Positions 1 through 64,000 of a stretch of 64,000 nucleotides of DNA are shown here, piece by piece; position 1 is the first letter of the stretch, and each line of letters begins with the position of its first letter. The stretch covers positions 13,764,001 to 13,828,000 of the forward strand of contig OZ116700.1 in assembly GCA_964199315.1 (NCBI GenBank), in the 5' to 3' direction. The notes below the pieces were generated by a model. The model searched no databases. It worked only from the letters and a program-made list of their open reading frames with translations, and was not told the DNA's origin. This DNA is from Orbicella franksi. Its lineage: Eukaryota. The translations under genes were made by a program, and so were the position numbers.

Positions 1-228
1 TTCAGTCATTTTCCGTAAAAAGGCTATCTTAATTAAAGGAAATTTCAACTTTTTGATCACAAAAATTGCTTTAATTAATCCAAGAAGTCAGTTGAACAAA
101 TTATTAATATTGATACCTGCTGAAAAGCAGGTTTTTGTGTAATATTGACGTGGTTCAATTATTTTATACAGCTTAATCTTAACTTGAAAACCATGTATCA
201 ATTAACTTTTGTGTATGTTCATCTTAAA

Positions 229-595
229 GGGAAAATATCAGGGATGCTTGTTTGAAAATTTTCTAATTAGACCACTAAAGGAGACCAAACTGGGTGTGGT
301 TCAAGCTTTATTTGACCCCTAAAAGATACCACTTAAAACGGCTCTATTACCAGCCACTCTTCAGTGGGGAGTCCACGTTAGTAGACCGGACTCATGAGAC
401 CGGTAGAAATTGAGCCTAAAAACGGAATTAAGAGCATTTTTTCTATCTTTATTCTTTGAGTACCTTAAAAGATACTTTGACAGCCAAAAATAGTGGTGTT
501 TTGTCATGAACACACAAAGTGAGACTAGAATCCTTGATTTATACCCCTAAGTGAGACAACGAGCATCCCCAACCTTTTCATATGAGTCCATCCCT
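229..595. mobile_element. Degenerate non-autonomous TIR element (MITE) in the HDAC8 intron; related to the element at 60845-61123
   Basis: Left end gggatgcttgtttgaaaattt and right end cccctaagtgagacaacgagcatcccc are partial inverted repeats and resemble the ends of the better-preserved copy at 60845-61123. No coding capacity. Confidence 0.55.
341..415. mobile_element. 75-bp TIR element with a 9-bp target-site duplication, nested in the MITE above
   Basis: Ends gctctatt...aattgagc are imperfect inverted repeats. Flanks are cttaaaacg (332-340) and ctaaaaacg (416-424), 8/9 identical. Shares attaccagccRct and ccggact with 20485-20648. Confidence 0.6.
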
Positions 596-764
596 CTGAG
601 GATCTTGTTACACTTATGCTACACGGTGCCAAATGTTATAATCATCTCAACTTGAGGTTGATAATTAGCTAAGTGTACAACACATACACAAACACATAAA
701 TGATAGCACCATTCATGCAGCTTCAGGGAACTGGTTTCATAACGATACATGTATCTCTAAACAG

Positions 765-4967
<4,203 letters not shown>

Positions 4968-6112
4968 TGAGACCTTTTTAAAAAAATATATTTAAAGTTG
5001 GATGTAACCATTTGATAATCTGCCTGATGCAGTGGAAGTGACCATGCATTTTGAGCTTCAAGAGTTTTTATTGTATAGTTGTAAACTAGTTGTATTTGCA
5101 GTCAGCTGGTCTGATTTCATTTGGAGTTTGCAGAATAAGTGTACCTGGCAAACAGACATGTATGTCTTTTAACATACCCCAGAAGGGGTTGCCTGAGATT
5201 CAGTGTCTCTTATCACATGGCAAAAGAAGTCTATAGTGGTTCCTTGTAGGGTACGAAACTTGAACCACACCTAAACTATGAGTCTGAATGAGCGACTGAA
5301 TGGATCAACGTTCTTAAATGTTATCTAGTTTTACTCAACCTTTGCAAGATACCTTTAAGAAATATCATGGAAGAATCACCTTTATTACAAGCTTTCAAAC
5401 CCAATATTATTGTTTAACCATGTTTTTGTTTCATACATGGAGCCCCCTCTAACATTATTGAGACACCGGTATTTATTTTTAACATTTCCTGAATGAATGT
5501 ACTTCGGAAATATAAAAGAATGTGGAATATTTATTTTTATACATCAGTCAATCTAATTATACAGTATACAGTACATAGTATTACATCTGCTGTAAGCATA
5601 ATAGATATATTGTCTTACATGTATTTGAAGAGTACTTTTCTTGCATAGTGACTGATAGTTGGTTGGAAGTCTTTTTTTACTATGTGTAGCTGTCAATTAT
5701 ATTTTGCATAAAGCGGATACTTTTGATTCTAATTAATGGTGACACCAAACACTTTGTAATTTTGTCAAGTTGCTGAAAAAGAGTGATTGATTAAAGAAAG
5801 TGTTCATCATTCAATGTGTACCCAGTCATCAGGTGTGAATTCTGGTAGCCATTTTCATGGTCAGGAAATTTTGTACATCATGGAGGAAATTCAGAATTTC
5901 CCGTGAAAGTCAGGGCATTTGATTTAACATTGTTGCAGGTGTTGTTAGCATCTGTTGTTGATCATTACCATCTCGTTATTAATAATCAATTATTTTCTGC
6001 ACAAGAAATTGTCATAAACTACAAGGTTAAATTGGCTACTAATTTTCTTTGATTGGTCACAGTCTCAGTGAAAAGTCAACAGTATCCTTTCTCATATTAA
6101 TTAACTTCTAGC

Positions 6113-6185
6113 AACCTGTAATTATTCAGCCTCAAGAGTCCCCATGGGCCCAATGAGGATGAGTGAGTGAGTAACCTGTAATTAT
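6113..6185 (+). mobile_element. 5'-truncated retroposon stub with (GAGT)n tail and 13-bp target-site duplication
   Basis: aacctgtaattat occurs at 6113-6125 and 6173-6185, flanking 47 bp that end in gatgagtgagtgagt. Confidence 0.65.
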
Positions 6186-7453
6186 ATTAACTCATTTCCC
6201 ATCTTACATACACATTCCTAAAAATACAAGACATGTTCCATATTTCAAGTTATAGAAATATGAGTGGAAGTTTGGGAGAGAGAAATGCTGTGGGAACACA
6301 AGCTGACAGGAGTGTTTCCATAGCTTTTTCAAGTTCTCCCAAACTTTCACAAGTGTTTCTATTAACAGAGGTCTTTCTTAACTACAGATTTAGAGCTGTT
6401 GCTATTAAGGGATTGCTGAAGGCGATATTCAGAGGAAAACTATTTTGGCCATGATTTGAAACTTTTGCAGGAGTCTTCAATGAAACTAATCTGCGCAAAT
6501 AGCTTATCCTTGGCAGGTCTGGTTTTCAAAATTTGACAGTTAGAAACCTTCCTTACCAACAAATTCATGACCAATTGGTAGTTAAGAAGGACCTCCCTTA
6601 AACAATTAGATCATGAGCTCAAGATTTCTATCACGTGATAGTCAACAAAGGGGCAGCCCGAGTCAACTATCACTTGTAGAAATTGAGAACAAATAATCTA
6701 ATTGTTTTGGTATAAATCTATTAGCCATTTAAAACTTTATCTAAATCCTCTTCACAGACACTTCGAGAATGTCAAGAGTGGCTGTCATTTTGTTAACACA
6801 GGCACACTGTTAGGCTACTCACTATCACAGAATAGATGGTGAGTAGCGCAGCCAATCAGAGAATGGCATTTGTGATAGAATGCTTGTAGATTTATACTAA
6901 AACTCAATAGAAGCACAGAGAACATGTCTACTATTTCTATAGGAATTCCTTCCCCTGTTGTCATGCTTGCAGGCAAAATGTACATCTCAATGCAGTCTAA
7001 ACAAGACACCTACCACAAAATTAACCAAACAAACCAGTTTTAATTACATAAAAAAAACTACTCTGTACAATGTAAAAATATCACTGATTTCAAACAAATA
7101 TGAATGAAAAATGTTGAATATGTGCATTAAAAAATGTCTAATTATTTTACTGTGCAAGAATAATATATAAATAAAATTTTAAGAAAGGCTTTCAAAAATA
7201 CATTGTAAATACTACTTCACACCTAAGCATTAAAAAAAACTGGCTACTTTTTCACTTAGTTTACAATCATACAAAACCTCTCAAGACATAAAATAATTCA
7301 TGTATAAATTCTAACTTTGTAAAAATAACTTTCCAAATGGCTGTTCAATTCCTTGCCAAGGTCAATGTCCATAAATAAAATTGTAAAATTGAAAATAATA
7401 ATAATTGTCTATCTGCAATAGAGAGTTCTGTTTGATCACAACTTCTGATGACA

Positions 7454-10400
7454 TCATCCATGTGTACCAGGAAGTTGCAGCACAGGCGATAGCAGATCAG
7501 CTGGTTGCCAGTGATCAAGATTTTTTACTTCTTCAATTTCTTCCCGTTTTAATTTTTTCTTCTGCTTTTCTTCAAACGTGAGTCTGAAATGGACAAATAA
7601 TATATAGATTTAGCCAAGCTTGAGTTTTGTAACTTTGCAGTGAGGTTTTCTATTTATATTGTTTGGTTTTCTCTTTTGAGTTTCAAAAATCTCAAATTGC
7701 ACAAAACAAAAGTAGTGAGAAACACTTGTATACCCTCCGAACAACCTGGCCCTGATTAACAAGTTAACCTGAAATGGGCCTGCGATCCAATCAAAAATCA
7801 GTACTTGGTCAGCGGTCGACTTTAAAAAAGTATGTGACCTCGCTGAGCTCCAAACCTCAGCCCTCAATATGGTCACGTGAAACTGGTCAGCAGATACCTT
7901 GTTTTGACAGCTGTACATTGACCATAACATGGATGCCCAATATCAAATATACATGCCGTGAACCAACTTAGGCTGCATACCTGGGTCGATTTATTAGCTG
8001 GAGTATGGTGGCCATGTTGCGCAACATTGTTGTTGTTGGGCGCACGTGCCCGCGATCCACTCTGCTAGCCATGTTGACCATGAAAATAGAGTTGCATGGT
8101 TTTCTATTTCTAAGCATGCGGTTCTGTTCCTAGTTATGGGGCTCTGCTTGGCAACCCTTCACACAGCCAGAGCTCCTCTATGAGTGGGGGAGTTATTGGT
8201 ATACCATAGCTAGTGGTCTAAAAACAATTCTCAAGTTAACTTATGTTGTTGGGAATTAAGCTTTAGGGTGCCATGTGTGTTGGGAATTAAGCTTTAGGGT
8301 GCCAAGTGTAAGTGTCAGAAATTAAGCATGATCAAAGAAGATTTACCGGTATAAACTTACCTAGGTTTAAGTGGTAAATCCTGAAGAGGAACAAAAGTGT
8401 CTGGTACACATTTTAAGGATCCGCTACAAACAAAAATAACACATTTTAACACTTTGCCCTCACTGATGGATTACTTGCCAGTTATGAGTCCCACAGTTCA
8501 TCAGATATGAACCCCTGAACCACACATTTGATATATCTCTGGATTTGTTATGGTTAGGTTAGTATGAACTTCTGATGGTACCCTTTTCTGTTAAAGTAGT
8601 AAAAATGTGTTGTTTAGCTGTTGTAATCTACTGGAGTGGCATGTTATTGGTAAAATCCAGGATGAACCTCCCAGCCAGAAGTAGTGCTATATTCAGAAAT
8701 CAGAAATAAGTTCAGGCATGTTCAGGGAATAATTTGAACCTCTTAAATTAGTAGCAGACACAAGTAACTACCACTGACTTTAAATTATAAGGCACATATT
8801 TATCTACCTGGTCAATTCTGTTGCACCTTGTGTATGCATTTGCAGACCTATTGGAGAAAATCCATATACAATGCAGACCTACTAATAAATATTACACTCA
8901 CCCAAAATTAATAACAGGTCTTGTGCTTCCCTGCTTGTGGAAGTCCAAAGAATATTCTGGAACTTGGTAGCTTTTGTCTCCTAGTGAGGCTATAGGGATA
9001 CCATTTCTGTTCTCAAACACTGTAATGGCCGGCAAAACAAAACACAAATGATCTTATTGTTAACTATTGCTCTTACAAAATAGAGGGATCCTCTCCCTGG
9101 ATCCTAGTTTCAACAAAAATTGAGGTTGGGTAGGTAGCTGTACTAAATTATTTAAAGGGATTTCAAAATGGCAGGTGGGTGGCTGTTGGGTGTGAGATAC
9201 TGGCCATATTTTAAGAAGATCAGAAGATTTCCATTTAGCAACTAATTAAATTAAACTCCTAATCACAATTTGGATTTCTTGAGGTTTTTTTTTTGACAAA
9301 AAAATACCTCTTAGTCGGGGCGTCGAGTATGTTAAGGGTCAATGGTTGAGTGAGTGAGTGAGTGAGTGAGAGATGTATGTATGTCACACCAATCAGATTG
9401 GATCTACTATGGACGGCCAATCAAATTTCTTGTTGTAAAGGTAAATGGTATGTGAGAAGATCTGATCCCGATAAAGTTCAGAATGGCCGTATTCATTCTT
9501 CTATAAAAGAGGAGGAAGTATTCATATATTGGGTTTACTTCGACATTTTCTGTGGGTTAGGCTGAGGATTTTAGTTAAATGAACGAGATGAGCCTTGAGG
9601 TTTGAAACAGTTCGTGAGTTCATAGTATGCAAATGCAACGAGATATTTTTATTTTTAGTTAAAGGTAACTTGATACTTTTGTTTTTCACAAGGAGTAAAT
9701 TCAATTAGAGGTCATGAATCGTCGCTTCTAGTTCTTAGGACATGTTTTAGAGGGGATGAGACTTTAGATTTGAAACAGTTCTAACGTTTACAATAGTAAG
9801 TGCGGGTAACGATTGTTTTGTTCTTGTTGCATGCAAATATAACAAGATATTTTTGTTTTTTAGTTACAAAGTGTAATGTGACACTCTTGTTTTTCACAAG
9901 GGAGTAAATTCAATTAGAGCGGACGAATCATCACCACTCCTTCCCACGAGATGTTTGCTATCTTTAGTAACAAATGGTAACTTAACACTTTTGTTTTTTA
10001 TATGGGAGTGAATTCAATTAGAGCTGACAAATTATCGGCTATTGTTTCCAGGATATTAAACAAAAAAGCTTTCATTTCTGGACAGTTTTTACGTCCCTGT
10101 AGTAGCAGTTTAATAGTTTTATTTGATGACATTCATTTCAGTCCGAAATTTTTAAGGTGAAAAGTATGAAAACTGTTCAAATGTTCTTTGAAGATTGCGC
10201 AGCACCAAGTTAAAGTGCAATTTAATTAAATCAGACTTTCAACGTGTCAGAGGTTTTTTTCTCTTTCTTTCTATTTTCGGTGAAGTTGTGTTGTGTTGTG
10301 TTGTGTGAAAAGGTAAACTTACGTCTCGTATAAAGTGCGAAAAAGTCCCTAAATTAACTTGAGTATTTTTGAGCAAAAATTCCTCTTGGGGGTTGGAAGG

Positions 10401-13186
10401 GTTATGTGATCGGTGAGTGAGGGAGTTATGCATGTACGCGTGTCACAACAGGTTGTATCAAAGAACGAATCAAATTGTCTGTTAGAAGATAAGATGGTAT
10501 CTACATTAATCTGGAGACATGTCAGATTACTGTAGTTTGTTCAGTCAAACATTTTATGGCTTACTATTTAGCTATCTTACCATGACCAATGTAACATCGC
10601 AACCAAAGGAAAAATGTCAAATTAACCAAGTCATTACTGTACCATGAATGCTCCTATCTCCGACACTTCACACACAAAAATAACTCTTGCACGTCTTGCG
10701 TGCCTATGTTTTGTGATTTTGGCATCAGTTTCGTTCTCTTGAGTGAATATTATTGAGAAGTACAAGATACCTTCAAATATAACATAATTTTATCACAAGT
10801 GCAGTTCCAGAAAATATCCATATCTTCCCCAGGGATGGGATTTTTTTCTTAGATCCCCTACCTCTGTGGAAATTCTAATTAAGCTCCATTGACTTTTTTT
10901 TTTAATTTGTTTGGTCTTACAGAACCCCCACCCCCAAGGAAATTCCAATCCCTTCTGTAGGGGGATAGCCTGCGAATGCAGACATATTTCCGGTTATCAC
11001 TTGGTTCCGCCGAAAAATAATGTCTGCAAACGCGAGCCAGGAAACAATTTCTGTGATGCAATGACTTTTGTTTCTCCTTGGCCAATCAGATTCCATGATA
11101 GAATGAAACTTGAGCGCTCCTCGCAGTGAATTCCTCACACAGTAGTTCTGGGGTTATTTGAGCTAAACTGTGATTAGCTTAGAATTCCTACGTCACAGAA
11201 ATTGTTTTCTGGCTCGGGTTTGCAGACGTTATTTTTCGGCGGAACCAAGTGACACCCAGAAATACGTCTGCGTTCGCAGGCTAGTAGGGGGAGCAATGGA
11301 TATTTTCTGGAGCTGCACATTAATTAGTAAATTAATATTTGATCTTAGGGATTTCTCAGTAATTGTAAGAAATTTAATTTATCCCCCAGAATAAGTACCT
11401 TGTTTCTTGGCCCCAACAGACATTCTTAAAGATATCTCTAGTGGTCTTCTCATGTAAATTCTCTCAAAGTCATCATAAGTGTCATATACAACAGTAGGCT
11501 GAACATATGCAGGTTTCTCCTCCCTTCCAGCACCAACTTCACTGGGTATCATTTCACTACCTTGCTCTCTGGTCAGTATATAACTTTCCTTTGTACTATG
11601 ATTTATAGGTGCTTTTTGTTCTAGCCTGGGAGGGGACAGTCTTGTTTCTTCCAGGGATGCACAGCGAATACTTGAGACCCAGTCAAGACCATTGCCCCCT
11701 CTGAGGAACACAATGACAGAACATAATAATATTGCCATTAATAATAAACTCAGCTACAATCATGTCCCAAGTTAGGGTGTCAAGTAGTAAATTTGAGACT
11801 GACGGCAAGATGGATACCCTTTCTGAAAACTCAGTCTTGTGAAAGAAATTAAGACTGAGATATCAACACAAGCAGGATTTGAGACTGTGAGATCATTGAA
11901 ATTTGATGCATAGCTTTTGAAGGGCCATTTGCCACTCCCCCAGGTTTCAACATGAAAAATTTAAGGTTTGAAATCAAAGGGGACGTTAGGCACATTGGAT
12001 TACAGGTGCCTAGAACCCACAAAATCTTCCACATGAACAACAGGCAAGGATCCCATTTTTCACAAAATTTTGCTTGTCACATTTACACTAATAAATTCAT
12101 AAATTCATGCATCACGTTTACCTTTCTTATTAATTTTCACACACCATGCACTAGTTTTTGCCATCATCCAGGCATAAACCCTACCTTTGCTACCTTCTCC
12201 ATGAAGACCCTCCCAAACACTCTCATACCATAATGTAACCCTATGACCCCGCTGTGACGCAAATGGTATCCTTGCCCAGCCCCCCTGTTCCCGGAGTTCC
12301 CTCCTTAATTATGTGTGTGCTAAGTACTTTTTATAAATAACTTATTGACCCCTTCTCACACATAACAGTGATTTAAACAAAAACTTCTCATAACCTTTAT
12401 ATAACAATTTTATGTAGGCAGGTTAGGAGAATGAAGACTCTTATCACTGCAGGTAGTCACTGGGGCCTAAGATTAACTGGGAAATAGAAATGAGAAAACC
12501 TCTGGAATCTGAACTGGACCTTGAACCATCTTTTTCAACAGCAAATCATGAAAATGTACGGAAAATGGAACGAAGATTTTCTTACGCTCCCAAGGGTTAA
12601 AAAAAAGAGTCCCACCAGATACTCACCTCGCTGTGTTGTCAAGTCTATCTGTCACTGAAAGAGCATTTCTAGGATGTGGCCTCCATTGTGGCTCGCCTAT
12701 TGATTTACTTCCAAAGCCGTCTCTATAGTATGGTTTGATAACCGGGTTCACTAGCGGCACATCTATTAATTGAAGAACACTGCATGAAGTTCAACGCACA
12801 CACATGGAATTCAACGCTCGATCACAACGCTGAGATTGTTGCCTTGTCTCCATATGATACCTATTATTTCAATTCATGGTTAACTTAATTAAGTTCGATG
12901 AAATTCCTTTCAACAGATAACGGCAAAAATCAAAGCTATAATTAAGGTAACAAATGGTGTTTGCCTTCGATCGCTCCTTCGATAGCGCGCGATATTACTG
13001 CGCGATGCTTGATTGTGTAAGAGACCACACGTAGTTCGACATTTAGACATTTTGCGGGAAGAGTTTTTGAAGGAGTAATTGCCGGTTGAACCAGATTTTA
13101 TTTTAAAGGGATTAATTGATTATTTATCGAAAGATCGTCATATATTTACCTCCAACATCAGGACGTTGGTGAAGAACGTAAGCCAT
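7454..13186 (-). CDS. SPATS1: Spermatogenesis-associated serine-rich protein 1-like, complete, 6 coding exons, 261 aa
   Basis: Minus-strand exons 13186-13150, 12762-12627, 11700-11399, 9019-8902, 8423-8361, 7583-7454 are all GT-AG and phase-consistent (786 nt). C-terminal half NRNGIPIASLGDKSYQVPEYSLDFHKQGSTRPVINFG...DTFVPLQDLP...REEIEEVKNLDHWQPA matches recalled SPATS1 (PRNGIP...FHKAGS...DTFIPL...EIQEVEELDNWQPA). Confidence 0.88.
8247..8304. repeat. Tandem duplication, period 31 bp
   Basis: tgttgggaattaagctttagggtgcca at 8247-8273 and 8278-8304, identical. Confidence 0.9.
9560..10030. repeat. Degenerate three-copy tandem repeat in SPATS1-like intron 3
   Basis: Core ggagtRaattcaattagag at 9692, 9901 and 10005, each preceded by a similar T-rich segment. 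Confidence 0.75.
10799..11318. mobile_element. MITE (host element) interrupted by a nested insertion
   Basis: 23-bp TIRs gtgcagttccagaaaatatccat / atggatattttctggagctgcac, 22/23 complementary. Confidence 0.8.
10966..11283. mobile_element. Long-TIR non-autonomous element with a perfect 9-bp TSD (Mutator-like by TSD length)
   Basis: About 90-bp inverted arms (tagcctgcgaatgcagac...tttctgtgatg versus cgtcacagaaa...gtctgcgttcgcaggcta), flanked by gtaggggga at 10957-10965 and 11284-11292. Confidence 0.88.
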
Positions 13187-13543
13187 TTTGATTATTTTGG
13201 TATTACACGTGTGGCGTCTTCACCATGGCAACCATCCACTGCAAGTCCCGCAACGATTTGCCTTTTCAAATGACCAAAAATGTTTATAAACGAATTTTTT
13301 TTCGAAGTTTCAGTCACAGATCTTGATAAAAAAAATTTTTTTTTTTAAGAACGCAATAGTAAGAATATTTCGAACATCATTTCCTGCGGTCCATTTCGTC
13401 CCAGTCTCATCAAGTGTACGCGAATGGTTTTGTCTCAGAGGGTCTGAGTACGTGATAAATTTTTCAAATGAAATCACTTCCGTAGGCGACTTATAACAGC
13501 AAGCTATTTTCTTTCGTGGAAATAATCTTGTACCATCGCCAAG
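13187..13543. promoter_or_regulatory. Probable bidirectional promoter and 5'UTRs between SPATS1-like and STK40
   Basis: Only 357 bp separate the divergent ATGs. Includes a poly(dA:dT) tract at about 13327-13347 and an ETS-like cacttccg at about 13475. Inferred from geometry. Confidence 0.65.
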
Positions 13544-16500
13544 ATGCGATCTAGCAGTGCTGGATCAACAGGAGTGAAACGGAAGGCCTCGTGCCTTGAA
13601 GCTGGAGAGTCGTCTTCATCTTCAAGCACAAGTTCAGCTATGAGTTCGCGAAGAGCTCTGATCAGAGCTTCGAATCGTGGAACGCTGAAGCGCGCTGGCC
13701 CTTATTTGCTTGGGCCAAGATTGGGCAACTCGCCGGTACGAAGCATTGTTCAATGCTTGGCTAAAAAAGAAGGTACAGATGATTTTTACTCCATCAAGAT
13801 TCTTACGTTATCGGATCCCGGACGTGAGAGTTACGATGACAAACAAGGTAAAATGCTCTTACACACGGAGTATTCATTGCTTTCCCTTTTGAACGATCAA
13901 GATGGCGTTGTTCACCATCACGGACTTTTCAAAGACGAATATTACGAGGAAATCCCTCCCGAGAAAGAATCTCCAAACACAGCAGCAATTCATCGTTCTC
14001 AGAGTGCAGTTGCGAGACAATATCGAATTCGCCATCGTCTCTGTTTAGTATTGGATTGCCTTTGCGCCCATGACTTTAGTTCGGACACTGCCGACCTGAT
14101 AAATCTTCAACATTACGTGATACGAGAGAAACGATTGTCCGAAAGAGAGACCGTTATAATTTTCCACGACATTGTCAGAGTGGTAGAGTGCTTGCATAAG
14201 GTAAGACTACAGTACGAAATGATATTGGGCTAATTATATCTGTAGTTTGTGTGGTGTATTTCCGTTTATTTGTGAAGGCAAAACCTTATTCTTTTAGTTT
14301 ACCCTTTCAAGGCAATGTTCTCGCGTCTCGATTATTGGTTGTAAATGAACTTTTAGAACGTTTCACAGCCAGTGCTCTCATCAAGTTTAGGTCAGCGCAG
14401 TAATTCTTTTTATTATTATTTTCAAACTTTATCAAGACTTGATGAAAGATTTCTTTGTTCTTGGAGCATAGGTCCTTAAGGGTGCGTAGATTCTGGGAAA
14501 TAATCTTTCGCGTGGGTGTTGATGTTCATTCGGTTGTTAATGTGTATTCTAATCACGGAATTTCCTCTTCAGTCTGAGTGGAACCGTCTGCTTGACTGTT
14601 GATTAAAACTGTTACAAATTTATTAAATTAGTCCGAGTGCAACGCATATTATATCAGAAGGTCTACAATGTACCTGATGTAATATACGAGGAACGAAAGC
14701 AATGTCTACAATAAATCGAATGTTTTCCGCGTGGATGGCATATGTCAACACAGAGATACAACTTAACAACCGACAGGGGCGTTCAAGCACATTCAATCTT
14801 TACGAGCTTCGTTTCAACAGCTTTACTCCTACGCTTTACTTGAATAGGAGTTTCTTTGTTTTGTAATAAGACGTTGGTTACAGTGATTTTGACATTGCGA
14901 AATGTATTTTTTGATTTTTTCATTGAAAAAATCAAATGTAAAATGTAATGCAATGATCCTGTAATGAGATTAGTCCGCTTATCAATTTAACCGCAATTTC
15001 AAATTACATTTACCTGGAAATGTGCTTGAAAAAAAGGAAACCGCTGTATTCACAAGTGTTTCTGTATAATTTTGAATTATAATTATGTCTGTACTAAAGT
15101 GTTTCTGTTCCCTTTTGGGTCTGTTTATGTAGTGTTGGTGGTTCTTCCGGAAGGGTCACCAACCAATCACACCTGTGTACTTGCCCCCCAGCTGGTGACA
15201 GGGCCATTGTTTTTGTTGTTTTTTCTCTTTTTGCATCTGTCCTTGCCAGGAGTACAGTTCTAGCTTTTCCTTGATTTCTTTCTTCTGACAAAAACTTTCA
15301 TAAATATCATTGTTGATCAATTTTTTTCAAAATTTGTTTTCCTCTTTGACTAGCTAGTCCCATGAGTGGGCAGGATGAAACAAATGTTGCACTGTGATTG
15401 ACCACCCGACTGTGCAGGATGCAGCTATCTGTTCCCCTTGCCCAAATTTTCCTGTAAAATATAATAAATCATTGGCTGCGCCGCACTAAAAGAGTTAACT
15501 GGGTTTATTTTTTAGAAACCTGGCTAAAATTTATAAATAATTTAACACATTTAAAGGTTGGTTATAATGAATTAACAGGGTTATATTTTATGAGCGGCCG
15601 CACTGGAATAGGTTATGAAGTGGGTTAACTCAATTGACATCATGAGATAAACCAACAAAATAGCAGACTTCAAGGGCCATGTTCTTATAATCTCAGTTCT
15701 TACTTCTTTGTTTTCGTTTCCTTCCTCTCCACTCATGGAGAACAGAGAACAATGAACAGCCGAAATTAGTGGCCACATCATGATGTTTCGATAACCCAGC
15801 TAACCGTGATTTATTAATATTATTAAAGATAACCTGGTTAACTCTCATAGTGCAGCCACAGCGATTATCAACCAAACTTGTACAGTTAACACAACTGATT
15901 AAAACTACTGACAGTTCATTCCTTTTATGGACCTTTACTGTGACTCCATCCTTGTGCCTGGTTAAATAATCCAATGATATATTAAAAAGGTACTGCCTAG
16001 CACATATTTTTTTTCTTAGAGTGACTTCAGTTGTTTTGGCTGTGATTTCATGATACAAAAAAAAAAATGGTGGTATATGTATGTATGATCATGAAGTAAT
16101 GAAATATTGAATGAAAATGGGGTACTTCATGTCTTAAACTTGCCATACAATCAGCAAATATGATTCCTCTTACCTTTGCACATTGCACTGTAGGAAACAT
16201 ATTTGTATGTCATTCAAGAACATTTTCCTCCAGTCAACTATATGTTAAACTTCTGGACTTTCCTTTCTTCACTCCTTTGACTTTTTCTTTATCAACATTG
16301 ACCGTTGTTAATGCAAGGTCAATCTTAGGATCTGCCATCTTGTCGACATGGTCTTATTTTTTCATTTACGGACTCACAACTGAGACAACAGCAATATGCT
16401 GCAGGTGCTGACTGAGACCCTATTAGGGGTTTTCGGAATACAGGATATTTACAATAGGTTAAAATTAACGGGATACAGGCAGGATATTTAGTGGAGAAAT

Positions 16501-19500
16501 TCATGGCATATGGGATACTGAGATCAGATAAAATGGGATTATTTGACTTCAAAAATTAATTTTTGCAACTGTAATTATTATCGGGATATGGAATACTTAG
16601 GCCAAAAGTTAGTGGGATGTGGGATACTCAGACCTTCCCCTCCCCCAAGGGGGGTGTCCTGACTAGATGGCAAAAGCAGACTTTGAAGCTTGATACATAT
16701 ATAAGAGATTCACTTGATCCTGAGTTTGGAGATCAATAAAACACCAGTTCTCTTTTCTACAGTCTGGTCTCACAGCGGCTTCTCTTTGTTGTACATTTCA
16801 TGCATTTTACAATAGGTTGCCAAAGTCCCTGTTTTTTGAATGTTATAAACTTCAAGCTGTGATTGACTGATGGCAGGTGAATGGAAATGCATGACGAACC
16901 TAAAGAGCATTAATATTTTGTATATCAAGCTAATTAGAAAGTGGGAAGTGATGTACATTGCATGTTGGCAAAACCACATGAAAAGAGAAAAATGCAAGCT
17001 TTCTGCACAGTGTGTGTATCTTTTTTTTTTTTTGGGACCAGATATTAAGATCATAATAATTTATAATGATGTTCTCATTATTTAAATGTAATTTGTTTTC
17101 TTTGCAGAGAAACATAGTTCATCGAGACTTAAAACTTGGAAATATTGTGCTGAATAGAAGGTAACAAACAAAACGTTCCCACTACCGCCCAAATAAGTTC
17201 TTACTACCTTGAATAATTAATTTCAAATTCAATTATTGCTCAATGATTTTACCTCTTAAAGTACCTGGTTGTTCTTTGAATTGTCTCAAAATGTTCCTTT
17301 AAAAACTTCACGTACCCGTTGGGCAAGCAAAGGACAGAATTGACTAGTCCAAATGCAAAATCTACTAGCCCAGGCTATTGGACATGACTGCATTTCCATG
17401 CTGCGAAATAGGAATGGAAAAAAGTCAGGTACATGGAATACCCGTTAGAAAAGTGAAGGAAAACCTGGGTGGATAGAGGGACATTCTCAGACTACTGAAC
17501 ACAATATAACTCAAAGAATGAGCAGCAGGCTAAAACTCAGACCTTTGATCCAAACTCCAGGGTAGCAGCTATAAGGCAACTCCACCTATCACTCTGACTT
17601 CTGATTACAGCAAGGAATGGGGGGGGGGTTAAAACTGCAGGACTATTCCTTTTTTTTGTTTGCCCAACTTCCCACGTCTCTAGCAATAGTTCAGAGAATA
17701 ATCGAGAACGTTGTGGTACATGAACACCACATTGTAGCTTCCATCCTGCTTGACAAGATGTCCATATATATGTGTAGTGTTTCAATAAAGTGAAAAAATA
17801 TAAATATTCACCACACTTGAGAACAACACTGGATAAACTAGAAATATTTTCTACTTATATTTACTAGGGTTTTTTTGTAAATGTTCTCTTCAGCACAAAA
17901 AGAATAACAATAACAAATTTTTGCCTGGGGAAACACTTGATACGAGACAACGATTTGTTGAAAGACCAGAGAGGCAGTCCAGCTTATATTAGTCCAGATG
18001 TCTTAAGTGGTGAGTGATACAACTTTGACCTCCTAAATATTAGTACTATTTGACTATAATAAATGCTCCAGTCCATAGGATCATTAATTGATAAGTATCT
18101 TTTGAAAACCCCAGCAGAGTCATGTGCACCTCAGCCATAAAGTGGACCAATTTTTGATTGCTTTCATTTTAGTCAACAAGATTTTGAGAGGAGCATGCAT
18201 TCACCTGAATAAGCTAATGTATTACTGCTCTCATATATATATGGGAACAGTGAGCAGTTTTAGTCTTCATATGATTTTGAACACTTTGCTTTGTGGGTCT
18301 GAAATAGCATGTGATTTTTGTTTTGGGTCTATAGATTGGGAAAGAGTAATCAAAGACATAAAATTGCTCTCTGTTTTGCTTTAGCTCTGCTTACCTTCTT
18401 GGGGAAAAACTGAGATCCACAGACCAAGACCCACCCAGCTATCCTGCCCCAAAAACATACAAGGAGCACTGTACCTCTCCAAGAGTAATCCTAGGTTAAA
18501 GTTATCTGCATGCAAAAATCTGCATGGTATGGCTGGTTTCTGAAAATAATTCTTGTTAGAAATTTACATTGTTAGTAGATTAGATTTTTAGAAAGTGCGT
18601 AGTAACTGTTGGTTTTGTATAACATAAATTATAATATTATTCCTTTACTATTTTCTTCTTTGTTCTGCAGGGGCTCCATACTCGGGGAAAGCAAGTGACA
18701 TGTGGGCGCTTGGTGTTGTCCTGTACACCATGTTGTATGGTCAGTTCCCTTTCTATGACAGCATACCTCATGAACTGTTCAGAAAGATCAAAACTGCAGA
18801 GTTTGTGCTGCCAAAGTAAGTTATGCAGCTGGTTGAAATTCTTATGAGATACCATTTAATGAATACAGGTGCCCCACAGTTGTTCAAAGGATGAATAGCA
18901 CCATCCATCAGATAAATCATTAACCAGTGGATAGCCTGGTTTATTTTGTCAATGCTTATCCACTTAATAGCAATTTATCCCCTGGGTATTGTTATACCTC
19001 CTTTGAACAACCAGGCCCTAAACTCTACATTAACGAGCTGTTCAAATATGATGTGCAGCCTCTGCTTTTATAAATACGGTGCGAAGGAGTTTGGGCCAAT
19101 AAAAATGTGTTCAACTAAGACTTTTTTTCCAATTTTCTTTCAATGGTAGTGGGTTTTTTTTCTGAAAATTTAGTTAAGGAGGTGTGGACACAATTAACTT
19201 GATGACCCTTCATGTGCACTGTGGATGTGTAATTAATATTTTCTCACTGACTTTCCTTTTTCTCACCAAGTGTTCTGCGTGTCAGAATCCAGGGGTCCTG
19301 GTTTTGAGTTTCGCTCTGACCTTTACCTGAATTTGTTTGAGGGTAGCCCTGAGTTCAAATCCTGACAGCCATGCTTGTTCATAGCCAACTAGTTGTCCTC
19401 CGGCCAGTTGAGATTCTTAACAATGCTATGTTCAATTTGAATTATTTGTTTCAGTTGTTTGCTCGGCCCCACTAGCCTTTGTGCTATAAACACTGCAGAG

Positions 19501-21020
19501 GGTAAATTAAAGGTTATTTATTTTATTATTACTATTTATTATACAGTGATGGTCGCGTGTCTGATAATACCAAGTCACTGATTGGACTGCTACTGATGTT
19601 GGATCCTCAGAAGAGACTCACAGCATCTGGTGTGCTTGATTTCCTGAGAAATACCATGACGGCATGGTGAGTGGGAGAACCATTTCTACATAACTTTCAT
19701 GCAATTCAAGTTTTCCTCTACGATTAAGGTGTAGGTAAACTTTTGGATTCTTTGGGGAAGATTAATGGGAAAGAAACTTTGTTTCCAGTGCGATATCCCA
19801 ACCCCAAACTCGACCAAACCCAACTGCCCCTACCCAGGGTTCACACGCACCTGGCAAGTCCTGGAATTTGAAGAACTTGAATGTCCGTCAAAAGTACGTT
19901 GGGTCCTTGGAAAACCTTAAAATTTGCAGGGGTCTTGAAATTTGCTGGGGTTTTTTTCTCTGACTCTTTCAGTTGCCTAACAAGGCAAAAAAAACGTGTC
20001 TGCGTGCATTTCCTTCAAAAAGGAAAAAATCTTAGTTAGCTCTTTGCTAATGTCGGTCAAGAGCTCAAGGAAAAGATTGCCCGTGCAGTGGAAGAACACA
20101 TTTGGCAGGTATCCCTTACTGGATAGAGTCCTTGAGAAGTTCTTGAAGTATTAAAAAAGAATACAAACCCTGTCTACCCCAGCCACCCAACATAGTGTTT
20201 CTATAAAATTATTTTTTTTGATATGTATTCTCTCTTTTCAATTATTGAATAAAGTTGTATATTGTTAATATTTAACTTTATATATTTACAATTCTCCTAG
20301 TGTAGTTTTTTTACACTGTTTTAGGAGTAACTTGATAAAAAATAAGGCTTGTCTTGAACTGTGCCATAATATTTCAAGTCATTTTGCTTATGCGCAATTG
20401 TTTTCTAAGTTGAGAAAAACCTTAAAATAATACTGTTACTCTAAAGTAGTAACAATACACTGAAAATAAACGGACTTGGTTGTAGGTCCGATTACCAGCC
20501 GCTGTTGGTGAAAATGAGCCCGTCCCCCCCCCCCCCCCTCCGTTTCCCTCCTTCTCCTCCTCCTCCTCCTCTTCCTCTTCCTCCTTCTCAAACTCGCTCT
20601 TTTCAGAGAGGACCTTCCGGACTGGACCCGAAAAGGCGGAAGTCGAGCGTAACATGGTTACGACTGAGATATATTAAGGAAGTCGTTTTTCAAGATGTGT
20701 CGTCCTTAACAATTTTATTTTTCCTTATGGGTAGGTATTTGTCGAATACAATGAGCGAACCCGCCCAAGTAGTTCCTGATATCGATGAAGGCTCTTCAGG
20801 AGACACCAAGGATGGATTTGACAGTTCGTCGAGGTTAAGGCAACCAGAGCTTGAACTCCGTTTGACTAAATACCGTGACAATGTCAACAATAAGGAGCCG
20901 AGAGTCACACTCACGAGAGAAAGTCTCACACAGCCGCCAATACGACGGATCTCCGAAGATGCCCGACCGTTGACGGCGGCTGAAATTCTTGCTCATCGTC
21001 ACTTACTTAACGTTACGTAA
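13544..21020 (+). CDS. STK40: Serine/threonine-protein kinase 40 (Tribbles-related pseudokinase), 6 coding exons, 458 aa
   Basis: Exons 13544-14200, 17108-17160, 17894-18009, 18671-18815, 19547-19666, 20735-21020 are phase-consistent (1377 nt). Motifs KRAGPYLLGPRLGNSPV, HTEYSLLSLL, HRDLKLGN, ITNFCLGKHL (NFC for DFG), DQRGSPAYISPDVLSG, DMWALGVVLYTMLYGQFPFYD, QVVPDID. Confidence 0.96.
18871..19018. mobile_element. Short palindromic MITE; a partial second copy lies at about 59660-59775
   Basis: Ends cagttgttcaaagg / cctttgaacaacca are inverted. Internal ggatag/ctatcc motifs are shared with 59660-59775. Confidence 0.6.
19270..19542 (+). mobile_element. tRNA-derived SINE-like element with (TTA)-rich tail in STK40 intron 4
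   Basis: Degenerate Pol III B-box-like segments (gagttcaaatcc), a body resembling a recalled cnidarian SINE, and tail aaaggttatttattttattattactatttatt. Family assignment is from memory. Confidence 0.6.
19835..20172. mobile_element. Degenerate MITE with short cagggtt...aaccctg ends
   Basis: Terminal inverted heptamers and repeated internal gtcctNgaa/tcttgaa motifs. No clean TSD. Confidence 0.45.
20485..20648. repeat. Decayed relative of the 341-415 element, with a poly-C and (CTC)n expansion
   Basis: Begins ggtccgattaccagccgct and ends ggcggaagtcgagc, with a long C run and CTC microsatellite between. Confidence 0.55.
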
Positions 21021-22100
21021 AACGCAAAGCCTAGAAAATGTTAAGAAGGGAGAAGCTTATTCCAACACAAATCTCAGTTCTGTTTATCTAGAGCGAGTCG
21101 GAAATACGTTGTGCATTAGCTTTAGTTTTGCTTCTCTTTAGGTCTGTGATTCGTTGATAAAAATTCGGGCAATTTTCTTTTAACCTATCACAGCGGACAT
21201 GCTTTTATTCAACAAATCAGAAGCATGGCCCACACCAATCGTGATTGGCTGATGCGCTTTCTCCCGCACTTGGTCTCGCATACATGTTTGTGCATTGAAT
21301 TCTAATTTGTTTGTTTCATTCATATTTGCGTTATTGCTATTGGCGAGATGTGATCAGAGTACTTTGCTTGTGATGTTAAGATGGTCATCAGCTACAGCAC
21401 TCTGTGAACTAAGCAAGTTATTTTGCATCGTTTACCGCTTACATTGCGGACCCATTCATCGTTATTCTGCGTTTTTTCCTCTGCATACATCGTTATCGTA
21501 AGCATTCGGTACTCAAATCAATCTAAAAGCAGCTTCTTGCAATACTAAAGTTTCACATGGTATGTTGCGACGATGAACCATTAGGTCTACAACAGAATTT
21601 TTCATACAGATTTTCGTACATCGACTACAATTCTTCTTGGAATAATTTGTTTTGTTTTTTTAAGCCATGGAGGAAGGGCCAAGGGTTAGAGAGGGATTGG
21701 GAACGCCTCTCAAGAGGGGTTTTTTCACATCCGGTTTACGCTATTAGTACTCGTGTTTAAAATGGCCGCTGAAGGACGGAATGCAACAAGAGTTTCAGTA
21801 AAGACAGATGTACGAAACAGGACCTTTCTGGGCTTATTAGCTATTCAATTCTGTGAATTGGTTTACTACATGTGGGTTGTAAATAGGGGTTGGAAATTCT
21901 ATTGTATTAGGAGATGTTGAAGGCATGAAAAGAAATTATATATATACATATATTTGTGGCAATTTCCTGTCTGGTGACCGGAGTCGAGAGTAGGAAATTT
22001 TGAATAGATATCAAATTATCGGGAAAGTTGACAGGTCAATAAAATATTTATTCCATTGCTGACCGAATTGATTATTGTGTCCTTGAGTTACCTCCCTTAT

Positions 22101-22210
22101 CGCAGGCACCTCTGGAGTAAAATGCCTTACCCAATGACACGACACAATAAGCTGGGCAGGGCTTCAAGAAAGACCCCTCGATTCGGAGTTAGCCGTAATG
22201 CCATCACGCC
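22101..22210 (-). mobile_element. Degenerate tRNA-derived SINE 5' fragment
   Basis: Minus strand ggcgtgatggcattacggctaactccgaatcgagggg...ttattgtgtcgtgtcattgggtaaggcattttactcc resembles a recalled SINE head and core. Confidence 0.5.
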
Positions 22211-22233
22211 TCTCATTCCATTCTTGTTACAAG

Positions 22234-22582
22234 ATCCCTTGCCACGTCCCCAGGCGTCCCTCCTTGATTTGAGGGCGGTGCACCATGTTACCAGGGACGA
22301 AGCAAACAAGATCCCCTTGCTTTTCGAAACAAAGGACTGCATAACTGTATGCTCCTAACTTCACTTTCAGATTGGATGCTTAACCCTGTGATTGAAGTTG
22401 CACAAAATTGTCAGAACGGACGAAACCATGTATATACATAAAAAAAACAGGCGATTTGGAGGCATTGGCTTGGGGAACGATTTTCAGATATTTACGTTGT
22501 CCAGCCTTCCTCCTCACTAACTGAAGCCTTCCTCAACGCCGGGTTTGTAACGATCGAGTTCCCAAGGGCGCCTGTGGTCTAG
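22234..22582 (+). other. Candidate orphan two-exon coding 3' end of unknown product
   Basis: GC-rich blocks 22234-22346 and 22451-22582 join in frame across a 104-nt GT-AG intron. No upstream exon identified, and the second acceptor lacks a pyrimidine tract. Confidence 0.3.
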
Positions 22583-25500
22583 ATTATTTCTACGCAAATA
22601 TGTAAAGTCGGGGGTATTTCTGTGGAAATATTAATAAAATAATGCAGGAATAAGAACGAAAATTAAATTATTTTTTTTGTTGTTCACTAATACCAGTGGC
22701 TGTGCGATTATGTGTTGTTTAAAAACCGTAATGTATATGATTAAGTTCGCCTGGAAATTTTGTTTCTCTTTTAATTTTCACAAGAGCTGAGAAGTCTAAC
22801 AAGAAAGGATGGTCTACTTTGAAAACTAACCGGCTAATATTTTGAGAAAAAAATTCAATGTTCTCAAAACAAATAACGTAATAATACCCAGTTGTCAAGA
22901 ATAATTTTATTGCATCATCTAAAATTTTATACAATACGAAAAGACCGACTGGTGTTCTATAGTATCTGTAACAGCAGACAAGATCAGCCTCTAGCCTGAC
23001 TCATGTCGAGATTCGTAATTTACATTTCTAGTGATAATCACTTTTCTATAAACAAATAAAAAGTACAATATATCAACGTGACCAATACAGATTTTGACCG
23101 GTACTTATCTAGCCGGTATAAACTGCAGCACTCTGCTTTACAAGGATTTCAACCGCTGACAAATCGTTACTTGCAAACGCTAGCACATAAAATGAAAAGG
23201 GTTTTGCCTGTGTTGGCTATCTGTAAAACCACATACTCGGATGTAGATCGCAATAGCGGAAAATAAACTTTATTGAGAAACATTTCGCCTATCCGTATTT
23301 ATTAAACGACTAGCGATATCTGATTTATTATAGATACGTATTGTATATATGAAATTTGGCGGCCCTCGTGAACTCCACATCTCCAAGCAACTCACCACGT
23401 GTTGTTTCGTTTTCTTTGTGAAATAATGGCATTGTCGATGATGTTATTTTCCTCAGTGCGTTGCAACGGTCAACATTTGCTGCAACGATCTTTCAAATGT
23501 ATTTATCATTGGAAATGAAACAATAAAAAGTTATTATTTAAGTGAGTAATTCTCAACGCTCATCTAGCGCGGCTGATAAAATTGTACTTGATTTTAAGAA
23601 GACTGAGGGCACAACACTGGATGCTAAAAACCAAGACTCTCCATTGAAAATTGCAAATAATTGATATCGCAACTAAAGCTATACCAGTTTCCTAGTATCG
23701 TAAATGATGATACACCAGAAGAAGATCATTTCATTTAGTTATGTCTTTTTATCCCAAATTATTACTCAAAAATAACATAAACAAAAGTAATGTACGGGCT
23801 AAATGTTTTATCTTCAAATTCAAAATCCCATACTGGTGTTTTGTTTAGAATGATCTACAGTGTACCTCAGCAGGGTGTGTTTGATGCAGTAAGATCTATG
23901 CTATAAATAACTTTGAATTTTCTAGTGTAATACACTTGTTTTCGTTCTTTTTGGCTGTCTTAATTTTTCTTTGCGGAATTCCCTCTGTTAGTGTCACTAA
24001 TAGCCATGCCCTCCACAAAGGAAGGCGGCTGTTAGGATGTTATTAGAATGCTATTGAATTAACTGAACAAAGATCTTACTCATTTCGGAGAGAAACTGTT
24101 ACAATATTCCATTTCTTTAGCTCACATAAAATACCAAAGTACTTGAAAAAATACATGTAGGTTTTATTTCTGCATAAACGTCGAGCTATTCCTAATACAA
24201 TATTGCATATTTATGCAGTTCACAAATAATGTTAAATAACAAATAATAACTTATAATGTGAGGATAAAAACAACAAAAAAAGACCATATTTACGCCATGT
24301 ACACAGCATGTAACCAGCCCATTAAAATGTTTGAAATAAGTAGAAACAGATGGTTATAAAATTATGACATTCTGGTCGCAGTTTTCGGAAAGTGTTTTAC
24401 CAGCGTTGGTATTCGATGCACTCAGATTAATAAAAGACGTCTCCTGAAATACGACTGACCTTGCCATACTGAGCAGAGAACAGTTGTTCAAGACTGCGAC
24501 GAGAAGACAAAACTCAGGTAAATTTCTAATGTGATTCTTTCAGCTTTCATAAAGAGACCCCTGAATGGAAGGAATAAGATAAACAAGTGTATTTAACGTT
24601 CCGCCTAACACGACATTGCAACTACTAGTAAGTTAACTACAGAAACAAAGAAACAGTATTTCGACTGCGCAGCGGAGTGAATTTTCCAGATGTAAATGTT
24701 GAAGAATTTGTCCTCGTGTACCGTTGCTAGGAAACAAAATCCGAATATATGAGCTAAGATATGGGTGAAAAATGGATTCAGCCAGTATTTGGTTCTTTTT
24801 TTTCTAAACCTTTGATGCTAGTTTCAAAGTCACAAATTCTCCTAAGCTAAACAAAATGTATCCTCAACGGTCACTTGTGAAGATGTATGTTAAAACATTC
24901 GAAACGTCAAGGGAAAATGTATCAATTTTGTTTTCAACATTGCGTTTTATTGTCATGTTTTTCACCGCAGTTTGCGTGTTATTTCTTGTTAAGCTACGAC
25001 GGCCAAAGAAAAAGAGTAGCAACAAAATGTAGATCGCTTGAAAAGTCTTCTGCCGAGATTTTGTCAGTTCTGTCACACTGTTTTCAACACCGGCTCGATA
25101 CGAGAGTCTTTTAGAACATTAATCAAGTTGAGGGGAGGGGAGGGGTGAGAAAAAAGTGTCGTTGCACTATGTGTTGGTTAGTGTTACATTAGAATCCCAC
25201 TTGATAATTACTATGAGCCTGCGATGAAAGAAGATGCTGTTGCTAAGTAACAAGTAGATGACAAGTAGTGGTAAGTGTGCTTAATTAAATAAACTGGACC
25301 ATAATTTTTTGGCTGAATTGATCACCTTAAAGTGCTTTTCTAAAAGAAAAGAGAGAAACACCTGAAGAGAATCTGGAAATAAATGCCAAAACCCTTATTA
25401 CGCTAAAGGCGTAAATAGCCAATCAGAGCTTGCGGCAAATATCTTTTAATCCGTCGTTCAAGCCTGGACAGGAAAAGTCGCGAGAGATGAAGAAACGGTA

Positions 25501-27194
25501 TTTTTCTTTAGTTTTTGATGAGTCCAGTAACAAAGGAAGCTATGCGAAAACGAGCACGAAAAGAAACAATCCAAGTACATCCTTGACAATACATTGATTA
25601 GTAAGAAGTTATTACATGCTGTCAATTACTGCAGTTGAATAGGTTCGGAAGAAGAGTTCATTGAGATTATGCGTTGTTCGGGGTAGTCTATTACCTTAAA
25701 GCCATAATGTTCGTTTACAAGGCAAGAGATTTTGTCATCAAAATCTTACTCGTTAGAGGCGGTTGAGGAACTTTAGGAACTCGTACTTTGTCTATTACAG
25801 AATTTTTCTTCACTATTCCGACTGCCATTAATGGCACTAACCAAGTTGAAGCATTGTCTAACAAAAAGAAGGAAGAGGAAAGCTGAGGTCGAAGATAACG
25901 AACCGTGAAATCGAAATTCTAAGATTTGACGAGAAATCGTTTTGCAATACATAGTTTCGCGTAATTTTCCATGGAAGTTTAATTTTTAAAAAGGGCCACT
26001 TCAAGTGGGCAGGAGACAAAATATGGCTGTACACTTCGGAAACTAAGCTGAAATTTCTTTTTTGAACATAACTTGATCAGTTTTCCCTACAGGAGTCGAA
26101 AGCGTCCTATTTGACTTCACTTTCTTGCAGTGAGAGACCGGAGGTCGAAAAACAAACACGGATCTAAATCGCGTCGGAGAGCTTTCGATCGGCAATCTAA
26201 ATTAAAGGTAAAAACGCACTTCAAAACAAAAGAACACAATCTTCGTGACTTATGACGGACTTTTCACGTCAAGCAGCAGTCAATTTTAATAATTGCTCCA
26301 AAATGAATGTTGATGCTACGAACTGACAGTATGGTCACTTGTTGACGTTTAATTAAAAGTCCATGTATAGGAAAGAAAATTACCTACGCTAATATTGACA
26401 GGAAAAACGAACGCACAAAGAAAAAAGCTACTAAGATTAACATCAACAATTCTCCATCTTCGATTACATTGACTTTGCCCACGAAACAACTTAGGTTTAT
26501 TCGCTTACCGCGGATTAATCGTTCCCACTGCCATTGAGTTTTTATCTTCAGTCAACAAGCGTTTTCCTCTCACGAAACAGTAAGTAACCAAAGTATTGAT
26601 TTTCCACGATTCTGAAAGATCTTTTGTTTGTTTTTACGGGCGTCATCTGGCGATGTTTTTTTAGTCCGTTTTCTTTGAGGCTACGGAACTTTAAGGTTCG
26701 GTTGCACTTATTTGAGATGATTACTCCACTTTACTCTTTACATTCTTTTGCTAATTTCATTCAATTATCAAACGCCGGACGGCTCTTCGTTAAGCCACTT
26801 TTCAATAATGATCTATGGTCCAAAAACTTATTCTTGACTAAACAATCTATACTTTGAGCGCGCATTTAATTCGTTAGCTTTTTGATGCTTTCATTAGAAA
26901 TTCTTTTCTTTTTTTTCTGTCCTTTGTTTTCATTAAGGTTCAGTCGAGAACTTTTGTTGATTAAAATTCTGACGCGGGGTTCATACATTGTCTACATTGT
27001 CGAGACAGGTGGTGCGGTGAACGCAGGTTTCAACAAAACCCCCGCGGCAACAGCGCATATTGGCAGACAACTCAGGGATTCTAAACTCTGCTTGACAATT
27101 TCTCTACATTATCTTTCCTTGTTCACGCAGGATAACTTAATTTCAGCGGATCCTGACATCAGCGATTTGATTGGGACTTCTTCATGGCACTGAA

Positions 27195-30100
27195 ATGGCT
27201 CGTGAGTTATTGTATGACAAAGTTGTTTTGAAATTGGTAAGTGAAAATAATTTACGTACAGTTACTTGCGAGACTGTGTTTGAAAGCTAAACATGAATGG
27301 GCAGTGATTGCATTAGGTGAAAAAGTTTACATGTTCTCATCTTCTACATTTCAGGTCTTTGCACTCCTTCTGGGAATATTTTGTGGCCATTCTGAGGGTA
27401 AATTCTACTGTAGTTTTTGACCGAGTTTGAACAACAATTCTATTCACATCAACGCACTTTGTTTACACTTTTGTACTTTACAATTCTCTTTCTAAAATTT
27501 TGGTTAATCTTTCTGAGGGATTAAGAAAATGTGAAACAAGTCTCAGAGACTGAGTTCATCAAATAACCAAAACTTTAAATAGCCGTTCGAGGGCTGGGCT
27601 CGACAAAAATTTGTTAATGGTATCTTGGTTCACGGACAAAGAAATGTGGCCTCAAACAAATATTAGCACAAGGGTTGAAAGGTATCTCTTATTGATAGGT
27701 AATTGTTCCTTTTCTTCACGAGTGTTAATGTAAAAATCTCAAAATTCCCTAAACGGCCCAAATATCCATTGCAGCTTCTTATGAAAATTATGCTTGGCGA
27801 CCGCCGTTGCTTTCAAGGTGTTAAACCATTAAATTTACACTGCATTTCGAGGTCTGCCGCTTATTATCGCGTATGAAAACGTTTAATTTGAACGGAGAAG
27901 AAAAACCGTCCCGATTAATCTCGTTTGCTTATGATTTAACCGCCGAAGGCAAAGATTGAATTAAGGGAAAAGTCGCTGAGAATGTTTTTGAAGTTCTGGC
28001 GGTCTCAAGGGTAGTCCGACCTCCTTGGGCTAAATTATTTTTTTTTCTGTAATTTTGCAAAAAAATTCTTGTTTTTCATTGAAAGGCGGAGAACTTTGCA
28101 CTACGTTGGAAAACCATCCAGCTGCGAAATTTCGAGTTCGTTTGTTGTAGCCAATGAGCTTGCAGTTAAACTAAGTGGAAAACCACAAGACGAATTCATC
28201 AGTGTCTCAGATATGTTTCAATTTAGTGTTTGCTTTTCTCTTTGTTCATCTAGGATCTGCTCCAAATCTAATCATATCGTTTAATAAAGGCTGTCTCTTT
28301 GGATAATTCTAGGAATTAACAGCACTATACGAGGAAGTTGCAGTGATCTGCTTCCTGAGAGTTTTTTTAATTTGCTTCCTACGAATTTGAAATTTTGCAA
28401 ATAGTGAGATGTTTTGAGTGTAGTCGGCACTTCAAAAATAAACGTAAATTGAACTCAAAAAATTTTAAATACACTCACTTAAATCAGGCAAATGGTCACC
28501 ATCAAGTGATTTAAAATTGGTACATGTACTTTTTTAAGTGATAAATACAAATTTTTGAATTGGCATAAATTCCAAGAGGAATATTATCAAATCTTCCCTG
28601 CTTTGAAAATCCTTCCGAACTTGACGACCGAAATTTTGAAATTGTATTTCAACTTTTTTATCAAGTGGCTTGACATAGTCTAAAGCAACTTCTCAGCCAA
28701 AGTGTCGGTGAATACCCATTGATAATTACCTCGATATTGGAGCTCGGTAATATCCTGCGATATTCACCTCCACTACGAGGAATAATCTTGAATTGTCGCT
28801 CTCTCTGCTTTATTTCAAGAGGGTTACTCAAAAAATAATTAGATTAGTGCTGTTTAGTCTAGTTTTCCCTGGTTCATTTTAAACATTTACAAGAGCAGCA
28901 CAGTTTAAAGGCTTAAACATCTTCAAGGTTCCTTGTGAAGAATTGTTTTGTGTCTGAGATCGCTTAAATTTCAAGGAACTCTTGGCTCCTTACATACCAA
29001 AGACAATCTCGAAACAAGTTTGTTTAAACTAAGAAAAACAAAACAGATCAAGTTTTCTCTTCCTACAATTATCATTCACGAGAGCAGGAAAGTCTAAATA
29101 CAGAAAACAACTCATCAATTCACCTTGATATTTACTTTTGGAACAGTAACAGTGAATATAATACCACTACCTAAAATTCTTTTAATGTTCTTCTGGGATT
29201 CTGTATTATCAATCTTTAAAAATTGGCTTCTGTTGTCTTTTGTTCGTTTGATTGGTAAGACTCCACAAAATGACGTCATCCCTTTCAAAACAAAATGTTT
29301 TCTGTCAAAATGTCTCACTGTTTTACCTGTAAAATTGGCATCGAGACACAACAATAATCAAGGTTTTCTCCTCAAGAGCCGGTACATGGATCGGAGTTTG
29401 CAGAGTTTTCATTTGAGGGCACCAAAAAGCTGACTTACAGAAACACTTCCGCCAAATAGAGTTTTTCGAATAACGCAGATTGATCAGTGGTTGTCACTGG
29501 TCTCGAGCAGTCGAATAATAAATTAGATTTTATGTCAACTACAAGATAGATAGGAAGATCGCGTGATAATGTCTCAGTAGAAATATCCTTCTTAAATATC
29601 GTTTTTAGTAGAAAATGCTTGATATATAAACGGACAACATCAGTTCCTACAGACAGTTTAAAAACCCAGTTAATAAAACGTCTAATGACAGAAGAAGGGA
29701 GCGAAATCGCGCGTTTCGTGAACGGGTGAATAGATTTAGGCAAGGATAACCTCACAAGACAGAAGCACAGATCACTGTACACCTTTGATGTTAGATTAAT
29801 GTCTTCAGGTTGCCAAGCAAAATCGAATTAACACCGGCTCAATGAATCAAATTATATCGGTGGAATTTCAAAAGGAAAGTTCTAATCAAGTTATAATGTA
29901 ATTTATTAATCCACACATAATTCGATTTAGACTAAAATAAAACTTGAAAATTATGTCCTACATGATGAACAGTTTACTTCTCGTTCTTTTTTTCAATTCC
30001 AACTGCTAGGGAGTTTAATTTACCTTTATTAACTTCAAGTTGATACGTAGCTAAGTGTTTCACTTGCTCAACAACGCAGGCCAACAATTTCTTTAGAAGA

Positions 30101-33100
30101 CAATGTTAAAACCAGAAACGACCAGAACGCGGGAAAGTATAGTGGTTAACAGTTAGGCGACTAGTTTGCGATACCGAAAATAGATTATTATAGCGGAGCT
30201 CCCACGTTTCGGAGGCGCACGAGTGGAGTCCCATACTTTTGAACATTTGGTAACCCGTGGATCTGAAAATGTTTGTTACGTGATTGTCCATACGTATGTC
30301 CGTACGTCCGTCCATAGTTATTAGTAGGGAGTGTTAGCAATGACGACGACGACGCCGAGGACGAAGCCTTGTAAAAAACGGATTTATGTCGCAACTGTGT
30401 AAATTGGCTCAGTACGCCTACCGGTCTAACAATTTGCTCAGTCTAGATACATCAATCATATAACAAGATCAGTGAACACACCCAACAGATTCCGAATCCA
30501 TTGTCATGGTAAATATATTTTCCTTGTTTCAGCGCGGGTCGATTACAAAAACTTGGTAACATGCCAAGGAGAACGGGTCAAACTCCACTGTGGAAATGCA
30601 AGCTTGGGGCTGACTATCTATTCTGCAAGTTACGGAAGAACATACCCCGGTGATGTCATTTGCCCCTATTACGGAGACGAGAGTGACAAGAATTACAACT
30701 GTGGCGAAAATGACGTTACTGATACATTTAAAACGTTGTGTGAAAGGAAAAATAGATGCAGGGTTAAAGTAAATAGCGCATTGTTTCGAGATCCATGTCC
30801 GGAAAAACACTTGTATCTTACCTTGATTTACTCGTGTGGTAAGTATTTAATACAAATATATTTGAATAGCAGTAAAAGCGACAATCCACCGTAGGAAAAA
30901 GATGGCGGCTGTGCATTTTACCACATTGCCTTGCGAACCTAACACGGCCTAAAAGGCACAAAGAAAGCCAAATTTTTACAATATTTGTCCCTGCACTAAA
31001 GACATTGAGTAGCCTAGGTTTGAAGACTTTATAACGTTTCTGCACGTTTTTATAAACGTTGTTAAGAATTTCATGCGCTGAGAACTATGGGTAAATGTAT
31101 CAGTCGCCACCTTTTTTCCTACGGAGGATTCAGCTGCTACAAAAAATTTTCCATTTCTGAGTGTTACAACGAAAGTCCGAGGAAAATTTCGGGCTTTCAT
31201 TTCGTGATGAAAAATGAGTTATGAAGCCACGAAGAACAGGTCAGCAGTGAGTTAAAATTCATTTACCATGACTTGCTTCCAGGCTTCATAGTTCAATTTG
31301 TAAAGGAGAGGAAGACCTAGGTCCAAATCGCCATGAGGATTGAAAGTTAATTGTTTTCTTATAAATTGCAGTTGCGTTATTCTCGTACTTTGATCCACTT
31401 TTCCTCATGTATGACTGGCACGTTTAATCTTAATGAAAATCTAAAATGCTACTCTGAAAAATAGTTATCATTGAAATAGCTGTTAGGGCAGTCATCAACA
31501 GTTTGACATAGAATTTTTATTTTGACCCTTTCGTCTCGTTATTATGCCTTTAAACAAAAGAACCGCAACAAAAGCTATTAACGTTTTCCCAGTGCACCAG
31601 TTAACAAATAAATAAATAAATAAATAAATAAATATACATTTATATAGAGCCATTTTCCACTAATTGTCCACTAATTGTCCAGTTAACCTTTTGTTTATTA
31701 TGCCTCCATTTGATCGCTAGGAAATGTACTTTTAGCACAAGTTATCATGTTCTAAGTTTTCCTTGTCACACCTATGCATGTGCATCACCATTTTAGTCGA
31801 GTCTTTAATATGTCTTAATGTCAGTTTTTGGCTGCTTCTTAAAGATTGGCAGAAACCAAAGGTCATTCACACGTCCACGTCATCGAGTATCGTAACCACT
31901 ACAACGAGTACTATTCCAGTACCCACTTCCTCCCTGGTCAGCATGTCAAGTTTCTCATCAATAACAATCTTTCCGACAATAGATGTTATCGCATCGACTA
32001 GTTCTGTACTTATGAGTCAGCATACGCCTAATGTTAACGAAACTCCGTCAATTCGAACAACCACCACCAAGGAAGGCGATTTAGGAGTCGACGACGTACT
32101 CGGCTCCGCGACAAAACATGCCGCTGAATCGCTTGGCATTGCAGGCACACTTTTTGTGTGGCTATTATTCATGCAAGGTATTTAAACATAGTTTAACCTT
32201 TGAATCATGAGAGAATGATCTTATCGGAACTTGATAAACATAAAGCAGGTGTCCATGTATGATCTTGTATGGTCTGATCACTTAATTAAAGAAATCGATT
32301 AAGTCATGACTTTGACCGAAATGGGTTCAAGACGTTTAATGTTAAAAATATGTTTATCTCTTTATATAGCAGATATACACCTTAACATATCTTAATAGCC
32401 AAGCGTTTTAAAGGGAATATTGGCCCGGGGTCTTGAAAGTACGGACCGAGCACAGCGACATTCTACTACGGACTCGGGCAATCTTGATCAATAAGATACT
32501 CATACTACGATCGTGATAGAGGGAAAATACCGTGGGATTCAAACACACGACTCAACTAGCTCAACTTTTACACGTAATCATGGCTGACGTTTTCAAAAGT
32601 AAAAGAAAAATTGTTGGATGAGAAAGAAAAGAGATTTTTTTGCGTGTAACTCAATTCTTTTCGAGAAGTAAGCCATAAAATTATAATCGTTCACGGGTCA
32701 TTCCGGGCAGTGCTCGGGTCCAACACTTCAAAAATGTTGGACCGCCACTAGAGCAGTCTGACTGGTTGACTTAAGTTATTAGCCATCTGAATTAACTTAG
32801 TCTTGTAACGATTGGCAGCTGTCAGAGTATTTGCAAATGTCAGCTAAACTGGTTATGTTTCTAAAAAGCAGATAGTTCTTAGAAACATCTAGTCAAAAAA
32901 TTTCAGAAACACTTTCTAATAGATTAGTAAAATGGCGTGTAGTCTAATTCTCATTTGATTTTGCCTGACCCTGACTGGTTGGAAAAAAAATGATTAGTTT
33001 TTTCGCCTTGGTATAGGAAAAGGAAAAATTATCAATCAATGACTAATTCATTCGGCTCTATGAGAAGTGCCTGTAGAGAGTCGTGGTCGTTGTATCCATC

Positions 33101-35200
33101 AAAACAAACATCCAGTCCAAAATGATGAAAACAACAACCATGATTCCCTGCAGGCACGTCTCATAGAGGGAATTGGCTATTGCTGTGTCTGGTAAACTCG
33201 GAAAGACAAAAGCCTTGATGTCCTTTTTTCACAGATCATTCGTCTGATTATATAACAGTGTTTTGTGCCAGCGCTGCTGGCGCACTATCTCTTGCCATAA
33301 TTGTTGGTCTCTTCGTACTTTACCGTCACCATGCAAATAAACAACACCTTCACGTTGAGGAAGAGTCAAAATTAAACCCATATGGGAGCACGGAGCCAAA
33401 AATGTCAACCGAAGTTGACCCATTCTTAGCAGGCCCCGTTAAGACCCTTCCTCCCGACTGCATGATGGAAGGATATACCTGGCAACGTGGAAGAACAATG
33501 CCTCTCAAGAAATCTCAAAATGGCACAGTTGTGAGGACGTTTAGTGCCAAGGATGTTTACACCAAAGAGCCGAACGGTGAGAGGTAAGTTTACCAATATT
33601 GATGCGTGCGTGAAACAGGGAAGTAGAGATAATGAAACAGAGATAATTGTTTTTGGAAAAGAATTGCGAATAATTTATGGACATCTTTACTTGTGCGTGT
33701 TCTTTCTTTAAAGAAAGGTTTATGCTTGTTTGCTTTGAGAATACCATTGCACATCAACAGTTCCGAAATTAATGGTTTGTGATTTACATTTTTATTTTAA
33801 TAGCATTCGAATAAGTCAATACTGAGAAAATATAATTGACTGGCTTAAGTCGCTTAACCACTCATCCAGTCCTCCTTCACTCTCCAACCTTCCTTTCTTC
33901 CTTGCTACCTCTTTGTTTGCTTGCTTCCTTCCCACCACCCTTCTGCATGTTCATGTCGTTCATCCTTAATCAAATCTTAACGTCGCGACGTTTTAGGTCC
34001 TTCTTAGCCTGTCGCTCACGTTTCCCTCTTTAATACGCGTCTTTAACACTTAACATTTTAAATTTGGTTGTTTAATTTTTTACAGCGTCTGTTAGGAAGA
34101 CGACTCACAAGTAAAAACCATCCAACTAACACAGAAGTCAGCTTAATAACCACCTTCACGTTAAGGACCTGTCTTGTTCAGTTTAATTTTTAACATATCA
34201 CCAAGGGCCGTAAATGTCATTTTGACATTTTAATTTCTTGTGTACCTAATCATATTTTCATTTTTTTTTTATGCTTTTCTACATCATTAACATAAATTAC
34301 ATTTCCCTTGGGCAATTGCGTGAGAAGTGCATGTAACATAAAGGTCTTAGACCTGTGACGATAGGCCTAATAGAGTGACAAAAAGGCTCACAGTAGTCAT
34401 GTAAAATAACTAAAATCAAATACCTTTTCTAGTTAAGTGATATTTTTCCTTAAAACGTTACAGGAATGCATTATCATTAAGGAGATCTTTTATTTTTTTA
34501 CATTTGACTTTATTGTTTGGTACATTTAAGGAACACAGACTTTGATAACTCTCACCAGAAGATATACGCGATTTCTTCAAGTATTCCTTGTCACAAGATG
34601 ATTTTTTTGCAAAACTGCACATTACGTGGTATTAGCAATTAGCAAATGTGCTTTGATGTGGGTATTGTACAAAGTGTTTTGATTTCTTTGTGTCGTATGG
34701 TGATTGAAACGGTAGAAAATAGCATTGTTTACAAAACACAGGTCGATTGCAATCGGCCGAAGACGGCCCGAGCTCTTTCCCTAATACTTTGATCCATTTA
34801 AATTACATCCACGCTATCATTGGTTATCCATGTTTTGAAATGGATTCCTGTTATTTGTCTGGTACTTCATTATTAATTAAAATCATTATCACTGTTTAAC
34901 TTCTCGTGCTGTAGGCTTGTTGTTGATCTGCGAGAGCCGTATGCTTAATAGGGTCAGACCCAACATTGTGTTTTCCCGTATCTTTTCTTCAGACAGACCG
35001 AAACTCCCAGATATCATCGGGGTCCACAGTTTGTTGCTGTAGCCAGAAGACAGGAAAGTTCTAACATGTACTTGAACCCTGCGTACGCGACAAACAAATC
35101 TCTAAGAAATGGAAGAGGGAGACATTTGATGAATGAAGAAGATCGAAGAGGAACGAGAACCAGAGAAAGTAGAACTTCTGCAGATGCTTTATACTATTAG
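27195..35200 (+). CDS. EVA-1/FAM176-like type I membrane lectin A (signal peptide, SUEL lectin, mucin stalk, TM, tail), 426 aa
   Basis: Exons 27195-27236, 27355-27397, 30533-30838, 31845-32177, 33235-33583, 34993-35200 are phase-consistent (1281 nt). Eight-Cys SUEL domain with SYGR and DPC, TM VFCASAAGALSLAIIVGLFVLY, tail with NPAY ending ALYY*. Confidence 0.85.
31606..31633. repeat. (AAAT)7 microsatellite
   Basis: Direct read. Confidence 0.95.
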
Positions 35201-37531
35201 CCTCTCCACCTCGTCTCCCTTTATAATATCTCTATTATCCCATTCAGAACGGGTGGGGAAAACCTAATGCAAAAGAAGGCGAATGTTACCAGAGTTAATC
35301 CCCCATATAGACCTTATCCCAAAGACGGTATTCGCTTTGAAGTTTTGACCAAGCGCATTGCGTAAATGTTTTTTGCTGAGAATAAAAATACGCGCAAAGC
35401 TGCAAACCTATTAGGGCTGTCCACGTGAGCAAAATCTCCATCACAAGATTGGCTATTTCTAGACCCGTTTGGGATTTCCGAAGCCTGGTATAATATGAAA
35501 TAACTTCACAGCGAGGAAAGGTCTATATGGGAATTGTAAACTCTCTTACCCTTCATCGTCTCTTTTTCTATAGCTTGTCGCACAGCCAATCTAAACAATT
35601 TCTAAATTGTTTGGATTACGATTTGTTTGGTTTCAAAATGGTCAATTTGATACGGACCATATTAGTGCTGTCGAGGTTTTATAAAAGGCTATGATATCAT
35701 TGTTATGTGGCTCCGATGGGTTCCCGGACATAGGAGAGTTATAATAAGCATAGTACCGAAGATTTAAAGTGGCTCAAAGATCTCTGTGGCAACCTTTGCA
35801 TGGGTCGTCAATCAAAATCAAAAAAGAGCTTTGTACTAATTTAAATTCTTTGAATGAATATCTATCTATTAACAAAGAGAAACTCTTTAGTGAAGCTCGT
35901 TAAAGAATGACAACAAAGATCTGCGGTCCACATTAGAAAATGTTCCCGACAGGTACTTTAAGAGTCACGACAGCTAAGAAACATTAAATAGATAAATAAA
36001 TTGGCTAAAATGTTTACAGAAATCGCAGAAATGAGGGGCTCCCCTCATTCGATGAGAAAAACTATTTGTTTTATACTTCATATAGTACTAATTTTTAACG
36101 TTGTTACTGATCAACATCTAAAACACTGTGTAGATCACGCCAGTAATTGCCATGATGCGTTTCCCTGTAATTATTTTTCTAAACGATAAAGGTTCCTTAA
36201 TTGCTAGTACGTCTGGGGTCTGTGAAAGTTTGTTTGCCGATTAATGGAAAAAGTGCTTTGTACTCATAAAATTGTTACAAATCAATAAATATCTTAACAT
36301 TGCAAGAAGTACTTGCAATGTTAAGAAAACTGTAAGGTAATAGTGTAAAAAAAAAAAAAAAATGGAAATTGCTGTTTTCTAAACAGACCTAGCCTCCATT
36401 TAAAGTTTATTTTGATTTTATTGCAATCAAGTTGTTAGGTATATATTCAGGAGTAGTAGAAATAGAAATTGTAATATTTAAGTGAAATTTTGAAAGCTGA
36501 TTCCTACTAATATATTGTTTTTGTAACTGCGAGAAGATAAAATTTTAATTTTTAATTTGGGAACTGTATTCAAGGAAGTGTACTTTTTGTCACTGTTTTC
36601 ATAAAAGACCTGCATATCTTGTTAAGGAGACCTTATTTGGTCCCCGTTTTAGAAGTAGACTAAGTCACGCCATATGGATATCATTATTCACAACGAAATT
36701 TCCAAGCTCAGTTATCTCATAGAAGAGTTGTATATCTTGTTAAGGAGACCAGGTATGACACTAACTGATCATATTTAAATAATGAAATAAACTTACTGTC
36801 TGACTTGAAAGGTCTTCGCATGCTAGGTTGAAACTAAGGTTTCGGAGCCCCATAATGGCTGGTTACATCCAGTGCAAAGAAGTGAAACTGTTTATGGACC
36901 GAGGATCGAAGTGGTTAAAAGTTTGGGCAACAAAAATCTATACACATCCGATGGAAATTGAACCAAGTTGTTTAAAAATCCCAAGACTGTCTTAATACAT
37001 TTCTTATAAAATTAGGCCAGAGAGTCAAAACCATTTTCTATTATTAACGATTACTTTATTCTTTTGATTTTTTTAAGAGAAGAAAGAGTATAGAGATCAC
37101 AAATAAATATGATCATCTCTTTGACGAGTAATGTTGGCGTATTTTTAAGGGAGTGATTCCTTCGCGCTACTGCAGAAAAATTAATTCTGGCATCGCCGTT
37201 GCTAGAGAGCGGCGTGCCACATTTGCACTCGTCCCATTCTCCCTCGCGTACATCAGATGAAATTGTATCATTTAATTAGTTTGCTTGGTCCACCGTCAAC
37301 TGTTTGTTTAAGTACGGGCATGTGCGCTGTGAAAGCGGCGAAAAGCTGAAAATGAAAACGGAGAGGAAAAATAATCGGAGGTATAAGTTGAGCAGACTGT
37401 TTCTCTGAGAAAACTGGAAATGGAAAAATAACAAAAACCGTTTGGTGGATCATTGTAAACTTGTTGGTCCCAGCTGTATCTCCCGATGATAGATGCAATA
37501 AATATACGCTTGCAACGACGTTAACCAAGGA

Positions 37532-37558
37532 ATGGTTTTCACCAAGAAAAAGACTGCA
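37532..37558 (+). other. Candidate alternative first coding exon of lectin B (MVFTKKKTA)
   Basis: ATG followed by 9 codons and a strong phase-0 donor (GCA|gtaagt), compatible with the acceptor at 44704. CpG-rich sequence upstream. Confidence 0.45.
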
Positions 37559-38753
37559 GTAAGTATCTGGCCATTTCTTTCTTCTCCAGCAAAAGTATTC
37601 AAGGAGAATCTCTCAAAAAAGAGAAAAATACTGTTTTTAAAAGAGCATATTTTGCGTGATCCATATTGTAGCTATTGTTTTTCTTAGCAGCCTAACTGAG
37701 TTAGAAACTCTTAAAGGTTGATGTCTTTCCTGACATAATAGGACTGGACAGATAGAGGATACGTATAATACAATGTACATTATATATTCTGATTAGTCCT
37801 ACAATACTTTAACGATTCGACAAGAAATGGATTTGAACGGCGATCAAATTAACTAATTTTTGAGCTAAGGGAGGAAGGGAAAAAAAATTATGTATATACT
37901 TTTAAATCATTAACAAATACGTACAGGCATATAGCTTTCTCAAAAGAATTACTTCTCGTTATCAACACATGCTGATCGCTTTGTGATATGAAACGCTGTT
38001 TAATAGAAGTATATATTTTTTATATTCAAATATAAAATAATCTCAGCACGTTCTAAACTTGCGTATTGTGTACGCGTATAAGCAGTTACCTCAAAGACAT
38101 TGCGGGATACTTTTCTTTTGAATAATAGTAGCTAATGGTGAAGATAACCGCTACGTAAGCCAGATCCCACAGAGCGGAAATTGAACGGCACCTTTGTCAT
38201 GCAAAACTCAAGCAAATACTACAAGCGCTTCCCTCTTTTCATTGCCTTTCAGTCACATAAATTACTTCAAGAAGTATTGTTTTATTTGAAGAAGCGTAAG
38301 AGCTTTCCGTCATAGTGGAGAGGAGCGAATGCAAACAGAGATTGTTTTCAGCGCCGCACGTTAATCATCCAAGTCAATGTTCTTTGGCTATTGATGAAAT
38401 GTTTTGCAACGTGTTCGTTCGTCATGTAATCTTGATCTAACGGGTTTCAATCGAATTCGAGGTCTTTTGTACGCGAAAATGCGAATAAATAATAAAGAAA
38501 AAACAAATGGAATTAGAACGTGGAAACAAGGAAGTACGCGATCCAATTTTTCTCGAATTGCTGTTCATTTCCTTCTGACATTTAAATTGTTTTGAAATAA
38601 ACATGGATTTCCTAAAAATATTGATAAATCAAGATAAAGATACCTACAAATTCTATTGCGTACTCTTCACGTTGAGTAAATAACAAAGAAAAGTGCTTGC
38701 GGTCGCGCAAGGCTATCTGGGCTGCCTGCTGTTGAAGTGCTTTTGCAGACTAA

Positions 38754-39109
38754 GGCTCCGTCCACACTGCACCAGAGAACTTTGAGAACGGCGTTTTCAC
38801 TAAAAGCGCATCAAATGTTTTCCGGCTATACTATACACCGGAGAAATTTAAAAACGCCACAATCACTGGTCATTTTGGATTTTTGTCTGAGGAAAACACG
38901 GGCAGGGAAATTACAAGATTATCGCAACGTTATCGTTTTTGGAAAGCTCCGATTTCGAAATGTTTTCCGTCCACACTTAAACGCAAAGCTGGCGTTTTCA
39001 AATTCTTCCGGTTGGAAGAACGTTTTCGAAAAGCTCCATTTTCGTGTCGGATTATATTAGCGTGGAAATAAAGTTGCGTTTTCAAATTTCCTAGGCGTGG
39101 TGTACCGAC
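38754..39109. mobile_element. Degenerate PIF/Harbinger-like MITE
   Basis: Starts taa|ggctccgtccacact. Internal repeats of aaatgttttccg, cgtccacact and aaagctcc. Right end decayed and followed by taa. Superfamily is inferred. Confidence 0.5.
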
Positions 39110-42100
39110 TAACTTAACGAAAAAAAAAATTCAATAGGTTTCGAAGTAAATCATCGAGCGATAAATTTTTGAAGGGTAGTGAAAGGGAAACGCAATCTTA
39201 GTCTTTAAAGAGCTTAATATCCAAAAAGACAATCTATGTGTAATGACTAATGATTCAATATTGGCCGGATGGGATGAATGACAATCTATCAACTTAACAA
39301 AAAATTGTTCAACTTTAGTCTACCCCTGTCTAAAACACCATGCACCATAAACTAATTTTCATAAGTAGAGTTCTACTCCTAATATAATGCAAATGCTGTA
39401 ATCTGATTGGCTGAGCTATCCAACCATTAGTGTTTAGTGGCTGCAGGTCGCTTACAAATTGGCGACGTTTTGTCGTTTCTCCGAAGTCTCGGAGGAACAT
39501 TTAAAAGCAAATAAATAAGTAAATTGCTAAAAAAAAAAAAATAAAGGACATTAAGGTTTTTTTTTGACATTAAAATTTCGATTTACTCGTGTGATAAGTA
39601 TTTAATATACATATATTTCAATGGTAGTAAAAAAGTGACAATTCAGCTGCTGCGAAACATTCTCCAAAAAAACTGTTGAGCTGTAAACAACTGTAAATTT
39701 CAAACGACAAATCAGACCGCGCGATTTTCACGATAAACTAGGAGTTAAATACTACGTAGGAAAATAATGGGAAATCGTCATTAAATGGAACTGATTTCTG
39801 ACTTCTATGGGGTGAAAGTTGATGAGGCTCATCAAATATCAGCTCATAAACCTCTCGACTTCATATCGTAATCTAATTTTTAATTAGTGCAGTACACTGG
39901 GTGGAAGAGGATGTCCACATGATGGTAATGTCCACATAATGGTAACATTTTCTCACTTCTCCGATGCTTCGTGGAAGATTTAGAATATATTACTTGATAA
40001 TTTAATTCCGAGCAACGCTAGAGTAGAAAAATGGACCGTTACGAAACTTTAAGACATCAAAATTTTCAACGTACTGATGAGCATGTGGAAACATTTGCAA
40101 GTTTCAAACAACAATTCGTTGCGCGCGCGATTTAGCCAAAGCGTGAAGTTTTGTACCCCCAGGTTTATACCGCCTTTAATTTGTAGAGAAATAATTGGAA
40201 ATCGTTTTTTGAAAGAAATTATTTAGAATTCTACTAAAACAATTAGATTATTCCTACTTGGCTTTCAATTTTCCATTTGTTGGACAAATAAATTGCAAAA
40301 CCAATCGGTTTGACGAAAAAAGAAGCTAAAGACTTTGCTGTCCAAACTCATAGTGAAAAGGTTGCCTCTTTCCACCATTTGCCTTATTTTCGGGCGTAGA
40401 ATCAAAAGAATTGCCGCCTTCTACGATTTAGCCAATGATATACAATAGATGGCAGAATAAACTTGAAAGAAAGAAAAAGCTAAAGAGATAAAATAACGTA
40501 AACGTGGCCTTTGCTCGTGGCCGTTGGTAAAATTGTATGAGACTTCGACCGTTCTTATTTCTCACGTCGTAAATGATATCAATTCTGAAATGTATCTTGA
40601 AGATGTACTCAAACAAAACTTTTGACCGCAGATATCGACCGGCGTTGAATTCCAAAACTGTTTGGCTGTTGTCTGCTTTAATGTTTATGTTGTTGAGTCA
40701 ATATCGCGGTACTCCAAAAGTCGGCAAGAGCCAGTCTTATAATGACAACATTATTTCCAACTATCTTAAGAAAAAACGATTAAGATTTTTTATCATTTTA
40801 AAAACATGGCGAAGGTTGATAAGTGCGGGTGGTCCTTTGTGCTTGTCATGTCCAAGTTGTATTGTACTATTAGCAAAATGTTGCAAAAAACATAAAATTT
40901 AGAAAAATTTGTTCACAGTAGAAGACTTTTCAAAAATTGGCATTAATGAGAAATTAGAACGGTTTAAACCAGGGTGTCGAAAGAAATTCTTGTTTGCATT
41001 TTTTTGTATTATGATATTTTTGATTCATGTTTGACTACTGTAAAATTGGCAAATTGTCGTACGTAATAAATAAATTAGAAAATAAGAAGGAAAATCTTGA
41101 CAATTTTCGAAAGATTTATTGAAAATCAATGAGTCAAAAGAGAATATTGAGCACTGTACGGAAATAGTTAAATCGTGGTAAACAGCTGCCTCTAGATTCA
41201 TTTTTTAAATGAAATAGACCTTTTAAGCTTGGGTAGTTTATTCTCCCATTACAGGCCACGTGACATTCTCTAGAGAATTATTCTTTTATCCATCTAAAAA
41301 TTATTTATTCATATACACGAAACTATTTGAAAAATTGAAAGCCAGAATTCTCAAGAGCATCATCACATGGTCTGAAATGGCGCTACAAACCGCCAAAGCT
41401 AAAAAAGGCCATTAGCTGTGTCACTACTGAATATGAAGCGTTATTAGTCATATGTTCAGGCATTTGTTTAAATCTGTTAAACGAAGGAAAAACTTCCATC
41501 GTTGTGGGGATGCCTTTCCTGATACTATAACAAAGGAGTTTCGGCACTTGCTAGGTTTTAGTACATTTTGGAACTTTATAAGTGTATGATTATGAAGCAG
41601 AGAACCCAGTTCAATCAACAAAACCGAATGAACGGCCAAGAGATAAAAAGTCAAACGAGCGCAAAGCAAACAAATACCCGAGCACAACCAAACCAAACAA
41701 ACAGACGGCCGAAAAAAACGGACAGGCGCCTGCATGCAACGACCAGACACCCCCGCTCCATCAGCCAAGAGAGGATGAAGGCTAAGAAAGTTAATACTCC
41801 ATATAGGCCTTATTTCCAAGGTAATCCCAATTAAGTTATTTTTAGACATGGCACCCAGTTCTTCCATGGAAAATGCTACCAGAAACGCTGCGTGGATGTT
41901 TTAGTGGGGAATGAAAATGCATGTACAGCGGCTTGGGCTATCCATTGATCAATATTTGTAGACCCTCCCGAAATTTATGTGACCAGCAGTAATCCACAAA
42001 TAACTAGAGAGAGGTTACCTTAGGAGTAAGGTCCATATGATTCAGGTCAGCATTGAACGATTTATCTGAATGGAACAAACAGTGCTTTTGTGAGAGCTTT

Positions 42101-44569
42101 TCAATTCTATAGTTTTGTTACGTAGTCTCTTGCCATCTTTTTAACCAAAAAGGTAAAAGAGAGCCAGAAAAGTCTATGTGAATGCTCCGGCATTCGTTTT
42201 GCATATTGGTAGGCTCCAGTTTCTCTCGGAACAGGAGTCACTTGTCACTTTCTTACTTTTTCGAATAAGGTCGAACACCGGCATCCAGATGTCCTTTGGC
42301 CTCGGTTTTTCGAGGTTATCGCAAGGTTTTTCAGTCGTCATATTACATTAAGGAGGGTCAACGGGTCCATTGTGAGCCAGAGTTGTGGTGAAATTAAGGG
42401 TATAACAGTTTGATTTAGCCGAGTGCCACGGTCTCACGGAACGCTTCTTTATCGACGGATACGAAACAAGCCGCTCGAAACGTCTTCCTGATCCTTAAGT
42501 ATTGCCGTGTATTTTTTACGCGCTGTGATGCACTTTCGTTATGAGTTTGCTTTCAATCGATCATTCCACCTTTTTAGTGTTAAAATTTCATTTGATCCGT
42601 AAGCAGTTGACAATGAAAGTTAGTCGACGGTGATATTAAAGGTATACATTTGTGTGGCAGTTGAATCTCAGCCAACTAGAGGAAGAATGGTGACGATGTT
42701 ACGTTACTAACGTTAAACGAAACGTGTTTACCGAGCATATATCAGATCCAATTTGCAATATCTATTCTGGCGCACAGACTAACACCTTTTCATCCAAACA
42801 TATTAGGCTGTTCGTGGCTCTTATTTTGTCGGGATATTTCTGCGGAATGCTAATATCATAAACATGTACCATGAACGTGTTAATTTTCTTTTTCCGAGTA
42901 TTGGTCTTTAGGCATCCTGTGACCTTGAAAGTCAAAACAGTGATCATCAACTAATTTCCCTGTAGAATATCAGCACATTATCAATCAGACGCCAAATAGA
43001 CAAAATAATTGACACCAGAGTGTAGTCTTGATGCAAGATCAAATTCTCGCAACAAACTTTTAAAGAGTCGTAGCCATTTGCAAGGAGAAATGGTTTTAAA
43101 CAGAACAAGAGATATCGTATTCAACCATCCAATATTACACACATGAACTCGTCAGCTGGTGTACCATTAAATCTTAGGTTTCTGCTTACGAAGGCCACCT
43201 TCCCCATGAGAAATTGGGAGCTCTAACTTAAACAGAGCTTATTTGTTTTTTTATTTTACAAGGGAGGAGAAATAGGGAAAAGAAATTTCAACTGCTTCAG
43301 TTTTACAAACATTTTTTCAAAATTGAGTGATTAATAATAGATTAGGAGAGGATCCCTGAATAGACATTTAACTCATTGAAATAAATAAGAATTTTCGTAA
43401 TATTTTTTCATAAAGCGAGCAAACCAGTCTGTTTTGGGCTTGCTTTATGGAGGCGCTGCAAAACAATCCTGATCAAAAAAGTCAAGTTGTATTTGACGAC
43501 AAAAAGGAAGGAAAAGAATGGCTTTAGGGTTATCTGAGGTAATTTCTTGAAGAAATAGCCAGAACAACATACTTTGTTCTCGAAGAAAAACTGTTAAAAT
43601 TACTTTCCACAAAGAATTTTATAGTTTGACGTTTTTTTAACTTATCACAAACGATCAGTGACTAAGTGGTTTTCGAGACGCTTTGTTGTATTCTAAGAGA
43701 CATCTGAGACTTATCACACGGCCTAGAAACACGAAACTTATTGCTCAAGATATCAGTTTGCATATTATGTTTTTGCATCGACAGAACAGTGCCATGGTCA
43801 CTGCGATCAAACATCATCCACAAGTACTTTCGAACACGTTTTCTTTGCACTTCACTTAAGCACTTTGTAGAATTTTGCTCTGAAATTGGCAATTTGTATC
43901 CTCGTGCGATTCGCCACGCGCCCTTGTTATACCACTTTGCAGTGCGACCAAGAATGCCTCCCTAAATGTAAATTTGTAAACACAGTCCAGTGTCTCAAGT
44001 AATTTGATTTTGTTTGCCTTTTGTGCAGTTCCAATGGGCTTTGTGCCCTGTCTATAATTGTCAACCTACGACTACAATTATGGCTTGGTGTATTTGACAA
44101 CTCATTACCCATATTAGGCAAACAGGTGATACTTCTAAGCAGGTGGTGAAACGATTAAATTAAATTTGTGTAGAAAATCAGAAATGTCTGCTTAGTTTAC
44201 CTTGGAATTAAGCGGTTTTCACCACTTTAACACCTAGCACCTTAGATCAAATCGATCAGGGGTTCTCCGAAGAGATTTTGCGGCTTATCGTCGAGATCTC
44301 GCCAAACATCGATTGTTTATCAACTGACATTCGGACGAAATTTGATTCAGCGGCCACAACACCTTTCAAATTGGACGACAGCTCTGCTTTCTAAAAGCGC
44401 ATTAAAATTAATGAAAATCACCATAAACTTCGCATACCCGGACGGACAAGTCAATTTGGGTGACAACAATATCCACAACTTTAAATTCGCTCCTGTGTAT
44501 GCGTTGAAGAAGAGGATAATTTCCCGGCTTCTCGAGGAGTTCGGAAGAGTCCAATGACCACATCTCAGG

Positions 44570-47500
44570 ATGATTATGTTTAATTCTTTAGCGGTGCTTG
44601 CAAGGGTAAGTTGGTGAAATGTTTTCACATGCTTCAGGCTTGAAATGCGGCGCATCTCCTTGTAGCTACAGGTATTTAATCTGCTTGTTTTTGCCTTACC
44701 CAGATTAGCCTTGTGATCCTTGTGCTGATGCTGACCGTCTCGGTTAATAATGGAGGTAAGCTAATGTTATTTTTTGCTTGCATCCCGTCTGAGTAACCTG
44801 GGTTGTCTGTGGTCGTAGCAGCGACCAGCATTATATCAGTTTGCGCGTGGAATTTTAGTTTTCCAAGAGCACAAAATTTGCGAAATCATTTATTTCCCGT
44901 TTAGTGTAACAGTTGAGGCAAATCTGGAAATGAAAGGGCAAAAATATTGCTTTTTTAACTCTCGTCACCTCAATAAATATCGCGAAGCTCGGGGTGATTA
45001 TTAAGTCCGCGCCATACTATTGTGACTTTGATAGTGTTGGGTTTGTGAATGGTTCGAATTCTTTTGAAAAGTTAATTGTACAGTAAGAAAAAACGAGAAA
45101 AATTAGAAAAGCATTGTTAGACAGTGTTTGTGTTAAAATCTGACACTCACTTAGTATCCCTTTCTGGACCGCAAATGTATACAACAAGCTCATCCTCGCG
45201 TGAGTTTCTTGACTGGGAAAAAGGTAAAATAATTCCATTTTTTAAGGAAATATACGACATAGCCCAACAAAATGAATCAGTGTTGCGACCTTCAATAATT
45301 TCCAAAAATGGCAAATGAAAGAAGGCGATGCGAAAGTTGAAAGCCACAAGCGTCTATTGTGAAAACAAACGTGGCTAGATTTGCGATATGAATAATACAA
45401 AAACAAGCATTTTTTTAACCGGATAAAATATGCAATACAGAAATGAGTTGTGTCTGAGCTCAACATGCCCCAAAGAAACTCAACGTGAACTCAACAGGCC
45501 CAACGAGAAATTCAATGGAACCCTAACGAGCTTTCTCAATCGGGCGCATTTTTAAATGAGACGAAAAATTTGAAAACCGTGGTTTTTGAGTTGCTTTCTT
45601 ACTGTCGTTATTACCGATAATTGCTCTTCTTTGTGTTATTTTCATTAACACTTTTCGCGTCAGCTCCATAAGGGAAGTTATTTCCGAATAAAGTCCAATA
45701 ATTACGCAACTTTTGTAAACACGCTTATCCCTCGTTCAGGAATGAACACATCTGTAGGCATTATCGGACGGTCTTTAATTACAGCTAATAAAAAGTCTCT
45801 TTGGGTCTTGTCATATGCTCTGTAGTCAATTCATTTTCTTTACGCTATTTTTAGTAAGAAGAGAAACATTTGCATTAGAAAGCCTTAGTTTCAAAGACGA
45901 AGGTTTTTTAACAAATGTGTGATTCTGTCGTAAGGTTTGAAATTTATATTTTCATAGAATAACGATATCTGTATTCTTTAGTGTTTCTGTTATCCTTCAT
46001 TTGATGTTTAGGAGAATCAAAATTCTCAACACTTGTTTGAAAGTCAGATAATTGATCAGAACCTTTAATTTCTGGAACAACATCCTTTAATATTTTAGAA
46101 CTTTCATTGCTCGGCACGCCTGGATATCCAATTAGAGTTTAACTTGAAGAATTTCCATGAAGTACTCCCACGAAATGTAAAACCATAGCTTTCGAGCATA
46201 AATAACACTTGCTCATCATACATTTTTTATGACAGACACGTACGAAACTGTTTGTAAATGTAAACGCTTGCTAGAATATACGTAGAGTACGAGACCATTC
46301 TCCATAAATTATACGTCACGGTTTGTCTCCAAGCCTGCCGATCCACGAGGGCTGGAAGCAAAGATCACGGGAGAAAATCATCAAGTTATTCTTTTCACCG
46401 CACACGAAGAAGAGCAATTGGTTCGGAAGGAGTTGTTTTTGGCCATAGATGTAAACATCCCTTCACAAAGATCTTGCGGCAATTTTCATGTGGACCCAAA
46501 TTGAACGTCCATAATCAAATGAAAAATGCAAATGGCGTGAAAACAAAGCAGAATGAAATTATATTCTTAACAAAGTCGTCCCCTGGTAGGTAGCGTGTAT
46601 TCTTTCCAGCTGTCTTAACTACTGACATCTTTCAGTGCCAAGGAAAAAAACATCAGTTATTTGTGGAAGAAACAACTTTTTTCCAAACAATGAACCATTT
46701 TCAAATTTCCTCCTTTTTTGATGTCAAAGAATGCCTTTCTTTCAACATGTCGCAGTTCAATTGAAACGTTTAGAATATACTGTGAGTCCTTTAAAGCCAT
46801 TGACTGTGTATCGATAGAAACATGTCAAGTCCGAAAATCGCGCCTAATTATTCAGGGACTGAATTTTCACCATCCCATTTTTTGGAGTAATTAATGGCTT
46901 TCTCATGTGATATTAGCAAAGAATGCCAAAATATATTTTTTGCACATTCCATCTGCTAAAATACTCACTTAAATGTTTTCAGTTGAATGTTTTACTTTCC
47001 TTCATAACGATCAGAATGACGCTGTATTTAGAGATGTTTGTTTTAGAATAGAGAAAACGCGACCGCAACATCTATGAGAATACGCAGAAACCACAATTTG
47101 TTGCAGCTTTTCACCTTTCCTCCAAGTTTGTCACCCGGGTCTCTAAGGGAGCGCAACATACCGATAGCACATGTTCAAAAATTAAAAATGTTGACATGAC
47201 TCCGAGACTTTCTGCCCCAAACAGCCAATTTTCGAAGATTCCTTTCCTTCGGAAAAAATGAGATTTTGGCCGGTATTTTACAAGCTTTCTATAAGTTTAA
47301 ATTTGGAGTGAGTTTCTGTCTCGTCTCCTGATCTCATTAGTACGGACGAGAAAAAGCAAAAGGTTGTCTTCGTATCAAAAGAAAAGTCGTCCTTAGTAGT
47401 CTCGGTATATTTACTGTAGTGCTCTTATGGGATATCGTAACAGAGCTCTGGTTAAGCAGGTCTTCCATCTTAGTACCTTTCAATCTGATATTTCTCAGTT

Positions 47501-50500
47501 CTTCGTAATCCAGTTGCTCTACCCATAATGTACTGTTTAATATCTCTACTAAACAAAGTGTGATGGAAGATTGCAGGGAATGGGGATTGTGATATTTGAC
47601 ATAAATTCCCTTTCTGACTGCTTGCAAGAAACTGATCGTCTCGTTCCGTTTTAGAGGTTCGTATAGAGGACATAGGACGCACGTTCTCCAAGGTCATCTG
47701 CCAAGGAACGACGGTCAAATGGAATTGCAGAAACTCGTCTCTTGCAATGGTTATTTATACTGCTACCTACGGACGTGAGGAGTATGGTGACACTGTCTGT
47801 CCTTTTAAAAAGCCCCTCGTCGATGACTCAGTGATTCAGGCTAATGACACAAACGCCTACTCAAAATGCCCTTTGAAGAATATCACCGTACGGATTATGA
47901 AACTGTGTGACAAGAAAAAGCGTTGTACTGTTACCGCAAATAAAACTTACTTTGGAAATCACTGCAAAGGAGTTTACAAAGTTCTTAAAGTTATTTACGC
48001 CTGTGGTGAGTATTTTTTTAGTTATTAAATTACTACATCTTATTGTCGCTTTTCGACTCATGGCCCAAATTTTCTCTTGGAGTGTGGTGACACAGTACAA
48101 AAAAATGGTAATGCAACAATTTTGTCCACATATTTCCTGAATTTCAAACAGCCTCCTTGGAATCTCCTCTTCTTGTATTCTGTAGCCATCTCTTTAAATT
48201 GTCTCACTTGCAACTTAAGATCCGACCTTTTCTCTCACGATTATACTTCTCTTCTTTCCTTTTTCTTCTTCAGTGAACAAACATGAATTAAAAATCAGGA
48301 CCCTTCCTCTATACACTACAACACCTAGTTACAGCACTACTCCTGTCACTTTATCCACTTCTTCACCCAAAGTAACACCCACACGTAAGAGAGTAACAAC
48401 CTTGACCAAACGAAAAAAAAGTCGCACTAATTCTACTGTTAGAAAGAGTCGAACACGCACAACTAAAGCACCTCAGTCCACAAAGCACACTTCTGGGTCG
48501 AAAACCCTCGCTGAGACAACTTCCAAACTTTCTACTCTATCGTCTACCAATCTATCGACAAAAGCGCCGGTAACGATGACTAACAAGCCCACTAAAGTGA
48601 CACCGACAACGTTACCAATCGTTTCTAAACCGAAAACGACTAAGAAACGCACCCGGGCAACGATCACTGAACCAAAGACGGTAAGTAAAGGTGTCATTAC
48701 GTTGAAACCGAACGTTACGGTCTTAACTTCTGAAGCTAGTGTACCAATAACCATTCCTATTGTGTTAACAAATACAACAATAACCACTGAACGACACCAA
48801 AAGTCTAAGAATCCAACCACGTCCACAGGTGTACCAATCACGATACAAGTGAACTGTACCAACTGCACATTACCAAACGGGACTCTTACCTCCATACCCA
48901 CCACTTTACGACCAATTATACCGACAACTCACAGGGGAGCTTCATCCAAGACAATTTCCAGTGGTGCACCAGAAGTCATGGGGGTGGCAAGACCAGAGGC
49001 CGTCATAGGTGTGTCAGGATCACTTTACCTTTGGTTTCTTCACATGAAAGGTGAGATACGCATATACAAATTACACGTGAATAACGTTAGTGTATTAAGG
49101 GTAGCAACAAGGTTAAGAACACAGAGAATCTAGGATCCTCTTTTATTTGAAGTATTTAGGATTCTCTTGTGCTTGTAGTAAATATCCGTACGCCATAGAA
49201 GTTTTTGAAGTTGCACCTAGCTCTCTGGAATGCTTGGCTTTCTATTCCCATGACAATGCTTGGCCTGCTATTCCCATGACATAATTCGCTTTTTGATGGA
49301 TAGAGCCAGTCGTACTATGGTTGTAGATTCTGGTGTGCGTTGCTAACCTGAGTATCATACTTTTCTTACTCGCGGGGTAGGAGGAGGAAACAACAGGAAT
49401 AACATCGTCAACAAAAACAACAATTACAACATTAATTTGGACCAGAAGATAAAAAGATACCCCGATTAAATAAGGGATACAAAAGATATCCAAGTATTAT
49501 GGACCACAGATATACACTTTTTGAGAAATCAGACAGTGATCTCGCGAATACTTGTCAGTCCAGCAGTTGTCCGGTTTCCTAGTAATTCTCCGATCATTCC
49601 AAGTCATCACTGAGAGCCTACATTCCGATGCGGAACAAATGAAACGTCCTTCAGGTGTTTATCGCATTTTTTTGCAGACGAACAATAGATCACTATTTTA
49701 CAACTTTTGGTTTAATCATTTGCAGACAATTCTTCGACGTACACGACGGTGTTTCTCCTGAGCGCATTGGGAGCAGCAATTATAATGGTGGCAGTTGTAG
49801 CTTGCTTTCTAACCCTCCAGAAAAAGAAGGAATTCCTGAAGCTTGACATAATGCACCAACCCAAAAGATTCATAGCTCCACCCAAGGATACGAAGACAAC
49901 TAACCAGAACGGACATGTCCCCGGAAAAAGTGAGAAATTACCCGACGCGGAGGAAGCACCCGATGGAATGCTTCCAAAAGGACCTGAGGTTGTATTCACC
50001 GCCCATGACGTAAATAATCATGTTCCCAAAGAGTTCAATATCGATAGGTGAGAAACCGAGACTCATTTCATTAATTCTGGGCTTATCGTTTGAAAGACTT
50101 TGGAGTTTGCATCAAAATATCAAGAGTGAAAGGAAAAAAGGAAGAAAAAATCCCCTAATAACATCAAAGGCAAACGAATAACAAATCCAAACGAACAACA
50201 AAGCCAAGAGCGCAACATGTACAGAATGAGATCTTGAGTCGCCAAGTGTTTTTATATCTGTCTGGAGTAAGGAACTATGGTTTTGGGAGGGCGTTTTTGT
50301 CGTAGGGTGACTGTTGCAACTCATCTTATTTGCATTCAGCCGAATCAAAGTAGAGTTTTTCGGGTCGACACCTGATGAAGGTGAAAATGTGTTTGAATGC
50401 AGTTGAAAAAAGTAAATGAGCTATTTAACAAAGCAGCCTCACGTTTTCAGCACATATTTTATTTGTTTATTGGGAATGTTATCTACGATCCCTTTTCACG

Positions 50501-52112
50501 TTCGGGAGCGATAATGCTGCGAGTGATAAATCATTTACATGAGTCAAACAGTGAATAAGATGGGTTCCCAGACATTCATGTTCAAAACTAACTGTTGCTT
50601 AAAAAGTTACACTGTCAAACTCACTGATGAATGCCTTTAAATATTTAAAACAGATATTCTGGTATGGAAAATGGAACAGTGAAGAAAGTCGATGGCACAG
50701 GTATTCATGTCAACCCTCTGTTTAACGGTAGCAATAGTAACAAACCTTCAGGCTCGATCACCAATTCAAACCCAGGTAATCAGCGTGGAAGTGACGCGGT
50801 TTCCAGCCTTCCATCTACTCCATGTCGAAGTCGTACTCTAAGTGAGCCCAGAACCGGGACACCACGACGCGGAAGAGCCAACAGCACCGGTAATGTATCT
50901 CGTAGTCATGAACGGCACCACAGTCAAGGCATGCCTGATTATCCTGACGAGAGAGTACGACTTCCTCGTCACCTCAGCGCTGGAAACGTGTCTCATCACC
51001 ATCGACACGGAACGCAATCAGATCACGCTTTGCAAAGTCAGTCACCCGCAAGAACCCTACCCCGCCAGAGGGCAGCTACAGGAAATGCAGCATATAATCA
51101 ATCGCCCGTGCGAAATCCTCTTAACTGGCCTCCACATGGACAAGCAATACCTGCCAATGGAACATCTAACACTGGGATTATAAGCAACTCCTCGCCAGCG
51201 AGATCGGTTCCAGACGGTACTTTGGTAAATCAGTATCCCACTACAATTGGCAATTTGAACAACAGGCAGCAAAGCCCCGGAGGTGTAACGCAACAGCCAT
51301 CACCCTCTAGAGGTGCACAGTATAACTCTCTTGGTCATACGGTGAAGCAACCCTGGACCACTGGTGAGGCACCCAGCACACCCTCACAAAATTCAGGGTC
51401 ATATCAGCGGGCAAATCCGAACTCCCCAGTGAAATTTTCCAATCCGTCTAATGTAGCATTGGCATCTGACGGCAACGCGGGAACACCAACACCTTACTCG
51501 GCCCATCGGAACACCCCGAAATTAAACAGAAAATGGAGTGAGGAGAAACCGACAAATAATGCTACTCCGAATATAACAACAAACCCAAATTACAACAATA
51601 AACCTAGCGATATTTGGCAGAAGCACAGCGAGTCAGGGCAAAAAGATGGAAGCGGTAAAGGCTTAAGCAGGGACCAAGGGAGCATACCAGGCGGTACTCT
51701 ACAGCGCAGGAATGTTTCTTCTGAAAAATGCTCTCCTCAGGAGCAAGATGCTAAAAAAGGTACGCTGCGACCTCCTAGCACGGGGGAACTTCTTTCCCCT
51801 TTGGATGCTTTGCCAGAAACATACGCAGATAACCCCAGTTTGCGTATATCTGACCGGCATTCTTACAACATCACTCCAGGAACTTCATCTTTTCACCCTT
51901 TCTCGCCTCCGCCCCCAGATTTACCAACAGACAGTTCCGATGATGATCTTTATAGTATCGTAGCGAAAGGCACCTATTCTTCCGCAGCTCCAGATCCTAA
52001 TTTAAGAAAAACCGGTGTGGCTCGGTCTATGTCAGATGGAAGAGAAAGAAAAAGCAAAAACAAACATGTATATGTAGTTATACCGTCAGGAGATGGTTCA
52101 ACCGCAGTGTAG
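44570..52112 (+). CDS. EVA-1/FAM176-like type I membrane lectin B (signal peptide, SUEL lectin, long Thr/Lys-rich mucin stalk, TM, long disordered tail), 998 aa
   Basis: Exons 44570-44605, 44704-44755, 47655-48005, 48274-49050, 49726-50047, 50654-52112 are phase-consistent (2997 nt), with the same phases as paralog A. Eight-Cys SUEL domain (TYGR, NHC), TM VFLLSALGAAIIMVAVVACFL then QKKK, tail ending GSTAV*. Confidence 0.87.
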
Positions 52113-52533
52113 ATATATCTTAACCACAATGGTGGAAGGTGGAAGTCTATCATGAGACTAGACTGGTAATCCCTGAAACAAACAGAAGTTCTCTGTTTTC
52201 GCGTCACAGATTAGAAAACCTAACATGATAATCACAACCAGTATTTTGGGGAGCTCAGTCTAATGTAGGGCCATGAAATAGTTAATTGTAGCGCGCGGCA
52301 ATCATCTTTTGTTATATCTTTATCTCTTTTGGAAGTGGTTTATGTCTTAGGGTTCTGGGTTCTAATGTACTGAAGCTGTTCTAACTACTCTGGGGGTGGA
52401 GGAATATTTCTGTATCTTTGACTTGCACTTTTTCTGCTTTGACTGTTCTTTCCTATCATTCTCTACATAACCTCTTTACTAACACAGTGAAACCTAACTG
52501 TGTAGCTGACGGTGTTTTGTTTACTTACTTCAG

Positions 52534-52670
52534 AGGTAGGAAATGCCAATGATAGCAATGCTGATGCTCTTGAACCACAGAATGCCTCGGAAAATTCTGT
52601 CATGGACAAAATTTTGGGACTGCCTCGATTATTGTTCGGAAAAAGAGAACGGGAACTGCCAACAGAATAA
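52534..52670 (+). other. Orphan phase-1 terminal exon (VGNAND...MDKILGLPRLLFGKRERELPTE*)
   Basis: Acceptor ttttgtttacttacttcag with a ctgac branch-like site about 25 nt upstream. Only phase 1 is open (45 codons to TAA). Confidence 0.45.
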
Positions 52671-55600
52671 CGTTGATCACGGAGTTACAGTGTAAAACAC
52701 AGTGGAGACAGATACAGTGTAATTTCTAACAAACGACATTTACTGCTCCGCTATAAAGACTACTAATCCTTTATGACAAGTAAGCAGGAAATCCCCTAAA
52801 ATCACAGACGATAGTCAGCAAGTACATTAACGAAAAGTTAACATGACAATGGAAAGGAAGGTCAAAGGGTGAATCAAAGAACGCGAAGCAGAAAAGATCG
52901 GCTATTTACTCTAACAGTCTGAAACGGACCTTAAGATAGAAATGGGCCTGCATTGGACTGAGTATTCACAAGTAGCGGATGTTAAAATTGCCATGTCGTA
53001 ATTTATAGATTGGAAGCTGCTTCTTCAGTGTTATTTAAAGTCTATAGCTTTAGGGGAGAATATTTATCAAAGGAGAATATTTGCCAAATTGAGACTGATA
53101 GCTGTAACGTTAAAAGTTTCTTTGATTGTGGTGGAATTCGGTAGATACCTTCTTCTGGGACTTTATCAGGGAAAAAAATGTTCAAAACGACAAAACTCAG
53201 AAGTAGCTCCCACATGACCCAGCAAAATGAATTTTGAATAGAGAACATTTCGACAGAAGTGATGTAGCTGTAAGAGAATATAAAACTTAGGCCATAGTGT
53301 AATCTACAGACGTACTACCTGTGTCAGATGGAAACCTTTTTGAGCAGTTTAGCTCTGTTATCCCTTAGAGTACGAGGCTTAAATTACTTTCATATTTAAG
53401 TCTACAATACTTGATCGTTCTTCTCATCAGTATTCACTGAAACGGCCACGTGATGTTTTATTTACAGACTCAAAACTTTAGCCACTTGTACAGCATAATA
53501 AACAGTACCACCAAGAGAGGATGAGTGGTAAGATAGACCATATTCCCAAGGTGATCCCTCACAAGTAATGTTTAGATCAATTCCGGTATCAGAAATCCCG
53601 GGAGAGTATAGCAATAGCCAATCTTGTGAAGCAGATTTTGTTCACCTGTGCAGCTCAAGCAACTTTACATTCGTTTTCATACCTTTCCACCGCCCCCTCC
53701 TAAAACGAGCCCACAATGCGCATGGGTGCTGAAAATGACTGGCCATTGTCTAAAAATATCTCGAGAGGATTATGTTGGGAGAAAGGCCTTTATAGAGATT
53801 AACTCTGTTACCCTTTATTCTCTCTTGGTACTACTCAAAAGCAATCATTTGATCAGGCCACATACTGGGGTTTTATTCACGTGCGTACTAGACACGAGGT
53901 CGATTCTGGGAGAGAAAGGTTCAAAAATTGTTTTAATAATGTGCAAATAGAGTAACGCAACAATTAAGGGCATTACGTGAACGTGAAGTCTACGTCTCCC
54001 TACTTTTCTTGCGAGGACTACCTCGTCTGAAGCAGATATCCAAAAAATTGTCAAGGCGATGGTTTCTTGTCACCTCGTCTGTTTAACGCTCCATTGCAAT
54101 TAGGAAAATTTGAATGTTTCTTGTGGGGACACTCTTATGGGGACAGGCCTCGACCACTTACAAGGACTGCGTCCCATCGGCGAATTATGGGGACATGTTT
54201 ATGAACGCCAAATAACTACCGACCGATAATATACATATATGACACTACTCGATTCTGATTGGTTCAGCGAAGTCCCAGTGCAACACCAGTGCAAAGAGCG
54301 GTTGTTTCATTAATTGTCCAGAGTTTGGACAAACAATAGCGTGAATCTAATTTGTAACGATTATGTGTGTAGTGATTATGTGAAAAAACAATCAGGAGTG
54401 CATTCTGTTATATTTCCATGCTTTGATCTTGGCAAGCTTTCTGGAACACTAACTAATCTGCTGTTAAGGGCGAAAAATTGCTTTCTCAAAAACAAACATT
54501 CCCATTCTTGTGAGGATTCAAGATGTGTATTCTACAGACCAACCGGCTTCTGCAGACTTCTCAGAAGTCCCCTTGAAATAGGTCTACTTGAAAATAATTA
54601 TTAATTTAAGGGATCTTTTTCAGGGAACCCGAAACCCTCGCAATCCCCACAGAGCTGGTGTGGTTTTATACACAACTTTGCGATTTGTTTCTGCCCCCAA
54701 ACTGAAGTAAATTGTATAAACACCACTTTTCAGAGGTCAGAGTAAGTTGGTAAAGTGGTCAGCCCATCTAAGACATGATTTTTTAGTTCATTCCCTTTAG
54801 AGTATTAGACCAATTGAACAGATAAATATTACATGGAATTATTTTCAGGATGTCTGAAAAAAGCTGGCCATTGATGTAATTTATATTGCTTAAGTATCTA
54901 CAAAGCCGGTGGATACTAATCTCTTGCATTTGTAAACGAAGTCACTATAGTTTAACGAAAAATCGACATAGTGGCCGGCCAACGGGTGTTTATATAATTT
55001 TGGATCGACTCTAAGGATATGCTATTGTACTTGTAATATAACGATGAAGCGCGAATTCGAATATTAAATAGGTCAGCAATTCGTACGTGTGATACAGATG
55101 CCATGTAAAATTTAGTCATCTGATAGTAAAATCCCAAAATGTTCTCATGGCACATGGCTCAATTCCATTTTCACACGCACGCATTGCGGACGTACTTTTG
55201 TGCAAATAGCTAACGTACGTGAATGACTACCTTGTCTGCAACGTATGCGTAAAAAATCTTAATGATCTTCTTCTTAGTCTTATGAAACACTAATTAAAAT
55301 GTAGAAGCATAAGGTCTTCACGTCCACAATTCTGATAATATTCCGGGCAGTCTGGTCAGGCTAATAGATAAACGATTGTAATTCAACCATATTGTAATGA
55401 CCGTTTGCAGCTAAAACGACGATAAAAGGCAAATATTAAATGGATTTAGCCTTCTACGTTGTTGACCCTAACTTAGGGAGTTAAGCTAAACTCGCGGTGG
55501 CATAAAACTAGACAATTACTGATTTCAGCTTTCAAAACGATAAAGCTAGGTTTTACAAAAGTTAAGCGCAAAGCAATTTTATACAGATCTAAGCCATGGT

Positions 55601-56969
55601 GTGAAGAAGATATTAGATAGCAGATGTATGATTGAGGGATATGTTAAGGGTTTCAATAAACAAATACGAAAGTAAAATAAAATGTAACCGTTGAAACAAT
55701 CACGCGAGTGAGGGATTTTTTGCCTGTTATTTTAAAGTTAACCCTCTTCCATTTCTGTCATGTTGTTCATTAGACCTTGGCTAAAGTTTGCAACACTTCG
55801 CAAACGAGGAAAAATACACGAAAAGTCGTTTTGTCATGCCGTCGGGCGCCATTTTGTTCATTAAATAAAACCTATGAGGGATTCCAAAATTCATCACGAC
55901 TCCAAAGTTAAATAATTTCCATAAAACCTGAATTCATGACGCCGTTTTTAAGGCGGGAAATCATATAACATCTGATTCCCATAGAAAAACTGTATATCTG
56001 AAGTATCTGTACCTTGAACGTTAGAGGCAAAACTGTAAAAAACCCCTTGTTTTTAAAGCTTACACTTTCAGAAAGTAATTATGCTTTCGTCCCAAAGAAA
56101 AATTAAAAAATTAAGCTGGTCTGTTCCTAATTAAGACTACCCGAAGTGAATATTTCAAGAAATACTTGATTTTTTAGTACAGACAGGAGCCGATTTTTCA
56201 GGTGTGTGTAAACCAGAGGGAGACTTGTGCAGGTACATGTACGGCAGTATCTCACGAGAAGACATTAAATGAATATCTTATTCCATGCCTCTCTTGGGCA
56301 GATAATATTGTGATATTCTACCCTGGGTAAAAAGAGTTTCATTGCAGTAAACAAAAATCCTGCTGTAATTTTGGCAACAATCATTTTTTTTTTCAGAGAA
56401 ATAGTGTAATATTCTAACCTAGGTTTTGTTAATCATGACATTGTAATAAGTTATGGAGAATCGCTCTGGCCTGGGGCAAGCCTAAGACCAGGCAAGAATA
56501 GAAGTGAATAGCTAGATCAAGCCCGAATCACTCGTTGGGTGGAAGGGTGGGTCACCAAACTGTTGGCTTTCGCGCCCTCGAGTTGAGTGATGGAGTAATA
56601 CACGTGGAAATTATTTTATACTGTCATTTACATAATCCAAAGAGTTTCAATTACCAATGTAAATTGAGTTTGCATAGTGTCGGCTAGACTGGTAAAACCT
56701 CGACTTTTTTAATAAACTGGAAAAGCTTGTTGACGTATCGGGTGGGTATATCCCCCTTCGTCTGGTTTCATCGATTTTCGAACCCCATAAAGAGCTGTTT
56801 ATGGAATTTTTTTGGGGGAGGGGGTGGGGAAGGGATATCACTCATGGTTCCAACTTCGTGCAAAAAGAGTTTCTTGTATTTTGTTGCCGTTACGTTTTGC
56901 TTTTCAGGTTTTTCGGATGCCTTAAACTGGCTTTATGTAGACAGCCGAATTCGAGAATTAGGATCATTT

Positions 56970-57953
56970 GGGACGCGTTCCATTCGACCAAAATTTCCAG
57001 AAATTCCGGTTCAAAATCGAATGGAACAGAAAGATTCTGGATACTCGTTTAAAATATTTTGGTCAAATATTTTGGAAATTCCGGAAACTTCCTGTTCCTT
57101 TCGGCATTTCTACCTGGTACGAATCGGCCCCAGTTCCTCTAGTCGTGAAAAGCCACAAGATTGCGTCGAGTCGACACTACCCTGGATGCAAAACGATCTG
57201 CCACAGTTCGAGCCTTTTATTGATTGCCTATCCTCCACAAAAACGTTAGGATCTGCTTTTCTAGAAAATTGTGGACTGGTCGTTCCGAATTTCCTGTGGG
57301 CATTTGCCCGGTTTGCATAATCCCCCGCGAGAAACGTTCGCGAGAAAAGTTTCTTATCTCACGAAAATAGTTCTTGAGTCGGTCAGGTAAATATCTCGGA
57401 AGAGTTTACTTAAAATAATCGTGAATAGCCGTTTTTATACTAGAGGACGCATCATTCGTCCAGAAGGATAATGCGTCCTCGCCGTTTTTATACTAAAGAC
57501 GCATTATCCGTGTGGACGAACTTGGGCAAAAATTTGTAGCTCGTCTGGTTATGCGTCCCTAGTATAAAGACGGGCACAAGACGTATTATGCGTCTAGACA
57601 AACTCTACTTCAGAATTCGTCTTGAACGACGAACTAGGAGAAATAGTCTTTATACTAGAGACGCGTAACCAGGCGAACTACAAATGTTTGCCCAAGTTCG
57701 TCCAGACGGATAATGGGTCTTTAGTATAAAAACGGCCAATGTGCGTTAAATTTCTTCGCATCAAGAAGCTTACTGCACTTAAGACAGCCAGTTCAACATT
57801 ATCCTTCAGCATTTTGTCGAGTAAATCTTGGCGGGAAATGTGCACAAGCGGGAATAGAACGAGATCGGTCCGGTGGTGAAAAATACCGTCCCATTCGACA
57901 TGCGAAAATTTCGGTAATTCAAACCACAATTTTTGGTCGAATGGAATGCGCCC
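56970..57953. mobile_element. About 1-kb MITE with 24-bp TIRs, containing a nested foldback; source of the overlapping ORFs at 56727-57320
   Basis: gggacgcgttccattcgaccaaaa versus ttttggtcgaatggaatgcgccc. Confidence 0.8.
57428..57736. repeat. Foldback element: 91-bp inverted arms plus an upstream terminal duplicate
   Basis: 57481-57571 is the near-perfect reverse complement of 57646-57736. 57428-57480 repeats the gccgtttttatacta end and contains the hairpin gaggacgcat...atgcgtcctc. Confidence 0.9.
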
Positions 57954-59293
57954 TCGTTTACGATATTCTGATTGGCTGTCCTCTTGTTACGTAATTGTTT
58001 TGATAGTCAGAGGAACTAGGGGACGTTTCGAGTAATCGTTTATCAAGCACCGGATGAGTTCGTTTCGTCTTAGCTTTCACTTTTCTGTTTCCGGTTTAGT
58101 AAGTAAAGACTTTATTTAAAGAGGGTAGCACTAAAATAGTATAAAAATGCTAACAAACCAGTGGCCCTCTAAAAATTATGTACAATACGGATGTTAAAAC
58201 TATGGCATAACTATGAGATAATACAACGAATAAAAATACAAGAGATAAGAGATAAAATCAATTAAAAGTACTTATTGTTTAGCAATAAGCACTGGGAACA
58301 AAATGAACGCCAACGGGGAGCAGTACCTTGCAGTCCTAATTTACGCCATTTTCTGCCTCGTAACTCTAACTGGTAAGGTTATTTTTTGAGTTGCTGTGTG
58401 TTTTATAGAACCTCATTGCTATGTTCGTCTACATTGTGATACGCAACTTCCCGGGTGACTTGCCTGCACTTGTCGATGCGTGGCAACTTCAGTTCAGGAC
58501 GGATCTTACAACGTTTTTCAACAAGTAATCATACAGCAATCGTAAAAGTTTCGTCTCCCTTTGCAAAAAAATTTTACCGTTTCAACTGACCGTTTGGATG
58601 AGCACATTACGTGAAAAGGCACATGTTCACAAGTGATATAAACCGTTTCTTCAATTCTTGTCTTCTATAACATATTCCCACCCCGATCAGGTCTCTTTAT
58701 ATTTTTCTGGAGTTACATGTTGTAGCTAATTATTTCTTTTGGCTTAAGTTATCGGTAGATAGTTTTATACTCGAACGTTAGGGTGCAAAGTAATGGAGAA
58801 ATATTGCTTGGACGAGGCTCAAATACACGTTTGCCTGCTCGTACGTTATGTCACGCTTCCACGTATCGCGTGACGGGTCCTAGTCAAGTTTTACTAATAA
58901 GCACTCGGGGCTTTTACTAATATTTGTTTTCGTGTGTTTAACAGTAGTACAAGTAATAATGTATATAGCAAGCAATTCTGCGATAATTTTAACCATTCAG
59001 TTTTTATAGTTCCTTTTTCCTCTCTCATATTTTCTTCCGTTCAATTTTGTTCCAAGTTTGTTCCTTCATTCTTCCTCAGACTTATAATTCGCTTGCGCGT
59101 GATTGGGCTAAACGCATCACGTGACTGAACATGTCCCAGCTAAAAATGGGGAATATCCGAGTGATATTCGCCAATGCCAAAAGAGCCCGCGTATTGCAAA
59201 TAATGTATTGGCATTATCGGACAATCTGGTCCATAATTTTAGCGTGTCTTAGCAAACAATATTGTGTGTTTGCAAATAATATTCGAAGGATAA

Positions 59294-59483
59294 TAAACAC
59301 AATAGCCTCCATTTGGTGTTAAAAATGTGCTTAGAAATTTCTCCTTGGACATTATCTGTTCCTTGAAGCTTGCAGTTTTCCTTGAGCTTTGCTCTTGGAA
59401 AACTATTTGCTTCCTGGAACAGATAATGTCTGCGGACAAACATCCGAACATATTTTTGTGTCAAATGGAGGGTACTGTTTATA
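59294..59483. repeat. Degenerate palindromic (foldback/MITE-like) repeat
   Basis: cctccatttg...gacattatctgttcc is mirrored by ggaacagataatgtc...caaatggagg. Confidence 0.7.
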
Positions 59484-60264
59484 TACACCTTAGGTCTTGT
59501 ATGTTCGAGAACACACACGTATTTACTTAGTTTGGGTGGAAAATATCATAATATTTAATTATGCACAGCAAAATTGGTGCCTTTATTAATTTGGTCATCA
59601 GTCAACAGCAAAGAAGGAATACCTTAGAAACTTGAATAAACACCATGTTAGGTTCCCCGAAGGGTACATAAAGCTATCTGCCAGATAAATCACTATCCTG
59701 TGGATTAAAGCATTGGCAAAACAAACTACACTATCCACTGGATAGTGTTACACACCCTTTGAACAATTTGAGCCCCAGATACACATTAAAAAAAAACTTC
59801 TTACGGGTGTAGCTTCCACTTAGTGTCACCCTTAGCCTCATGTAGGCATTTAATTAGATGGAGCGCAGGGAAAAAGGTAGCAAAAACAAATATAGGGGAG
59901 AAGCGTGATGCGGGCAGGTGATTTCGCTCCCTGCACCAAGCCCCTCTCTTTCTTCATGCTGCACCCCAACTAACTGAATGCCTGGAAGAGGCTATGTCAC
60001 CCTTGAATAAGTAAGCATTTTATTGCTGGTCAATAGTTCGAAAATCTTGAGCTCAAGAGTACTACTTATTTGAAAAGACTTATGCAACAATGCAGCTACT
60101 TGACTCTGGGTGGGAGAGCTACTTTGACATTTTATACTCAGTATTGCTTGGTCTTTTCTTGAATAAAATGGGGCCTTTATTCAAAAATGTTTCTTAGTAA
60201 GTCTTAAATAAAGTATACTAGCATGCTGCCGCCAAATACATTCTAAGCTCAAAAAAGTGCTTCC

Positions 60265-60290
60265 AAAAAAAAAAAAAAAAAAAAAAAAAA
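60265..60290. repeat. A26 homopolymer
   Basis: Direct read. Confidence 0.9.
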
Positions 60291-60844
60291 GTTCTGTGAC
60301 ACTTTTTCAACTAAATATTGTAATTTATATCATTGCTTCAATATTTGCATTGGCTAACTGTTTGGCTAAGTAGTAGCTGTTTTTAGCTTGTAGCTAGCCT
60401 GGGACATAGAAAAAAATTATCAATCCCTCACAAGATGACTCTGCACACAGGTCAATGCATATGCCCCATAGCACTGAGCTATGGGGCACAAGTAGGGACA
60501 AGGTGTAGGAAAACTACCATTTTTGGTAAAATTAGGTAACAAGCTCTGCTGTTCTCAAGGATGGCTCACTTGCAAATGTGCTACTTTTTCATCTGTAACA
60601 TAATTATATAAATTGTAATTTTACAACACCCTTATAAGTTTGATTCTTTTGGGGTAGTAAATATGACCTGAAATACTAGTCATTATGTAACGAATTCTTA
60701 GGCAAAGTTGGTTTAATTTAATTTGATTTAATTTAATTTATCACACTGATCAGGTCCTGTATTCTTGTTACCCTCTTTTGTTATTTGTTGTAGTATGAGG
60801 CAACGAGAGTTTTTGAATTAATCACCTCTAGTGTCATCCTCGGT

Positions 60845-61123
60845 GGACTCCCATAGAAAAAGGATGGGGGTGCTTGTCGGAACTTTTGTAAAGAACCCCT
60901 AAGAGCTACCAAGATCATATTTTGTGGGTTTGGCTTGAATTTTTTTCACCCCTAAGAGGTACCAACACACATTATCTCCTGTCATATTTTGTTCAGCTCA
61001 ATACCTTAAAAGATACCGCAAAAGCTCCCTTTTGAGGGTAAACACGCTAACAGGTACCAAAACTACTTTTTTAAGCCCTAAAGGATACGACGAGCACCCC
61101 CGTCCTTTTTACATGGGAGGCCC
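60845..61123. mobile_element. MITE with about 35-bp TIRs
   Basis: ggactcccatagaaaaaggatgggggtgcttgtcg versus cgacgagcacccccgtcctttttacatgggaggccc. Confidence 0.8.
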
Positions 61124-64000
61124 CTCCCGTAGCGTCATTCCTCTATGCCAGAGTTTTTGGGAATTGCTCAGCAGAGCAGAGGAGTAACGAAATAAGGGAT
61201 AAGGGGTTGGGTCTGGGTGTTCCTTTGTTAAGAAATATTGTTTGGTATTTTAAAGGGTACATTTTCTTTGAATGTGTGTAAAAGATAAAATGACTGTTCA
61301 GTTTTCTTACACGGTATGGCTTGCTGCTGTTTGGAATAGCCAAAAGATTAAATAATTGAAGAATATTGTAGAAGTAGCTTGATGAAAGCACAGCAGCAGA
61401 TCCAAGTTAGAGGCTAGAATCTTTTAAGTTAAAAAGTGATGCCCGAAGGGCCAAAAAATTCCTGCAAGGTGCCTTCGAGACCAGGCTTCATCTTGTGTGT
61501 TAAATCTTGTGTTGAATCTGGGATCAGCCACTAAAGTGTGGTCATAGCTCATGGCTATTGTGTTTTTATGATAGGTCCTTAACTCTTATATGTGCGTGCT
61601 CATCCCTCGCATATTTTAGTGGGTACTGGCAAGTCATCGAGCGTCACAGCCTGAGAGAGTTGTATGAGCATTTTCTAGTCATGCTATGTTAAGATCAAGC
61701 CTGTAATCTAACTCACCTTTTAACAAGCTGTTAAAACTTAATATATACATTTATTTTCTCAGGGGATCTTGATTAATTTAGGCTTCAAACAAAAGGCAGG
61801 AGCGGGGAGGGCTTGGTTGAAACCCTAGTGCATGCAATCATTGCATTTAGCATGAAAGTGTCTTAATAAGAATCATTTCATTTATCTCTTTTAAATTATT
61901 CTGCATCCTCCACTGAAAGTGTTATTACTTTTGCTTAGATGACCCCTACATGTACTTTATACCTGTATTGATACTGAAAACTTATTCTATAACAATTTGC
62001 CTCAGTTAACAATGGGTAGTTATCCATCCATCAAGGTTTTATAACTGGTAATTAGATGGGCAGTGATAAAATTGATAAAAGACATTTAGTTTTCAGTAAT
62101 AAAGTGTAGTGTCACTTCAACACTTGAATGAATCATTTGAGGAAATTGCTGTTCTTATTTCTTAAAGCCCAGTTTGGATATAGCAAACTTCCCCCTTCCC
62201 CTCAAAAGAGTTACACTAGCCTCCCCTTAATTTTCCTAACTAAACGTTCCCTAATTCAAGTATTACATGTAAGTGCAACCAGTTTTGAATTTTTATAATT
62301 GTCATACTGAATCCTATATTTAAAGTTTTGTTCACCTTACTTTGGGTTTTTCGTGTGTGGCGGAATACGTGGACGGCCAGAAGGTAAACGCTGTCATAAT
62401 AGAGGCTTGATCTGGTCAGTATACATGTGCAGCTCAAAGAGGCTCAAAAGGGTTTTTAGCCTTGGTGTGGAACTTTTAAAATTAAAACTCGCTTGGCAGA
62501 CAACCTCCTACACCATTCTGGTAGCGTACGATGATATCTTTATTGCTTCCTCATTGCAAGCGACGGTAGCGTGAGAAAGAAGACTAGCCATAAAATGTCG
62601 AGGTATATTAAGGATTGCTACCTTACGGGAATGCTACAGTAATCTCTGAACTGGCTTTTTTAATGATTGAACAAAAAAAATCAGAAGATTTAAGTGTTAT
62701 GCACTGACTTAGCTTGATGGTAGATTACCGACATCATGCTCATTTAGAGTAAACAAATAGTGAAAAAATGATTAGCATTGGTGTAATTCTATTGTCATTG
62801 CTATTGGTATCCTTTAACAAATTCAGTTCCAACCACACCTTATTGTTTGCAGGTGTTTTAACCAACGGAGCTGACCTATACGTCTCCCGCAAGTCAGGTA
62901 ACGACAACTGGCCATGTGACCTATCTTCTCCATGCGAAACCATTTTGCGGGCCGTGAACTTGGCATCGTCTGAAGATCACATTTACTTGGATGGGGCCAA
63001 TACTAACAAAAATCCTTACACCTGTCACGTAACGCAACCACATATGGGGACTTTATACATTAATAAGAGCCTGACATTTGTACGATTCGGCTCTATCCCT
63101 CAGATTAGATGTTTAAACTGGACAATCTTTGATGGATCAAATAACGGTTTGGAGGTAAATGTGACTTTGTCAGAATTATTGATCAATGACACTGTTGTTA
63201 CTTTTCGAGATTCGTCAGCCGTAGTAGATGGTTGCGAATTTGTTGGGAACAAACAGCGCATTGTTTTTACGGTGGCAAATAAGAGTTTCGTATGCATCCG
63301 AATTTGGAATTCATTGTTTCGGAAAAACAGCAGTGGTCTCTCAGTTGCTGTCGGCAGCACTGAAAGGAGAACCAAGAGCCATGTTGTTCTGGACGTCAAA
63401 GACACAATATTCAGAGATACGTTTGTAGTTTCAGAAGTTGAGATTGGAAATTTGATCAAGATCCAAAGCAGCTATTCGGTGGGCTTTGATCTCAGACTAG
63501 ACAACGTAACATTTTCAAACAACCTTGTTTCTCGGATGGGTCTGGTTTACGTAAATGTGATGACTAGCAATCTGAACATATTTCTCAAGGATGTTTTTGT
63601 CACTGGAAACAACCATTTGTGCTCTTTTGGAGATTGCACTGAGCTTATCATAGAAAGCAACAATGTGAGCGCAATTATCAGTAGAGCTTTTTTCTTGGGG
63701 CTTAGTGGAAGAGCCCTCAGTATCACTGCAACAAACCTGTAAGCACAGGTTTATAACTCGTCATTTTTAGGGTATGGGGTAAATGGAGATGGTGGTGCAT
63801 TGTTGGTGTCAGCAACTATCCTTGCAAATGTTTCAGCCATCAATTCATCGTTTGTAACAACGGCAGCGTATGGGGCATCAAAAGGTGGTGCCGTTTTGTA
63901 TAGTGTCCTAACTTGACAGTCACATTTCACAGGTGCGTTTTCGAGGAGAACGAGGCGGTGAAGGTGCTGTTTCAATAAGTGCGTTTAGACAATTACCAAT

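Follow-up and report, generated by a model that had tools for sequence, protein, structure and literature searches.

A putative alternative last coding exon, conserved among corals, lies behind the stop codon of a SUEL-lectin receptor gene

Within the window, by which we mean the whole 64-kb stretch of Orbicella franksi DNA that was analysed, positions 52534-52670 are best explained as a conserved alternative last coding exon of a single-pass SUEL-lectin receptor gene (lectin B), expressed as two mRNA forms that differ by a tail swap. We put the probability of this reading at about 0.8. In the long form, positions 51760-52533 are kept, translation ends at 52112 (...DGSTAV), and 52534-52670 belong to the 3' UTR. 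In the short form, the weak donor at 51759 (AAG/GTACGC, phase 1; the slash marks the exon boundary here and below) would be spliced to 52534, and the protein would lose its last 117 residues and gain a glutamate plus 45 residues that include the core MDKILGLPRxLFG. Both tail ends would be cytoplasmic, making this a receptor tail swap and not a secreted propeptide. RNA of this species shows the long form; from Acropora cDNAs we infer the removal of 51760-52533, and with it the use of 51759>52534 in this species.

A coherent spliced frame runs from the ATG at 44570 through the signal, lectin, stalk, transmembrane and tail exons (Table 1). The translation of the two signal-peptide exons (MIMFNSLAVLAR / ISLVILVLMLTVSVNNG) matches the N-termini of the related proteins P0019 and P0006 by sequence comparison. 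The lectin domain matches PF02140 with an E value of 7e-13 and 49.2 bits (curated cut-off, 31.4), and the orthologues score 41.9-53.1 bits against the same family. In the long form the last exon codes for 482 residues of tail, for which a Pfam scan returned no family at E up to 0.1; in four full-length relatives, one SUEL domain and no other domain was found. The end of the long form is conserved at the same point in other proteins, reading -DGSTAV in P0001, P0015 and P0019, -TAV in P0011 and -LTKV in P0002. The drop of read depth in the last bin suggests that the long-form mRNA ends near the AATAAA listed in Table 1.

Table 1 Features of the lectin B gene and of its putative alternative tail in the window.
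Feature	Positions	Strand	Evidence or remark
Start codon and two small predicted signal-peptide exons	44570-44755	+	Second exon ends in phase-1 donor 44755
SUEL (rhamnose/galactose-binding) lectin domain exon	47654-48005	+	Pfam PF02140; RNA junction 48005>48829; tblastn with P0019
Stalk exon	48829-49050	+	RNA junctions 48005>48829 and 49050>49726; GT..AG
Exon with single transmembrane helix (VFLLSALGAAIIMVAVVACFLTL) and start of cytoplasmic tail	49726-50047	+	RNA contig and reads; GT..AG
Coding part of large terminal exon, long isoform	50654-52112	+	Disordered tail ...VVIPSGDGSTAV; stop 52110-52112
Internal phase-1 donor AAAAAG/GTACGC	51754-51767	+	Exon end 51759, GT 51760-51761, inside Lys-Gly-Thr codons
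Optional intron, 774 nt	51760-52533	+	GT..AG; last 117 long-form codons, stop and 421 nt of 3' UTR
3' UTR of long-form mRNA	52113-53520 (end approximate)	+	AATAAA 53497-53502; continuous RNA contig; read-depth fall
Branch-point-like CTGACGG (52506-52512), pyrimidine tract and acceptor AG (52532-52533)	52506-52533	+	All kept in L007, L009 and L011; L010 keeps the tract and the acceptor
Putative alternative terminal coding exon	52534-52670	+	45 full codons plus split Glu codon; stop 52668-52670
Conserved core SVMDKILGLPRLLFGK of the alternative C-terminus	52596-52643	+	Alignments with other lineages
Eight-codon read-through extension RERELPTE	52644-52667	+	Lineage-specific, +8 residues; alignment with other lineages

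The sequence-only reading had singled out a good acceptor behind the lectin B stop that opens a frame with Gly-Lys-Arg (GKR), and the sequence bears out this layout: an acceptor at 52533/52534, an open frame ...SVMDKILGLPRLLFGKRERELPTE-stop and an end at 52670. The acceptor lies 421 nt past the stop at 52110-52112 and consists of a pyrimidine-rich tract followed by ...acttacttcag/AG (cag at 52531-52533). Read in phase 1 from 52534, the stretch gives (E)VGNANDSNADALEPQNASENSVMDKILGLPRLLFGKRERELPTE and a TAA at 52668-52670. An exon of this kind with a Gly-dibasic pattern is, taken alone, not beyond chance: among the open frames of the 64-kb window, 540 have at least 45 codons and 32 of these contain G[KR][KR], and at three acceptor-like sites a run of at least 40 open codons that includes a Gly-dibasic motif comes next. 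It is because of conservation across lineages, and not because of GKR, that 52534-52670 stands above this background. The stretch is single copy in its own genome, where the tail, the 3' UTR and the small open frame, each used as a query, returned the locus itself and nothing else.

An alternative tail exon is most directly recognized where both forms of the mRNA are documented, and this is the case in Acropora. An exhaustive profile-free search with the tail yielded 13 relatives. Acropora muricata isoform X5 (P0003, XP_067050057.1) follows the tail to window Lys365 and then reads NASK/EVGNSKDILDDVQPKNSSEISVMDKILGLSRALFG, an ending that, judged by sequence, is clearly the homologue of the 52534 exon. 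A. muricata isoform X2 (P0015, XP_067050054.1) reads ...NASK/GTLRAPS...DGSTAV, and the split between NASK/GTLR... and NASK/EVGN... falls exactly at window 51759. There the window reads GCT AAA AAA G/GT ACG CTG, and the exon-final G joined to the AG of 52534-52535 gives a Glu codon and the protein ...QEQDAKK-E-VGNAND..., which is the exact Acropora pattern. The junction is expressed in Acropora: RefSeq X5 and two cDNA contigs of independent origin contain it, and the long X2 exists beside them. One of these (L004, an intron-free JGI contig of 2840 nt) is regarded as cDNA because its frame of 738 residues, ending TTC GGT TAA TAA, is uninterrupted; the other (the source of P0017, an intron-free JGI contig of 1220 nt, independent of L004) has the same donor-exon junction. 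Protein searches with the exon, which covered cluster representatives in a collection without proteins of this species, found the Acropora full-length forms, one unspliced genomic open frame (P0030) and no others.

Like the window gene, the A. muricata X5/X2 gene encodes a signal peptide, one SUEL domain, a transmembrane helix and a long tail, with the same split between Lys / Gly-Thr and Lys / Glu-Val-Gly-Asn, the core SVMDKILGL-R-LFG and the long end -DGSTAV. The two differ in that tail identity is only about 42%, that the Acropora short form stops right after LFG (TAA) whereas the window continues GKRERELPTE, and that RNA evidence for the junction exists for Acropora but not, at about 3-6x depth, for the window species. 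Judged by these comparisons, the window gene has its orthologue in an Acropora gene that is uncharacterised and was annotated automatically, and the exon is already modelled in the RefSeq annotation of a relative (A. muricata X5).

A terminal coding exon is expected to keep its splice signals, a compatible phase and an open frame with in-frame indels, and all of these are found. The relatives' genomic loci were retrieved via the tail proteins, and the same open frame is present in five other coral lineages, four of them seen as genomic DNA, in each case downstream of the long-form stop. The exon lies 466 nt past that stop in L007/L008 (EVQNSLGELQPKKASEISFMDKILGLPRTLFGK-TGA; tail identity to the window, 60%), 470 nt past it in L011 (...DNLDDVQPKNSSEISFIDKILGLPRSLFGK-TGA), 449 nt in L009 (EVENPQDGQSGPLQSRNATGTSFLEKIAVVPRLLFGK-TGA; tail identity, 45%) and about 1135 nt in L010 (...FKEMVIEKVGQLPQLLTGD-TAA; tail identity, 34%). 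All four genomes have a phase-1 donor in a Lys/Gln-Gly codon (AAAG/GTACG, or CAAG/GTATGC in L010) and a pyrimidine tract with a CAG/AG acceptor; in three of the four (L007, L009 and L011), a CTGACGG lies about 25 nt 5' of the acceptor. Against L009, the most distant well-aligned genome in the identity-island comparison, identity is 0.66-0.76 in the exon; in the intron it is 0.30-0.48, and downstream 0.28-0.50. Indels within the exon are of 12 and 3 nt and in frame, and those just outside are of 4-6 nt. Pairwise dN/dS for the exon is 0.25-0.64 on 31-36 codons, only moderately below 1; constraint is concentrated in the C-terminal half, and the N-terminal half is poorly conserved. The core is identical to Acropora at 13 of 15 residues and reads SFIDKILGLPRSLFGK in P0030 and MVIEKVGQLPQLLTGD in L010. 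The frame is open in six lineages (the window and the five others), with stops within two codons of each other. When JGI metagenome contigs were searched with the degenerate DNA pattern for VMDKILGLxRxLFG, two contigs were found, both from the same species as the window. Thus, the earlier proposal that 52534 opens a real exon with a working-type acceptor is upheld by a frame and splice signals kept in other coral lineages, and its phase-1 acceptor is matched by a phase-1 donor, as the frame requires.

That proposal had also offered, as one of two models, an internal donor that yields an alternative-tail receptor isoform in which GKR is incidental. This was correct in kind but not in position: at the donor it named, CAG/gtaatc at 50775, no junction was seen and no homologue splits, and the Acropora isoform, the cDNAs and the conservation point to 51759. 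The tail of P0006/P0009 departs near residue 62, and not at residue 37, the position of 50775. Compared with the gene's three constitutive donors (GTGAGT, GTGAGA and GTGAGA), GTACGC at 51759 is a weak donor, which fits default retention of 51760-52533.

RNA from this species was mapped over 47700-53650, so that donor 44755 is covered only indirectly. The raw reads number 126 (91 from X23 and 35 from X24, a 24-25% sample of two polyA runs; X21 contributed 0), giving a depth of about 3-6, with junctions listed from 3 reads upward. A polyA contig of 4790 nt (X1) aligns to 47700-48004, 48828-49048, 49724-50045 and then unbroken to 50652-53650. The X23/X24 reads show the same three GT..AG junctions and span 52078-52475 at a low depth (about 2-4) equal to that of the flanks. 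Thus, 50654 to at least 53650 forms one terminal exon, 51760-52533 is retained in the main mRNA, and 52534-52670 is 3' UTR there. Neither a junction into 52534 nor a loose end at that position was seen in X1 or X23/X24, and no read or contig joins 51759 to 52534, at a number of reads with which a minor isoform is undetectable. The question of which donor joins 52534 in RNA is therefore answered in part: the junction found in Acropora mRNA uses the equivalent of 51759, and none was seen in this species. Two variants fall within the exon. A common one at 52604 (ATG>ATA) changes the Met of MDK to Ile, the residue that L011 has there, and another at 52619 is synonymous.

The other earlier model held that a donor in the extracellular part of the gene (44755, 48005 or 49050) joins 52534, skips the transmembrane exon and yields a secreted precursor that releases ...LLF-NH2. 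A glycine ahead of a dibasic site is the classical signal for amidation, and the three donors are indeed phase 1 and in frame with 52534. The exons at 47654 and 52534 both start AG/AGGT... in phase 1, with Glu-Val, and because of this shared start all phase-1 donors are formally compatible with 52534. However, 48005 and 49050 are joined only to 48829 and 49726, without a loose end at 52534, and every known transcript with the exon joins it to the cytoplasmic tail, following the transmembrane exon and at least 365 tail residues. Prohormone convertases, like the amidating enzyme, work within the lumen of the secretory pathway, and a cytoplasmic site is therefore out of reach of the amidating enzymes. 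Nor is there a cleavage site on the N-terminal side of the supposed peptide (no basic pair upstream within the 45 codons), and it is present in one copy only, with no relatives of this kind in the genome. The likeness to precursors of amidated neuropeptides or antimicrobial peptides consists of a hydrophobic peptide followed by Gly-Lys-Arg, in this species only; unlike those precursors, the exon's product does not enter the secretory lumen, and it lacks a conserved dibasic site, an N-terminal cleavage site and repeats.

If GKR served processing, it would be expected in the relatives, and it is absent from all five other lineages, in which the MDKILGLPRxLFG core is conserved. At 52644-52646, the AGA that encodes the GKR arginine stands where three lineages have a TGA stop. 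These read GK-TGA, Acropora reads G-TAA one codon earlier, and L010 reads GD-TAA. Two independent contigs of the window's species (L005 and L006) also have AGA. By this alignment, the Arg is a lineage-specific stop loss: an ancestral TGA after ...LFGK changed to AGA, and the frame gained eight sense codons up to the next stop. GKR is not an amidation or processing signal of the neuropeptide type. The amidated-peptide reading is rejected on the very points that its proposal had named as decisive, namely that no such junction was seen and that GKR is unconserved, and we give it practically no credence.

A different objection to the tail-swap reading is that the exon is used in relatives and lost or negligible in this species, so that 52534-52670 would be 3' UTR only and its frame a decaying relic. 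Consistent with this, only the unspliced form was seen at the depth reached, the ancestral stop has been lost with a gain of eight sense codons, and the common variant alters a Met codon. Yet the donor, the branch-like motif, the pyrimidine tract, the acceptor and the frame are all intact in the window, the core retains its near-identity to Acropora, the Met>Ile change is conservative and matches another lineage, and the read depth is too low for a minor isoform. We consider a relic unlikely, although the read-through extension could reflect relaxed C-terminal constraint in this lineage. Conservation might instead act at the RNA level, for instance through a 3' UTR element that serves regulation or localisation, since the window and the Acropora cDNA share an identical stretch of 27 nt (TCTGTCATGGACAAAATTTTGGGACTG), third codon positions included. 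Such an element would not by itself account for a frame that is open in six lineages with in-frame indels and clustered stops, nor for splice signals that flank the conserved block, and in Acropora mRNAs the block is translated as a C-terminus. RNA and coding roles are not exclusive, but as the sole explanation a non-coding element appears highly improbable.

The part of the tail that the swap would remove contains conserved blocks. Alignment of the last 117 residues of the long form reveals GELLSPLDALP, F(S/P)PPPP followed by D-SSDDD-LYSIVAKGTYSS, and a C-terminal -STAV; positions 51930-52109 encode the conserved FHPF(S/P)PPPP, DSSDDDLYSIVAKGTYSS and -DGSTAV, and a YSIV tyrosine motif is present. 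By motif pattern only, F(S/P)PPPP resembles what we take to be an EVH1 ligand, the acidic run with YSIV presumably resembles an acidic-cluster plus endocytic YxxPhi sorting signal, and the -STAV end resembles, on our assumption, a class I PDZ ligand. From these patterns we infer that the tail switch would change the cytoskeletal, trafficking or scaffold coupling of the receptor. More tentatively, the swap of the three interaction motifs (FPPPP-like, acidic-YSIV and -STAV) for MDKILGLPRxLFG, a 13-residue motif not described before and conserved at or near the C-terminus in six coral lineages, may be a regulated switch between two signalling or trafficking states of a glycan-sensing receptor, with the donor kept weak by the double duty of the Lys-Gly-Thr codons; we regard this as possible and not as the likelier case. 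The switch might act in microbe or symbiont recognition.

The mechanism is ordinary alternative splicing (an alternative last exon with a tail swap) and not a new kind. In GluN1, a subunit of the NMDA receptor, the alternative last exons C2/C2' exchange C-terminal tails. Similarly, an optional splice in the last coding region would here exchange the cytoplasmic C-terminus, a C-terminal S/T-x-V PDZ-type ligand would be gained or lost, and the unused version would be 3' UTR or intron; in contrast to GluN1, which is unrelated in sequence, it is the unspliced form that carries the PDZ-type end. Exitrons are introns within protein-coding exons, and the optional intron resembles them in that its donor lies inside the coding sequence of a long exon for a disordered protein, with retention as the default and splicing optional. 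It differs from them in crossing the stop into the 3' UTR, which changes the C-terminus without an internal deletion.

A tempting false lead, a neuropeptide-like amide in a receptor locus, is thereby replaced by a corrected gene model, that of a coral SUEL-lectin receptor with two cytoplasmic tails, the choice between which appears to have been kept across six coral lineages. For annotators, this means that a conserved open frame found 0.4-1.1 kb beyond the stop codon, in what passes for 3' UTR, may turn out to be a tail-swap exon whose donor is buried in coding sequence. For coral biology, it would provide two defined isoforms of an uncharacterised lectin receptor that can be compared for partners or localisation.

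A literature search returned nothing on the lectin B gene. Like EVA-1/EVA1C and latrophilin/Cirl, its product is a membrane protein that carries a SUEL/rhamnose-binding lectin domain at the N-terminal end. Members of the EVA1/FAM176 family have two SUEL domains and a conserved EVA1 cytoplasmic domain, and membership was rejected, as only one lectin domain and no FAM176/EVA1 tail domain was found with Pfam. Latrophilin/Cirl adhesion GPCRs have a GAIN/GPS domain and seven transmembrane helices, and this assignment was likewise rejected, as the full-length orthologues have no GAIN or seven-helix Pfam match and a single hydrophobic helix. One Acropora digitifera isoform is named 'latrophilin Cirl-like', a name that by these comparisons draws its support from the lectin domain alone.

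Several minor observations concern the same locus. A second SUEL lectin exon ('lectin A') lies at 30556-30858 and is 29-38% identical to 47654-48005; neither the tail nor the 3' UTR of lectin B has a counterpart in its gene, and this upstream paralogue therefore offers no comparison. In P0006/P0009, the tail passes from around residue 62 straight into the DSSDDD block, and the Logan-derived P0023/P0024 (from the species of L007) have a 26-residue gap in the disordered tail; these gaps are due either to splicing of the exitron type or to deletions in the genome. Where the lectin gene probably ends, or shortly beyond, 53460-53960 is a dispersed repeat with at least 50 genome copies at 70-90% identity, which explains the X1 contig depth of about 2500 in the last bin. 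Within the intron 49051-49725, a 221-nt X1 contig with a depth of 53 matches 49343-49390 over 41 nt and has a 117-nt loose end; it is possibly a repeat or a fragment of an unrelated transcript. Directly 5' of the stalk exon, positions 48267-48828 hold a Ser/Thr/Pro/Lys-rich (mucin-like) open frame that matches residues 144-389 of P0009, with small X1 contigs over 48560-48820. The stretch probably lengthens the stalk exon optionally at its 5' end and gives an isoform with a longer ectodomain.
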